The notes under the pieces were generated by a model that made no database searches, was not told where the DNA came from, and saw nothing but the letters and a program-made list of their open reading frames with translations. A DNA stretch of 64,000 nucleotides from a virus: IMG/VR virus record IMGVR_UViG_2718218482_000003, one strand, 5' to 3'. Below, piece after piece: positions 1-64,000 of this stretch. Positions within the stretch are counted from its first letter, which is position 1. Every line of letters starts with the position of its first letter. The position numbers were made by a program, and so were the translations under genes.

Positions 1-205
1 GTAAATATTCATTTCGAACTTGTTTGATTAGCTGTTCTTTTCGGTTTTTCTGTGAGCTGATAGGGCGCTTTAACCATGCATAATAACCACTACGTGATAC
101 ACCGAAGACTTGACACATCTTCACTACACGAAATTCATCTCGGTGATCCACAATGAATGTGTAGATTACTTCTGGTCCTTGCTGAAGATGCCAAGCGCCT
201 TTTTT
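1..205 (-). CDS. IS3-family transposase OrfB N-terminus, reached by -1 frameshift at A AAA AAG (199-205); runs off window
   Basis: Open -1 frame [47 protein letters not shown]. Confidence 0.85.
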
Positions 206-456
206 AAAATAGCCAATTCCTCCTCGAGCTCACGATTACGCCGCTTTAAAGCGAGGAGATCTTGATTTTCTGGTTTGATGTTTCCAGATCCAACAAAGCC
301 GGCTCCCTTACTTTGTTTATATTCATTACACCAGCGGTGTAGCGTTTTGTATGAAATCCCTAAATTTCTTGCAGTTTGAGCAATTGTTTGGCCCTCTTCC
401 TTACAAAGTTGAACAGCTTGTTTTTTATAATCTACATCATATAGTTTTTTCTTCAT
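166..456 (-). CDS. IS3-family transposase OrfA (HTH)
   Basis: YDVDYKKQAVQL...TIAQTARNLGISYKTLHRW...ELEEELAILKKA pattern. Confidence 0.9.
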   Translation of the reverse strand: MKKKLYDVDYKKQAVQLCKEEGQTIAQTARNLGISYKTLHRWCNEYKQSKGAGFVGSGNIKPENQDLLALKRRNRELEEELAILKKALGIFSKDQK

Positions 457-645
457 AAGACACCTCGAACTTGTTTATTTGTTTTTAGTATAAACTCTCT
501 GTTCTATGTGTCTATCATTTAGACTAGCATCAAGATACAGCCATAAGCAAGTGCCTACATTTCGATACTTTGAACATGCGAAGCCAATATTTCGGGAGTT
601 ATTGTCCTAGTAAAAGTAATTCTCAATTTAAGGAGGCGAAAAGCT

Positions 646-882
646 ATGTTTTTCAAAAGAAAGAAAAAGAAGGAACAGAATAAGAAAGTGAAGCAAGAAC
701 ATGGAAACAGAAATAGTGAGGGCACAACAAATGATTGGTTAATTCACAACGCGACGACATCAAGTGCAATCAACTCCAGTTCGGATTACAGTGGCTGTGA
801 TAGTAGTCATTCAAATTCATGTTCATCGCATTCATCGTATGATTCAGGAAGTTCATTTGATAGTTCGTCAAGTTGTGATTGA
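646..882 (+). CDS. Small basic/Ser-rich hypothetical phage protein
   Basis: AAGGAGG RBS before ATG; Lys-rich N-terminus, Ser/Asp/Cys-rich C-terminus. Confidence 0.6.
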   Translation: MFFKRKKKKEQNKKVKQEHGNRNSEGTTNDWLIHNATTSSAINSSSDYSGCDSSHSNSCSSHSSYDSGSSFDSSSSCD

Positions 883-970
883 GTAAGTAGCTGAGTATGT
901 GCTTGTTATTTCGGAGGAGAATTGGAATGACTGGGCTAAACTATAATTGATTAAGGGGTGAGGATAAATC

Positions 971-1297
971 ATGCAACCTTTAACAATACAAGAGATTAAT
1001 AAACTATATGAACAAGATAATATCATTAAGTTCTATAAGCATCCATATTGGCGTAAGCACATAAGGATATTAGCGCTTGAACGAGATCACAGTGAGTGTC
1101 AGGAGTGCAAGCGCAAAGGTAAGTATAGCAAAGGTAGGAACGTTCATCACATCAAGGAGTTACGTGACAGACCAGACTTAGCGTACATACTAAGCAACCT
1201 AGAGACGCTATGTATCCAATGCCATAACAAAGAACATGGCAAGGAGAAGAACATAGTGAAGAAGCGCTGTACGATAGTGGATGAAGAGAGGTGGTAA
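971..1297 (+). CDS. HNH endonuclease (packaging-associated)
   Basis: CQEC...VHHIKE...NLETLCIQCHNKEH, upstream of terminase. Confidence 0.9.
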   Translation: MQPLTIQEINKLYEQDNIIKFYKHPYWRKHIRILALERDHSECQECKRKGKYSKGRNVHHIKELRDRPDLAYILSNLETLCIQCHNKEHGKEKNIVKKRCTIVDEERW

Positions 1298-1608
1298 GTG
1301 TGGACAGCTTAACGATACAAGAAAACACATATGACTTGTCCATTATCAATAAGTTAATAGATGTTGGAATAGTTGAAGCTACTACAAAAGAAGCTGAGAT
1401 ATACAAACAGTTTCGTGAAGATATCTACACAGCATACAAACAGATAAGGCACATATGTAATCCAAGAGCATGTGAGAAGACTACACTTGAAACTGTAAAG
1501 AAAAGTCTACGTGAACATTGGCTAGAACATTATCTAAACATGTCATTAACAGAAGCTCACATTGTTATTGAATATGCTGAGCGATTCTTTGGTTTAGCTA
1601 TAAAATAA
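1291..1608 (+). CDS. Hypothetical phage protein
   Basis: 105-aa ORF overlapping the HNH stop; no recognised motif. Confidence 0.6.
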   Translation: MVSVDSLTIQENTYDLSIINKLIDVGIVEATTKEAEIYKQFREDIYTAYKQIRHICNPRACEKTTLETVKKSLREHWLEHYLNMSLTEAHIVIEYAERFFGLAIK

Positions 1609-1629
1609 TGTAAGATAAATTTCCTGAGA

Positions 1630-1690
1630 CACCCCCCGGGTAAAATATAGAGAAAATTTTGCTGAGGGACCGAGCAACGCAGGGGGGAGA
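1630..1690. other. Candidate cos region of prophage 1
   Basis: GC-rich CCCCCCGGG...GCAGGGGGG island between HNH module and terS, the usual cos position; cut site not determinable. Confidence 0.4.
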
Positions 1691-1918
1691 TTTGTCTTTT
1701 TATTTTTTGCTCTCCGCGCGCGAAACAGAAAAAAATCGCAAAACAACATCACACATCCACTTGGATGATGAAAATTTTTGATATGTATTTGTGATCAGTA
1801 TACAGTTGCTATTGCTTTCTGCTAAGTAAAAATATACATGACTATTTTCGTTCTTTTAAGTAATGTTTTTAAAATTAATCTTCGAAAAAATCTAATAAAA
1901 AAGCGGGGTGATGATATT

Positions 1919-2422
1919 GTGAGTGGAAAACAAAGTAAATATAAATTAGCGTTCAAAGATTTCTTAGAAGGCGTTAAATACAAGGATATTGCGAATAAAT
2001 ATAGCGTATCTGTTAGCACTGTTAAATCATGGCGTAGCCGTTATTGGGAAGACATGATAAATGAAAAAGGTCTAAAAAATGTTTCAGAAAAGGTTGCAAA
2101 GCTTCAAAAGAGCAGAGAAAAAACGCTTAGAAATAAAATAAGAGATGGTTTATATGAACAACTTGGCACAAACGGTATCATACACGCTCATTTTATGGAT
2201 TTAGTAGAAGACTATATGTCATTTTGGGATATAAAAAATAAATTGATAGCTGATGTGAAAGATCGAGGTGTTTCAGTTTTAGGTGCTAATGGTTTTATGA
2301 AGAAAAACGATAGTATTAACGAGTTGAATAAGACGAATACACAAATGTTAAAGATTCTTAATGAACTTGGGCTTAAAGTGGTAAGTGAAGAGGTGGATGA
2401 AGACGATGACATCGATTTATAA
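1919..2422 (+). CDS. terS: Terminase small subunit with N-terminal HTH
   Basis: GTG start after [53 protein letters not shown]; overlaps terL. Confidence 0.8.
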
Positions 2423-4076
2423 CGTCTATAGATACCATCCTTATATCAAGGAGTATATGGAACTTGTGGAAAGCGGAAAAATACGATCGTGTAAAGAACA
2501 GAAACAATTAATGAAGCTCGTTAGGGAAACTTTAGATGACCCAAATGTTTATTTAGATGTACAAGCAATTGAAGACAGTGTAAACGTTCCGGCTCCTTAC
2601 TTTCCATTTGAATTATTTACATGGCAAAAATTTGTTAATGCTTGTGTATTTGGTGTCAGATATAAAGATACTGATAGATTAGTGTGGAATCAAATATTAA
2701 TATTTATGGGACGTGGTGGCGGTAAAAATGGTTTTGCTGGCTATCAAAACTTCTATATGGAATCTAAACCTTTTGGCATTAATAACTACAATATAGAATG
2801 GGTTGCAACATCAGAAAAACAAGCTAAAACAACATTTGAAGATGTAAAAAATGTATTGGAAGACCCGAAGCATGAAAAGAAACTGAGAAAAGCCTTTTAT
2901 AAACCAACTAAGATTTTAATACAAAACAAAAGCACAAAGTCGAAGATTCAATACCACACCTCGAATGCTCGTACAAAGGATGGATTAAGACCAGGAGCTG
3001 TATGTTTCGATGAAATACATGAATACGACGATTACGCTTCTATCAAGGTTTTCCGTTCCGCTCTAGGTAAAGTAAAAGACGGTCGAACATTCTATTTAAC
3101 TACTGACGGATATGTCCGTGGTGGTGTTTTGGATGATATGAAAGAGAAAGCTCGAATGGTTTTAAGCGGCGAAGTTGAGAAAAGCAAATTATTCCCTTTC
3201 ATCTGTAAATTGGACTCTGAAGAAGAAGTTGAAGATGTTGCAAACTGGGAAAAAGCCAATCCTTCTATTCGAGATAACAAAGAACTATTCGAAACGATGA
3301 AAGAAGAATGGGCTGATTGTCAGACCAACATTCCGATGCATGTTGAATTTATGACAAAGCGTATGAACATTCCTAAACAGCTGTTTCAGCATAAAATCGC
3401 TACTTATGAGGATATTCTTGCAACAGATCAACCTTTACCTGATGATTTACACAAATATGAATGTATTGGTGGTGTGGATTACGCAGAATTACGTGACTTC
3501 TGCAGCGTCGGTTTGCTATTTAAACGAGAAGGGAAGCGCTATTGGATTCACCACACTTTCATATGGCACCAGGCGTTGAAAATGCAGGATATTAATCAAG
3601 ATATTATTGATATTGGTGTGGAAAAAGAGCTCTTCACCATCGTCTACGATAAAGAAATCGAACCCAAACGTGTTATTAATTGGTTTTTAGATAAAGCAAA
3701 AACATACGATATTAAGCGTATCGCGATTGATAAATTCCGTTCTGTAGTCTTGAAGCCTTTATTAGAAGAAGCTGGTTTTAATGAAAGAGTTGAGGTAGTG
3801 CGACGCGGTCCGTATATTCACGCGATGTTAGACCCGTTAATCCAACATCTATTCATCAATCATCATATCGTTTTCCACGATGACCCTGTTATGCGTTGGT
3901 ATTGTGGGAATATCTATGTGGACGAACTAGGAAATGGCTCAAAAGAATATAAAAAAATCGACCCTGTCAAAAGAAAAACTGACGGGTTTTTCGCGTTTAC
4001 TCACGCTTTAAATTTCGATGGAGAAATCGAAGACTACGCAGTTGATATAAACGATATGAAAGTATGGTCATTTTAA
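2406..4076 (+). CDS. terL: Terminase large subunit
   Basis: Walker [10 protein letters not shown], Walker B FDEIHEY, nuclease GGVDYA and KTDGFFA motifs. Confidence 0.95.
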
Positions 4077-4085
4077 CTAAAGGAG

Positions 4086-5333
4086 GTGAATGAATTGGGG
4101 ATTAGAAACATATTTAAATCATTTTTAGGTGGTAGTAGTAGTGATATTCCCAATCCGGATTGTCAAACACTGCTATTAAAAGCGGAAATAGCTTACAAGA
4201 AACTATACGTTAACGCTGCTATTGATTTAATTGCACGTTCATTAATCGCCTGTGACTTTGAATCTTACAGAGATGGCAAGTTAAAACGGCATTTAAACTA
4301 CTATCAATTGAATGTAGCACCTAATAAGAATGAAAACGCTCATGAATTCTGGACAAAAGTTGTATATAACCTTGTTTACGAAAATGAAGCGTTGGTTATT
4401 CCTATTGGCGAAGAATTGTGGGTAGCTGATTCGTTTTATCGCGAAACTACGAATGGTTTAACAGAGTTTACGTATCATTCATTATCAATTAACGGTGAAA
4501 TGGTAACGAAAACTTATAAAGAAAGTGAAGTCTTGTATTTCCGGCTTTCCCAGGAGTCTATTAATCAGGTTATCGATAGCTTGTATAATTCATACGGATT
4601 ACTACTGGCAAAAGCCATGTCTGATTATAAGGGAAATGGAAAACTTAGATTTTTAATTAAAGGACGTTTCATGAATGGATTAACTGATGAGAACGGAAAA
4701 GCAGCACAAGCACTTTTTGAGGAAAAGATGAGAGATTATACAAATCCCGAAAAACTTGCATCGGTTTTATTTTTACCAGAGCAAGTTAATTTAGAAGATC
4801 AAAGTAAAGACCCACAAAAAATGGATACACGAGATATTAAGAATCTCGCAAAAGATATGTTAGACTTTGTGGCAGTTGCTTTTCACATACCACCATCATT
4901 ATTAAGTGGAATGAGCGAAGGCGGTATCTCTACTTCTGGTAACCCTACTGGTGACCTGGATCATTTCATACTGTTCTCTGTTAGACCAATCGGTGAAATG
5001 ATTGCTAACGAGTATAACAAAAAGATGTTTACTAGAGATCAATTTTTAAACAAAACTTACATCAAGTTCGATATGAAAAACTTCAAATTATTCGATTTAA
5101 CGAAGTTCGCTAATGCTGTAGACAAACTATTCGCTGTTGGTGGACTTAGTATGAACGATGTAATTGAGCGATTAGGTGGCGAATTAATCGATGAAGATTG
5201 GGCTAAGGAACGTTATGTCACTAAGAACTATGAGAGAGCAAGGATAAGCGGAACGATGGAGGGGGGTGAAAAGGATGGAAATGGAAAAGATTCAACCGAA
5301 GTTCCTAATGGTGGAGAACCAGGAGAACAGTAA
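4086..5333 (+). CDS. Portal protein (HK97 type)
   Basis: Follows terL; LNVAPNKNENAHEFW, AVAFHIPPSLL, GLSMNDVIERLG. Confidence 0.9.
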   Translation: MNELGIRNIFKSFLGGSSSDIPNPDCQTLLLKAEIAYKKLYVNAAIDLIARSLIACDFESYRDGKLKRHLNYYQLNVAPNKNENAHEFWTKVVYNLVYENEALVIPIGEELWVADSFYRETTNGLTEFTYHSLSINGEMVTKTYKESEVLYFRLSQESINQVIDSLYNSYGLLLAKAMSDYKGNGKLRFLIKGRFMNGLTDENGKAAQALFEEKMRDYTNPEKLASVLFLPEQVNLEDQSKDPQKMDTRDIKNLAKDMLDFVAVAFHIPPSLLSGMSEGGISTSGNPTGDLDHFILFSVRPIGEMIANEYNKKMFTRDQFLNKTYIKFDMKNFKLFDLTKFANAVDKLFAVGGLSMNDVIERLGGELIDEDWAKERYVTKNYERARISGTMEGGEKDGNGKDSTEVPNGGEPGEQ

Positions 5334-5973
5334 AAAAGTTGTCGCGTACATGCATGGAACAGTTGGCGCTGGTTGGTGGGGCGATATTAACGCAAAGAAA
5401 ACGCGTGAAATGTTCGATAACATGGATGCTGACGAAATTGAATTACACATTCATTCTGTCGGGGGTGATGCTTTTGAAGGGATTGCGATTTGCAACTATT
5501 TGCGAAGCCACAAGGCCAAAGTTACTGCAGTTGTTGATGGAATTGCAGCGTCAGCAGCTTCTTTGATTGCAATGGGCGCTGACAAAATTATCATGCCATC
5601 TAATACAACAATGATGGTTCATAGGGCTTCAACTTATGCGTACGGTAATGCTGATTCTTTAGAAAAGCAAGCCAACATGTTACGCGATGTTGATGATGCT
5701 TTGATCCAATCATATAGAAATCGTTTTAACGGCGAATTTCATGAATTAGAGGCGTTACTTGACAACGAAACGTACATGACCGCTGAAACAGCTAAATCTT
5801 ATGGTTTCTGTGATGAAATTGTAGATTCAATAAAAAGTGTGGCCAACGAAGAACCGGTTATTGAAGAACCAGAAGAAGAAATACCTATCGAAAACGAAGG
5901 TGACAAACGTATTCAAAATGCTGAGAAATCAGCAAATTTTATGGCTTCATTATTAAAATCTATCAAACTATAG
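5266..5973 (+). CDS. ClpP-like head maturation protease
   Basis: IHSVGGDAFEG, DGIAASAASLIAM, MMVHRA, ETYMTAETA. Confidence 0.92.
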   Translation: MKRMEMEKIQPKFLMVENQENSKKVVAYMHGTVGAGWWGDINAKKTREMFDNMDADEIELHIHSVGGDAFEGIAICNYLRSHKAKVTAVVDGIAASAASLIAMGADKIIMPSNTTMMVHRASTYAYGNADSLEKQANMLRDVDDALIQSYRNRFNGEFHELEALLDNETYMTAETAKSYGFCDEIVDSIKSVANEEPVIEEPEEEIPIENEGDKRIQNAEKSANFMASLLKSIKL

Positions 5974-5986
5974 GAGGTACTTTACA

Positions 5987-7108
5987 ATGGGTAAAGATTT
6001 AGAAACTAAAATTGACAATCGTCAAAATTTAAGCGAGGTTTTGGCAAGCGGAACACCTGAACAGGTAGATAACGCTTTAGTACAATTCGCACAAGGTATT
6101 CAAAATGAAATTTTAGCACAAGCTTCTGTACAATCTAGTGACCAAGCTATCTTAGCTGCACGCGGTGGACGAGCTTTAACTAGTCAAGAAACAAAATACT
6201 ACAATCAAGTAATCGCGGGTAACTCTTTTGCTGGTACTGAAGCATTGGTGCCGCCAACTGTTATGGAACGAGTATTCGAAGATTTAGTTGGTTCTCACGA
6301 ATTATTATCTAAAATCAACTTTGTTAACGTAGGTGCTTTAACGGAATGGATTCTTAAAAAGGGTGATGTTCAAACAGCGTTCTGGGGCAAATTATGTGCT
6401 GCTCATAAAGAACTTTTAGACGAAGGTTTCGAAACAATTAACATCAGCCAATACAAACTATCTGCTTTCATGCCTGTATGTAAGGCAATGCTTGATTTAG
6501 GCCCAGTATGGTTAGACCGATATGTTCGCACTGTATTAGTTGAATCTTTAAAAATTGCTTTAGAAGTAGCCATTGTTCGCGGTACTGGTAAAGATCAACC
6601 TATCGGTATGATGAAAGATTTACTAAATGTTGCGAACGGAGAAAATGCTGACAAAGCTGTAACAGCTGTTCTGAAAGACCTTTCTCCTTACACTTTAGGT
6701 AACATCATGGCATTACTTACTCGTGATGGGAAACGCAACCCAGACAATGTAATGCTAATTGTGAATCCAGTTGATTACTGGGCTAAAGTTTACGGTTACA
6801 CGACACGTCCTAATGCAGATGGAACTTACGCTTACAATGTTCTTCCGATTCCAGGTTCGATTGTTAAATCTAACGCTGTTCCAAAAGGAAAAATGGTTGT
6901 AGGTATGGCGAAAGACTACTTCCTAGGATTAGGCGGTGCGCAACGTTTAGATGTGTACGACCAAACTCGTGCAATTGAAGATGAAGATTTATACATCGCT
7001 AAAATGTATGCGAACGGTCGTGCTGATCGTAATGATTCGTTCTTAGTTTACGATATTTCTGGTTTAGTTGATCCAAACACGCCAGTAACGCCACCAGCTT
7101 CTAAATAA
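5987..7108 (+). CDS. Major capsid protein (HK97 fold)
   Basis: LVPPTVMERVFEDL, GTGKDQPIGMM, DEDLYIAKMYANG; position after protease. Confidence 0.92.
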   Translation: MGKDLETKIDNRQNLSEVLASGTPEQVDNALVQFAQGIQNEILAQASVQSSDQAILAARGGRALTSQETKYYNQVIAGNSFAGTEALVPPTVMERVFEDLVGSHELLSKINFVNVGALTEWILKKGDVQTAFWGKLCAAHKELLDEGFETINISQYKLSAFMPVCKAMLDLGPVWLDRYVRTVLVESLKIALEVAIVRGTGKDQPIGMMKDLLNVANGENADKAVTAVLKDLSPYTLGNIMALLTRDGKRNPDNVMLIVNPVDYWAKVYGYTTRPNADGTYAYNVLPIPGSIVKSNAVPKGKMVVGMAKDYFLGLGGAQRLDVYDQTRAIEDEDLYIAKMYANGRADRNDSFLVYDISGLVDPNTPVTPPASK

Positions 7109-7121
7109 GAGGTGATCGTAT

Positions 7122-7433
7122 ATGGAAAATGAGCAAGCAAAGGCGGTTTTAGTATCGCCTTTCGATTTGATTGATGATGTGAAAGAAGCACTAGCGATTA
7201 CGTGGGATGAGGAAGACAGTAACATCGTAAAGCTGATAGATCGTTCTGTTTACTATATGAATGATTTAGTAGGTGTGGAACTTGATCTGAAGGTCAACTT
7301 ATCCGCACGTGAGTTAGTTATTAATCGCATCCGATACGAGTATAATAATGCTCTTGATCAATATGAAACTAACTTTGAACAACCACTTTCAAGGTTGATT
7401 TTACACGTTGCTTTAAAAGAGAGGGAAGTGTAA
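7122..7433 (+). CDS. Head-tail connector (gp6-like)
   Basis: DVKEALAITWDEED...RELVINRIRYEYN; position. Confidence 0.75.
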   Translation: MENEQAKAVLVSPFDLIDDVKEALAITWDEEDSNIVKLIDRSVYYMNDLVGVELDLKVNLSARELVINRIRYEYNNALDQYETNFEQPLSRLILHVALKEREV

Positions 7434-7798
7434 TGGCAATCGAACGACATAGAAAGACTTACAATGACGGGTTTGTAAGTGTCATAGAGAAGAAAACGAT
7501 TCGAAATGCCACTAAGAAAGTAATTGGATATGAAAATGTCGAGATGATCAAACTTAGATTTGCAGAACTTTCGTGTCGTGAGATGGATATACAGCTAGTG
7601 AATAGTGTGGGGAAACAGTTAGATAGGAAGATTGAAACGTTGTATGCTCCTATATTTAAAAGAAAAGATGTGGACAACCTAACTCTCAAATTGCGTGGCG
7701 TTTCTTACAGCATCATTAAAGCTGATCGTTTTAAAAACAGTATGTATTTCTATTTACAAAAGGTAGGTGGTCTTGATGACACGGAACGAACTGATTGA
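7433..7798 (+). CDS. Head closure protein
   Basis: Position and size; YNDGFV...YSIIKAD. Confidence 0.65.
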   Translation: MAIERHRKTYNDGFVSVIEKKTIRNATKKVIGYENVEMIKLRFAELSCREMDIQLVNSVGKQLDRKIETLYAPIFKRKDVDNLTLKLRGVSYSIIKADRFKNSMYFYLQKVGGLDDTERTD

Positions 7799-8156
7799 GA
7801 AGTACAATGTCAAACTGGTTGAGCACTTAGAATCATTCTTCAGTGGCGCTCAAGTTTACCAGGACATTGTACAAGAAGATGAAGCGAATCTATCCACAAT
7901 AAATCATGTGGTGTTTGAAACTGGTGGATTCGAGAGAACAGGTGCTACAAATTACACCCAGGAAGTTACTGTTTATTTCTTCTCGGAAAATAGAGAAGAC
8001 TTGGACATCCTGCAATTAGAATTCATGGGCAGCCTTTCTAAAACTGGCCACACTTGCAATAAATCGCTCAAAGACAGAATGAAAAAGAAAGACACTGCAT
8101 TCTTTGTGGATGTACTCACATTTGAATTGACGAGGAATATCAAACTTGTCTGCTAA
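7767..8156 (+). CDS. Head-tail joining / tail terminator-like protein
   Basis: Position only. Confidence 0.55.
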   Translation: MVLMTRNELIEKYNVKLVEHLESFFSGAQVYQDIVQEDEANLSTINHVVFETGGFERTGATNYTQEVTVYFFSENREDLDILQLEFMGSLSKTGHTCNKSLKDRMKKKDTAFFVDVLTFELTRNIKLVC

Positions 8157-8556
8157 GTTTAGCGTTGATTTGGCGCAATTTGAAGCGTATCAAAGGAACA
8201 TTGAGCGATTACCAAACGTTGCAGAGAAAATCATTAATGAAGAGTTAAAAAAGAAAATATCACCTAGTATGCAAAAGTCTATCCTGGGATTCATCCCTAT
8301 TTCAGATAGAAAGAAACCACATGCCAAACTATCTAAGTCTATTCAAGGAACTTTAAAAGAAAACCTAACTGTAACCTTACAACCTAAAGCCAAATACGCG
8401 TATCTAGTGTTTCCTGATTTGGGTGTTGGTAAAAGTAAGGGGAATGATCCTGAAAGATTTATGGAACGCGGTGTAGATAGAGAAACAAACAACTCTGTTG
8501 AAGAGCTTAATAAAGCCTTAATAGAAGAAATAAATAAGACATTAGGAGGAAATTAA
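8146..8556 (+). CDS. HK97 gp10-like tail completion protein
   Basis: YLVFPDLGVG...RFMERGVD pattern; position. Confidence 0.65.
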   Translation: MSAKFSVDLAQFEAYQRNIERLPNVAEKIINEELKKKISPSMQKSILGFIPISDRKKPHAKLSKSIQGTLKENLTVTLQPKAKYAYLVFPDLGVGKSKGNDPERFMERGVDRETNNSVEELNKALIEEINKTLGGN

Positions 8557-9126
8557 ATGCCTACAACTACGATTGACGTGTTTGACGCCGTCGAGATTAA
8601 GAACGCAAGTTTACTTTTTAAAGGTGAATCAGTAACAAGCCCTTTCGGATGTATCGGTAAATTAGATGCAGAAACGGAAATCAAAACAATCTCAAAAATT
8701 TGCGGTGGTGTAACGAAAAAGAAAAAAGCGAAACCAACACTATTAACTGTTAAAATCTCAGGACACATGGATTTAAAAGTGGCCCGTAAAATTTTCGGTC
8801 TTAAAAACGAAGGTTTAATCAATGATGTGTACTCGTATGGCATGAAAAGTGTGGGGGAAGACTTCTCATTCGTCGCTGAAGAATACGATACATTCGAAGA
8901 TAATAACCGTTTAATCGCGTTCCCTAATTGCTCTGCCGCTACTGGATTTGTTAAGAGTATCGAAAATGGAGCAGACGAGTTAGCTGAATTCGAAGTGGAA
9001 ATTACAGCTTTACCTGACGCTTATGGTGAATTCTATTATGAAGGTATGAACTTACCAGCTGATGTTCAAAAAAAATGGTTAACTACATTCAATCCTGTTG
9101 AACTACGTAAGGTTACACCAAAATAA
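8557..9126 (+). CDS. Major tail protein
   Basis: 189 aa before tail chaperone and TMP; IENGADELAEFEVEITALPD. Confidence 0.8.
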   Translation: MPTTTIDVFDAVEIKNASLLFKGESVTSPFGCIGKLDAETEIKTISKICGGVTKKKKAKPTLLTVKISGHMDLKVARKIFGLKNEGLINDVYSYGMKSVGEDFSFVAEEYDTFEDNNRLIAFPNCSAATGFVKSIENGADELAEFEVEITALPDAYGEFYYEGMNLPADVQKKWLTTFNPVELRKVTPK

Positions 9127-9173
9127 AAATACGCAGGGCGATCTCGTGGACGCTTTTTCATTTTGTCTAAAAG

Positions 9174-9542
9174 GTGGGATTTATAATGACGAACGAAATT
9201 ATATTAACCGATGGTGAAGTAGTAAAAATTAACCCTAATTTAACTGCGTGGACGCTGTTTAATCTAGAAAAAGAGGGCATTATTGGAAAATCATTTTTAA
9301 GTACTTTATTAGATACACGGGGCAGTTCAGGGAATGTTAATTTATTAGATACATTCTGCGTTGTGTATGCAGCTTATCGTCAAGCAAACGTTGCTGATTA
9401 CATGGATTTCGAATCATTTATGCAAAAATATGAAGTCGATATGACAGAAGCGTTCAAAATCTTTGGGTCTGTATTAAAAAAGCAAAAAGATAAAAACAAC
9501 ATGGCAAAAGGTTTCCAACAAAAAGCGGGAAAAAAGGCTTAG
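9174..9542 (+). CDS. Tail assembly chaperone (gpG-like)
   Basis: Between MTP and TMP; ends at slippery A AAA AAG (9530-9536). Confidence 0.8.
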   Translation: MGFIMTNEIILTDGEVVKINPNLTAWTLFNLEKEGIIGKSFLSTLLDTRGSSGNVNLLDTFCVVYAAYRQANVADYMDFESFMQKYEVDMTEAFKIFGSVLKKQKDKNNMAKGFQQKAGKKA

Positions 9543-9724
9543 CGCTTCCGAAATTCGAAATAGAGTGCGTAGTTGATTTATATAGTCTCTATGTATTTAT
9601 TTTTGAAATCCCGGAAAAAACGTTCTGGCATTTACCTTTACGTGACGTTCAAAGAATAGCGGAAAACAAAAGTGCTTACGAAGGATGGAAAGCCCATATC
9701 CAGGAAAAGGAGAGTGGAAAATAA
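9530..9724 (+). CDS. Frameshift extension of tail chaperone (gpGT-like)
   Basis: -1 frame open: KGLALPKFEIECVVDLYSLYVFIFEIPEKTFWHLPLRDVQRIAENKSAYEGWKAHIQEKESGK, TAA abuts TMP ATG. Confidence 0.8.
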   Translation, partial: KKGLALPKFEIECVVDLYSLYVFIFEIPEKTFWHLPLRDVQRIAENKSAYEGWKAHIQEKESGK

Positions 9725-12700
9725 ATGGCTACTCCTTCAAAGGAAACAGTAATAAAGTTTAGAGCTGATACAGCGGATTATAAAAAGAATTTGAATGATA
9801 TAAACCGCGAAAATAGAGCCTTGAATCAAGAATTAAAGTTAACACAAACACAAATGAAGTTGACTGAATCAGAAGTCGATAAACACACAGCTTCTCTATC
9901 CACACTTGAGAAACAATACGAACTAGCTAAAAGGAAGACACAAGAAACAGCCCAACAATTACAAAGAGCAAAGCAAGTGTGGGGAGAAAACTCTACAGAG
10001 GTAAAAAAGCTTGAAGAAGCGATGAGAAAAGCTCAAATTGCTGAAGCTGAAATGTCAAATAAGATTCAATTGACGACACAAGCATTAGATCGTGCGCGGC
10101 AAGCTGAATCAGAAAGAAATAGTGAAGTAGGTAAGTCAAAACAGAAATTAAACGAATTGCAACAAACTGAAGCGAAATTAGTGACAGAAAGCAATAAATT
10201 AAAATCATCTTTAGAACAAGAACGAGTTGCTTTAGGTGATAGCTTATCGGCTTCAGAAAAACTACAAATGCAACAAAGACATTTGGGTGAACGATTAGAA
10301 TTAAGCGCACGTTCAGTTAAAAATCTAGAACAACAACTAGAAGCCGCTAAAAGTGCATACGGCACAAATTCTGCTGAAGTTAACAAATTAGAAACAAAGT
10401 TAAATGAAGCTAGAACTGCCGAAATGCGATTAAAAAATGAAGTTGAACAAACAAGTACATCTTTAAGAGAACAAGCAAACGTTGCTGAACGAACAGGTAG
10501 TAAATTAAAAGAAGTTGGCGATAAGACGAAGGAAATCGGTTCTAACCTAGCCAGCACTGTTACACCTGCTTTAGTTGGTGTCATGGGTGTTACTGGTAAG
10601 TGGGCTAATGATTTCGATACTTCACAAAAACAAATTCAATCATCTTTAGGCTTAACAGCTAAAGGTGCTGAGAATGTGGGTAAAGTAGCTGAAGAAGTAT
10701 TTATACATGGTTGGGGTGATCATTTACGCCAGGTAGATGATGCTGTGATGCGAGTGTGGCAAAACATGAAGCAAGTGCCGCTTGAAGATTTACAAAGCGT
10801 TACAGAGGGCGTTATGGCATTATCAGAAACTTTTGATGTAGATTTAAACGAAACAACTCGAGGCGCTTCAGCTCTCATGACGCAATATGGAGTTAGTGGG
10901 GATAAAGCTTTAGATATCATAACGGCTGGTTTACAAGCTGGTTTGGATGTATCGGGAGAATTTACGGACAACTTAGCTGAATATACACCATTATTCAAAC
11001 AAGCCGGTTTCACTTCTGGCGAAATGTTATCTATTTTAAAAAATGGATTAGATGCAGGTGCTTACAATCTAGATTATGTCAATGATTTAGTGAAAGAATT
11101 CGGTATCCGTGTGCAAGATGGTTCTAAAGGTGTATCCGATGCGATGGGACAAATGTCAAAAGGAACACAAAATCTTTGGAAAGAGTTTGAAGCTGGAAAG
11201 CGTCCTGCTGCTGACGTATTCAAAGCTGTTATCGGTGAACTAAAAGGAATGGACGATCAAGTGAAAGCTACACAACTTGGTGTTTCTATATTCGGCGTAA
11301 AATTTGAAGATTTAGGAAACAAAGTTGTTTACAGTTTAACAGATACAAATGACGAATTAGAACGAACAGACGGAAAAATGAAAGACCTTGTCATGACGCA
11401 AGAGGAAGCATTCGGAAAGAAAGCACTATCCCTTTACCGTGAAATGCAAAAAGCGTTGGAACCTTTAGGGGAAGTTTTCTTGGATGTAGCGGAACAAGTT
11501 TTGCCGATTGTAAAATCAGCTGTCGAAGCTTTATCTAACGCTTTCTCTGGACTTTCTCCTGAAGCTAAAAAAACGATAGCCATAATTGGAAGCTTAGCTG
11601 TGGTCTTAGGTCCAATACTCATGATTTTGGGGCCGATCATAACGACTATAGGAGGACTTGTGACGTCTTTAGGAGGTTTAGGTACAGCGTTAGGTTTGAC
11701 AACAGCAGGCGTCGGGGCGGCAGGAATTGCTACAGGAGGTCTAGGAGCGGCGTTAGGAACTGCAGCTTTAGCAATCGCTCCGTGGTTAGCGGGAGCAGCA
11801 GCGATTGGTGCGGCGGGGTACGGTATATACAAAGCTTTAAACGAAGATGCTATACCGGCTGTAGATTTATGTAAGGATCGTGTAAATATAGCTGCCGATG
11901 GGACAGTACAAAGTGTGGATAAAATATCCCAGAGTACGAAGAAAGTCGTTGGTTCTTATATGGAAATGTCTCAACAAGCCGGTACTGTCGCTATGGAAAT
12001 GTTCGCACAACAACAAGTGATTACGGATGAGAATCTTCCTCCTATTATTCAAAAATATGAGGATATGAAAAATCAAGTTGTTAGTAAATTCGAAGAAAAG
12101 AAGAACGCTGAAATTCAAAAAACACAAGAAGCTTTCACGGGAATGAAAACAATAACTGCGGAAGAACAAGCTCATATATCAAAGATGTATACAGATCATT
12201 ACGAAATGGAAAAAGCAAAAACGCAAGCTGCTAATGATAAAATCGTCGAAATTTGGAATACAGCGAAAGAAGAAAAACGTGCTTTGACAGCTGACGAAAA
12301 CAAACAAATCCAAGGATTACGCGAAGTCGCTGACCAACAAGCTATTTCGGCGCTAACGAAAAACAAAACGGAACAAGAAGTTATTATGAATAACTTAAAA
12401 AATAGCAAAGAAAGAGTTACTGCTGAAATGCTGAGTGACGCTGTTACAAAAATGGAAAAAGAAAAGAATGAAGTGATTGATAAAGCAAAAAAAACTCGCG
12501 ATGACAGAGTCCGAGCGGCTGAAGAAATGAAACGAGAATTAGGAAGCGCCGCCGAAGGAACAGCGAACAAAATGATTGACGAAGCGAACAAAGAATATAG
12601 AGAAGTGAAAAGCAAAGCCGAAGCGACAAAAAGAGAAGGTATAGATACATTAAAAAATTCTTATCAAGACTTAGAAGATCAAGTGGATACGAGTTCAGGA

Positions 12701-13144
12701 AACATTCTTAGCGCTTGGGATAAAGTGAAAAGATGGTGGAATAGTTGGAGTATCCTTCCGAAAACGATGACAGTAGAGAAAAAAGAAGTTGGACCTGCGA
12801 GTTTCGGGATAGGTACAGCTTCTTCGCGTAGTTTAGCCGCACCGCGATCTTTAGTCCCAGAAACCGTGAGTAGTTTTGGTATGTTTGCTAGGGAAGATAG
12901 CAGCCCTTTGTATAGTCCTGGGATACTGCAAGGTCTTCCTGAACTAGCAGGAACAACTCTTTCGACACATTATGTAAGAGAGAAAGAACAGAAACCTCAA
13001 CCACAGCCACAACAAATCACAAATGAAGTTACTTTCCACACGACTGTTCGAAATGAAAGTGATTTAAATAAGATGTTCGAAAAAGCGGATGATTGGTTTG
13101 CACAAAAAGGACGTAACTTACATATTGGAATAGGGAGGAATTGA
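9725..13144 (+). CDS. Tape measure protein
   Basis: 1139 aa, coiled-coil N-terminus, central YNLDYVNDLVKEFGIRVQDGS block, hydrophobic Gly/Ala stretch. Confidence 0.95.
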   Translation: MATPSKETVIKFRADTADYKKNLNDINRENRALNQELKLTQTQMKLTESEVDKHTASLSTLEKQYELAKRKTQETAQQLQRAKQVWGENSTEVKKLEEAMRKAQIAEAEMSNKIQLTTQALDRARQAESERNSEVGKSKQKLNELQQTEAKLVTESNKLKSSLEQERVALGDSLSASEKLQMQQRHLGERLELSARSVKNLEQQLEAAKSAYGTNSAEVNKLETKLNEARTAEMRLKNEVEQTSTSLREQANVAERTGSKLKEVGDKTKEIGSNLASTVTPALVGVMGVTGKWANDFDTSQKQIQSSLGLTAKGAENVGKVAEEVFIHGWGDHLRQVDDAVMRVWQNMKQVPLEDLQSVTEGVMALSETFDVDLNETTRGASALMTQYGVSGDKALDIITAGLQAGLDVSGEFTDNLAEYTPLFKQAGFTSGEMLSILKNGLDAGAYNLDYVNDLVKEFGIRVQDGSKGVSDAMGQMSKGTQNLWKEFEAGKRPAADVFKAVIGELKGMDDQVKATQLGVSIFGVKFEDLGNKVVYSLTDTNDELERTDGKMKDLVMTQEEAFGKKALSLYREMQKALEPLGEVFLDVAEQVLPIVKSAVEALSNAFSGLSPEAKKTIAIIGSLAVVLGPILMILGPIITTIGGLVTSLGGLGTALGLTTAGVGAAGIATGGLGAALGTAALAIAPWLAGAAAIGAAGYGIYKALNEDAIPAVDLCKDRVNIAADGTVQSVDKISQSTKKVVGSYMEMSQQAGTVAMEMFAQQQVITDENLPPIIQKYEDMKNQVVSKFEEKKNAEIQKTQEAFTGMKTITAEEQAHISKMYTDHYEMEKAKTQAANDKIVEIWNTAKEEKRALTADENKQIQGLREVADQQAISALTKNKTEQEVIMNNLKNSKERVTAEMLSDAVTKMEKEKNEVIDKAKKTRDDRVRAAEEMKRELGSAAEGTANKMIDEANKEYREVKSKAEATKREGIDTLKNSYQDLEDQVDTSSGNILSAWDKVKRWWNSWSILPKTMTVEKKEVGPASFGIGTASSRSLAAPRSLVPETVSSFGMFAREDSSPLYSPGILQGLPELAGTTLSTHYVREKEQKPQPQPQQITNEVTFHTTVRNESDLNKMFEKADDWFAQKGRNLHIGIGRN

Positions 13145-13145
13145 T

Positions 13146-13829
13146 TTGCTGGATATTGGAATTGATACGGAATTAGCGAGTGATTACCGAATATATATGG
13201 TAGATCGTCCTGTTATTCCAACTGCAAAACAAAAAGTGGAACACATAGAAGTACCAGGGCGGCATGGTTCGTTAACAAAAAAGGGGGCGTTTGAAGACGC
13301 CCCTTTAAAAATGAAGTTTAATTTACTAGAAGATGAAAATATAAAACCTTTAATCCGCCGCATCAAGGCATGGTTTCTAAACGGGAAAACATTGTATTTC
13401 ACTGATGATGAAGTATACCGAAAAATTAAATCTGTTGAAATTGGTGATATTGCAAATGAAATCGAAGAGTACGGAGAGTTTGAAGTGGAATTTACACTGG
13501 ATCCATTTGAATATGTCACAACCGTCCCGCTGGTATTGACAAAACCAGCGAGCATTTTAAATTTTGGAACGGTTGAAGCTTCTCCGAAATTAGAGATTCA
13601 TGGGAATGGGGATGTCAGGATGATGGTGAATGATGTTGCATTCCAAATAAAAGGAGTGAAAAATGCTGTCATCGTGGATTCTGAATTATTAGAAGCGTAT
13701 GCAGGAACGACACCCATGAATCCCAACATGATAGGAGAGTTTCCACTTTTCAAAGTTGGAGAAAATACCCTTACCTGGACGGGCGCAGTGACGAAACTTA
13801 TCATCGAACCGAGATGGTGTTATGTATGA
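13146..13829 (+). CDS. Distal tail protein (Dit)
   Basis: IEVPGRHGSL, FTLDPFEY, GEFPLFKVGEN; follows TMP. Confidence 0.9.
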   Translation: MLDIGIDTELASDYRIYMVDRPVIPTAKQKVEHIEVPGRHGSLTKKGAFEDAPLKMKFNLLEDENIKPLIRRIKAWFLNGKTLYFTDDEVYRKIKSVEIGDIANEIEEYGEFEVEFTLDPFEYVTTVPLVLTKPASILNFGTVEASPKLEIHGNGDVRMMVNDVAFQIKGVKNAVIVDSELLEAYAGTTPMNPNMIGEFPLFKVGENTLTWTGAVTKLIIEPRWCYV

Positions 13830-16165
13830 TTACATTATATAAGCCAAATGAGACGGATTTTACACATAATGGCATAGGAGTTTTGGACAAACATATGTAT
13901 CATGCAGCTGTTGAGGAAGAGCTCAACGGTTTATTTGCATTTACGTTTAGCTATCCGTTGTTTGCTCCACACGGCATAGAAATAGATGGTATGAGCATCA
14001 TTAAAGTTCCAACCCCCGATGGTGAACAGCTATTCCGAGTCGTAACTCCTAAAGTAAGTATGGGTGAGATGACAGCGCAATGTTATCACATTTTTTATGA
14101 CTTAACAGAAAATCTAATTGAAGACATTTTCGCTGAAATAACAAATGGTAATGGGGCTATGAATCGTATGTCAGCAGGGTGCCAATACAAGCATCCTTTT
14201 CAGTTTTATTCAGATGTACTAAAGATAGCCAGTGCACGTATTGTCCGTAAAAATCCTGTGGAAGCATTATTGGATTCTAGTCAAGATAATTCATTTGTTA
14301 ATCGTTGGGGCGGGGAATTAAAACGAGATAATTTTGACGTAAAAATGCTACAAAATCGTGGGATGGATCGCGGGGTAGTGATTCGTCATAAGAAAAATTT
14401 ATTAGGATATGAAGGGAATGTAGATTGGAAAAGCCCAGTCACTAGGATTATGCCGCAGGGATTTGATGGGTTGTTTCTTCCGGAAAAATATGTAGATAGT
14501 CCAAATATGAATAAATACCCGCATCCTAAAATTAGGGTGGTGGAATGTAAAGATATAAAGGCTGCCGTTGGAGAGCACGCAAACAAAGCGGATGCAGTTC
14601 CTTTAGAAGAAGCCTACAGGCGCTTGCGTCAAGCCGCTAAGGACATGTTCACAATCCAAAAAATAGATCAACCAAAAGCTACATACAAAGTGGAATTTCA
14701 AGAACTATCCCAAACAGAAGCATATAAGGATTATAAGCATTTACAAAGTGTGTATATGGCAGATACCGTTACAGTTATACATGAAGAAAATGGGGTTGAT
14801 ATCAAAGCGAAGGTAATCGCTTATAAATATGACCCCATAAAAAAAGAGTATTTGGACATAACGATCGGTAACTTCAAAGAATCCTTTACAGATGTTTCCC
14901 GTAAGGTGGACCTGGTACAAGAAGAAGTATCAAATATGCCAAGTTCTATTTTGGATGCAGCAAAAGCAAATGCTACCAGCCTTATAAATTCAGGGTTTGG
15001 AGGACATGTCCGTATGTATCCGGATCGGATTTTAATGATGGATACGAAAGACGAAAAGAGTGCGAAAAAGGTTTGGCAATGGAACTTGAATGGATTAGGG
15101 TATTCTTCCACAGGTGTGAATGGACCATATGGAACTGCCATTACAAGTGACGGAAGAATTGTTGCGGATTTTATTACAGCTGGGATACTAAGCGGCAATC
15201 TTGTACAAGGCGGGGAAATAACAGGATCGACTTTAAAGACATCTAATTCAGCTAACTTTGTAAATATCTCTAAACAATTCATTCGTCTGTATGAGTCTTC
15301 GAAAGTACGAGCCTTTATTGGCTATTACAAAAATAGTAGAAATGAAATACAGCCCACTTTTATTCTAGGTGGTGACTCAGATCAAACAGGTGCAAATGGC
15401 GCCATCATGTTGTATCAATTCTCCGATGTACATGTTAAGTCTGGTGGAATAGGAATCACAAAGGGACTCGATGACAATGGATACTTGAATGCAGCTTCTT
15501 TATACTTTTCACAAACAGGAAATGCAATGCTTGACGCTGATAAAATGATTGTCTTAGATGCTCAAAGTGAAATGAGGTTTAAAGTCAAAAATCAGTTCCG
15601 CTTTTATCGAAATGATAATTGGATTGCAAGTATTGGGACTTCATCCGGAGGAGATACAGACATGATGCTCCCGAATGCGATGATACGAAATTCGAGTTGG
15701 GAAAATGGCTATCTTCAAATTAAGACAGCGCTGGGGACGTATTATCAGGGTGTCATTGCTTCAGATTTCAAAGTAGCTTCGAAAGTAACGTTTAAAACAA
15801 ACATTAGACCAATTGCAGGTAGCATACTGAACAAGGTAATGGACTGGGAGATTAAACAGTACAATCTGAAAACGGACATTCCAAAACTCTATGAAATGCG
15901 TATGAATCGCAAAGAAGGAGAACCAACAATTACTACAGATGCAATTCCTACGCATTATGGTTTAGTTATTCCAAAAGAAGCAGAAGAAAATGGTGTTAGC
16001 TTATATGGGATGATTTCGCAGACTGTTAAAGCATTTCAGGAGTATGTAACCCAAACAGATGCTAGAATCGAAGAATTAGAGCCGATAAAGCCGAAAGGAA
16101 TAAAACACAGGAACAAAGTAAAACGTCAAAGAAGACCGCCTAGACGCGTGAAAAGGAATAGGTAG
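13826..16165 (+). CDS. Tail-associated endopeptidase/spike (Tal) with C-terminal intramolecular chaperone-like region
   Basis: MITLYKPNETDF start, NSFVNRWGGELKRDNF, C-terminal ASKVTFKTNI...HYGLV...VSLYGM. Confidence 0.88.
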   Translation: MITLYKPNETDFTHNGIGVLDKHMYHAAVEEELNGLFAFTFSYPLFAPHGIEIDGMSIIKVPTPDGEQLFRVVTPKVSMGEMTAQCYHIFYDLTENLIEDIFAEITNGNGAMNRMSAGCQYKHPFQFYSDVLKIASARIVRKNPVEALLDSSQDNSFVNRWGGELKRDNFDVKMLQNRGMDRGVVIRHKKNLLGYEGNVDWKSPVTRIMPQGFDGLFLPEKYVDSPNMNKYPHPKIRVVECKDIKAAVGEHANKADAVPLEEAYRRLRQAAKDMFTIQKIDQPKATYKVEFQELSQTEAYKDYKHLQSVYMADTVTVIHEENGVDIKAKVIAYKYDPIKKEYLDITIGNFKESFTDVSRKVDLVQEEVSNMPSSILDAAKANATSLINSGFGGHVRMYPDRILMMDTKDEKSAKKVWQWNLNGLGYSSTGVNGPYGTAITSDGRIVADFITAGILSGNLVQGGEITGSTLKTSNSANFVNISKQFIRLYESSKVRAFIGYYKNSRNEIQPTFILGGDSDQTGANGAIMLYQFSDVHVKSGGIGITKGLDDNGYLNAASLYFSQTGNAMLDADKMIVLDAQSEMRFKVKNQFRFYRNDNWIASIGTSSGGDTDMMLPNAMIRNSSWENGYLQIKTALGTYYQGVIASDFKVASKVTFKTNIRPIAGSILNKVMDWEIKQYNLKTDIPKLYEMRMNRKEGEPTITTDAIPTHYGLVIPKEAEENGVSLYGMISQTVKAFQEYVTQTDARIEELEPIKPKGIKHRNKVKRQRRPPRRVKRNR

Positions 16166-16179
16166 AGAGAGGTGTAGTC

Positions 16180-17268
16180 ATGCGAAATGAGGAAATGATG
16201 ATAGATGTAGCAGATCCTGTGTTTACAAAAATAATTCGTTCCAGACAAAATGATAAAAACGGATTGAAGATGACTGTATATGTAAAGGAAAAAGGGCAAA
16301 TTATTGATTTAACAGGGTATGCAGTGAAGTACGAAGCGATGAATCAAGTCGGACTGTTCGTTCGGGATGATGCCCAAATAGTTGATGCAAAGAATGGCGT
16401 ATTTTCCTATACATTGTCCTCGCAAGCTGTTTCCACATCGGATGATTGGACAGCTTATTTTGTGATGGAAAAAAGTACAGAACGAATGAGTACACCAGAC
16501 ATTCGGATTATAGTAAGACGGGATGTAAAAGAAGGAAACATTAAAATAGAAAACTATATTTCAGAGTTCGATGGGGCGATGGAACGGGTAAAAGGATATC
16601 GAAAAGAAATCGATGAAGCGAATCAGAAGATTGCAGCACTTACGCCTTATATTCAAACGAAGGTGGAGGAAACAGATACGAAATGCAAAGGGGTAACAGA
16701 ACGGATTCAGACGCGTGTAGATAGCGTTAGCAAACAAATAGATGCGATGGAGATTGTGAAGAAAGCGGGCGATACCATAACAGGGTTGCTGGAATATAAG
16801 AGCGATCATGCCTTTGTATTAGGAAGTCGCTCTTACAAGACAGTCATTCACAAAGGGGCGCAGGGAGAAGTGATTTTCGCCCCGTCTACAAAAGAACAAG
16901 GGGATACTTGGGATTGGAATAAAGCTGTTAAAATTATGCCAGATGGAATAATCAAACAAGCAACAGATACAGGATGGATTAACCTTCCTACAACTGGGGT
17001 AGAGAATGTTCCTGATAGAATTTTGAAGTACAAAAGAAGTGGGGAACAGATTAGTGTAATTGGTTCAGTTCGAAATCCTCAAAATGAGGCAGTATTCGCT
17101 ACACTATCAGTTGGATTTAGACCCGTACAGCACATTGCTTTTCCAGCACTGGCATATGGATATACACCCGCAGCTTGTGAAGTGACAATAAAACCGGATG
17201 GGGGGATTTTCGTGAATGGTGTTCCGAGCGGGAGTACTGTTCATATTGCAATGAATTTTTTAATTTAG
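16180..17268 (+). CDS. BppU-like baseplate upper / receptor-binding protein
   Basis: SRQNDKNGLKMTVYV...AKNGVFSYTL N-terminus; C-terminal KYKRSGEQISVIG...LSVGFRP head domain. Confidence 0.8.
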   Translation: MRNEEMMIDVADPVFTKIIRSRQNDKNGLKMTVYVKEKGQIIDLTGYAVKYEAMNQVGLFVRDDAQIVDAKNGVFSYTLSSQAVSTSDDWTAYFVMEKSTERMSTPDIRIIVRRDVKEGNIKIENYISEFDGAMERVKGYRKEIDEANQKIAALTPYIQTKVEETDTKCKGVTERIQTRVDSVSKQIDAMEIVKKAGDTITGLLEYKSDHAFVLGSRSYKTVIHKGAQGEVIFAPSTKEQGDTWDWNKAVKIMPDGIIKQATDTGWINLPTTGVENVPDRILKYKRSGEQISVIGSVRNPQNEAVFATLSVGFRPVQHIAFPALAYGYTPAACEVTIKPDGGIFVNGVPSGSTVHIAMNFLI

Positions 17269-17388
17269 ATATTACAAGTCAAGCGTGCATAAGCAGGCTT
17301 TTTTCAATTGTATACAATTAGGTTTTGCTAAACAAAAGGGAGACAAATACTGTCTCTCTTTTTTGCTATAGATGAGGAGGGAAAATGG

Positions 17389-17670
17389 ATGACAATCGAA
17401 CTAGGCGAACTGATTGCACTCCTATCACTTGCCATTAGTTATTTCGGCTATGCACTAAATAAGTCTAAATCCATCAAAGCAGATGGACAACAAAGTGCCG
17501 AGGTCAAAGCAGAACTTGGTTATATTCGAAAAGGTGTGGATGATATCCGGATTGATTTGAAAGCAAGTGAAAAACAAATGGTTGCACTGGGGGAACGTGT
17601 GACAAGAGTAGAAGAAAGCACCAAGCAAGCGCATAAGCGACTTGATACAATCGAAAAGGAGACGGATTAG
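17389..17670 (+). CDS. Holin-like/XhlA-like membrane protein
   Basis: One N-terminal TM then coiled coil ERVTRVEESTKQAHKRLD. Confidence 0.7.
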   Translation: MTIELGELIALLSLAISYFGYALNKSKSIKADGQQSAEVKAELGYIRKGVDDIRIDLKASEKQMVALGERVTRVEESTKQAHKRLDTIEKETD

Positions 17671-17672
17671 AC

Positions 17673-17876
17673 ATGACAAAAGAAAACATCCAAAAGAGAT
17701 TACGTAACTGGAAAACATGGGTGGCACTCGCGTCCCTTTTGGGGTTCATTTGTGCGAAGGCTGGGTTACTGGAGACGAAGAGTTTTATTGATGAAGTACT
17801 ACCTTATATTTTCACATTGGGTGTCGCCTTAGGCGTATGGAGTGACCATGAAGGAACGGCACAAACAGATAAATAA
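17673..17876 (+). CDS. Holin
   Basis: Two TM helices, RLRNWKTWVAL, directly before endolysin. Confidence 0.8.
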   Translation: MTKENIQKRLRNWKTWVALASLLGFICAKAGLLETKSFIDEVLPYIFTLGVALGVWSDHEGTAQTDK

Positions 17877-17886
17877 AAAACAAAGA

Positions 17887-17918
17887 GAACGCATCGCCAA
17901 TCGGTGGTGCGTTTTTCT
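17887..17918 (+). terminator. Terminator-like hairpin between holin and endolysin
   Basis: AACGCATCGCC/GGTGGTGCGTT stem followed by TTTCT. Confidence 0.5.
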
Positions 17919-17936
17919 ATGGGAGGAGAAACAAAC

Positions 17937-18971
17937 ATGAAACGATTACTAGGGATAATTGCAACATTATGTATGATATTTTCACCTTCTACAAGTGTTT
18001 TTGCGGACAGAGTACTGCTGATACCTGATTTACCAAAACAACCCTACCGAAACGGTGTAGGTGCTTATGAAGGAGTGGTTGCCCACAGCACCGCAACACC
18101 GGAAGCACCGGCCATTAATATTCAACGTTATGAGACACGTACCTGGAGAAATGCATTTGTTCACTATGCAGTCGATTGGAATGAAACGATCCAAATTGCC
18201 GATACGAAGTACATTGCGTATGGTGCAGGACCGGCAGCAAATAAACGATTTGTACATGTAGAGTTATGTGAAACAGCCGATTACGCTAAGTTTAAAGGGA
18301 GTTATGAAAAATATGTGGGATTAATTGCTAGTATTCTAAAGAAGAATAATTTATCTGTAAAAAAAGGCTTATGGACACATAACGACGTGAGAAAGTATCT
18401 CGGCGGTACAGATCATGAAGACCCGATTGATTATTTACGTAGCCATGGTGTATCAGAATCTCAGTTTAGAAGTGATGTGCAGCGGGCGTATAACAAAGGT
18501 GAAATGGTGGAAAAAGCAGGTAAAAGTAGTTCCGTCGTTCACACACAAGGAATTGCATACATTCTTGGAAACAATGTAAACCTACGTAAAGGACCGGGAA
18601 CACATTATGGTGTGATTCGTCAGTTAAACAAACCAGAATCTTATATGGTATGGGCTGAAAAGGATGGATGGTTAAATCTTGGTGGAGAGCAGTGGATTAA
18701 GAATGATTCATCTTATGTGGAGTTTGAAAAGAAAAGCAAAGTGGAGTCATCTATTGTAGGGAAGCGTGTTGTTTCGAAAGTTGATAGCCTTCGGTTCTAT
18801 GACTCGCCTTCATGGCAGGATAGTGTTGTAGCGGGTATGTTGGATGCAGGAGAAGGATTTATAATTGATGAAAAGGTAAGAGTGGGTGGCTCTCCACAAT
18901 TTAAAGTGCATAATTCGAAAGGGCGCATATACTATATAACAGCAAATAAAGGCTATGTATATTGGAAGTGA
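17937..18971 (+). CDS. N-acetylmuramoyl-L-alanine amidase endolysin (Amidase_2 plus SH3-type binding domains) with signal peptide-like N-terminus
   Basis: VAHSTAT, AFVHYAVD, THNDV...TDHEDP; GNNVNLRKGPGT; N-terminus MKRLLGIIATLCMIFSPSTSVFAD. Confidence 0.9.
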   Translation: MKRLLGIIATLCMIFSPSTSVFADRVLLIPDLPKQPYRNGVGAYEGVVAHSTATPEAPAINIQRYETRTWRNAFVHYAVDWNETIQIADTKYIAYGAGPAANKRFVHVELCETADYAKFKGSYEKYVGLIASILKKNNLSVKKGLWTHNDVRKYLGGTDHEDPIDYLRSHGVSESQFRSDVQRAYNKGEMVEKAGKSSSVVHTQGIAYILGNNVNLRKGPGTHYGVIRQLNKPESYMVWAEKDGWLNLGGEQWIKNDSSYVEFEKKSKVESSIVGKRVVSKVDSLRFYDSPSWQDSVVAGMLDAGEGFIIDEKVRVGGSPQFKVHNSKGRIYYITANKGYVYWK

Positions 18972-19156
18972 AAAATGAATACAAAAGGCATAGGTGTGGG
19001 TGGATTCCTATGCTTCTTGTTTTCTAAAAGGGAAGGTTGTTTATCAGGTAGAATCATGGTTCCCATTCCGCCTGCTTTTTAGAGAGGATGGGGTTGATCC
19101 CAGGACAATCGCATGAAAAATATAGTCTTATTTCAAGTAGATATACGCGCTAATTT

Positions 19157-19406
19157 TTACATGTTTAGTATAGATGGTAAAAATTTGTGAAGTGCCATAG
19201 ACAATAAAACTCGTTTTTGCTGCATACTTGTTACTTTCTTACGAGCAATTGGTGTCCATTTTTTCAAAATGGCTAAAGCGATTTTTCTCAATACATTTAA
19301 GTTCATTGCTGCCGTTTTGTTCAGCACTTTATGACTATCTTTTTTAAAAAGTACATCCAAATACCAATGCATCACCTCTATATCCCAGTGCCCTCGTACA
19401 GCCTTA
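19157..19406 (-). pseudogene. ISAs1 transposase C-terminal fragment
   Basis: VRGHWDIEVMHWYLDVLFKKD...NLNVLRKIAL. Confidence 0.85.
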
Positions 19407-20254
19407 GAACCTGTCTAAAATCTTTTTAATAAAATCGTCACAGCGGCCAATAAGCAACTTTGTCTGCTATTTTCAAGCGTTCGTTCACAATTTTTCCCAA
19501 GTCTGCGGTAATTTTCTAACCAAGCAAAAGTTCGTTCCACAATCCAGCGTTTCGGTAACACAACAAACTTGTGAAGTTCAGAGCGTTTGATGATTTCAAC
19601 TGAACAATCAATCGTTTCTTTTATCGATTGTGCAAATGATGGGCCCGTGTATCCACCATCACAAAGTATATTTGTCACTTTGTCCAATCCTTTCTTATGC
19701 CTTTCACACATTTGGATAGCACCTTCTCGATCTGTTATATTCGCAGTTGTCACTTCAATCGCATGAATGAGACCATTGGTGTCTACAGCGATATGGCGTT
19801 TGATTCCTGACACTTTCTTTCCGGCATCGTAACCCTTTTCCTCAGCTATCCATGTGTTTTTTACGCTTTGTGCATCTACGATGCAGAAACTCGTCTGCTT
19901 TTTACGCCCCTCTTGCTCACGATAAGTTTCGACCAATTTTTTTATGCACCTTTTCGAGAAGACTTATGCCATTCTCGTCTACTTTTCGCCAAATCTGATA
20001 GTAGAAATAGACTGTTTTCCAGTTCGGAAAATCACTTGGCAGATTACGCCATTGACAGCCTGTGGTAAGCAAATATAGTACACCGCAGAATACCTCGTAC
20101 AAATCAACTGTGCGTGGACGTGTCGTTTTTCGAACACTTTCTAAATCTTCACGAATCAGTTCAAACTGTTTACGGGTAATATGACTTGTATAATCATGTA
20201 TCATAGGAAACATCCTTTTTTGTACAGATTATATCATAGATTCCAGACGGGTTC
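19407..20254 (-). mobile_element. IS5-family element copy A (848 bp; OrfA 19917-20213, OrfB to 19415, A7 slippery run 19937-19943)
   Basis: Ends GAACCTGTCT/AGACGGGTTC; TGCQWRNLP, CIVDAQS, KRWIVERTFAW motifs; flanks TTA and TAA do not match. Confidence 0.92.
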
Positions 20255-20479
20255 TAAGACACGACCAATCGTATCATGAGAAGGCACACCATTTGGAAAA
20301 GAAAGATATTTTGCTAATGTCTCTGCATGGCATTCACCAAAAAATTCGATATCGACCAGTGTGTCCGCACCCGCAAGGGTGGCAATCAGGACAAGTCCAA
20401 TTACATCCTGTAACGTATGCTTTACTTTATGTTGTTGTCTCGGGTCTTCAATTTGAATTGTCTCCATAAAATGTTTCAT
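20255..20479 (-). pseudogene. ISAs1 transposase N-terminal fragment
   Basis: IEDPRQQHKVKHTLQDVI...GVPSHDTIGRVL, cut by IS5. Confidence 0.88.
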
Positions 20480-30889: not shown

Positions 30890-31737
30890 GAACCTGTCTA
30901 GAATCTTTTTAGTAAAATCGCCACACCTGCCAATAGGCAACTCTGTCTACTATTTTCAAGTGTTCGTTCACAGTTTTTCCACAGTCTGCGGTAATTTTCT
31001 AGCCAAGCAAAAGTTCGTTCCACAATCCAGCGTTTCGGTAACACGACAAACTTGTGAAGTTCAGAACGTTTGATGATTTCAACCGAACAATCAATTGTTT
31101 CTTTTATTGATTGTGCAAATGATGGCCCCGTGTATCCACCGTCACAAAGTATATTTGTCACTTTGTCCAATGTTTTCTTGTGCCTTTCACACATTTGGAT
31201 GGCACCCTCTCGGTCTGTTATGTTCGCAGTTGTGACTTCTATAGCATGAATGAGGCCATTGGTATCTACAGCGATATGACGCTTGATTCCTGAAACTTTC
31301 TTTCCGGCATCGTAGCCTTTTTCACCAGCTGTCCATGTGTTTTTCACGCTTTGTGCATCTACGATGCAGCAACACGTCTGCTTTTTGCGTCCATCTTGTT
31401 CACGATAAGTTTCGACCAATTTTTTTATGCACTTTTTCGAGAAGACTTATGCCATTCTCGTCTACTTTCCGCCAAATCTGATAGTAGGAATAGACCGTTT
31501 TCCAGTTCGGAAAGTCACTTGGCAGATTACGCCATTGGCAGCCTGTGGTAAGCAAATATAGCACACCGCAGAATACCTCGTACAAATCAACTGTGCGTGG
31601 ACGTGTCGTTTTCCGTGTACTTTCTAAATCTTCACGAATCAGTTCAAACTGTTCACGGGTAATATTACTTGTATAATCGTGTATCATAGAAATCATCCTT
31701 TTTTGTACAGATTATACCATAGATTTCAGACGGGTTC
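30890..31737 (-). mobile_element. IS5-family element copy B (848 bp, TAA target duplication; OrfA 31400-31696, OrfB to 30898)
   Basis: TAA[GAACC...GGTTC]TAA; empty site CACTCTAAAGAGTG present in the sibling repeat near 32370. Confidence 0.93.
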
Positions 31738-32032
31738 TAAAGAGTGCCTTCCTCCGACTTGATAACCACTTTAATTTTAATAATATATCGCCTATCACAA
31801 AATCATGTCATAGATATTAAGATGCTTTTGTTATAATTTGTCGAATGTGCACAATGAAAATAGGTAACTGATTTATATTTTCGGTTCTTGAGGTCAACTA
31901 CTTTACATCAAAATTCCGTAAAAGATTAAATTGCAGTTGTCTATATTTCTGTTATGATATTTATAGTAACTGAAATCGTGGGTGGGCGGTTGCAACCTTT
32001 CTTCATTTGACGAAGAAAGGAGGTGTAACCGA

Positions 32033-32197
32033 ATGGATATTTTACTTCAATTATTACAAGACGCTGCAAAGGTGTTTTTAACGACACTTGCTGCTGCGTA
32101 TGCGAACAAACTAGTAGCTAAACGTAATAATAAACGTAAAAGAACCACCCCGACGTCGACCAAACGTAAAAGAGGTGGTTCTAAGAACAGAAAATAA
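32033..32197 (+). CDS. Small membrane peptide, candidate type I toxin B (54 aa)
   Basis: AGGAGGTG RBS; MDILLQLLQDAAKVFLTTLAAAYANKLV then basic tail. Confidence 0.7.
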   Translation: MDILLQLLQDAAKVFLTTLAAAYANKLVAKRNNKRKRTTPTSTKRKRGGSKNRK

Positions 32198-32297
32198 TGT
32201 TTTTTGCAACCAGCCACCTTGCGGCGACAGTTACTAGAAGAGATGTTAGCGCATCTCTTCTTTTATTATATACACAAGGTATGACAATAATACTAAT
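32135..32297 (-). ncRNA. Candidate antisense antitoxin RNA B
   Basis: Same TTGATT-16-(TGA)TATAAT at 32331-32304; hairpin AGAACCACC/GGTGGTTCT plus U-rich tail inside the ORF. Confidence 0.55.
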
Positions 32298-33279
32298 ACA
32301 GTAATTATATCAAACGTACATAAAAAATCAATGAGCACATAATGGATATAATGTACAAAAGAAAAGACACTCTAAAGAGTGCCTTCCTTCGACTTGATAA
32401 CCACTTTAATTTTAAGAATATATTTTCTTACAGTACAAGCATATAAGTTAGCTCATCCCACAATCATTTTACTATATTTATGTATGTTGTTTGTTGAGAA
32501 ATATGTTTTTAGTTCGTATTTCATACGTTCTTATCTCATAATAAAAAGCTAGGCAGTGGCTTTCTATTACATTTAGAGGGAAAAGTAATAGACATACATA
32601 AGGGGTAGCCAGAACTTCTTGTAATTCGGAATATACAACAAATTCCGACAAAAGTTACGCTTTTTTTATAATTATATAAATTGAACATAAAAAAGAGCCC
32701 ATTGGTCGTAGTAACAACAGTGGGCTTTTCTAGTTGTACCTTTTTGTTCTGGTTGGTAATATATGTAAGTGTTATGGCGTCGCGCATGCAGAAATTATCT
32801 ATTGAGAAAGTTTTTTGTTGAATTTTGTAATACTTTGATTTTGTTGAATAAAAATAAATAAAATTTCCTGTTTTTTCTTAAAATAATTAGTCTTTCGCAT
32901 CACTATTCAATAATATGAGGGAAAATAAAAAATATAGTTGGTATATATATTGAGAAAATTATTTTATAATTGAATATTCAAGATTTTTATATCGCTTAAT
33001 GATAAAATTACATAAACATATGTAACATGCATAAACACATGTAGCAATGAATTGATTCAATCCAACTCAAGTCCGTAGATATAAATTAAAAATTGGCTGG
33101 ATAAAAAAACAGATTATTGGATGGTTTATTGCTCAGCCAATTCAAATAAAATAAAAATAGGTGGATATTTTTGTATATTCTGTAAATTGATATTGAATCA
33201 AACTGGAGAAAGTTTTAAAAAATATCTCTTTATATATTAATAGTGTGTTCATGTGGAAAATAATAAAATGAACGGAACG

Positions 33280-33392
33280 AAAAAAAGACTCCCAGCGTGT
33301 GTAAGTAGTGTAGCAGCACTCTTACACCGTTCGCCCGACTCACGAGGGGAACATTTGCCATAAGTCTCTTTTCGGTCACTACACGAGTAACA
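33280..33392 (-). ncRNA. Candidate small RNA (or leader peptide) divergent from aimR
   Basis: TGTTATAAT extended -10 at 33406-33398, hairpin GTGTAAG...CTTACAC, ends in a U run at 33280-33285. Confidence 0.35.
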
Positions 33393-33500
33393 CTTACATT
33401 ATAACATGCCGATAATACCAAAGCATTACTATGGTATTATTTTCCCTTTAAAAAAGTTGAGAAAACGAGCGAAGTCTTTGTTCCAATAGGAGGAGCAAAA

Positions 33501-34640
33501 ATGAAGAAGTTAATGAACGAGGTAAGAGATTTTATTGATTCCAACAATATGGTTAGAAATGATTTATCCATAAAAATAGGTGTTAGTAATACAACGCTAG
33601 GCAATGGACTAAATGGAAAATTCGAAATGAAATTTGAGAACTTTTTGAAGTTGCTGAATGAAGTCTATGATAATCAAAGAGAAATTAGATTGAAAATAAA
33701 AAAATTCGCAATGAAATGCACAAGTGATTTAAATGTGAAAAAATCTCTTTTTTATTGTCAAGCAGCTGGGGAATATGACACTATTCAATATTTAATTAGA
33801 AAATATAAAGAAACCGAAAATTTACAAAAATATATTGATGTATTCGAACTTTTTAATAAGAGGAACCGTAATGAAACACGCGGACAAGAATTAAGTAATT
33901 TAGTCAATAAACTGACGCGAATAGAAGATGTAGATCGCCAAATACTTATTGAATTGTTATTAACGGTATGCATGTATGACCATGGGAATTATAGTGCAAT
34001 GCTTCCGCATGCGGACAATGCTAGAAACGCAATACCCAAAGTGGAAAATAAGTTCATAAAACAATGTGTAGAATTATATTTTTATGAGCGTCAAGCCTAT
34101 ATACAGCTTCTAAATAACAATGTTAGTGAAAGCCGTAGAATAGCCAACAAAGTCGTAGAATCCAGTTTTAACGCCTTGATTACAAAAGCCACAGCATTAT
34201 GTTGTATCGGCGAGTCTTACATATTTTCAGGAGAAATTTTAAAAGCCGAAAAGTACATCCTAGAATCTATTAGTTTATTAAAAGAAGTATCTTCTGCACA
34301 GAAAACTAGAAAATACAAATCATTTCATACAACATTAGCTTTTCTTTATATAGAACATAACTTTAATCTTGATAAAATTGATTTTACAGCAATAGATAAG
34401 GCTGAAATTGCTTTCTTTGAAGCGAAATATGGCGATCGAAACCTTGCTATTAAGTTATTAAATGAGTTGTTAGAAGTGAACGGAAAATTGACTGGGTTTC
34501 AATGGTATTACTATGCTTATGCTAGACCAGAAAAAAGAATAGAATATCTTAATAATGCATTGCTAGAGCTTGCCAAAAATGGTAATATATATTACATGCA
34601 GGCTATTCGTGAAGCCTTAACGAAAGAGCAGGTGAGTTAA
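33501..34640 (+). CDS. aimR: AimR arbitrium peptide receptor
   Basis: N-terminal HTH, TPR-like body, C-terminal AKNGNIYY, directly followed by a secreted peptide gene. Confidence 0.9.
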   Translation: MKKLMNEVRDFIDSNNMVRNDLSIKIGVSNTTLGNGLNGKFEMKFENFLKLLNEVYDNQREIRLKIKKFAMKCTSDLNVKKSLFYCQAAGEYDTIQYLIRKYKETENLQKYIDVFELFNKRNRNETRGQELSNLVNKLTRIEDVDRQILIELLLTVCMYDHGNYSAMLPHADNARNAIPKVENKFIKQCVELYFYERQAYIQLLNNNVSESRRIANKVVESSFNALITKATALCCIGESYIFSGEILKAEKYILESISLLKEVSSAQKTRKYKSFHTTLAFLYIEHNFNLDKIDFTAIDKAEIAFFEAKYGDRNLAIKLLNELLEVNGKLTGFQWYYYAYARPEKRIEYLNNALLELAKNGNIYYMQAIREALTKEQVS

Positions 34641-34778
34641 ATGAAAAAAATTATAGCAACAGTAATTTGCGCTTTTGCCCTATGCACATTAGTACATAAG
34701 GCAGAAACAACGAACAACGCAAATTCAAATGTTACACCTACAATTCAATATATGATGACTGATCCCGGTGGGCTTTAA
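34641..34778 (+). CDS. aimP: AimP arbitrium pro-peptide (45 aa; not in ORF track)
   Basis: MKKIIATVICAFALCTLVHKAETTNNANSNVTPTIQYMMTDPGGL: signal peptide plus MMxxPGG-type C-terminus. Confidence 0.9.
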   Translation: MKKIIATVICAFALCTLVHKAETTNNANSNVTPTIQYMMTDPGGL

Positions 34779-34800
34779 GCTTGAAATAAGGGGATTTTAA

Positions 34801-34826
34801 AAAGACGCTACTTCGGTAGCGTCTTT
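34801..34826 (+). terminator. aimRP terminator
   Basis: AAAGACGCTAC-TTCG-GTAGCGTCTTT. Confidence 0.8.
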
Positions 34827-34843
34827 CGTGCATTATAGGCTAT

Positions 34844-34874
34844 AAAACTTTTCGTGGCAACAGCTTAAAGTTTT
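34844..34874. promoter_or_regulatory. Candidate AimR operator
   Basis: AAAACTTT-N15-AAAGTTTT upstream of the aimX-position ORF. Confidence 0.45.
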
Positions 34875-34927
34875 GCAAATGTGATTTAATTCACAAACTA
34901 CTATGGAGTTATCGGAGGATGTTGGGG

Positions 34928-35113
34928 ATGACAAAAAGAGAAATTGAAAATCAAACAAAACAAATGGTACAAGTTTTATTAGGAAGTGCAAATGTTTCTG
35001 GGGATGTAATGTTTGTGCTAGAAGAATTAAGTAATCAGGGGTTGTTATCTAACAATGAATTACAAACCTTTCAAAATATAATGGTAACAAAAAAAGGAAT
35101 AGCAACTTGCTAA
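34928..35113 (+). CDS. Small ORF at the aimX position, convergent with the repressor
   Basis: GGAGG RBS 9 nt before ATG; 61 aa; position after aimP. Confidence 0.55.
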   Translation: MTKREIENQTKQMVQVLLGSANVSGDVMFVLEELSNQGLLSNNELQTFQNIMVTKKGIATC

Positions 35114-35123
35114 TCCTTTTTCT

Positions 35124-35477
35124 TTATTTAAGCATTCTTTTAACTGCAACTTCAAGTAAATCTTTAAGACTTTCCAGGTCGTCCTCTGATAACTCTCTTC
35201 CGTCCCAGTGTAGTTTCTGATTATCAAAGAAGTCTTTGATGTTAGATGATGTAGCCTTTTCTAAAGTTGGATCGTCAGTTTTACATAAAATGTAGTCAGT
35301 TGTTGTATTGTGTAAATCAGCTAGTTTACAGATCATTTCCGCATCTGGTTTTCTATAATTAGTTTCGTATCCACTATAAGTCGAGTCACCTATTCCTAAC
35401 TTTGATGAGATCTCCTTCATAGTCCATTTTTGTTTGTTCCTCAAATATTTCAAGCGTTCCCCTATGTTCATGTACAA
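35124..35477 (-). CDS. XRE-family cI-like repressor
   Basis: GERLKYLR...STYSGYETNYRKPD...TTTDYIL. Confidence 0.9.
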   Translation of the reverse strand: MYMNIGERLKYLRNKQKWTMKEISSKLGIGDSTYSGYETNYRKPDAEMICKLADLHNTTTDYILCKTDDPTLEKATSSNIKDFFDNQKLHWDGRELSEDDLESLKDLLEVAVKRMLK

Positions 35478-35577
35478 AACCTCCCTATAAATAAAGATAA
35501 CATTTAACAGAACAAAATCAATATTTTTTTCGCGTTCCGCGAATTTATTTCATTTCGAAAAATTCACAAAAAAGATA

Positions 35578-35606
35578 TTTACATATTCGCGAATCGCGAG
35601 TATACT
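35578..35606 (+). promoter_or_regulatory. Lytic promoter with CGCG-palindromic operators in the spacer
   Basis: TTTACA-17-TATACT; ATTCGCGAAT at 35585-35594, related CGCGTTCCGCGAA at 35531. Confidence 0.7.
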
Positions 35607-35636
35607 AAAATCAAACATAAGACATCGGAGGTAAAC

Positions 35637-35867
35637 ATGAAAAGAGAATGGTTAATCAAATTGCGTGAAGATAAAGGTCTTAAGCAATTTGAAATAGCTA
35701 AAACACTAGATATTTCTTCTAACTATTATTGTGAAATCGAAAATGGGAAGAAGAACCCTAGATGGAATATAGCTATGCGAATTGCGGGGTTCTTTGGTGT
35801 ATCAGTAGATAATTTTTTTTATAATCATACTCTCGTTTCGAGAGTGCATAAAGAGAGAGGTAAATGA
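35637..35867 (+). CDS. Cro-like XRE regulator
   Basis: LKQFEIAKTLDISSNYYCEIENGKKNP; divergent from cI. Confidence 0.88.
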   Translation: MKREWLIKLREDKGLKQFEIAKTLDISSNYYCEIENGKKNPRWNIAMRIAGFFGVSVDNFFYNHTLVSRVHKERGK

Positions 35868-36585
35868 AAATGAATCAATTGCAAGATTTGCACCATCCAG
35901 TAAGTGAATTTGTTTTTACAGAAAGAAATCAAGTGGTTACAGACAGTTTAACGATGGCTCAAATGTTTGGGAAAGAACATAAAAATGTAATTCGAGATAT
36001 CGAGGTGCAGCTTGAAAAATTAATTGAAGCAAATGAAACGGAATGGGGGCGGCTCAACTTTGAGCCTACCCAATACCAGCATTATCAAAATAAACAATGG
36101 TATCCAAAGTTCAATCTTACAGAAGATGCATTCGCGATTGTAGCAATGAGTTACATAACACCAGAAGCAATGAAAATGAAAATTAAGTTCTTACAAGAAT
36201 TCAAGCTCAAAAGGTACAGCAACAACCTAAAAGTGTTGAAGATGCAATTATCTATAGTATGACTGAGCTAAAACAAATAAAATCACGACAAGATCATACG
36301 GAAGAAGAAATGAACAAAATGAAACTTCTAGTTGATAACGAACTGTGGCTTACCGAGCAGCATAAAGGGGCTGTGCAACGTAAAGTAAAACAACGTGTTT
36401 TTGAACTAAAAAAAGAAGGTTACGATAATGCATCGTATCAAGGCATATATGGGGCATTAAAAAGACACTTTGGTGTAGCTAAATACGATAAAATCCCAAG
36501 AAAATATTATCAAAACGCCATGCGATTCATTGCAGGATGGTATCCACCAGAAAGACCCAGTGCATTAGATGATTATGTTTCTTAA
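35864..36585 (+). pseudogene. Rha-family antirepressor split by a frameshift near 36206
   Basis: Rha domain TDSLTMAQMFGKEHKNV...FNLTEDAF; alternative frame QKVQQQPKSVEDAIIYSMTELK joins the 36259 ORF (YDKIPRKYYQNAMRFI). Confidence 0.8.
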
Positions 36586-36628
36586 TAGATAAAATTAAAA
36601 TTTTATAAGAAGAAAGGAAGATATAAAA

Positions 36629-36979
36629 ATGAAAAATTCAACAGTTCAAATAGCGTTAGCAATTACAAAGTTTTCAGCTCAAAAAGGATGGAGCGATGAA
36701 GAATTTTGGGAGGCGATTGAGTTACTTCGTTTCAATAAAGAAGATGCAAGACAAACAGCAATAGAAAAATTAGATACTATCCCGGTTGCTTACGATAGTA
36801 CAAATGATTATCCAATTATGTTGAAAGTAGATCATATAGCAGAAGTATTAGGAATTTCACAAAGAAAAGCATACGACATTATGGATCAAAAAGGATTCCC
36901 ATTAGTGAAAATTGGGCGTAAGAAGGTGGTTCCGAGGGATGCATTCTTTAATTGGTTAGAAAGGGGGATGACAGCATGA
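36629..36979 (+). CDS. Excisionase-like HTH protein
   Basis: LKVDHIAEVLGISQRKAYDIM...VPRDAFFNWL. Confidence 0.75.
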   Translation: MKNSTVQIALAITKFSAQKGWSDEEFWEAIELLRFNKEDARQTAIEKLDTIPVAYDSTNDYPIMLKVDHIAEVLGISQRKAYDIMDQKGFPLVKIGRKKVVPRDAFFNWLERGMTA

Positions 36980-37170
36980 TAGAAGATCCAATAGCTGCAT
37001 CAGTGTTTGGGCTACTAATTGCTTGTAGTGCTTGGTTAGGATACATCACTTATGAGCCGATAAAACAATGGGCATGGAGTGATGTGAAACAAAATAAAAA
37101 GGCCCACGGCAATGGGTCCTTTGAAAAAAAACAAGTTGTTATAAGTATATCACGGAAAGTAGGGAAATAG
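36952..37170 (+). CDS. Hypothetical phage membrane peptide
   Basis: One TM segment. Confidence 0.5.
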   Translation: MVRKGDDSMIEDPIAASVFGLLIACSAWLGYITYEPIKQWAWSDVKQNKKAHGNGSFEKKQVVISISRKVGK

Positions 37171-37173
37171 TAC

Positions 37174-37350
37174 ATGGATTTAATTGAATATCAAGTGCTA
37201 TTACCTAATAAGTTCTGGAGCTTAGCGAAAAGCAAAGATGAATTGAAACAAATGATTGAACAGTATTTCAAAGTTGGTTATCCGCATTATGAAATTCAAC
37301 GAATTATTAAAAGTGGACAAGCATATGTGGCAGTTTGTACAAGGAGGTAA
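37174..37350 (+). CDS. Hypothetical phage protein (58 aa; not in ORF track)
   Basis: MDLIEYQVLLPNKFWSLAKSKDELKQMIEQYFKVGYPHYEIQRIIKSGQAYVAVCTRR, RBS AGGGA. Confidence 0.65.
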   Translation: MDLIEYQVLLPNKFWSLAKSKDELKQMIEQYFKVGYPHYEIQRIIKSGQAYVAVCTRR

Positions 37351-37355
37351 TTATA

Positions 37356-38162
37356 GTGTCAGAAGTTAAATGGATAAAGCTTTCAACTAGTATGTTTGAA
37401 GATGAAAAAATACGTTTAATCGAAAGCATGCCTGAAGCTGATACCTTACTAATTATATGGATTAGATTATTAGCACAAGCCGGGAAAACAAATGCAAGTG
37501 GGTATATTTTTCTTAGTAAAAACATTCCTTACTCTGATGAAATGCTTGCAACGCTGTTTAACAGACCGATTGCAACAGTAAGATTAGCGCTTCGAACATT
37601 TCAACAATTTGGAATGATTGAGATAACAGATGATCAGTACATTTGTATTTCGAATTGGGAAAAACATCAAAACGTTGATGGATTAGAAAAAATCCGTGAG
37701 CAAAACCGATTACGCAAACAAAGACAGAGGGAAAAACTTAAATTGGAGATGTCACGTGACAGTCACGAGACAATCACGCGAAGTCACGCAACAGATATAG
37801 AAGAAGATAAAGAATTAGATATAGATAAAGAAAAAGAATTAGATATAGATAAAGAAAAAGATAAAAAGAAGAAAGAAAAACCGTCCCGTCACAAGTTCGA
37901 AACTTGTGACACCAATGGAGCTAAGTATTTGTTTGAGAGAATTAAGGGTAATAACCCTAAACAAAAAGAACCAAACTTTGATTCTTGGGCAAATGATTTT
38001 AGGTTGATGCGCGAAAAGGATAACCGTGAATTAAAAGAGATTAAAGATGTTATTGATTGGTGCCAAGCTGATCCATTCTGGCAAGGTAACATTTTATCTC
38101 CTAAAAAGCTACGTGAAAAGTTTGATCAACTAACTATTCAAATGAATTCTAAAAAAGTCTAG
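37356..38162 (+). CDS. Phage replisome organiser/replication initiator, C-terminal 23 aa cut off by IS110
   Basis: VKWIKLSTSMFEDEKIRLIE N-terminus; removing the IS restores ...SKKGVKNNDPIASNGAIYYNETEFDF. Confidence 0.88.
   Translation: MSEVKWIKLSTSMFEDEKIRLIESMPEADTLLIIWIRLLAQAGKTNASGYIFLSKNIPYSDEMLATLFNRPIATVRLALRTFQQFGMIEITDDQYICISNWEKHQNVDGLEKIREQNRLRKQRQREKLKLEMSRDSHETITRSHATDIEEDKELDIDKEKELDIDKEKDKKKKEKPSRHKFETCDTNGAKYLFERIKGNNPKQKEPNFDSWANDFRLMREKDNRELKEIKDVIDWCQADPFWQGNILSPKKLREKFDQLTIQMNSKKV
37751..37870. repeat. Probable replication origin: four TCACG iterons then A-rich tandem repeats
   Basis: TCACG at 37752, 37763, 37774, 37784; AAAGAATTAGATATAGATAAAGAA twice. Confidence 0.6.
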
Positions 38163-38291
38163 TGGTAATAAGTCAAGAGTAAAACAAGACTGATTCTTTC
38201 TAGGTGCAATTTTTTTCAGCATACGGAAATAGACCCGACCAAAAATGAAATTTTTTCGGGCCGTTTCCAAGATTGCGTCAATAACAAAATG

Positions 38292-39548
38292 TTATTTTTC
38301 TATCACGCTCCTTGGTGGCGTGTAGAGTTGATGGTTACGTAGTAGCGTATCCACCAGACGCACAAATTTTCTTGCGGTTAAGACGATGGCTCTTTTGTGT
38401 TGATGTTTGGGTGTTTCCTTGTATTTTTTTTGATAAAACGCTTGATATTCAGGCAAATATCTTCTTACAGAATTGGCAGCCTCAACTAAGTAATAGCGAA
38501 GATAACGATTGCCTTGTTTGGTTAATGGTGTATTTTCAGATTGATAATTTCCTGATTGCTTGATTTTCCAGCTTAATCCGGCATATTTAGCCAGTTTTGT
38601 TTGATCTTCAAAACGTTGGATTTGTCCGATTTCAGCTAATAATCCAGCAGCGTAAACTTTGCCAACACCCGGAATACTTGTTAGACATTGATACTCTGGT
38701 AAGACAATGACGAGCTGTTCAATCGCCTTATCAAGGTCTTTGATGCTAGCTTCTAGTGCACGAATTTCACGGGCGAGAACACTCAAAATAATATTGATAG
38801 ATTCTTGAGCCACTTCACCTAAACGGTAAGACATCGTAATTGCTCGTTGAATCGTTTTCGCTAATCCTTCCGGATTTTTAAATCGGCCGTTTCCTTTTTC
38901 TTGAAGTAAGGAAATGAAGTCGGTTAAAGGCATGTGTGCTAATTCATCTAATCCATAATCTTCTGTCATTAAGGAAAGTAAGGTTGCGCCGAATACGGAA
39001 GAATTCGTATCGCTATTTTTTAACTCGCGCGTGAGCGCGTTGCATTTGTAAGTTAAATTCTCAAGAAAATGTTGTTTCGTTTCTACAAGCTGCCCAATTA
39101 ATTGGTAACGTGTTCGAGTTAAACGTTGAAGCGCCATATATTTCTCTTCTTTAATTGGAGAGGTAGTATACCGTTGGATTCTTAAAAAGTCAGCGATTCG
39201 CATCGCATCATTTTTATCGGTTTTATCTTCATCAAATATTCGGCTGAATTGTTTGATTCGAAAAGGATTTTCAATTGTAACAACGGTATTGATACGTTGT
39301 AGTTCTCGATCCTCGTTAAAAAATGTAGCTGGGTGAAAGCTATACATGGAGGTAGATTCCATACCAATCACAATTTGAGAAAACGAGTAAACTTTTTGAA
39401 ATGCCAAGATTTTTTGTTTGATTTGGCTGGCACCTTCTATGTCGTTACCTAGACTATCTTCTAGAAGAATTGTCAACTGATCATCGTCTGATAAAAAACA
39501 AACATCTAGTTTCTCAGAGCTGACATCTAAACCAACAAATAATTTCAT
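38292..39548 (-). CDS. IS110 DEDD recombinase (transposase)
   Basis: GLDVS, GMEST, DKTDKNDA, YAGL...KQSG, KQGNRYLR motifs. Confidence 0.95.
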   Translation of the reverse strand: MKLFVGLDVSSEKLDVCFLSDDDQLTILLEDSLGNDIEGASQIKQKILAFQKVYSFSQIVIGMESTSMYSFHPATFFNEDRELQRINTVVTIENPFRIKQFSRIFDEDKTDKNDAMRIADFLRIQRYTTSPIKEEKYMALQRLTRTRYQLIGQLVETKQHFLENLTYKCNALTRELKNSDTNSSVFGATLLSLMTEDYGLDELAHMPLTDFISLLQEKGNGRFKNPEGLAKTIQRAITMSYRLGEVAQESINIILSVLAREIRALEASIKDLDKAIEQLVIVLPEYQCLTSIPGVGKVYAAGLLAEIGQIQRFEDQTKLAKYAGLSWKIKQSGNYQSENTPLTKQGNRYLRYYLVEAANSVRRYLPEYQAFYQKKYKETPKHQHKRAIVLTARKFVRLVDTLLRNHQLYTPPRSVIEK

Positions 39549-39619
39549 TTGGAAGGACCTCCTTTCATTAATAATTTAGAAAATGCTTCGATACTGTGGG
39601 ATTTCCCAGAAGCTCATTG

Positions 39620-39925
39620 CGTAACCACAACCTCGCCTACAAGAATACAGTGACAACTTTTTGGGGGCTACCTTTTGAACTACTATTCAAAAGCCCAATC
39701 CGCTATCGAAACAGCTAGTGTGTTGGTAGTGATAACAATGGCTCGGGTAACAGACTTAGTATCGTAGACAGAGCTACAGGAGTGATAAGCAAATTCCCGA
39801 TGGATCCTTTCCATACATCCATTGTATCTGAGAAATTCAACAGTATCGAAACAAATTCCGTAAGGAATCTTTTGATATATTTTAAGTATTACATTAGGGT
39901 GATTTAAAAACAGAAAGCTTTAGCT
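39620..39925 (-). ncRNA. Candidate bridge RNA in IS110 left end
   Basis: ATCACTCCT (39786-39778) matches insertion target TTCACTCCT 8/9, inside a closed loop; boundaries unknown. Confidence 0.6.
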
Positions 39926-39954
39926 AAACTATATTTTACGAGGAGTGAAAAACA

Positions 39955-40830
39955 ATGATCCAATTGCAAGCAACGGAGCAATTTACTACAACGAAACTGA
40001 ATTTGACTTCTAATCTATGTGAAGTTTGTGAAGAAAAAGGAATTAAACAACGAACAATGATATTTCAAGGTGAGGAAGTTTGTCCTAAGTGCTATTTACA
40101 AAAAGATCACGATAGATTGTATGCGGAATGCAACAAGTATTACAAAGGCGAAGAGGAACGGAGAAGAAAATCTTATTTTCATAATCATAGTTTAATCAGT
40201 GACCCAACAATCATGAATGCAACATTTGATAATTTTATACCTGAATGTGACGAAGAAGAGAAAAATAAAGCTCAAGCCGTAAAACATGCTCATAACTGTA
40301 TAAGTGATATGAAATATACATTAGTAGCTTCTGGAGGTGCAGGAAGAGGAAAAAGTCATTTAATGCATGCCATAGCTGAAGAAATTAATGAGAACGGAAC
40401 GCAAACCGTGTTGTTTATAAGTGAGAGTGTTTTATTCAAAAAATTAAAAGCTACATTCAAAAGAGATTCTGAGTTATCTGAGGATGATTACTTACAAAAA
40501 ATAATTGACGCAGATGTAGTGATATTTGATGATTTCGGTTCAACTTTAGGTGATTACAGAGATATCAATTTGAAAGCACTAGAATTTCACAATAAAAAAG
40601 GAGAAGGGAATATTACTGATCTCCAAAGAGCAACAAAATATATGAACGATACTTATATGACAATTTTTGACGGTAGACAAGGAAAGTCTAATGGAATTGC
40701 TACAAATTTAGTAGGTGCAGCAATCACGTATTGTTATGACCAACGAATCACATCTAGGATACTTGGTTGCAAATCAGCCATGACATTTAAAAATACGCCT
40801 GATAGACGTAAGAAAGCTTTGCCTTTTTGA
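39955..40830 (+). CDS. DnaC/IstB-like helicase loader ATPase
   Basis: CEVC...CPKC Zn motif, GGAGRGKSHL Walker A, IFDDFG Walker B. Confidence 0.9.
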   Translation: MIQLQATEQFTTTKLNLTSNLCEVCEEKGIKQRTMIFQGEEVCPKCYLQKDHDRLYAECNKYYKGEEERRRKSYFHNHSLISDPTIMNATFDNFIPECDEEEKNKAQAVKHAHNCISDMKYTLVASGGAGRGKSHLMHAIAEEINENGTQTVLFISESVLFKKLKATFKRDSELSEDDYLQKIIDADVVIFDDFGSTLGDYRDINLKALEFHNKKGEGNITDLQRATKYMNDTYMTIFDGRQGKSNGIATNLVGAAITYCYDQRITSRILGCKSAMTFKNTPDRRKKALPF

Positions 40831-40863
40831 TAAGTAATACATTTAAAGCAAGGAGGAATAATC

Positions 40864-41058
40864 ATGTGTACATTATGCCGTAATACAGGGATTATTTGTA
40901 AAGAAATTTATTCAGGTGTGGCTCTAACGGAAGGGTGTAACTGTGAGGTAGCAAAGCAACAACAAGAAGAAAACGATAAGCGTTGGCAAGCATGGTTAAT
41001 AAAATTTGAATCAATGAAACAAGAGTTGCAACGGAATCAACAACAAAAAGTAAGTTAA
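40864..41058 (+). CDS. Hypothetical phage protein (CxxC...CxC)
   Basis: GGAGG RBS; MCTLCRNTG...GCNC. Confidence 0.7.
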   Translation: MCTLCRNTGIICKEIYSGVALTEGCNCEVAKQQQEENDKRWQAWLIKFESMKQELQRNQQQKVS

Positions 41059-41074
41059 CAAGGGGGAGCGAATT

Positions 41075-41353
41075 ATGAAAAATACAGGCATTACAAGAAA
41101 AGTGGACGAGCTAGGGTGTGTAGTAATTCCGGTAGAGCTACGCAGGACTTTAGGGATTGCTGAAGGGACAGCGCTAGACTTTCATGTTGATGAGGAAAAC
41201 GTCATTTTGAGAAAACAAGAAAAGTCATGCTTTGTAACTGGTAAAGTATCTGATTCCAACATCGAATTGTTAGGTGGCCGAATGTTTTTGAGTAAGGAAG
41301 GAGCACTTGAGTTACTTAATTCTCTTGAAAAGAGTGTGAAGGAACATGCCTAA
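41075..41353 (+). CDS. AbrB-family transition-state regulator homologue
   Basis: MKNTGITRKVDELGCVVIPVELRRTLGI. Confidence 0.9.
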   Translation: MKNTGITRKVDELGCVVIPVELRRTLGIAEGTALDFHVDEENVILRKQEKSCFVTGKVSDSNIELLGGRMFLSKEGALELLNSLEKSVKEHA

Positions 41354-41705
41354 ACAATTGAATATTTTCGATGTAGAGCCAGCAATTTGTGAGTTCGATG
41401 TAATGAAGGCAAATGTGAAAAGAGGTACTGGATGCACTACATACGCTGATGTACGCGTCCAAGTTCCAAAGAATGCAAAGTGTACGGATGAGTTACCACG
41501 AACAACTAAACAAGATGATCGCTATGACATCTTTGAACAATATGTAATGGCAATATGGAGATTTCAAAGAGCTGTAGATAAGTTTTTCAATTGGGATACA
41601 GCTGAAGAATTGTGTAAGGCAGCAAGGGATAAAAAAGAGATAATTCTGGTACGGATTTACTTAGGAAGTGGATTCAAACCTGATGTTGTCGAGTACATGC
41701 GGTAG
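41346..41705 (+). CDS. Hypothetical phage protein
   Basis: Overlaps previous stop; MPKQLNIFDVE. Confidence 0.7.
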   Translation: MPKQLNIFDVEPAICEFDVMKANVKRGTGCTTYADVRVQVPKNAKCTDELPRTTKQDDRYDIFEQYVMAIWRFQRAVDKFFNWDTAEELCKAARDKKEIILVRIYLGSGFKPDVVEYMR

Positions 41706-41725
41706 TAAAAGAGGGAGATGGACAT

Positions 41726-41893
41726 ATGAAAAAAATAGAAATTGATGTTAGCAGCAATAAACTTTTAATAGTTAAGGATGGAAATGTTACTGCATTCAAT
41801 CCACCAGAAAGTGGATTTGGTGAGCAAGTTGCAGTTTGGATTCACGGGAAAGTTGATCGTGTGGATACTAAGTTTACTAAAAAGATAAAATAA
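41726..41893 (+). CDS. Small phage protein, DUF3954-like (55 aa; not in ORF track)
   Basis: MKKIEIDVSSNKLLIVKDGNVTAFNPPESGFGEQVAVWIHGKVDRV. Confidence 0.65.
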   Translation: MKKIEIDVSSNKLLIVKDGNVTAFNPPESGFGEQVAVWIHGKVDRVDTKFTKKIK

Positions 41894-41918
41894 TCATTTT
41901 TAGAAAGTAGGTTCGCTT

Positions 41919-42170
41919 ATGAGTGTAGCAAGAAATCATGAAGCGATGAAGGAATCACGCTTGAAGGTATACATCGCTTTAGAAGAGGCTAACTTCATTT
42001 GGGATGAAAGAGATGTAGTTCGTTTTCGTGAAATGTGGAGTCAAGGTATGAGCTTACCACAGATGGCAAAAGCGTTAAGGAGACACCAAGCGGAAGTTGC
42101 GCTTCTTGTAATAGATCAAGCTGATAAGTATTTAATTGAAAATCGTCCGATAGGATTAGGGATTTGCTAA
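41919..42170 (+). CDS. Hypothetical phage HTH-like protein
   Basis: WSQGMSLPQMAKALRRHQAEVALL. Confidence 0.65.
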   Translation: MSVARNHEAMKESRLKVYIALEEANFIWDERDVVRFREMWSQGMSLPQMAKALRRHQAEVALLVIDQADKYLIENRPIGLGIC

Positions 42171-42189
42171 ATAGGAAGGGGAAATCAAA

Positions 42190-42515
42190 ATGAAAGCAAT
42201 GAAAAACAGTGTTATGGAAGTAACTAAATTAATCAGTAAATCAAAGGAAGGAAAAGCCTTAACGAACAACAATCAAATTTGTGAATTAGATCAATATCAA
42301 GAGGCGGCATTACGTACATGGAATACAAATCAAGATTTTGGTGGACGTGTTTTAAATGCAGCATTAGGACTTTCGGGAGAATCTGGTGAGGTTGCTGATA
42401 TTGTAAAAAAGCTGTCATGGATTTGATCCGGCTCATTGTCCGGGAGAAGAAGAAGGGAACACACATAAAAAGGGGATATTCTATACGACATCTCAATCAT
42501 AGCACATGAAATGGG
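42190..42515 (+). pseudogene. MazG-like nucleotide pyrophosphatase, decayed
   Basis: YQEAALRTW...LGLSGESGEVADIVKK then frameshifted HGFDPAHCPGEEEGNTH...GDIL...IAHEMG. Confidence 0.75.
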
Positions 42516-42524
42516 GAGCGGAAA

Positions 42525-42923
42525 ATGAAAAAGAAAATAATGGCAGGTTTCATGTATATTATGGCAATAACGGGTTTAGCAGGTTGTCGTACAGAAGCAG
42601 ATACAGTTTCACAAAATTTATCTAAATCAGCTGATTCCTTTGAGGTTCAACGAAGAGTGGTGTTCTTCAATGGTATAACTGGTAAATACCTGTTAAGTAT
42701 TGAGGGATTATGCACTTTAGACGCTAGTGATGGGAAAAAGATAACTGTAACTTGCAAGACTGGTGATGGTAAATATAAGAAACATTACCTTGGATTAAGT
42801 GATAATGTCAGTTACTTCATAGAACAAACAGATGCTAAGTACGAAGATGCATACCATTACAAAGTGCTGTGTAGACCGGAAGAAATTATTCCAGATATTA
42901 AGTTGCAGACAAGCAAAAAATAA
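42525..42923 (+). CDS. Phage lipoprotein
   Basis: Lipobox LAGC after hydrophobic stretch. Confidence 0.75.
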   Translation: MKKKIMAGFMYIMAITGLAGCRTEADTVSQNLSKSADSFEVQRRVVFFNGITGKYLLSIEGLCTLDASDGKKITVTCKTGDGKYKKHYLGLSDNVSYFIEQTDAKYEDAYHYKVLCRPEEIIPDIKLQTSKK

Positions 42924-43006
42924 ACTACTTTTATGAGTTTGTATGATGAAGTTTTGAAGAGTGAAACGAAACAGAAGCGTTATTTGAATACGAGGGGGAA
43001 ATGGAA

Positions 43007-43607
43007 AATGGAATACGTTGAAAAAGCAACTAAAGATATTAGAGAGAATTGGTTTGGAGATCATGTAGCTGAAATGCAAGGTGAAGAAGGATTACAGGTT
43101 ATTTATTGGGGCAAGTCGGGAACAAATATGTATCGTACTAAAATTGTTCTTGCAGGATATAACGTATTTATTTCAGGTGATATTGGCGAAGCGGTGTATA
43201 CCCTTACATGTCTAGCAACATTAGAAAATATTAAAGGATTCAATTTAGGGTATTTCACTGAAAAGTTAACGGCTTTTTGTGAAGAACGTTGGGATTTCAA
43301 TGAAGAAAAGGCAAAAAGGGAACTTGATGAATACTGGAAGGAATACGATATAAATGAAACAAGAGAAGACGGACAGGAAGTATATGATCGTATTATTTCA
43401 GCAATTGATGAGAGTTCATCTATGGAAGGTTACCATTTTTGATGAAGTGACGTTTATCATAGCAGCTCATTAGATTCTGACACATTGGAAGACATTTGGA
43501 ACTTCGGCAAAAGGTTGCCACGTCGTTTAATTGGTTACTGGTTAGGATTGCAAATGGCAATTGAACAATTAGAGAAAAGTAAACCTGCAGCAGTAGTGAC
43601 TTTATAA
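43007..43607 (+). pseudogene. Hypothetical phage protein with in-frame TGA TGA at 43440-43445
   Basis: Same frame stays open after the stops: SDVYHSSSLDSDTLEDIWNFGKRLPRRLIGYWLGLQMAIEQLEK... Confidence 0.65.
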
Positions 43608-43636
43608 CAAAATAGTTATTTTGGAGGGGAACGAAA

Positions 43637-43804
43637 GTGGAGAAATGCAATTATGTCGGATGTAAAAATGATGCAATAACTAAGGGATTTGTATTCAGTA
43701 GAGATTCACAGGGGAGAAAGCATCTTCCTACAGATGTATATGCTTGCGATAAACATAAAAAGTCTTCCAGTTTTTTTGAATATAAAACTGCACAAACAAA
43801 CTAA
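43637..43804 (+). CDS. Small Cys/His phage protein (55 aa; not in ORF track)
   Basis: GGAGGGG RBS, GTG start, MEKCNYVGC...YACDKH. Confidence 0.55.
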   Translation: MEKCNYVGCKNDAITKGFVFSRDSQGRKHLPTDVYACDKHKKSSSFFEYKTAQTN

Positions 43805-43827
43805 ACAAAATTCTTATTTTGTAAACG

Positions 43828-44962
43828 AAAAATAGGAGTGCTTGAACAGAGCACTCCATGCCGCGAACAACTATACCTATAAGAGTATATGAGTGCTGTA
43901 ACTAAATATTCTTAATTCTGATTCAAACAAAAAAGAGCGCACTGGAAAGCGCTCTTTGACCAAGATTTATATGAAAAAGTATCGGCAATTAAATCTTATG
44001 TATGTTTTCAGTTTATGTGCAAGTTTAAATAAAATCGTGATTTGAAAGTAAATAAAAAAGAGCACACATATAAGTGTGCTTTTAGACTAAAAGGTTTGAA
44101 CGTATGGACTGGAGTGCTCCATATAGTAATATATGCTTGTCTGTTGGAAAGGTGAAACGTTTTTTAGAAATCCGCTAGTTTGTAGAAAGGAGTTTGTAGT
44201 GAGCGTCTTTGATAATACGATTACGATTCGATCATATAAGCAGGAGTTACCGTATGTAGGGAAAACGTATATGCATAAGGAGCAGCAGGTAATAGGAAGG
44301 ATTCATGAGTGAGGATTTGTCAATAAAAAAAGAGGAACTCTTTTGCGCTAGAGTTCCTCAGAGAGAATAGAAAGGTTCGAAATCCATCGTTTCTAGTATG
44401 TGTAGGTTGTCATGTATTATACAGAAAAATAAAAAGGCAGCTAGCGAAAGCTAACTGCTTAGGAAATGAAAGGAGTGCAAATGAGCTTCTCGCACCTTCG
44501 AGCATTGCGGACTATCTAGCAAGCCTATGGCTGCTAGTATGAACGAACTTTTTCTTTCCTATACGTCAAAAAATAAAACGAGCACGTGTGCCAGCGTGCT
44601 CGTTTGGGAAACTTTACACCATTCTTGTTATGTTGTGTGAGTCATGAACAAGTAAGGATACAATATGATATGGATTGGAAAGAAAAGCGTGTCAAAAATA
44701 AAAAGGACACTTTCGAAAGGTGTCCTTTTATAGAGTGGCAGACACTATGAAGGAGTTTCAGGAAATAAAGTGAATGAGCAGCACCTCGAGATGAGGCAAC
44801 TACATCCCTATTGTATGCGTATGTTGTTGGAGGAGTGCCACCCAAAACTAAGAGCAGCTAGTAAAAAAACGAACTGCTCAGCCTTTGTAGAAAAGAAGGA
44901 ATAAAAATGGGTATATAAAAATTCCTCCCTCTATAGTATGAACGGGATATTGAGTTTTATTC
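43828..44962 (-). ncRNA. Array of eight candidate sporulation-sigma-driven small RNA units
   Basis: Repeated architecture: sigmaG- or sigmaK-type promoter, 50-110 nt, hairpin plus U tract (see findings). Confidence 0.6.
44199..44312 (+). CDS. Tiny hypothetical ORF inside the array (37 aa)
   Basis: AAGGAG RBS, GTG start, MSVFDNTITIRSYKQELPYVGKTYMHKEQQVIGRIHE. Confidence 0.35.
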   Translation: MSVFDNTITIRSYKQELPYVGKTYMHKEQQVIGRIHE

Positions 44963-44975
44963 AGGGAGGAGGTAA

Positions 44976-45191
44976 CTAAGCTGTTCCAAATTGGTTTTGA
45001 TCTGCCATAGTAGAATCAAAGGTGTTTGTGGCACTCACGCCATTAAAAGTATTAACGATGAAGGCAGTATTAGATGCACCAGAACCATTATAATCTTTTG
45101 TATTTTTTTTAGGGGAAACATTATAAAAATCACCTAAATTACATGAACCATTGCTGGTTTGTATGACCAAATTTCCTACGATAGAGGGCAT
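44976..45191 (-). CDS. GerPA/GerPF-family spore germination protein homologue
   Basis: MPSIVGNLVIQ...NLGDFYNVSPK...GSGASNT...TNTFDS.MADQ; AGGTG RBS; GAAC-16-CATATACTA promoter at 45253-45225. Confidence 0.85.
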   Translation of the reverse strand: MPSIVGNLVIQTSNGSCNLGDFYNVSPKKNTKDYNGSGASNTAFIVNTFNGVSATNTFDSTMADQNQFGTA

Positions 45192-45370
45192 GCTTTTCAC
45201 CTGCCTTGAAAGAAGAAGTTAGTTTAGTATATGGAGAATGAGTCTAGAGGTTCGGATTCCGTACCTGATTTCATTCACATTGGGCCGGTTTTTGAATGAA
45301 ATCAGGTATGAAAAGAATGAAAATTTCCGAAAATGGATAGGAAGGATATTGTATACGAGGAGTGACGAAT

Positions 45371-45493
45371 TTGAAGAAAAAGAAATTAAAAAAAGTAATT
45401 GCTCGTCGTACAAAGGCGATGCAAAAATATGAAAAAGACAGAGTAGATAAAGCTTGGCGGAACCTTTTTATATAAGCAAGTATCATGAAATAA
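45371..45493 (+). pseudogene. Small basic phage protein (DUF3983-like) with probable premature TAA at 45473
   Basis: MKKKKLKKVIARRTKAMQKYEKDRVDKAWRNLFI*ASIMK. Confidence 0.5.
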
Positions 45494-45514
45494 ATAGAGT
45501 CCGGCTAGAAAACT

Positions 45515-45571
45515 AGAGGACACCAATTCATTAAAGCAGTCATGCAACTGTTTTAAGAAAGGGTGTCCTCT
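45515..45571. terminator. Long hairpin upstream of the arpU operon
   Basis: AGAGGACACC...AAAGCAGT/ACTGTTTT...GGTGTCCTCT followed by TTCTTATTTT. Confidence 0.5.
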
Positions 45572-45599
45572 TTCTTATTTTACGAGGGAGATGGGAAAT

Positions 45600-45770
45600 A
45601 TGAAGACACTAAAAGACCAATTACGTGAGTGGAAAAAACAATCTAAGCAAGCAAAAACGGAAGATAGGCAAAAGCGAGAAGAGAAGCTAACCATTCGCGA
45701 TATTGAAAATCTAATGGGAGTATATGGACCGCGTTATGAAAGAAGACGTGGAGTATGGAGACAAAAATAA
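45600..45770 (+). CDS. Hypothetical basic phage protein (56 aa; not in ORF track)
   Basis: MKTLKDQLREWKKQ...IENLMGVYGPRYERRRGVWRQK. Confidence 0.65.
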   Translation: MKTLKDQLREWKKQSKQAKTEDRQKREEKLTIRDIENLMGVYGPRYERRRGVWRQK

Positions 45771-45794
45771 ATTCTATACGAGGAGTACGCCAAT

Positions 45795-46283
45795 ATGAAA
45801 AAACAATTATCTTTTTTACCAAAAATCGATCGTGCAGCCACACAAGAGAAAGTGGAAAGTGTGCTTGAAAGTATACGTATATATAGACAATTCGGAATGA
45901 TTCGGAAAGAAATGAAAGTCACTCCTTCTTATGAAAGGAGAGAACATGGTCCTACACATACAGTTGGCAAACCGTTAGAGGATGTAGCAATCTTTAACAT
46001 GCAACAAAACGAACGTGAAAAGTGGTTAGAACAAATGTCATTTCGGATTGATCAGGCATTAAGTCGTTTTGGAAGCAGCGCAGCTGGAAGAAACCAGAGA
46101 GAGATTATCATGAAAAGATATTTAGAGGATGAGGATGTATGTGATTATATGATTTATAACGAAATGGGAATGAGTGAGCGTACGTATCGACGTGTGAAAG
46201 CGAGAGCGTTTTATAAATTGGCATTTGCTCTTAGATTAGAAGTGTATGAGATAAATCAGCAACGTGGAGGGGATGACCGATGA
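45795..46283 (+). CDS. arpU: ArpU-family late transcriptional activator
   Basis: QREIIMKRYLE...MGMSERTYRRVKARAFYKLAFAL. Confidence 0.88.
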   Translation: MKKQLSFLPKIDRAATQEKVESVLESIRIYRQFGMIRKEMKVTPSYERREHGPTHTVGKPLEDVAIFNMQQNEREKWLEQMSFRIDQALSRFGSSAAGRNQREIIMKRYLEDEDVCDYMIYNEMGMSERTYRRVKARAFYKLAFALRLEVYEINQQRGGDDR

Positions 46284-46502
46284 ATTTTGTTCAACCTATA
46301 CGTGATCCAGAACAAATTCAACAAATGAAAGCATATTTAAAAGAAAAGAATGCACGAAACTATATGTTGTTTGTCCTGGGGATTAATACAGGGCTACGCA
46401 TAAGTGATATTTTAAAATTGAAAGTGGGTGATGTACAAGGGAGTCATATTTCTATGCGTGAAAAGAAGACGGGGAAACAAAAGAGGATTCAAATCACATC
46501 CT

Positions 46503-48074
46503 GTTATGAAGTGACCTTTGTCAATAGTTTTTTCCCCATAATATTTTTTCTTGATGGCATACAAAAGCTTCAGAAATAAGATCTATCGACAGTTAACCAC
46601 TCTGTTATTCGTGGATTGGTTACCTCAGGTTAATGGTCCGTCGTTAGGCTCTTATAATCTCTTTACGTGGATCACATCTTTTCAAATTCTAATAAATAGC
46701 TGGTTTATCAGAATTTCAGCTGTGCCAGCAGAGGGTGTGTCATAGATAGCCAGACCTGTAATTCACTATCTCTGAAGCTCATCTATGCCATCAATTGATA
46801 CCTTTGGTCTCTAACTATGAATGAATCAACTTCATATCCCTCTCTTTATTTTTAGTGAATTTTACCTGTTTCTAATCCCCAGATAAAACATCCCAGTTCT
46901 CTTGCAATCGCTGTAATGGCAACATTTCTGGGCTTCCCTTGATACATCATTCGATGATATTTTCGTTGTAACCGTTCTACTGCCCGATCCGCATAGGAAA
47001 TTACGTCGCTTCGTTGGTCTTTTTGTCTTGCTTTCACTCGTTTTGATTTTAATCCAATCGTTCCTTTTACCAAGGAATTTGCACATTCTACAAGAGTAGA
47101 CCTAACGGTCGAATTACCTTGCTTTGTAATCGAACTTCGACTGATTTTCTCCCCACTTGAGCTTTCGCTTGGCGTCAACCCTACATAAGCCATAAATGCT
47201 TTAGCCGTTGGGAACCGAGTGAAGTCTGCAATTTCCACATGCACAGTCATTGCCGATGTTGTGTCTATACCTTTTAAACATCTTAATTTTCCGACTGGTT
47301 CTTCATATCTTTCACTATGAGATAATTCTTCTACTCTCAGACTGAACCGCTCAATTTTATCCACTAAAACATCATACTGTAATAGATATTCATCTAACGT
47401 TTCTTTGAATAATCCTTGTAAATCAAGATTCTTTAACCATTTCATATAAGCGATTGTCCAGCTTGATTTTCCTTCGTAAATATAGCCATGTCTTAAAAGG
47501 AATGCTTTTATCTGTTGTTTTATTTTTTTCAATGATGTTTTAAAATCACCTAACATGCGGATATACTCTTTTACAGCAACATCCTCTTCTTCTGGAACAT
47601 ATACTTCTTTATAAGTACCATTCGCTAAATTAAGAGCAATCATTTTAGCATCGAATCTGTCGTTTTTCACCATTTTATTTTTAGATGAACTGTACATGGT
47701 TGTTGGTGCTAAAATATCACAATCAATCCCGTTTTGCTCCAAAAGATTATGGAGTGAATATCCTAAACAACCCGCTTCATATCCAGCTTTAATTTTTATA
47801 TCTTCACCATATTTCGTTTTCAGTTTCTCAACGAATTTTTTTACGAGAGATACATTTGAAGCACATCGTGCTTCTCCTACAATTTCCCCAGTTGTTCCAT
47901 GCAATGCACATAAGCTAAAGCTTTCCTTGTGGACATCCATCCCAATATATATTATATTTTCCATAGTGGCCTCCTATTATCATAGGGTATAATCCCATTC
48001 ATGATGTTTGTTTTCATTCATTATTATGGGTTAAAATCCCTGACTTGATAATCTAGGAGGTCACTTCATATTAT
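46503..48074 (-). mobile_element. IS110-family, IS1111-type element copy 2 (inverted relative to copy 1)
   Basis: Same length and ends as copy 1; CT at 46501-46502 and 48075-48076. Confidence 0.93.
46852..47964 (-). CDS. IS110/IS1111 DEDD recombinase, protein identical to copy 1
   Basis: ORF-track translations identical. Confidence 0.95.
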   Translation of the reverse strand: MENIIYIGMDVHKESFSLCALHGTTGEIVGEARCASNVSLVKKFVEKLKTKYGEDIKIKAGYEAGCLGYSLHNLLEQNGIDCDILAPTTMYSSSKNKMVKNDRFDAKMIALNLANGTYKEVYVPEEEDVAVKEYIRMLGDFKTSLKKIKQQIKAFLLRHGYIYEGKSSWTIAYMKWLKNLDLQGLFKETLDEYLLQYDVLVDKIERFSLRVEELSHSERYEEPVGKLRCLKGIDTTSAMTVHVEIADFTRFPTAKAFMAYVGLTPSESSSGEKISRSSITKQGNSTVRSTLVECANSLVKGTIGLKSKRVKARQKDQRSDVISYADRAVERLQRKYHRMMYQGKPRNVAITAIARELGCFIWGLETGKIH

Positions 48075-48603
48075 CTCTTTAAAAAGAGAGTTGAAATGGT
48101 TCAATGAAGGCAGAGAAGAGGCAGAATATTTGCTACAGAGTAGAAAAGGCAAGAATCGACCGATTGGTCGTAGTATGGCATATAAAATATTAAAACGTAC
48201 AGCGGCAGAGTTTGGATTGGATGAAATCGGTACCCATACATTACGCAAAACGTATGGCTATCATATGTACATGCAAACGAAGAATATTGCTTTACTGATG
48301 GAGATATTCAATCACTCATCAGAGAAAGTCACGCTACGGTATATAGGAGTCAATCAGGACGCAATGGATCAAGCAATGAGCAGATTTAAAATCTAATCAT
48401 TGTTTTTTCTTTTGTGTTGTTAGCAAAGAACCATAAATTTCGGATTGTCGCATTGAGAAAGGAAAGTTTGCTAACATCATAGATACCAAGGGTTCTAGGG
48501 GTTCAGTGAATGACACACAATATAAGATATGGATAATTGGGAGACATAAAATGATGTCATTCTGTATAGTAGTTATATATACAACAGATGAGGTGATGGT
48601 GGA

Positions 48604-48849
48604 TTGAGATGCGAAGAGCTACTGTGTGAATTGGCTGAGTATAAAATGTTACAAGGGGAAAAGCCGGATGTAGTAAGGATAAATCCAAACTACTATAGAA
48701 TGGTATTAGAGGAATTGGCTTATCCAAAGTGGTTAATTAGAAAAAAAGAAAAAGTGAAAGCGTGGGAGTTATTAGGGATTAGGATAGAAATTACAGATCA
48801 AATTGAAACGTTTGAAATGAGAATGGCGAAAAAAATGGCAGAGTCGTGA
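48604..48849 (+). CDS. Hypothetical phage protein
   Basis: 81-aa ORF, GAGGTG upstream. Confidence 0.5.
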   Translation: MRCEELLCELAEYKMLQGEKPDVVRINPNYYRMVLEELAYPKWLIRKKEKVKAWELLGIRIEITDQIETFEMRMAKKMAES

Positions 48850-48901
48850 CCGCTTTTTGGCAGGAAAAGTGCCGGTCATTTTGGAATTTTCGTGTTATAG
48901 T
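48836..48901 (+). promoter_or_regulatory. Candidate activator-dependent late promoter
   Basis: TGGCAG direct repeats 22 bp apart (48836, 48858), TGTTATAGT extended -10, no good -35. Confidence 0.35.
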
Positions 48902-49202
48902 TGTAGTATGAGAAGTGGCGGAAAACACAACTCACTATGTTGTTTCTAGAATTCTAAACGGTTCGTAATGACGGCACATAAAATCCGAAACCAGCAGATG
49001 GTACTGAGTGAATGATACCGTTAGTAAGGAGAGCTTTTGCTCTTCTTCTAGTTACTTCATCTTGTTAGCAGTGTATATGAGCAGAAGAACGTGAGGTGAA
49101 TGGAAGAAACGCAAAAGCTTTTGTGTTTGCAATAACATGTGAAAAGCAGCACTGTGTTTGAAAAAGGGATTGAAATCCAATAAATCGAAAGGCTGTGATA
49201 GC

Positions 49203-49418
49203 ATGACATACTTAGAAATTTGCATGAATGGTGGATACAAACATCAAGTGTATATGTCATTAGAAGAGTTTGAAATTTGGGTTACAGATAAAGAGGGATT
49301 GTTACTCAATAAATTAGTACTTGTGGGAGAAGCTATGTTAAATCCAGCTAATATCTCTATGGTCAGGGAAAAAACAAATGGTAATTTCGAAGTTTCAGAA
49401 GTATACAAACCAAAATAA
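49203..49418 (+). CDS. Small hypothetical protein
   Basis: MTYLEICMNGG...MLNPANISMV. Confidence 0.6.
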   Translation: MTYLEICMNGGYKHQVYMSLEEFEIWVTDKEGLLLNKLVLVGEAMLNPANISMVREKTNGNFEVSEVYKPK

Positions 49419-49517
49419 TATATGAAAATAAAGCATTCAGAATGGGTGCTTTTCCTGTTTTAAGAAAGTGAATAATAGCTGTTGGCAGACCATATCAATA
49501 GGGAGGATGGTGATGAG

Positions 49518-49736
49518 ATGGAAAAAATAGTGGCTACACATGTGAGCTTGGTAAATGGGAAAACACATATCTTACATATGAAATTGGAAAGTGTTTTAGA
49601 GAAGATGATTGCGCCAGATGGAAGCTTTCGGGAAGGGTTAATCCGTTTTGAAGATATTGTCATAAATCCAGAACATATTGTTTCTGTACAACAAGTAACT
49701 TCTGTTCGAACACGTAGACCGAGTCGAACGATATAG
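49518..49736 (+). CDS. Small hypothetical protein, possible distant paralogue of the previous one
   Basis: MEKIVATHVSLVNG...VINPEHIVSV; GGAGG upstream. Confidence 0.6.
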   Translation: MEKIVATHVSLVNGKTHILHMKLESVLEKMIAPDGSFREGLIRFEDIVINPEHIVSVQQVTSVRTRRPSRTI

Positions 49737-49795
49737 AACATGTTGAGAAAGCATCCATGCGTGGGTGCTTTTCTTACTTTACAGGAGGATGAAGA

Positions 49796-50119
49796 ATGAT
49801 TGTAGAGATAAGAAAAACAATAGCGGGTACAGAGTATTGGGATAACGAAAAGAAGAAGAGTTTATTTGTACCTACAGGTGAAGAACTAGGATTCGAAGCA
49901 ACGGTTAATCCAAAGAGTATGCTCATTAAGCACGCTGAGAATCAAGTGATTGATGTAGAAGTAATGGATACAGAGACTGAAATGAACCTGGATGATATGA
50001 ATGTTGAACAGTTACGATCCTTTGCTGCAGATCATCATATCGAAGTACCAGCTAAGTTCAAGAAAGAAGAAACAATTCGTAATTATATCGTTGAGCAAGT
50101 AACGACTGGTGCGAAATGA
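49796..50119 (+). CDS. Hypothetical phage protein with C-terminal small helical domain
   Basis: LDDMNVEQLRSFAADHHIEVP...IRNYI. Confidence 0.7.
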   Translation: MIVEIRKTIAGTEYWDNEKKKSLFVPTGEELGFEATVNPKSMLIKHAENQVIDVEVMDTETEMNLDDMNVEQLRSFAADHHIEVPAKFKKEETIRNYIVEQVTTGAK

Positions 50120-50490
50120 AATACTGTGACTTCAATGGCTGCCACAATAAGATAAGCAAAGGACGTTATTGCGGGGAACATAAACGTAACAAACCAAGGA
50201 AGAAGAAAGATAAGAAGAACATCTATCATCATGATAACAAACCATTCTATAGAACGGACGCATGGAAGCTTGTCAGGTCTCAAGTGTACGAACGAGAGAA
50301 AGGATGCTGCGAGCGATGTGGAGGGTTCGTCTTTGGTCGAAGGGCTCATGTTCATCACATTATACCTATTCGACAAGATGAAACATTGAAATTAGAAATA
50401 AATAATTTAATGTTACTTTGTCCGAAGTGTCATGTGGAAGAAGAGAACGCAGGAAAGCCGAGAACCGTATTTCCAAGTTACTTCGAATAA
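50116..50490 (+). CDS. HNH endonuclease (packaging-associated)
   Basis: CCERCG...HVHHIIPI...NLMLLCPKCH. Confidence 0.92.
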   Translation: MKYCDFNGCHNKISKGRYCGEHKRNKPRKKKDKKNIYHHDNKPFYRTDAWKLVRSQVYEREKGCCERCGGFVFGRRAHVHHIIPIRQDETLKLEINNLMLLCPKCHVEEENAGKPRTVFPSYFE

Positions 50491-50560
50491 GCCCCCCCTA
50501 TCCGATTTAGAAAGCGTCTCTCTGGGGAGGATAGGTAGCGTAGGGGGCACGTCAATGGTT
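50490..50560. other. Candidate cos region of prophage 2
   Basis: GCCCCCCC...GGTAGCGTAGGGGGC GC island between HNH and terS. Confidence 0.45.
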
Positions 50561-50593
50561 GCACGATGTTGAAAAAGGAAGGGGGGTGTGAAA

Positions 50594-51019
50594 ATGGCTC
50601 GTATGTCAAAGAAGAAAAAGTTGGAAATACTAGACGTGGCAAGGGATGAAGAACGAAAAAGGATTGCAAAATTGTTGACGGATGAGGGGATATTCACACC
50701 TTCCTTAGAACCTTTGATTGATAATTATCTAGACGCTTTTATCATTTATAAATCGATGTTTGAAGAATGGAAAGCCGATGGCTTTGCTCCTATAAAAACG
50801 CATCAGAACAAGGCTGGAGCGGTAAATGAAATGAAGCATCCACTCGCCCAGCAAGTCGAAACTTGGAATGATAAGAAGAATAAAATGCTAGAAGCGCTCG
50901 GCATGACGAATAAGGGGAAAAGTGTACAAAAAGCACCAAAAAACGATCAAAACAAGGGTCAGAATGAACCACAAGATGAATTAGCGGCGCATCGAGCCAA
51001 ATGGCGGAAATCTACATGA
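50594..51019 (+). CDS. terS: Terminase small subunit (P27-like)
   Basis: KHPLAQQVETWNDKKNKMLEALGMT. Confidence 0.88.
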   Translation: MARMSKKKKLEILDVARDEERKRIAKLLTDEGIFTPSLEPLIDNYLDAFIIYKSMFEEWKADGFAPIKTHQNKAGAVNEMKHPLAQQVETWNDKKNKMLEALGMTNKGKSVQKAPKNDQNKGQNEPQDELAAHRAKWRKST

Positions 51020-52740
51020 TGATTATACCAGGTGTGAACTATGCGGATCAGTATGCAAGTCACGTCATGCGGCATAAAAAGAAATACCCGAAATCGATTA
51101 TTCTTGCGGTAGAGCGATATAAGAAGTGGAAAAAGCGGAAAGATATTTGGTTTGAGGTGGATCGTGCAAATGAAATGTTGGATTTTGTCCAGTCGTTCAT
51201 CCGTCATGTTAAGGGGCCACTCGCAGGTCAATTGATGGAATTAGAACTTTGGGAAATGTTTGTTTTTGCGAATATGTATGGTTGGTATCGTAAAAATGAA
51301 AAAGGGAAAATTGTCCGTGTTGTTCGAGAGGCATATGTGCAAGTTCCAAAGAAGAACGGGAAAACAATTATTGCAGCTGGGGCATTGCTCTATGCGATGT
51401 ATGGAGAACTGGAACTGGGAGCGGATTGTTATTGTGCGGCATCTGACTATGAACAGGCACAAAATGCAGCTGAACCAATAGCACAAGCAATAGAAAACTC
51501 GGAACCATTGGCACGACATACACAGGTGTATAAAGGAATCAATGGTACAGTGAGTGGTGCCATGTACCGATATCATAGGAATGGTATTGCGTATCAGAAT
51601 AAATTTAAGGTATTAACAAAAAATACGAAGGGTCTTGAGGGAAAGAACCCTTATTTTGTGTTGAACGATGAATTACATGCACAAGAAAATATGGACATGT
51701 ACGATAATTTAAAATCTGCCCAGGTATCTCGTGAACAGCCCATGATGCTGAACATTTCAACGGCAGGTAAAGGTTCATCTAGCGTCGGGATGCGTGTGTA
51801 TAAACTTGCAAAAGAAGCGTTGGAAAAAGATAATGACGATCCTTTATTTGTGGCGATTTGGGAGCCAAACAAAGGGTATGACTGGACGGATAGAACAGTG
51901 TGGGAGATGGTGAATCCGAATATTGGTGTTTCTGTGACGATGGAACAACTTGAGAATGAGTATAAGAAAGCGCAACAATCCGCCCATTCGAAAGCAGAAT
52001 TTCTATCTAAACATTTAAATGTGTTCGTGAACGGTGCAGATAATTATTTTGAACAAGATCAGGTGGAACATGTATTAGTAGAGGACTTGGGAGACCTTAC
52101 AGGCGAGACTTGTTTTATCGGGTTAGACTTATCTAAAACAACAGATTTAACTTGTGTCAGTTTAAATTTTCCTACCCATGATGAAGAAGGGAAATCTATT
52201 CTAAAAGTGAAGCAAATGTACTTTATCCCTACGGATAATATTGAATTTAGAGAAAATGAGGATAATGTTCCTTATACAGATATGGTGGAACGAGGATTTG
52301 TAACATTTTGTGATGGGAAGATGATAGACCAGGATCAAGTCTTGGAGTATATCGTAGATTGTATGCATGTGTATGATGTCCAACAAATCAATTATGATCC
52401 AGCGATGTCGCAAAAGTTAATTGAAAAGCTGGAAAATCTCGGTTTGGAATGTATTCTTGTGAAACAATACCCAGATGTAATGAATGCCATGATTGATGAT
52501 TCGGAAATTCTCATCTATGAAAAGCGTTTAATAACGGATAATCCACTGTTTATATATTGTGCACTGAATATGGTGGTGGTTACAAATATGAACGGAATGA
52601 AAGCCCCGAGTAAAAGGCAATCCAAAAAGAAGATTGATGGATTTGTTGCTTTTTTAGTCGCTCATAAAGAAACCATGATGGTAATGGATGATGTGAGTGA
52701 AGAGGGAATGGATGCATTGATTGATGAGATTTATAGATAG
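51016..52740 (+). CDS. terL: Terminase large subunit
   Basis: VPKKNGKT, VLNDELH, ISTAG, GLDLSKTTD, KIDGFVA. Confidence 0.95.
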   Translation: MMIIPGVNYADQYASHVMRHKKKYPKSIILAVERYKKWKKRKDIWFEVDRANEMLDFVQSFIRHVKGPLAGQLMELELWEMFVFANMYGWYRKNEKGKIVRVVREAYVQVPKKNGKTIIAAGALLYAMYGELELGADCYCAASDYEQAQNAAEPIAQAIENSEPLARHTQVYKGINGTVSGAMYRYHRNGIAYQNKFKVLTKNTKGLEGKNPYFVLNDELHAQENMDMYDNLKSAQVSREQPMMLNISTAGKGSSSVGMRVYKLAKEALEKDNDDPLFVAIWEPNKGYDWTDRTVWEMVNPNIGVSVTMEQLENEYKKAQQSAHSKAEFLSKHLNVFVNGADNYFEQDQVEHVLVEDLGDLTGETCFIGLDLSKTTDLTCVSLNFPTHDEEGKSILKVKQMYFIPTDNIEFRENEDNVPYTDMVERGFVTFCDGKMIDQDQVLEYIVDCMHVYDVQQINYDPAMSQKLIEKLENLGLECILVKQYPDVMNAMIDDSEILIYEKRLITDNPLFIYCALNMVVVTNMNGMKAPSKRQSKKKIDGFVAFLVAHKETMMVMDDVSEEGMDALIDEIYR

Positions 52741-52755
52741 AAAGAAGGTGAGAGA

Positions 52756-53940
52756 TTGGGGTTACGAGATCGTTTTTCAAATTATTTGTATCGTAAGCTA
52801 GAAAAACGTGGTTATCTGGATGATGTGTTAGGAAAAAGTATTCGATACGGCGGTGTGTATGTTACGGATTCAAATATTTTGCATTCCAGCGATGTATACG
52901 AATTACTACAAGACATAAGTAATCAAATGGTATTGGCTGATATTGTTGTGGAAGATGAATGCGGGAATGAAATCAAGGATGATATTGCCCTTCAAATTTT
53001 AAGGAATCCCAACAACTATCTAACACAATCAGAATTCATTAAATTAATGACGAATACGTATTTACTCGAGGGAGAAACGTTTCCTATCTTGAATGGAAAT
53101 CAAATACATCTAGCTTCCCATGTTTTTACAGAGTTAGATGATCATTTAGTAGAGCATTTCAACATCGGTGGGGAAGAAATCCCTCCGTTTATGATTCGGC
53201 ACGTGAAAAATATTGGTGCAGATCACCTAAGAGGGAAAGGGATTCTTGATTTAGGAAGAGATACACTCGAGGGTGTTATGTCAGCTGAGAAAACGTTAAC
53301 TGACAAATATAAAAAGGGTGGACTATTAGCATTCTTGTTAAACTTGGATGCCCATATTAATCCGCAAAATGGTGCACAGTCAAAGTTAATCAATGCAATT
53401 TTAGATCAATTGGAATCAATCGATGAATCTAGGTCTGTAAAAATGATTCCACTTGGAAAAGGGTATTCGATAGACACGCTTAAAAGCCCGCTAGACGATG
53501 AAAAGACCTTGGCATATCTAAATGTATATAAAAAGGATTTGGGTAAGTTTCTAGGCATAAATGTGGATACATATACAGAGCTAATCAAAGAAGATATTGA
53601 GAAAGCAATGATGTATATCCACAACAAAGCAGTTAGACCAATCATGAAAAATTTTGAAGACCATTTGAGTCTTCTTTTTTATGGCCAAAATGCGGGGAAA
53701 CGAATGAAATTCAAGATGAATATTCTGGACTTTGTTACGTATAGCAACAAGACAAATATTGGTTACAACCTTGTACGTACCGCTATTACTTCCCCTGATA
53801 ACGTTGCTGATATGCTCGGATTCCCGAAACAAAATACAAAGGAATCACAAGCTATTTATATTTCAAATGACTTGACTGAAATCGGTAAGAAAGAAGCAGC
53901 AGATGGTTCATTGGGAGGAGGTGAAGAGAATGAAAATTGA
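52756..53940 (+). CDS. Portal protein
   Basis: ILRNPNNYLTQSEF, TSPDNVADMLGFP; position. Confidence 0.9.
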   Translation: MGLRDRFSNYLYRKLEKRGYLDDVLGKSIRYGGVYVTDSNILHSSDVYELLQDISNQMVLADIVVEDECGNEIKDDIALQILRNPNNYLTQSEFIKLMTNTYLLEGETFPILNGNQIHLASHVFTELDDHLVEHFNIGGEEIPPFMIRHVKNIGADHLRGKGILDLGRDTLEGVMSAEKTLTDKYKKGGLLAFLLNLDAHINPQNGAQSKLINAILDQLESIDESRSVKMIPLGKGYSIDTLKSPLDDEKTLAYLNVYKKDLGKFLGINVDTYTELIKEDIEKAMMYIHNKAVRPIMKNFEDHLSLLFYGQNAGKRMKFKMNILDFVTYSNKTNIGYNLVRTAITSPDNVADMLGFPKQNTKESQAIYISNDLTEIGKKEAADGSLGGGEENEN

Positions 53941-54511
53941 GATTCGTGGTAATCAAGTCACACTTGATGGTTACGTAAATGTGGTGGACAGAGAAAGTAG
54001 AATGTTACCTTCGCCCAGGGGATATTTCAAGGAAAGAATTGTCCCAAAGGCGTTTGAAAAAGCGTTAAAGAAAGCAAAGAATGTGAATTTGCTTTTTAAT
54101 CACGACAAAAATCGAAAGCTTGGCTCTACACAAAACGGAAATCTGGAATTATATGAAGACAACATTGGTTTACGAGCCATTGCGACTGTTACAGATGAAC
54201 AAGTCATTCAAAAGGCCAAGAATAAAGAATTGCGTGGTTGGTCATTTGGTTTTGTTTCTGAAAAAGATTCATGGGAAGAAGGGGAAGCTGGTGTTCAAAA
54301 GCGATCTATCGAAGAATTAGAACTCTTAGAAGTTTCTATTTTGGATATGACACCAGCCTATGTTGCCACCTCCATTGAAACCAGGGGCGAACAGACAGCC
54401 ATGATTGAAATGCGAAGGGAAGAAACGACTGTACAAACAGTTGTGGATGAAGAAAGAGAAGAAAGAAATCATTTGATTCAACAAATAAAAACTGTTTTGG
54501 AGGGAATATAG
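53927..54511 (+). CDS. HK97-family prohead protease
   Basis: LLFNHD, GWSFGF, LLEVSIL...PAY. Confidence 0.92.
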   Translation, partial: RMKIEIRGNQVTLDGYVNVVDRESRMLPSPRGYFKERIVPKAFEKALKKAKNVNLLFNHDKNRKLGSTQNGNLELYEDNIGLRAIATVTDEQVIQKAKNKELRGWSFGFVSEKDSWEEGEAGVQKRSIEELELLEVSILDMTPAYVATSIETRGEQTAMIEMRREETTVQTVVDEEREERNHLIQQIKTVLEGI

Positions 54512-54512
54512 G

Positions 54513-55832
54513 ATGAAGGTAAAAGAAATTTTAAATGCATCTTTAGCAAGAACAAAATCTAGATTAGCAGAATTACAAAGTAAAGTTGAAAAAAATGAGG
54601 TGCGTTCAGAAGAATTAACAGCTGTAAAAGCAGAAGTAGAGCAATTAACACAAGAAGTACGAACGATTTCAGAAGAATTAGCAACACTGGAAGAGGAAGA
54701 AAAGGAAGAGGATCCAGACAAAAAGAAAAAAGATGATGATCCAGAGAAAAAAGAAAATGCAGAAGCAAAAGAAAATCCGGATGGAAAAACGGAACTGTCA
54801 GAAGAGCAACGTTCCGCTATTTCAGCATCTATCGCCGCAGCGCTTTCTACCAAAGGTCATACATCGACTACAAATAAAGAAAAGGAAACTCGTTCTGCTT
54901 TTGCGAACTATATCGTCGGTAACATTGATGAAACAGAGGCTCGTGCGTTAGGCTTGGTTACTGGTAATGGTTCAGTTACGATTCCAGATTTCTTAAGTAA
55001 AGAAATTATCACGTATGCACAAGAAGAAAACTTCTTACGTCGATTGGGCACAGGCGTAAAAACAAAGGAAAATATAAAATATCCTGTTTTAGTGAAAAAG
55101 GCAGAAGCACAAGGGCATAAAAATGAGCGAAGTAATAATGAAATGCCGGAAACAGATATTGAGTTCGATGAAATCGAATTATCACCAACGGAATTTGATG
55201 CGCTTGCTACAGTAACGAAAAAGTTATTAGCACGTACGGGTTTACCGATTGAACAAATCGTGATGGAGGAGTTAAAGAAAGCGTACGTTCGGAAAGAAAC
55301 GCAATATATGGTGAATGGTGATGAAGCGAATAACATCAATGATGGTGCATTGGCAAAGAAAGCCGTTGCGTTTAAAACGGATGAAAAAAATTTGTATGAT
55401 GCATTAGTAAAAATGAAAAATACACCTGTGAAAGAAGTCCGTAAAAAAGCGCGTTGGGTGCTAAATACAGCGGCATTAACGAAAATCGAAACCATGAAAA
55501 CAGATGACGGTTTCCCATTACTTCGTCCGTTTAATCAAGCGGAAGGTGGTATTGGCTATACATTATTCGGTTTCCCTGTTGAAGAAGAAGATGCGATTGA
55601 CATGCCTGATTCACCAGATACACCTGTATTCTATTTTGGTGACTTTTCTAAATTCTACATTCAAGATGTCATTGGGTCACTCGAAGTACAAAAATTAGTG
55701 GAGTTATTCTCACGAACAAACCGTGTTGGTTTCCGCATTTGGAACTTACTCGATGCACAACTCATTCATTCCCCATTTGAAGTGCCAGTTTATAAATATA
55801 TCTTGCAGGATGGGACGCAGACGAAACCCTGA
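54513..55832 (+). CDS. Major capsid protein (HK97 fold with delta domain)
   Basis: Coiled-coil N-terminus, GSVTIPDFLSKEII, YFGDFSKFYIQD; ends CCC TGA. Confidence 0.95.
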   Translation: MKVKEILNASLARTKSRLAELQSKVEKNEVRSEELTAVKAEVEQLTQEVRTISEELATLEEEEKEEDPDKKKKDDDPEKKENAEAKENPDGKTELSEEQRSAISASIAAALSTKGHTSTTNKEKETRSAFANYIVGNIDETEARALGLVTGNGSVTIPDFLSKEIITYAQEENFLRRLGTGVKTKENIKYPVLVKKAEAQGHKNERSNNEMPETDIEFDEIELSPTEFDALATVTKKLLARTGLPIEQIVMEELKKAYVRKETQYMVNGDEANNINDGALAKKAVAFKTDEKNLYDALVKMKNTPVKEVRKKARWVLNTAALTKIETMKTDDGFPLLRPFNQAEGGIGYTLFGFPVEEEDAIDMPDSPDTPVFYFGDFSKFYIQDVIGSLEVQKLVELFSRTNRVGFRIWNLLDAQLIHSPFEVPVYKYILQDGTQTKP

Positions 55833-55887
55833 TGAACCGCTTCCAATCGGAGAAGCGGTGATTGGGAAGAGTTTGATACTTTCATAG
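55828..55887 (+). CDS. Candidate +1 frameshift extension of the capsid protein
   Basis: CCC TGA then +1 frame PDEPLPIGEAVIGKSLILS. Confidence 0.55.
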   Translation, partial: PDEPLPIGEAVIGKSLILS

Positions 55888-55900
55888 GAGGGATGCCAGG

Positions 55901-56191
55901 ATGGGAAAAACAAAAGAAGCAGTCAAAGCATTATTTGTGACGGGATATAAGCCAACGCAACAAGATTTTGCCGATTTAATTGATGTAGCAGGAGTGCAAG
56001 GGCCCAAAGGTGATAAAGGGGACAAGGGAGAAGCGGGCGCAGCTGGTGTGAAAAGCGTTGACGGAAAAAATGGAACGAACGGTGTGGGTGTGAAATCTAT
56101 TTCTGTAACGATTGATACTGCTGGGAAAATTACAGGTGGAACATGGGTTGGAACAGATGATAAATCAAATCCCATTACGATACATAGCTAG
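55901..56191 (+). CDS. Short collagen-like virion protein
   Basis: FVTGYKPTQQDFADLID then GVQGPKGDKGDKGEAGAAG. Confidence 0.8.
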   Translation: MGKTKEAVKALFVTGYKPTQQDFADLIDVAGVQGPKGDKGDKGEAGAAGVKSVDGKNGTNGVGVKSISVTIDTAGKITGGTWVGTDDKSNPITIHS

Positions 56192-56205
56192 TATGGGTAC
56201 TTCAT

Positions 56206-56463
56206 ATGAATAATCTAATCGATGAATTAAAAGCGCATATTCATTGGGAACAGGGCATGGATGATTCTATGCTCTCTTTTTATATCAATCAAGCAAAGAT
56301 GTATGTGAAACATGCGACAGGTAAAGAGACCGAGTATTTAATTATTATGGTCGCCGGTATTTTTTATGAATATCGTGTGGCAGAAAAAGAATTAGAACAA
56401 GCACTGGATGCTATGACACCGTTCTTTATTCAGGAGGTATATGATGCCGAAGAGACCGAGTAA
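56206..56463 (+). CDS. Head-tail connector
   Basis: LKAHIHWEQGMDDSML...YVKHATG. Confidence 0.8.
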   Translation: MNNLIDELKAHIHWEQGMDDSMLSFYINQAKMYVKHATGKETEYLIIMVAGIFYEYRVAEKELEQALDAMTPFFIQEVYDAEETE

Positions 56464-56776
56464 TAAGCTCAAATGGATAGGAGAACTACTGAAATTGGGA
56501 GAAACCATTGATCCAGAAACAGACCGTGTTGTGATGGGATACCCATTCGAACGAAATATTCGGTATAACAATATGGGCGTTACAGCAACCGATAAATTGA
56601 CAACGAAAGACACGAATGAAATTGTAAAAAAGATTGAAGTGCGTATGGATCGGGATATGGAAAAGAATCAAAAGGATTACCGTGTAAAAGTGGGTGGTCG
56701 TATTTACAATATAGAACGTATGTATGTACGGGAAGAAGACCGAATGATGGAGGTGTCACTGTCCTATGCAAATTAG
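56441..56776 (+). CDS. Head closure protein
   Basis: RVKVGGRIYNIER; position. Confidence 0.75.
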   Translation: MMPKRPSNKLKWIGELLKLGETIDPETDRVVMGYPFERNIRYNNMGVTATDKLTTKDTNEIVKKIEVRMDRDMEKNQKDYRVKVGGRIYNIERMYVREEDRMMEVSLSYAN

Positions 56777-57095
56777 TTTTGAACAGTTACGAGGCATCAT
56801 GAAAGAATCAGGCATGCCAGTGTACCGTGATGAAGCTCCTACAACAGCAAATTATCCGTACATTGTGTATGAATTTGTGAATGAGCAACATAAACGGGCT
56901 TCTAACCAAGTTGTAAAGTCTATGCCAATGTATCAAATTGCAGTCATTACAAAGGGTACTGAAAAAGACTATGAGCCTTTAAAGGCCATCTTTAATGATT
57001 TTGATGTTTCTTATTCTCAATTTGAGAGTTATCCATACGACGAAAATGACGATACAATCACACAATTCATAACAAATGTGAGGTGTATCCAGTAA
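56766..57095 (+). CDS. Tail terminator-like protein
   Basis: APTTANYPYIVY; position. Confidence 0.6.
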   Translation: MQISFEQLRGIMKESGMPVYRDEAPTTANYPYIVYEFVNEQHKRASNQVVKSMPMYQIAVITKGTEKDYEPLKAIFNDFDVSYSQFESYPYDENDDTITQFITNVRCIQ

Positions 57096-57472
57096 TGGCT
57101 TCAAATAACAATGGTTTTGCTGAAGCCTTAGAAGATATCAATACGCTATTACGGGTGAATAAAAAAGTAAGTTTGGATGTATTAGAGGAAGCAGCAAAGT
57201 ATTTTGCAGCAGAATTAAGAAAACGCATGAAAATGTCGGATAAGAACAAGCGAGTCCATTTAAAAAATAGCTTGAAAGTCGTTGTAAAGAATGATTATGT
57301 ATCTGTGGAATTTGAAGATGCAGCATGGTACTGGTATTTAGTTGAACATGGCCATAAAAAAGCGAATGGAAAAGGGCGAGTGAAAGGGTTGCATTTTTTT
57401 CGAAATACGTTTGATGCAGAAGGTGACAACATTGCCGATAGGATGGCACAAAAAATAATAGATAGAATGTGA
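57083..57472 (+). CDS. HK97 gp10-like tail completion protein
   Basis: WYWYLVEHGH...HFFRNTFD. Confidence 0.8.
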   Translation: MYPVMASNNNGFAEALEDINTLLRVNKKVSLDVLEEAAKYFAAELRKRMKMSDKNKRVHLKNSLKVVVKNDYVSVEFEDAAWYWYLVEHGHKKANGKGRVKGLHFFRNTFDAEGDNIADRMAQKIIDRM

Positions 57473-57484
57473 GGGGGATGGAAC

Positions 57485-64000: not shown

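Follow-up and report, generated by a model that had tools for sequence, protein, structure and literature searches.

An IS110-group insertion sequence with a very probable IS621-type bridge RNA, whose target guide resembles the ribosome's anti-Shine-Dalgarno tail

An insertion sequence of the IS110 group lies within a prophage in the window analysed here (the whole stretch of 64,000 nucleotides from the viral record IMGVR_UViG_2718218482_000003). The first-pass annotation had proposed that 60 bases of its left end (39740-39800) form the target-binding loop of a bridge RNA of the type described for IS621 of E. coli (Durrant et al. 2024, PMC11208160; Hiraizumi et al. 2024, PMC11208158). As 85.7% of IS110-group elements have a predicted bridge RNA (PMC11208160), one was to be expected here. 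The strings quoted in support of the proposal all occur on the minus strand: ATCACTCCT at 39786-39778, GTAG-CTCTGT-CTAC at 39777-39764, TAAG at 39758-39755, TCGGG at 39800-39796, CCCGA at 39747-39743 and CACTAG at 39720-39715. The anatomy of the element, its ends and the covariation of its four guides and helices were established by comparison with related loci gathered from genomes (n = 19), metagenomes (n = 80) and a single E. avium genome (n = 12); about 60 related copies from plasmids, genomes and metagenomes were used to place all four guides. We consider it very likely that these 60 bases form the target-binding loop and that the left end of the element, which is intact, encodes a bridge RNA of the IS621 type.

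The ends were determined by comparing the junctions in the window with those of three other copies: one 100% identical, on the B. thuringiensis plasmid p150790 (L001), one 95% identical, on plasmid pBMB240 (L002), and one 90% identical, on another plasmid (L003). The element is intact and occupies 38158-39940 on the minus strand (1783 bp excluding the cores), having the structure flank-CT/CGTAAAAT...CCACTAGA-CT/flank, with CT at both junctions in the window, in L001, L002 and L003, and at most further loci. Its left end, upstream of the recombinase gene, is non-coding and 392 bp long (39940-39549), and the right end comprises 134 bp (38291-38158).

38292-39548, minus strand: recombinase gene, 418 aa, intact (Pfam DEDD_Tnp_IS110 and Transposase_20).
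39942-39941 (left) and 38157-38156 (right), minus strand: CT cores, from junction comparison at four different sites.
39941-39949, minus strand: left target with core, TTCACTC-CT; the plus strand reads AGGAGTGAA, the Shine-Dalgarno sequence of the gene starting at 39955.
38150-38157, minus strand: core with right target, CT-TTTTTA, from junction comparison.

The recombinase (PF01548, 3.9e-24; PF02371, 4e-24) has a RuvC-like DEDD domain at its N-terminus and, at its C-terminus, a Tnp domain in which a serine is conserved. The DEDD residues and this serine (D8, E64, D111, D114 and S332) are invariant in the alignment of seven relatives (A4). The protein is homologous in sequence to the transposases of IS621 (8wt6; E 6.6e-9) and ISCro4 (9t56), and its motifs FVGLDVS, ME(S/A)TS and KTD..DA align with the latter. 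A second IS110-family recombinase of 370 aa is encoded at 22243-23355 on the plus strand and shares 34% identity with the first one over only 73 aa; hence the window does contain two kinds of IS110 element, as had been noticed earlier. The ribosome-binding site of the studied recombinase gene, GAAAGGAGG (39566-39558, minus strand), is followed by TCCTTCC, yielding a small self-complementary AAGG....CCTT hairpin (39551-39566) that is shared by nearly all relatives and could restrict translation of the recombinase. The guide of the element could, moreover, take this ribosome-binding site as a target in inverted orientation. Just past the recombinase stop codon there is a conserved stem-loop (38234-38260, minus strand; CCCGA...TCGGG followed by a T-rich stretch), kept with a different stem sequence in L010 and L018, which may be a terminator.

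Rejoining the flanks gives, in the orientation of the insertion sequence, the target TTCACTC-CT-TTTTTA (39949-39943, the core, and 38155-38150). An ORF of 291 aa with matches to DnaA/IstB-type ATPases begins at 39955, its start codon being located 14 nt from the A of AGGAG. The element is situated between the replisome-organiser gene of the phage and a helicase-loader-like gene, and has cut off the natural end of the former; due to this truncation, replication of the prophage is probably affected. The replisome-organiser ORF (37335-38162, plus strand) now stops at a TAG that lies in the right end of the element. Its uninterrupted relatives are longer and extend about 17 bases into the next gene. 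Related uninterrupted sites were observed at the equivalent gene boundary in Bacillus plasmid prophages, AATTCTAAAAAAG/GAACGAAAAGCAATG (L103) and AATTCTAAAAA/GGGAGCGAAAAATAATG (L104). When viral contigs were searched for exact matches to the rejoined site there were none, the only empty sites being these related, non-identical ones on Bacillus plasmids, and neither the element nor an empty site was found in the phage collection. As for the other copies, L002 (L002:3300-4514) sits on the ribosome-binding site of a gene annotated as an ETX/MTX2-family pore-forming toxin, and L003 is in front of a ParA gene.

The left end has a predicted RNA of about 270 nt (39852-39585), in which two long-range helices, P1 and P1b, enclose, in this order, a 5' hairpin, a target stem-loop and a donor stem-loop.

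39840-39852, minus strand: P1, 5' strand GTTTCGATACTGT, paired with 39597-39585.
39585-39597, minus strand: P1, 3' strand ACAGTATCGAAGC, paired with the P1 5' strand.
39827-39836, minus strand: P1b, 5' strand ATTTCTCAGA, paired with 39610-39601.
39601-39610, minus strand: P1b, 3' strand TCTGGGAAAT, paired with the P1b 5' strand.
39801-39821, minus strand: P2, the 5' hairpin preceding the target loop, with a conserved GGAAAGG loop; possible in every relative.
39796-39800, minus strand: base stem of the target-binding loop, 5' strand TCGGG, paired with 39747-39743.
39743-39747, minus strand: base stem of the target-binding loop, 3' strand CCCGA, paired with TCGGG.
39764-39777, minus strand: P3, distal hairpin of the target loop, GTAG-CTCTGT-CTAC; 98% paired, with compensatory changes at two of its four pairs.
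39725-39740, minus strand: proximal stems of the donor loop, 5' strands CATTG..ATCAC.ACC, paired with 39632-39615.
39615-39632, minus strand: proximal stems of the donor loop, 3' strands GGT.GTGGT....CAATG, paired with 39725-39740.
39652-39707, minus strand: distal stems and terminal hairpin of the donor loop; three helices, 66-72% paired, 16 compensatory pairs.

In the enclosing helices, 92% of cells are paired in P1 (13 pairs, compensatory changes at 11) and 95% in P1b (10 pairs, compensatory changes at seven). The proximal donor stems are 74-77% paired, with compensatory changes at seven pairs; since the scored alignment was sequence-based, the donor-loop helices reach only 66-77% pairing. 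P2 as scored is 52% paired, its register shifting within the alignment. In the full structure drawn by hand (68 pairs), 80.9% of cells are paired and the covariation score is 0.447, compared to 38-46% and 0.10-0.15, respectively, when the 3' partners are slid. The minimum free energy of the left-end RNA is -95.1 kcal/mol (z-score -3.3 relative to shuffles), and RNAalifold, applied to 32 sequences, independently recovers P1, P1b, the TCGGG/CCCGA stem and the GTAG/CTAC hairpin. A covariance model, built for the target-loop domain only, has its sole match in the window at 39740-39825 on the minus strand, and also matches 27 distant loci outside the training set and four close relatives. No relevant Rfam 15 match was found over 37000-41000 at E up to 10. 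The folding and covariance of homologous left ends are in line with the loop as originally drawn, including the GTAG/CTAC hairpin as its distal stem.

The closure of this loop could, in principle, be different. The guides might be real and yet lie in a multi-branch loop, CCCGA pairing downstream and extending the donor stem instead of closing the target loop with TCGGG. The first consensus fold, obtained by RNAalifold from 14 sequences, did pair CCCGAG with CTTCTGGG, with compensatory changes present, and the G/A of CCCG/CCCA covaries with both candidate partners. However, when 32 sequences are considered, the downstream GGG is assigned to the 5' strand of P1b with its seven compensatory pairs, including CTC/GAG variants, and TCGGG/CCCGA becomes the consensus: this stem is 86% paired and kept across 32 relatives, and its outer C-G pair (13 sequences) alternates with U-A (14 sequences). 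Hence we set the first fold aside and regard a multi-branch arrangement as improbable, the closure by TCGGG/CCCGA, as claimed initially, being strongly preferred.

Within this structure, four guides were placed.

39778-39786, minus strand: left target guide (LTG) AUCACUCCU, core CU included; 8/9 match to its own flank, covarying with the flank.
39755-39763, minus strand: right target guide (RTG) GAUACUAAG, reverse complement CTTAGTATC; tracks the right flank in 21 insertions.
39713-39720, minus strand: left donor guide (LDG) CACUAG+CU; matches its own right end in six variants.
39632-39640, minus strand: right donor guide (RDG) GUAGGCGAG; CGAG pairs with CT+CG and UA with TA, two RNA bases being bulged.

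If the 9-mer is a target guide, its sequence should follow the site occupied by each copy. The 5' half of the LTG segment is variable and follows the left flank of each copy, and when positions 6-11 of the guide were compared with its own left flank, none of 20,000 shuffled pairings was as good (p ~5e-5; 29 independent insertions, 20 guides). At L001, the copy with 100% identity, the site AATCACTCCT agrees with the guide at 9/9 positions; in L003 both guide and flank read CATTTCCCCT, in L043 both read TCGCCCCT, and in L033 the guide is TCACCTTCT and the flank TCACCTGCT. Identity of 9/9 is retained where the recombinase is only 37-45% identical (L049, L060, L077, L086 and L101). The E. avium genome ATCC 14025 (G001; loci L105-L116) has three related elements with different guides, in 4, 1 and 7 copies. 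The guide of the seven-copy element is AUCACCUUCU; four of the seven copies are at CACCTTCT, and the other three sites are near-matches, AACCTTCT, AACCTACT and the one-base-shifted CACCTTCCT. There are exceptions to the rule. In L002 (L002:3214-3300), L030 and L109 guide and flank are offset by one base inside C/T runs (e.g. guide CTCTCTCCT and flank TCTCTCCCT), suggesting slipped pairing or later homopolymer indels, and L022 and L023 are at sites not matching the guide. Apart from these exceptions, the survey of other insertion sites bears out the assignment of the 9-mer as the left target guide.

The RTG also tracks its flank (permutation p ~5e-5, n = 21), with contiguous matches of 3-7 bases from the core. 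It ends with AAG, the complement of the core plus T, and a UAG ending pairs with the CT/A flank in L010 and L035. In the window copy and in L001 the match is limited to the three bases CTT, and TAAG, taken in the first-pass annotation as matching its target only in part, is indeed the 3' end of this guide; the natural RTG of IS621 likewise pairs just 4 bp (PMC11208160). In three B. thuringiensis variants both the LTG and the RTG differ and the donor loop is common, a natural reprogramming inside one species.

The match of CACTAG to the donor, noticed earlier and left unresolved, turned out to be the left donor guide. The LDG six-mers CACTAG, CATTAG, CACTAT, CACAAG, CGCAGG and CATTAC are each identical to the stretch from -9 to -4 in the right end of the element that carries them, and a single DNA base ahead of the core is skipped in every case. 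The RDG pattern x-UA-nn-CGAG is conserved, and x covaries with base 5 of the left end: U goes with A (L005, L010, L015, L017, L018, L026, L030) and A goes with T (L027, L034, L035/37, L042-44, L045, L046, L047/48, L050, L051). The window copy is mismatched at this first base, x being G where the left end has A. Nine RNA bases are set against seven DNA bases, as in the RDG of IS621, and the guides of IS621 are defined likewise (PMC11208160).

The structured left end could also be a mere 5'-UTR control of the recombinase, with CUCCU serving as an anti-Shine-Dalgarno sequence that masks the ribosome-binding site GAAAGGAGG, rather than as a DNA guide. Indeed, the recombinase gene has a conserved AGGAGG to which CUCCU is complementary, its transcript would include the RNA, the ribosome-binding site is followed by the conserved TCCTTCC, and regulation by a 5'-UTR structure is reported for ISPpu9 (PMC8450116). 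But the 5' half of the guide follows the flank of each copy, whereas the ribosome-binding region of the recombinase is constant, and the RTG, LDG and RDG covary with DNA outside the RNA. We therefore give a purely regulatory role very little credence, slightly less than the multi-branch fold, although the RNA may combine both roles, guiding and recombinase control. That the match between left end and flank is due to chance or composition, both being pyrimidine-rich and Shine-Dalgarno-like, is hardly credible: CTCCT is common to nearly all guides and flanks and does inflate raw match counts (mean cross-pair match 4.2/9), but the shuffling result concerns the variable positions 6-11, and the rare guide variants CTTCT, CCCCT and GCCCC are found at flanks with identical variants.

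The reading of the left end as a bridge RNA implies a way of transcribing it, and a candidate promoter is split between the ends.

38171-38176, minus strand: -35 hexamer TTGACT, located in the right end; upon circularization it would supply one half of the predicted promoter.
39933-39938, minus strand: -10 hexamer TAAAAT, positions 3-8 of the left end.

Joining of the right and left ends would recreate a predicted sigma-70-type promoter, TTGACT-17 nt-TAAAAT, spanning the right end, the CT core and the left end. TTGAC(T/A) is at an unchanged distance from the end in all relatives having a right end, and the left end begins with CGTAnnAT or CGTATAAT in all relatives. An internal candidate, TCGATA-17-TACAAT (39821-39849, minus strand, upstream of the 5' hairpin), was not retained, since L010 and L018 lack its -10 and there is an overlap of its -35 with P1, a covarying helix. 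Were it to function while the element is integrated, the resulting RNA would be without the 5' strands of P1 and P1b.

As regards transcription, RNA-protein binding and strand-exchange chemistry, we infer the following sequence of events. The element would leave as a circle, and end-joining across the CT core would build the promoter, from which the left end and then the recombinase gene would be transcribed. About 270 nt of the transcript would fold into P1 and P1b, the 5' hairpin and the target-binding and donor-binding stem-loops. In the donor loop, CACUAG(CU) would read the right end of the element, and GUAGGCGAG would read the core and the first bases of the left end, with two RNA bases bulged. 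The DEDD/Tnp recombinase would then exchange strands at CT, and the element would land antisense to a gene that retains its ribosome-binding site and start codon and loses its upstream connection.

Judged by sequence, the element belongs to an already known kind, the IS110-group insertion sequences with a putative IS621-type bridge RNA in the left end. Like IS621, it has a homologous DEDD/Tnp recombinase, a CT core, a long left end upstream of the gene, and a promoter, predicted here, rebuilt across the joined ends. The RNA also has the same layout, a 5' hairpin, then the target loop with the LTG on its 5' side and the RTG on its 3' side, then the donor loop with the LDG and the RDG; the LTG reads nine bases, among them the core, only a short RTG pairing occurs naturally, and reading is not strict at the left-donor base that precedes the core. 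The differences are in size and detail. The predicted RNA has about 270 nt, compared to 177 nt in IS621, lies inside two long-range helices (13 and 10 bp) and follows a poorly conserved leader of about 90 nt; one DNA base ahead of the core is passed over by the LDG; Shine-Dalgarno sequences, not REP-type repeats, are targeted; and the recombinase has 418 aa compared to 328 aa in the IS621 PDB chain, the alignment being significant in the C-terminal domain only. IS1111-type elements encode a seekRNA downstream of the gene, with reversed guide order and subterminal inverted repeats (Siddiquee et al. 2024, PMC11187229). Their recombinase belongs to the same superfamily, and in both cases an element-encoded RNA reads both target strands. 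The studied element, in contrast, has its guides and structured RNA upstream, in the left end, and its right end, only 134 bp, is not the long downstream one that houses the guide RNA in the IS1111 type.

The targets of the whole clade share one feature. Every guide has CUCCU or a close variant, down to a recombinase identity of 37%. As the left guide keeps CUCCU, the selected sites are Shine-Dalgarno sequences read from the opposite strand: in 25 of the 31 insertions with enough flank, the opposite strand has an AGGAG-like sequence and then a start codon (of an ORF of at least 40 aa) 7-15 nt from the first A, 11-15 nt in nearly all cases. Distant members likewise have an AGGAG-like opposite strand and a start codon. 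The first AG of AGGAG coincides with the core CT, the element being antisense at the 5' edge of the Shine-Dalgarno sequence, and hence the ribosome-binding site remains joined to the gene. The hosts of the clade include Bacillus, Enterococcus, Listeria, Ligilactobacillus, Tetragenococcus and Sporolactobacillus.

In a literature search for IS110 elements or bridge RNAs linked to ribosome-binding sites, the coverage of which is incomplete and allows no claim of priority, only the target motif of IS900 was found, CATGNNNNNNTCTCCTT (CATG-N6-TCTCCTT), from Mycobacterium avium subsp. paratuberculosis (PMC8141618). By its target motif alone, this IS110-family element is similar in its orientation-specific insertion at a motif that, on the opposite strand, reads as a ribosome-binding site with a start codon (PMC8141618). 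In the elements studied here the crossover is, in contrast, at the far (5') edge of the Shine-Dalgarno sequence, and the site stays with the gene. Bull et al. are said to have placed IS900, in 2000, between the start codon and the Shine-Dalgarno sequence. By analogy, its motif may be taken as a precedent in the family for the targeting of ribosome-binding sites. We know of no description of the link between guide and ribosome-binding site in bridge-RNA terms so far.

Thus, the target guide resembles the anti-Shine-Dalgarno tail of the ribosome, so that the element and many of its relatives insert at ribosome-binding sites. We tentatively propose, giving the idea as a whole not quite an even chance, that in this Bacillota clade of IS110 the LTG imitates the anti-Shine-Dalgarno tail of 16S rRNA and homes antisense to the 5' edge of AGGAG in any host, the 4-5 bases upstream of CUCCU choosing the genes, and that the 23-bp P1/P1b duplex could be the site where the guide is excised from the recombinase mRNA, e.g. 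by RNase III. Through this element, what is very probably a natural bridge RNA of Gram-positive hosts is mapped in full, the four guides and both ends included. A target that is a functional motif before most genes explains how such elements find sites in unrelated hosts, plasmids and phages, and each insertion would be expected to separate a gene from its upstream promoter or operon, the translation signals being spared.

Follow-up and report, generated by a model that had tools for sequence, protein, structure and literature searches.

The region from 43828 to 44962 of the 64-kb window (the window being the whole stretch of DNA that was analysed, B. cereus-group DNA with two prophage regions) contains eight intrinsic terminators on the minus strand, six of them behind strict consensus promoters (three sigmaG, three sigmaK) and two behind weaker ones. 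We consider it reasonably likely that this array is a series of independent non-coding small RNA (sRNA) cassettes which belong to the accessory cargo of a temperate phage from the B. cereus group and are read by host sigmaG and sigmaK, and phages with such arrays would probably make sets of small RNAs in both the developing spore and the mother cell. Chains of 2-18 units occur, in shuffled order, in the same accessory region of related B. cereus-group prophages, Wbeta-group phages and plasmids. A first-pass annotation of the window had proposed an array of this kind, and every part of that reading that was open to testing by sequence or comparison held up. These analyses established how the units are built, which promoter and terminator classes they have, that they are non-coding and conserved, and that they have been shuffled as modules.

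Architecture of the array

The array lies in the second prophage, identified as such by gene and domain annotation of its surroundings, where AimR, repressor, replisome organiser, ArpU-like and terminase genes flank it (Table 1). Three genes of this prophage are on the minus strand: the HTH repressor, the IS110 insertion and the gerPA/PF-like gene. Since the array is placed between the early and the late modules and on the minus strand, it occupies an accessory slot and is oriented against both. A search of genome contigs in which the 55-aa flanking protein served as the anchor for related loci yielded none.

Table 1. Features of the second prophage and of the array, with predicted transcripts of the eight units.
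Feature	Position	Strand	Remarks
AimR-like arbitrium receptor	33501	+	Second prophage
HTH repressor	35124	-	Second prophage
IS110 insertion		-	Second prophage
Replisome organiser, then DnaC-like gene		+	Early genes of second prophage
AbrB-like gene and other small early genes		+	Second prophage
55-aa phrog_9357 gene	43637-43804	+	Before the array
Unit 8, weakest, GAATA-15-CATATACT	43827-43911	-	Promoter 43911-43884; terminator 43857-43835; predicted RNA ~51 nt
Unit 7, sigmaK type GCAC-16-CATAAGATT	43924-44020	-	Promoter 44020-43992; GAGCGC-type terminator 43957-43932; predicted RNA ~62 nt
Unit 6, sigmaK type TCAC-16-CATATATTA	44050-44155	-	Promoter 44155-44127; GAGCAC-type terminator 44083-44058; predicted RNA ~71 nt
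Stretch with no recognisable unit	44160-44323		No terminator or strict promoter
Unit 5, sigmaG type GTATA-17-CATACTA	44324-44422	-	Promoter 44422-44394; terminator 44359-44332; predicted RNA ~64 nt
Unit 4, sigmaG type GTATA-18-CATACTA	44428-44564	-	Promoter 44564-44535; GCAGTTAGC-type terminator 44458-44437; predicted RNA ~100 nt
Unit 3, sigmaK type ACAC-16-CATATCATA	44568-44692	-	Promoter 44692-44664; terminator 44605-44576; predicted RNA ~90 nt
Unit 2, sigmaK type GCAC-17-CATACAATA	44693-44838	-	Promoter 44838-44809, strict sigmaK; terminator 44729-44701, bidirectional; predicted RNA ~110 nt
Unit 1, sigmaG type GAATA-17-CATACTA	44843-44962	-	Promoter 44962-44934; stem 44879-44852; predicted RNA ~86 nt
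gerPA/gerPF-like gene, 74 aa	44976-45200 (with promoter 44976-45251)	-	Pfam PF10676, E 7e-22
gerP-like promoter, sigmaK type AC-16-CATATACTA	45251-45225	-	Strict sigmaK consensus match at 45251
ArpU-like gene	45795	+	After the array; then terminase and late genes from ~50.6 kb

A terminator scan of positions 42500 to 46500 gave eight terminator-like sites, all on the minus strand, versus 2.1 +/- 1.5 in shuffles, and the array was the densest terminator cluster of the whole window. At each of the eight sites we found a G+C-rich hairpin of 8-13 pairs, 4-6 of them G-C, with a U tract immediately behind it. The stems given in Table 1 come from a separate scan of the whole window and fell within 0-2 bases of the eight hairpin starts named in the first-pass annotation. 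Sigma-70 promoters in the interval from 42500 to 46500 were fewer than in shuffles.

All eight promoter strings that had been read from the DNA were present at their coordinates. We then searched both strands of the whole window with a strict sigmaG pattern, GHATR-17/18-CATNHTA, and a strict sigmaK pattern, AC-16/17-CATAnnnTA. There were three sigmaG matches, all in the array (44962, 44564 and 44422, in units 1, 4 and 5), and five sigmaK matches, all on the minus strand: 44836, 44690 and 44153 in the array (units 2, 3 and 6, each with C at position 4 of the -35 region), 45251 before the gerP-like gene, which has the same features, and 20438. The plus strand held no strict match to either pattern anywhere in the window. 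Six strict matches in the 1.1-kb array compare with 0.08 expected, and none of 2000 first-order resamples reached six. Outside the array, strict matches were almost absent from the 128 kb of the two strands and occurred only at the gerP-like gene and one other site.

Of the eight units proposed as promoter-driven, six therefore have strict promoters, and units 7 and 8 are off the strict consensus. The -10 element of unit 7 agrees with the consensus at 8 of 9 positions and fails the strict pattern, and its relatives carry CATACAATA, a full match. Unit 8 had been described from the outset as the weaker one, and its 15-nt gap indeed fails the strict sigmaG pattern. The array as first described needs one correction: all eight units are there, but 170 nt between units 5 and 6 (44160-44331) contain no unit.

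In the computed folds of the predicted RNAs, the terminator is preceded by an unpaired 5' part or by a small hairpin; fold z-scores ranged from -1.05 to -4.85, the last being that of unit 1. Unit 2 was the top scorer of all units against the -10 matrix derived de novo (13.5 bits; see below). The predicted RNA of unit 3 contains the hairpin UGUUCAUG/ACUCACA../CAUAACA, unit 4 has a weak internal hairpin at 44496-44474, and the predicted RNA of unit 7 ends in CUUGGUCA. For unit 5 a weak relative was found on a B. thuringiensis plasmid (H55, 72.6%).

The stretch had been described as free of open reading frames, and it behaved accordingly. The longest stop-to-stop frames in the array reached 71 aa, versus a mean maximum of 81 in shuffles, and eight related arrays likewise had no excess. 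Those frames that are present run on through the terminators, and array-internal frames had no match among the PHROG families. No tRNAs were found in the array. A search of Rfam 15 gave a best window match of E 0.84, far below the gathering score, and nothing on the arrays of eight related loci. Tandem Repeats Finder (TRF) detected no tandem repeats in the array, where only short terminator-like similarities occur. Two candidate classes were set aside on these grounds: a CRISPR array or ToxI-like repeat RNA, which would have direct repeats of one unit sequence, and a type I toxin-antitoxin system, for which there was no conserved frame on either strand and no PHROG match.

Promoter and terminator classes across related units

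We collected 194 related units and reduced them to 85 non-redundant clusters at 80% identity, with the motif set drawn from 29 loci. An EM motif search of the 85 non-redundant inter-terminator segments, made with no prior assumption, returned CATAc(a/t)aTA. On the array strand 30 of 85 units had this motif at 9 bits or more, compared with 3 of 85 on the reverse strand and 1 of 85 after shuffling. Upstream of it two classes were seen. Class G has TGAATAAA or GCATAA 17-18 nt before CATACTATA, and related units of this class read cTGAATAAA-N14-CATACTATA; class K has tCACc 16-17 nt before CATAnnnTA. The division into a sigmaG and a sigmaK class made in the first-pass annotation thus emerged from the search by itself, and both classes are conserved against diverging spacers.

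The ssp-type sigmaG promoter is reportedly TGAATA-17/18-CATACTA, as described by Nicholson, Sun and Setlow in 1989, and we take the class G cassette promoters to be promoters of this classical type. The two cassette classes closely match the consensus sequences of ssp-type sigmaG promoters and of sigmaK promoters (PMC517825), with the difference that the cassette versions drive no protein gene. Promoters of sigmaK and sigmaE have the -10 element in common and differ at position 4 of the -35 element, which is C for sigmaK and T for sigmaE (PMC517825); the K-type cassettes were assigned to sigmaK rather than sigmaE because they have C at this position.

The gerP-like gene beside the array had been put forward as an internal control, having the same promoter type and belonging to a gene family under sigmaK. 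We found this control to be sound, because the promoter GAAC-16-CATATRCTA is kept before the gerP-like gene in 26 of 26 loci and because gerPA is a member of the sigmaK regulon in B. subtilis (PMC517825).

Promoter class was coupled to terminator class. Among non-redundant units, sigmaG-type promoters paired with GCAGTTAGC...GCTAGCTGC terminators (12:0), the type that ends unit 4, and sigmaK-type promoters with GAGCRC...GYGCTC terminators (16:0; Fisher P = 3e-8 for the coupling). In K-type units YTTGGTC often stands just ahead of the terminator, and one G-type subfamily opens with a GUAAC/GUUAC hairpin. G-type and K-type units are interspersed along the arrays. Under the sigmaG and sigmaK patterns, about half of the non-redundant related units had no promoter, and a motif search for a third promoter class among them gave only T-rich tails.

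Within families the -35 and -10 elements are kept and the spacers drift. In family 2, for example, the conservation values were 0.83 for the -35 element, 0.98 for the -10 element and 0.50 for the spacer, the same figures as for the family of unit 1 (83%, 98% and 50% identity). Family 1, that of unit 6, comprises 16 distinct variants and keeps the -35 CAC and the -10 CATAnnnTA. Family 4, that of unit 7, has eight variants with CAC and CATA conserved, and its terminator stems covary (GAGCGC, GAGCAC, GAGCGCCTT); stems covary also in family 1 and in the unit-3 family. The body of family 3 is 96% identical.

For the unit-3 family we counted 22-26 distinct variants, which come from prophages, from pBCXO1 and from plasmids of B. 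thuringiensis and B. mycoides. Its 7-bp hairpin with the loop ACUCACAMA is invariant, which makes this loop the best candidate for a seed, and the adjacent linker is free to vary. The terminator of this family has five compensatory pairs, with 98% of cells paired, and no shuffle matched its paired cells or its covariation score. Many of the plasmid matches to unit 3 cover the predicted transcript only and exclude the promoter. Of 71 genomes from the genus, 5 had members of this family according to a covariance model (R1), at 1-3 copies each, and this sporadic distribution is the pattern of mobile cargo.

Distribution and exchange of units

In 25 prophage loci of IMG/VR that we found via the gerP-like protein, co-oriented terminators recur every 100-160 nt, and the longest of these chains have 16-18 units over 2.5-2.7 kb. 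Loci found independently via unit 3 have chains of 2-8 units (median 4), and prophages on plasmids follow the same chain pattern. The arrays are located between the replication or early genes and the ArpU-like late regulator, and the long open reading frames that flank related arrays are mostly on the opposite strand. In loci L010-L013 a BclA-like collagen-repeat gene follows the units; like the gerP-like gene next to the present array, it belongs to the spore-modifying genes that accompany them. Units occur singly too, for example on pBCXO1.

The make-up of the arrays differs from locus to locus. They mostly share less than 30% of their 31-mers, the order of units is different, separate units match separate phages, and blocks of homology stop at unit boundaries. 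Thus units 6-8 match the Wbeta-group phages Negev_SA and AP631 at 88-90%, the hairpin of unit 8 being present in both; unit 6 matches BMBtp16 and phBC6A51 as well, unit 3 matches phIS3501, and unit 1 matches A16R4 and MY192. At the corresponding place in Negev_SA and AP631 the annotation leaves gaps of 0.8-1.2 kb, and co-oriented terminators fill them. The promoter of unit 1, spacer included, is common to gerP-linked units of three other loci (L010, L026 and L022) whose bodies differ, and exchange therefore takes place at the transcription start as well. The conservation, covariation and shuffling across prophages that the first-pass annotation had suggested looking for were accordingly all found, as family variants, covarying stems and reordered chains.

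We also looked for the array in public RNA data. No indexed public RNA run matched the array of the window. The related locus L010 had many apparent matches, mostly to soil metatranscriptomes, and four runs that were aligned to it contained only generic pieces, namely a terminator hairpin in common with the locus and part of a promoter, both within unrelated contigs, together with a diverged gerP paralogue and one soil contig that spans a unit and the BclA-like gene; none of these bears on expression of the units.

In the window and in five genomes, the search for targets gave no credible candidate. Within the window the eight predicted RNAs had no long complementarity beyond one 18/19 match. 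That match lies at 2516-2534, in the other prophage's terminase gene (E 0.004); it involves a non-conserved part of unit 3 and was judged to be chance. The complement of the unit-3 hairpin, sought in five genomes with up to 3 mismatches, gave one conserved site in an FtsW/RodA-type gene, but on the antisense strand. The C/U-rich bodies contain CUCC and might be taken for anti-Shine-Dalgarno seeds; this mostly reflects strand composition. CUCC occurs 7.9 times per kb in the window array, 4.0 times per kb in related arrays and 2.8-3.4 times per kb on the antisense strand of phage genes, and because this composition is near the phage-gene antisense background we do not count it as independent evidence for such seeds.

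Proposed function, alternatives and significance

Each unit consists of a promoter of the sporulation-sigma kind, a body of 50-110 nt with little coding potential and a strong intrinsic terminator. In the mechanism that we propose, the ssp-like promoters (TGAATA-17/18-CATACTA) would be read by sigmaG in the forespore and the CAC-16/17-CATAnnnTA promoters by sigmaK in the mother cell. Given a sporulation-type promoter, a body and a terminator in every unit, short terminator-capped RNAs would therefore be expected in both compartments of a sporulating lysogen, and those of the forespore would probably be retained in the dormant spore. The units are mobile cassettes, each with a class-specific terminator scaffold and a variable body, that pass from phage to phage by exchange at unit boundaries. 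Most likely the RNAs would act in trans as riboregulators, or else bind proteins, and so adjust spore formation, germination or the silence of the prophage. Transcription by host sigmaG and sigmaK, accumulation of the RNAs and their action are steps that we infer.

A bolder version of this proposal is possible, and we offer it only tentatively. The arrays may form a phage-borne, shuffled library of sRNAs in which sigmaG promoters go with GCAGUUAGC-type terminators, sigmaK promoters go with GAGCRC-type terminators and the variable bodies serve as 'guides', so that a forespore set loaded into the spore reprograms the spore or silences the prophage. Such a set would act at germination or outgrowth, or on spore coat and germination genes.

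Each of four other explanations was made less likely by the data. One is that a sigma factor of the SigF/SigG type, encoded by the phage, does most of the transcription of the cassettes, be it during infection or in the lysogen. Negev_SA and AP631, which share units 6-8, do encode a SigF-like factor a few kb upstream of their arrays, and phage factors of this kind are widespread and behave like SigF and SigG (PMC9429907). We found no such gene in the window (the AP631 factor gave a best tblastn E of 1.2, and Pfam scans of the early genes were negative), so that host sigma factors would be needed for transcription of this array. Half of the units, moreover, have sigmaK-type promoters that a SigF/G-like factor should not read, and the adjacent gerP-like gene has the same sigmaK-type promoter; we regard a leading role for a phage factor as unlikely.

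It is also improbable, in our view, that transcription itself matters and not the RNA, with the head-on, self-terminating stack acting in both compartments as a collision barrier or insulator against lytic read-through. The arrays do always have the location described above and mostly run against the phage operons, the two promoter classes between them cover both compartments, and many bodies are poorly conserved between arrays. The same slot carries ordinary accessory genes (gerP-like, BclA-like), however, so the position of the array may mark only a permissive insertion site. Some bodies are tightly constrained: the hairpin and loop of unit 3 do not change, in contrast to its promoter spacer and linker, family 3 hardly varies in its body, and YTTGGTC is conserved before K-type terminators. 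The existence of single units such as that of pBCXO1 also speaks against a stack that works as a whole.

Promoters and terminators might instead be non-functional debris, left behind by insertion and deletion of morons at a recombination hot spot. The region is certainly mosaic, each unit matching another phage and 31-mer sharing being low, and it would fit that about half of the related units lack a recognisable promoter. We nevertheless find this account very unlikely, for debris would not preserve -35 and -10 elements against diverging spacers, hold unit length to a uniform ~100-160 nt across up to 18 units or couple promoter class with terminator class, and it should have left remnants of ribosome-binding sites, whereas no more than 5 of the 85 related unit bodies contain GGAG.

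Very small proteins such as SpoVM, CmpA and minor SASPs are part of sporulation regulons, and the plus strand between units 5 and 6 has a possible 37-codon frame (44202-44312) behind AAAGGAG-6-GTG, a good ribosome-binding site; that the units or the opposite strand encode spore peptides or type I toxins is most improbable all the same, as start codons with a Shine-Dalgarno sequence before them are absent from the strand of the units that would be transcribed, the frames cross terminators, stay within shuffled lengths and lack PHROG matches, the only ATG frame of the unit-3 family varies from 5 to 13 codons, and the 37-codon frame had no DNA or peptide relative in any related locus retrieved.

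As host-read sRNA cassettes, the units resemble several known systems in part. SurC (sigmaK) and CsfG (sigmaF/sigmaG) are said to be sporulation sRNAs of B. subtilis, from the work of Silvaggi et al. in 2006 and Marchais et al. in 2011. A further sporulation-related sRNA for comparison is Bvs196 of B. velezensis (PMC9147052). Like the cassettes, these sRNAs are short and non-coding and have their own compartment-specific sporulation promoter and intrinsic terminator; they are single chromosomal genes conserved by descent, whereas the cassettes are phage cargo, arrayed in sets of 2-18, belong to many unrelated families and have no Rfam match. LhrC1-4 of Listeria and the csRNAs of pneumococci are tandem, multicopy sRNA loci. 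They too are self-contained sRNA genes placed head to tail, with the same kind of promoter and their own terminators, but these siblings are close copies of each other and under one regulator, while the cassettes have mostly unrelated bodies and two interleaved promoter classes and share only the scaffolds of their class.

Phage morons, reportedly defined by Juhala, Hendrix and colleagues as a promoter, one gene and a terminator between phage genes, are like the cassettes in being autonomous units in accessory slots, with an orientation that does not follow the phage operons and with horizontal exchange; they are expressed from the prophage, as the cassettes would be. Classical morons carry a protein gene, whereas the cassettes have only 50-110 nt of non-coding DNA and are stacked in long series. 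Prophages also carry regulatory RNAs, among them the type I antitoxins SR4, SR5, SR6 and RatA of B. subtilis and AgvB/AsxR of EHEC. These are small RNAs with their own promoter and terminator, as the cassettes would be, but the type I antitoxins overlap a toxin frame on the opposite strand and the array has no such frame; none of these six RNAs is known to form arrays or to depend on a sporulation sigma factor. In limited checks of the literature and of Rfam we came across no earlier account of arrays like the present one, which fits the suspicion voiced in the first-pass annotation.

Very few sRNAs have been tied to late sporulation (PMC9147052). The effects of prophages on sporulation and germination in the B. 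cereus group, including B. anthracis, are known via proteins only, namely phage sigma factors and, in the present case, the GerP- and BclA-like genes. The 'empty' gaps of 1-2.7 kb in many annotated Bacillus phage genomes (Wbeta-group phages, plasmid prophages) are probably gene-dense, as is probably part of a 2.8-kb stretch of pBCXO1 that lacks annotation and includes one unit-3-like unit. The arrays would also be a source of compartment-specific promoters and terminators, and RNA stored in the spore could be tested for directly. Should the idea of a shuffled library prove true, phages would carry a plug-in riboregulator system for a developmental programme. An RNA layer would be added to the interplay between phages and spores by so large, diverse and mobile a collection of sRNA genes, with their clean sigmaG and sigmaK promoters.

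Inverted repeat, small frame and sigmaK-consensus site

Immediately upstream of the promoter of the gerP-like gene that adjoins the array lies a near-perfect 17-bp inverted repeat (45261-45309), a possible operator or bidirectional stop. A microRNA identity for this repeat was the sole match and was judged spurious. The only stretch of the array that is free of units holds a 37-codon frame on the plus strand (44202-44312), behind AAAGGAG-6-GTG; no relatives of this frame were found among the fetched loci. Besides the array and the gerP-like promoter, the window has only one other strict sigmaK-consensus site, at 20438 on the minus strand, upstream of a pair of ORFs of 98 and 173 aa (19415-20213) that has a second copy at 30898-31696.

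Unit-3 complementarity and IS110 insertions

Part of the predicted RNA of unit 3, a sigmaK-type unit, is complementary at 18 of 19 positions (44598-44616) to 2516-2534, within the terminase large-subunit gene of the window's other prophage. Because the matching part is not conserved across the unit-3 family, we consider this complementarity probably due to chance. Given the position of the IS110-family gene at 38292, the prophage may be crippled.

IS110-family transposase genes
Feature	Coordinates	Strand	Location
IS110-family transposase gene	22243-23355	+	window
IS110-family transposase gene	38292-39548	-	inside replication module
IS110-family transposase gene	46852-47964	-	interrupts integrase-like gene 46280-46579

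Related plasmid and prophage loci

On pBCXO1, a pXO1-like plasmid, 2.8 kb of unannotated sequence (L029:1830-4601; 98.7-101.5 kb of the record) includes a cassette that resembles unit 3 and has a sigmaK-type promoter, together with additional terminators.

Four related prophage loci (L010-L013) carry a BclA exosporium-type ORF that encodes 394 aa (4634-5818 in L010) and contains collagen-like GxT repeats. An 899-nt contig from one soil metatranscriptome run covers L010:4370-4640 with 10 differences in 271 nt, spanning a unit with a sigmaK-type promoter and continuing into the BclA-like gene; it may represent RNA or carried-over DNA. In each of the four, the 394-aa ORF comes after the gerP-like gene and two units on the same strand, an arrangement suggesting that these phages carry a broader range of spore-surface genes.

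Follow-up and report, generated by a model that had tools for sequence, protein, structure and literature searches.

The locus downstream of a phage-borne spore-germination-like gene raises two questions: whether its row of short minus-strand units encodes proteins or RNAs and, if RNAs, whether these carry seeds against ribosome-binding sites and start codons. The window, by which we mean the whole 64,000-nucleotide stretch of DNA that was analysed, derives from a temperate B. cereus-group siphophage, to which, among named phages, the Wbetaviruses Negev_SA and AP631 are closest, and the stretch at 43.83-44.97 kb is part of a Wbeta-like B. cereus-group prophage. Here the early plus-strand genes stop at 43804, a minus-strand block follows, and plus-strand genes resume at ~45360. 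The small gene at the head of this block is gerPF-like, with 73-86% identity to the GerPF copies at 80 B. cereus-group genome loci (most ~80-83%). A first-pass annotation had proposed that the RNAs encoded downstream of it are C/U-rich, that their complements read like translation starts, and that they fit trans-acting small RNAs better than genes. The features on which our analysis draws are as follows.

44976 to 45200, minus strand: small gene of the GerPA/GerPF family at the head of the block (Pfam PF10676, E 7e-22).
44844 to 44962, minus strand: unit U1, with a sigmaG-type promoter, GAATA (44962-44958)-N17-CATACTA (44940-44934), and a predicted RNA at ~44925-44844.
44694 to 44836, minus strand: unit U2, with a sigmaK-type promoter, AC-N17-CATACAATA, its -10 at 44817, and a predicted RNA at ~44802-44694.
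44568 to 44695, minus strand: unit U3, with a sigmaK-type promoter, AC-N16-CATATCATA, and a predicted RNA at ~44657-44568.
44425 to 44570, minus strand: unit U4, with a sigmaG-type promoter, GTATA-N18-CATACTA, its -10 at 44541, and a predicted RNA at ~44526-44425.
44325 to 44436, minus strand: unit U5, with a sigmaG-like promoter, GTATA-N17-CATACTA, its -10 at 44400 and overlapping a TGTATAAT box, and a predicted RNA at ~44385-44325.
44180 to 44312, plus strand: relic 5' end of a phage gene, with the SD AAAGGAG, a GTG at 44199 and ~32 conserved codons, now a 37-codon ORF.
44054 to 44160, minus strand: unit U6b (family 1), with a sigmaK-type promoter, cAC-N17-CATATATTA, and a predicted RNA at ~44120-44054.
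43929 to 44060, minus strand: unit U7 (family 2), with a sigmaK-like promoter, AC-N16-CATAAGATT, and a predicted RNA at ~43986-43929.
43828 to 43931, minus strand: unit U8, with the terminator GGAGUGCU...AGCACUCC and no clear promoter.

The units are framed by eight minus-strand intrinsic terminators, where 1.4 would be expected in the stretch, and their predicted RNAs are 49-109 nt long. Promoters of sigmaK-like sequence precede U2, U3, U6b and U7, and promoters of sigmaG-like sequence precede U1, U4 and U5. In a comparison set of 224 non-redundant units from related prophages, which form 123 families, the full sigmaK consensus AC-N16/17-CATAnnnTA was present in 21% of units as against 0.6% of shuffles, and the sigmaG-type GnATR-N17/18-CATnnTA in 7% as against 0.1%; sigmaA-type promoters occurred in the same 224 units at chance level. 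In the units of related arrays, 50-70 nt separate the -10 box from the terminator stem downstream. When the array was compared by tblastx with ~1 Mb of related loci, the only protein-level similarity outside the relic gene ran through all frames and was ridden with stop codons. Given the promoter consensus, the terminators and the lack of frame-specific conservation, the best reading is that each unit is a gene for a small non-coding RNA, with a promoter of sporulation type and a predicted transcript. The first-pass preference for RNAs over genes is thus supported, with the covarying structure of one large family, described below, as a further argument.

Arrays of this kind are common in B. 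cereus-group genomes. Related prophages carry a like block downstream of their own gerPF-like gene, with up to ~20 terminators at a spacing of ~120 nt, and matches to the U6b part of the array were found in 38 of 71 species genomes. The units of the window sort into separate similarity clusters and are distributed as a mosaic, each with its own relatives among different phages and plasmids, and the breakpoints of homology cluster at unit borders, for example at 44185-44192. No description of the array was found by literature searches.

We then turn to the proposed seeds. All six of the plus-strand strings quoted in the first-pass annotation were found exactly at the positions given there, and the plus-strand ORFs behind them are indeed short. 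The claim that the complements read as translation starts held for three of the six (those of U4, U1 and U6b), which have the order SD-spacer-ATG, but not for the other three: ATGAAGGAG places the ATG ahead of the SD, AGAAAGG lacks a start codon and TATATGAAAAAG lacks an SD. Likewise, 'C/U-rich' is apt insofar as the RNAs are 57.5% pyrimidine, but they are really U-rich and G-poor, to a degree equal to the strand bias of the whole window (plus-strand purine is 56% in the whole window and 60% in the flanks). Six of the eight bodies have a G content of 9-15%, U4 having 22% and U8 32%.

Words resembling an SD are concentrated on the plus strand relative to expectation. Between 43830 and 44965, GGAGT occurs 7 times where 1.07 are expected (a count reached in 0/1000 dinucleotide shuffles) and AGGAG 7 times where 1.5 are expected; the density of GGAGT is 6.2 per kb there as compared with 0.75 per kb in the whole window. 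The enrichment is real and its origins are mixed, so that the first-pass observation is partly confirmed. Among the nine occurrences of GGAG, three belong to the relic gene start, one to the U8 terminator stem, one to the U6b 5' hairpin and two to the region upstream of the predicted U2 start, and the complementary CUCC falls in predicted single-stranded RNA only at 44472 (U4) and 44752 (U2). The relic accounts for the SD-rich stretch at 44180-44312. On pHS18-5, a plasmid-prophage of B. thuringiensis, the SD and opening ~32 codons of a 200-aa plus-strand CDS match this stretch with 82.5% DNA identity, and the stretch gives the sole frame-specific tblastx signal in the array; a tblastn search of phages with the 37-aa ORF of the relic returned no match. 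Judged by the pHS18-5 homology, this stretch is a decayed plus-strand gene start and not the small-RNA seed for which it could be taken. Against composition-matched shuffles, only U4 (dG -14.8, p 0.018) and U1 (dG -12.4, p 0.064) pair better with the SD consensus, and the pairing summed over the eight units does not go beyond composition (p = 0.26).

Taken unit by unit, the anti-start/anti-RBS reading fits U6b well. Its predicted layout runs from a 5' hairpin, GGAGCACUCC, through an unpaired CAU-N9-CCUUUU (the complement of 44089-44109) to the terminator, with ACUCC sequestered inside the 5' hairpin. The fit is moderate for U4 and U1. U4 provides the best anti-TIR image of the window, in the form of UUUGCACUCCUUUCA at 44481-44467, which corresponds to the string quoted in the first-pass annotation at 44469-44486; half of this tract is predicted to be paired, its partner being GGUGCGAG, and U4 is an orphan, with its homologue absent from the 70 genomes searched. 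In U1 the CU tract is UUCCUUCUUUUCUA at 44901-44888, the quoted string lying at 44894-44911. In its homologues, the first units of related prophages, the gerP stop codon is likewise followed at once by the sigmaG-type promoter, and the terminator is preceded by a CUUCUUU tract; the CAU is found elsewhere and out of register.

For U2, U5 and U7 the reading is weak or fails. U2 has CUCCUUCAU at 44755-44747, predicted to be unpaired, with its elements in the reverse of the order of a TIR; its other element, CACTCCTCC at 44829-44837, lies upstream of the predicted start, and searches for U2 homologues found none. U5, an orphan like U2 and U4, has CCUUUCU (the complement of 44369-44375), which is predicted to be unpaired, is without an anti-start codon and gives p 0.26 against shuffles. 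The U7 family keeps CUUUUUCA...UUGGUCA, and the CAU is confined to the window copy. The CAU on which the anti-start reading of U1 and U7 depends is thus not conserved among their homologues. U3, homologues of which are present in several Bacillus phages and plasmids, has no anti-SD tract and binds the SD consensus worse than its shuffles do (dG -4.9). U8, which has 88-90% identity in Negev_SA and AP631, is also without such a tract, its GGAGT being one half of the terminator stem. The CU-rich tracts of several window units do share a position, lying 5' of the terminator and mostly predicted to be unpaired.

The related arrays allowed the anti-SD signal to be evaluated across families. Their unit bodies consist of 40% U, 31% A, 17.5% C and 11% G, and 41% of them pair with the SD consensus at a dG of -9 kcal/mol or below, compared with 30% of dinucleotide shuffles (z ~4); the promoter parts and the reverse complement have no such excess. 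CTCC occurs mostly 0-40 nt 5' of the terminator. When each of the 123 families was allowed to contribute a given pre-terminator hexamer only once, CACTCC stood furthest above expectation, in 7 families against 0.8 expected, and CTTTCT (12 against 3.5), ACCTCC (4 against 0.8), CTCCTT (5 against 1.8) and CCTTTC (5 against 1.8) were also in excess. The CACUCC of the RNA, found in six other families besides that of U4, is typically predicted to be unpaired 5-20 nt before the terminator. CACTCC was also considered as a sigmaK -35 element, which applies to U2 only and was dropped as a general explanation. The order CAT-N3-9-antiSD, the image of SD-spacer-AUG, was found in 11.2% of units against 4.1% of shuffles (2.7-fold, z 5.2) and, by family, in 13/123 against 5/123; the reverse order, anti-SD and then CAT, showed no enrichment. 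An anti-SD 5-mer is present in ~1/3 of families and a TIR image in ~10%. Anti-SD tracts thus recur, at a preferred position, in a minority of families and are not a hallmark of all. The idea of units as anti-RBS carriers gains from these counts, in that the top enriched hexamers are anti-SD words in independent families and the U6b family conserves both anti-AUG and anti-SD, but the same counts speak against such seeds as a general property.

The U6b family is the largest well-defined one. Searched with its covariance model, 412 kb of phage-associated loci gave 52 hits, 39 of them distinct, and 1.2 Mb of ordinary chromosome gave two marginal hits only. In the two helices of the model 93% of cells are paired and 10/15 pairs are compensatory, a result equalled by 0/500 shuffles, with slid controls at 34-65%. 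In the unpaired segment between them CAUA is followed after 8 nt by CCUUUCU in most copies, CAUA and CUUUC being near-invariant across the 39 distinct copies, and this 21-nt segment is identical in the genomes of many species. The terminators, loops included, are its most conserved part. This layout, with anti-AUG and anti-SD elements in a predicted unpaired segment between helices, is csRNA-like.

Targets were sought in two ways. Searches for 21-mer complements allowed either up to 3 mismatches or a free 6-nt spacer, and were run with the family-1 consensus against sets of 5 and 71 genomes and with the U4 seed against 71. At 0-1 mismatch, the complements found in the 71 genomes were copies of the small RNA genes only; other matches lay inside coding regions or at ordinary TIRs, and with the spacer pattern real non-self matches did not exceed the backward control. 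The U4 seed gave 30 matches against 3 in its control, all with 3 mismatches, and the recurrent match, the sole one inspected, was not at a TIR. RNAduplex was then applied to the predicted TIRs of the window (109), of 1.2 Mb of B. thuringiensis (1084) and of phage loci (457), the B. thuringiensis sample being 23% of one host genome, used in place of that of the true host. Both kinds of search have low power for seeds of 7-10 nt. Across these three sets the best match was never beyond that of shuffled RNAs. The pairing of U1 with the TIR of the small terminase, at -29.8 kcal/mol, was set aside as G-U-rich, with z ~2 before multiple testing. The median TIR binding of U4, U1 and the family-1 consensus was better than that of their shuffled versions (for example -14.8 against -11.9). 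The better-than-random complementarity to a TIR that the first-pass reading calls for was not seen in any best duplex of these low-power scans, the advantage over shuffles being confined to the medians of U4, U1 and family 1. Any link of the units to sporulation or germination targets is pure conjecture.

These data allow us to propose a model. Downstream of the phage gerPF-like gene there would be ~7 independent minus-strand mini-genes for non-coding RNAs of 50-110 nt, in a row interrupted by one decayed plus-strand gene start. Each unit would comprise a sporulation-type promoter, a body that is poor in G and has little structure, and an intrinsic terminator. Some of the units (U4, U1, U5, U6b and perhaps U2) would leave a CU tract, CACUCCUUUC, UUCCUUCUUUUC or CCUUUCU, unpaired just before the terminator; in sequence the tracts are similar to the 16S rRNA 3' end, and that of U6b follows a conserved CAU at a constant spacing. 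By base pairing with purine-rich TIRs of mRNAs in the sporulating cell, the tracts would block ribosome entry, in the manner of csRNAs, LhrC and small RNAs of the RoxS/FsrA type. Transcription of the units, its timing, action in trans and the existence of any target are all things that we infer. The small-RNA reading of the units is plausible and partly supported, and to the fuller reading, a minus-strand row of sporulation-timed small RNA genes of which a subset pairs with mRNA TIRs, we give a tentative probability of roughly 0.4.

Several known systems work on the principle invoked here. The csRNAs of Streptococcus (Rfam RF02379; PMC3091779), with several small RNA genes per genome, have anti-SD and anti-AUG elements in an unpaired region, and their layout of two stem-loops around an unpaired anti-SD and anti-start CAU is that of U6b and family 1 and, loosely, of U4 (PMC3091779); it is absent from U2, U3, U5, U7 and U8. 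In contrast to csRNAs, the window units are phage-borne, mutually unrelated rather than paralogous, and preceded by sporulation-sigma promoters, and in the related arrays a TIR image occurs in ~10% of families. Searches of Rfam at gathering and at permissive thresholds assigned no family, the best csRNA score being 26.1 bits (E 0.91), at U7, against a gathering threshold of 57 bits. CiaR-dependent promoters have the direct repeat TTTAAG-N5-TTTAAG, which is found on neither strand at 43800-45000.

The LhrC1-5 RNAs of Listeria monocytogenes likewise come from clustered multicopy genes that have a promoter and a terminator each, and they are G-poor with CU-rich target sites (PMC4132741). The bodies of the window array, other than those of U4 and U8, are also G-poor, and predicted accessible CU-rich sites occur in the array. 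The LhrC copies, however, are homologues with three UCCC each, whereas the window units belong to different families and have one UCCC in eight bodies (in U3); LhrC is chromosomal and controlled by LisR, and the window units are phage-borne and of sporulation type. Neither an Rfam match nor homologous clustered copies of the LhrC kind were found among them. The Firmicutes small RNAs RoxS/RsaE, FsrA, RNAIII and SprD mask the SD through C-rich regions (PMC4132741). What they share with the model is the principle that an accessible C/U-rich motif pairs with the SD and blocks initiation; they differ in being single conserved chromosomal genes with defined regulons, and in using the C-runs UCCC/CCCC where the array has CACUCC, CCUUUCU and UUCCUUCU. 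Masking of ribosome-binding sites by CU-rich RNAs is a well-known regulatory principle in Firmicutes, and phage-borne arrays with sporulation-type promoters are a setting in which it has not been described. Among the sporulation small RNAs of B. subtilis, SurC is sigmaK-dependent and CsfG sigmaF/G-dependent. They resemble the units in their compartment-specific sporulation sigma factors, but they are single chromosomal genes rather than phage arrays, and neither has an Rfam match in the window.

The explanation that competes best with the anti-TIR model accepts the RNAs or promoters as real and takes the RBS-like complements for by-products of a U-rich, G-poor composition, of hairpin halves, of promoter parts and of relic gene starts; the array would then act in cis, or its RNAs would bind protein. 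In the cis version, 7-20 convergent sporulation-sigma promoters and their perfectly complementary RNAs would oppose plus-strand read-through from the early into the downstream late-regulatory genes, and so form a lock on lytic development in sporulating cells. We regard this as a real possibility, if still an uncertain one. It draws on the mixed origin of the SD-like words, on the non-significant summed anti-SD score of the window, on the one relic gene start that is proven and on the TIR scans, which yielded no target in trans. No hairpin of the array makes a good plus-strand terminator, so that plus-strand transcripts would cross it, and in ~2/3 of 31 arrays the flanking long ORFs point against the array. 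About a third of the arrays, however, have co-oriented flanks with the same pyrimidine bias, the RNA strand being 53-60% pyrimidine in all 31 independently of the direction of the flanking ORFs. A roadblock would not need a terminator every 60-100 nt, nor would it need the conserved unpaired body of family 1 or the position-specific, family-independent enrichment of CACUCC/CUUUCU.

A cassette explanation, which we consider unlikely, is that the units are swappable terminator-and-promoter modules that insulate morons and promote modular recombination, with short transcripts that have no function. PeSL cassettes of T4-type phages are repeated promoter-stem-loop modules that flank ORFs in a plastic early region, and the array is like them in its promoter-hairpin modules, its mosaic of units and its homology breakpoints at unit borders; that terminators and loops are the best-conserved part of family 1 also agrees with such a role. 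The array cassettes differ in being consecutive, with no ORFs of at least 90 codons between them in 30/31 arrays, and in having at least one family with a conserved, predicted structured transcript. Also against it are the covariation in the 5' hairpin of that family, the conservation of its unpaired segment and, across families, the enrichment of anti-SD words in the transcribed part only.

Micro-peptides, whether from plus-strand mini-ORFs or from a 6-codon leaderless ORF at the 5' end of the family-1 RNA (AUG GAG ACU CUC CAC UCA UAG), are most improbable. In their favour, UAUG and, inside CAUAG, the UAG/UAA rank with the best-conserved positions of family 1, and 8/15 members read M-E/K-x-L/F/S-H/Q/Y-S/A-stop with a ninth as a seven-codon variant. 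Against them, 1-nt indels in several members put both the plus-strand ORF and the 6-codon one out of frame, and the compensatory changes in the hairpin are non-synonymous. The CATAnnnTA -10 box has three free positions, which would make up a single codon that varies fully; the probable start site is at the AUG or beyond it, and tblastx similarity is equal in all frames and includes stop codons.

For the anti-TIR model itself, a caution follows from the origins of the plus-strand words. Most of the 'seed' signal of the window can be put down to a relic gene start, to halves of hairpins and to base composition, and claims about targets should therefore await transcript and interactome data. In its widest form, the model would have temperate phages of the B. 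cereus/anthracis group carry, beside a gerPF-like gene, libraries of up to ~20 anti-TIR small RNAs made under sigmaK in the mother cell and sigmaG in the forespore, which would reprogramme translation in the sporulating lysogen, with mRNAs for the coat, for germination or for the lytic cycle as examples, and tune the properties of the prophage-carrying spore; such a layer of control would be without described precedent, and we hold this extension to be doubtful. If even the U6b family is truly anti-TIR, RNA would give anthrax/cereus-group prophages a way into the making or the germination of spores, and such a route would bear on spore quality, on the carriage of phages through dormancy and on lysogenic conversion.

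In the family-1 RNAs, the relatives of array unit U6b (alignments A2 and A4; window 44054-44123, minus strand), the most conserved positions include UAUG and the UAG/UAA inside CAUAG. A leaderless six-codon ORF (M-E-T-L-H-S-stop) is possible in 8 of the 15 members, and a ninth carries a seven-codon variant; indels disrupt the six-codon frame in other members. The terminator, loop included, is more conserved than the remainder of the RNA.

The family-1 RNAs can also pair with a gene start in another prophage:

L043:7831, plus strand, gene immediately 3' of an array in that prophage, start ATGAGTGGA

Here ATGAGTGGA can form a 9-nt pairing with the conserved UCCACUCAU of the family-1 RNAs. This translation-initiation region ranked top of 457 phage regions for family-1 pairing, yet scored no better than shuffled controls.

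The clearest anti-Shine-Dalgarno sequences were observed in two unit families of related arrays that have no member in the window:

L098:4330-4450, L106, L124 and L128, family 3b
L083:4911, L088:4357, L090:4475 and L094:5300, family 5

One of these families shows UACUCCUUA within the loop of a conserved hairpin, and the other shows GUUACCUCCUAUC directly 5' of the terminator.

Elsewhere in the window, three further features were recorded:

27587-27688, minus strand, purine riboswitch in the host flank (Rfam RF00167, 83.6 bits)
41075-41353, plus strand, phage-encoded AbrB-like protein with a MazE/AbrB N-terminal and an AbrB C-terminal domain
45238-45300, long inverted repeat CCTGATTTCATTCA...TGAATGAAATCAGG

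The AbrB-like protein might give the phage a lever on transition-state and sporulation control in the host. The inverted repeat, lying between the upstream region of the gerPF-like gene and the restart of plus-strand genes, may serve as an operator or as a terminator.

Two features bear on the array itself:

44934-44962, minus strand, sigmaG-type promoter TGAATAAAACTCAATATCCCGTCCATACTATAGA (counterparts in L083-L102 around 4215-4260)
44180-44312, plus strand, decayed 5' end of a phage gene (Shine-Dalgarno, GTG start, ~32 codons)

The promoter lies directly behind the gerPF-like stop codon; related prophages have kept it, while the transcribed part 3' of it varies among them. Positions 44185-44192 form a cluster of homology breakpoints from several phages. 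The relic has a full-length counterpart of 200 aa on B. thuringiensis plasmid pHS18-5 (L144:2506-3108), and this decayed gene start shows that ordinary early genes were replaced or invaded by the array.
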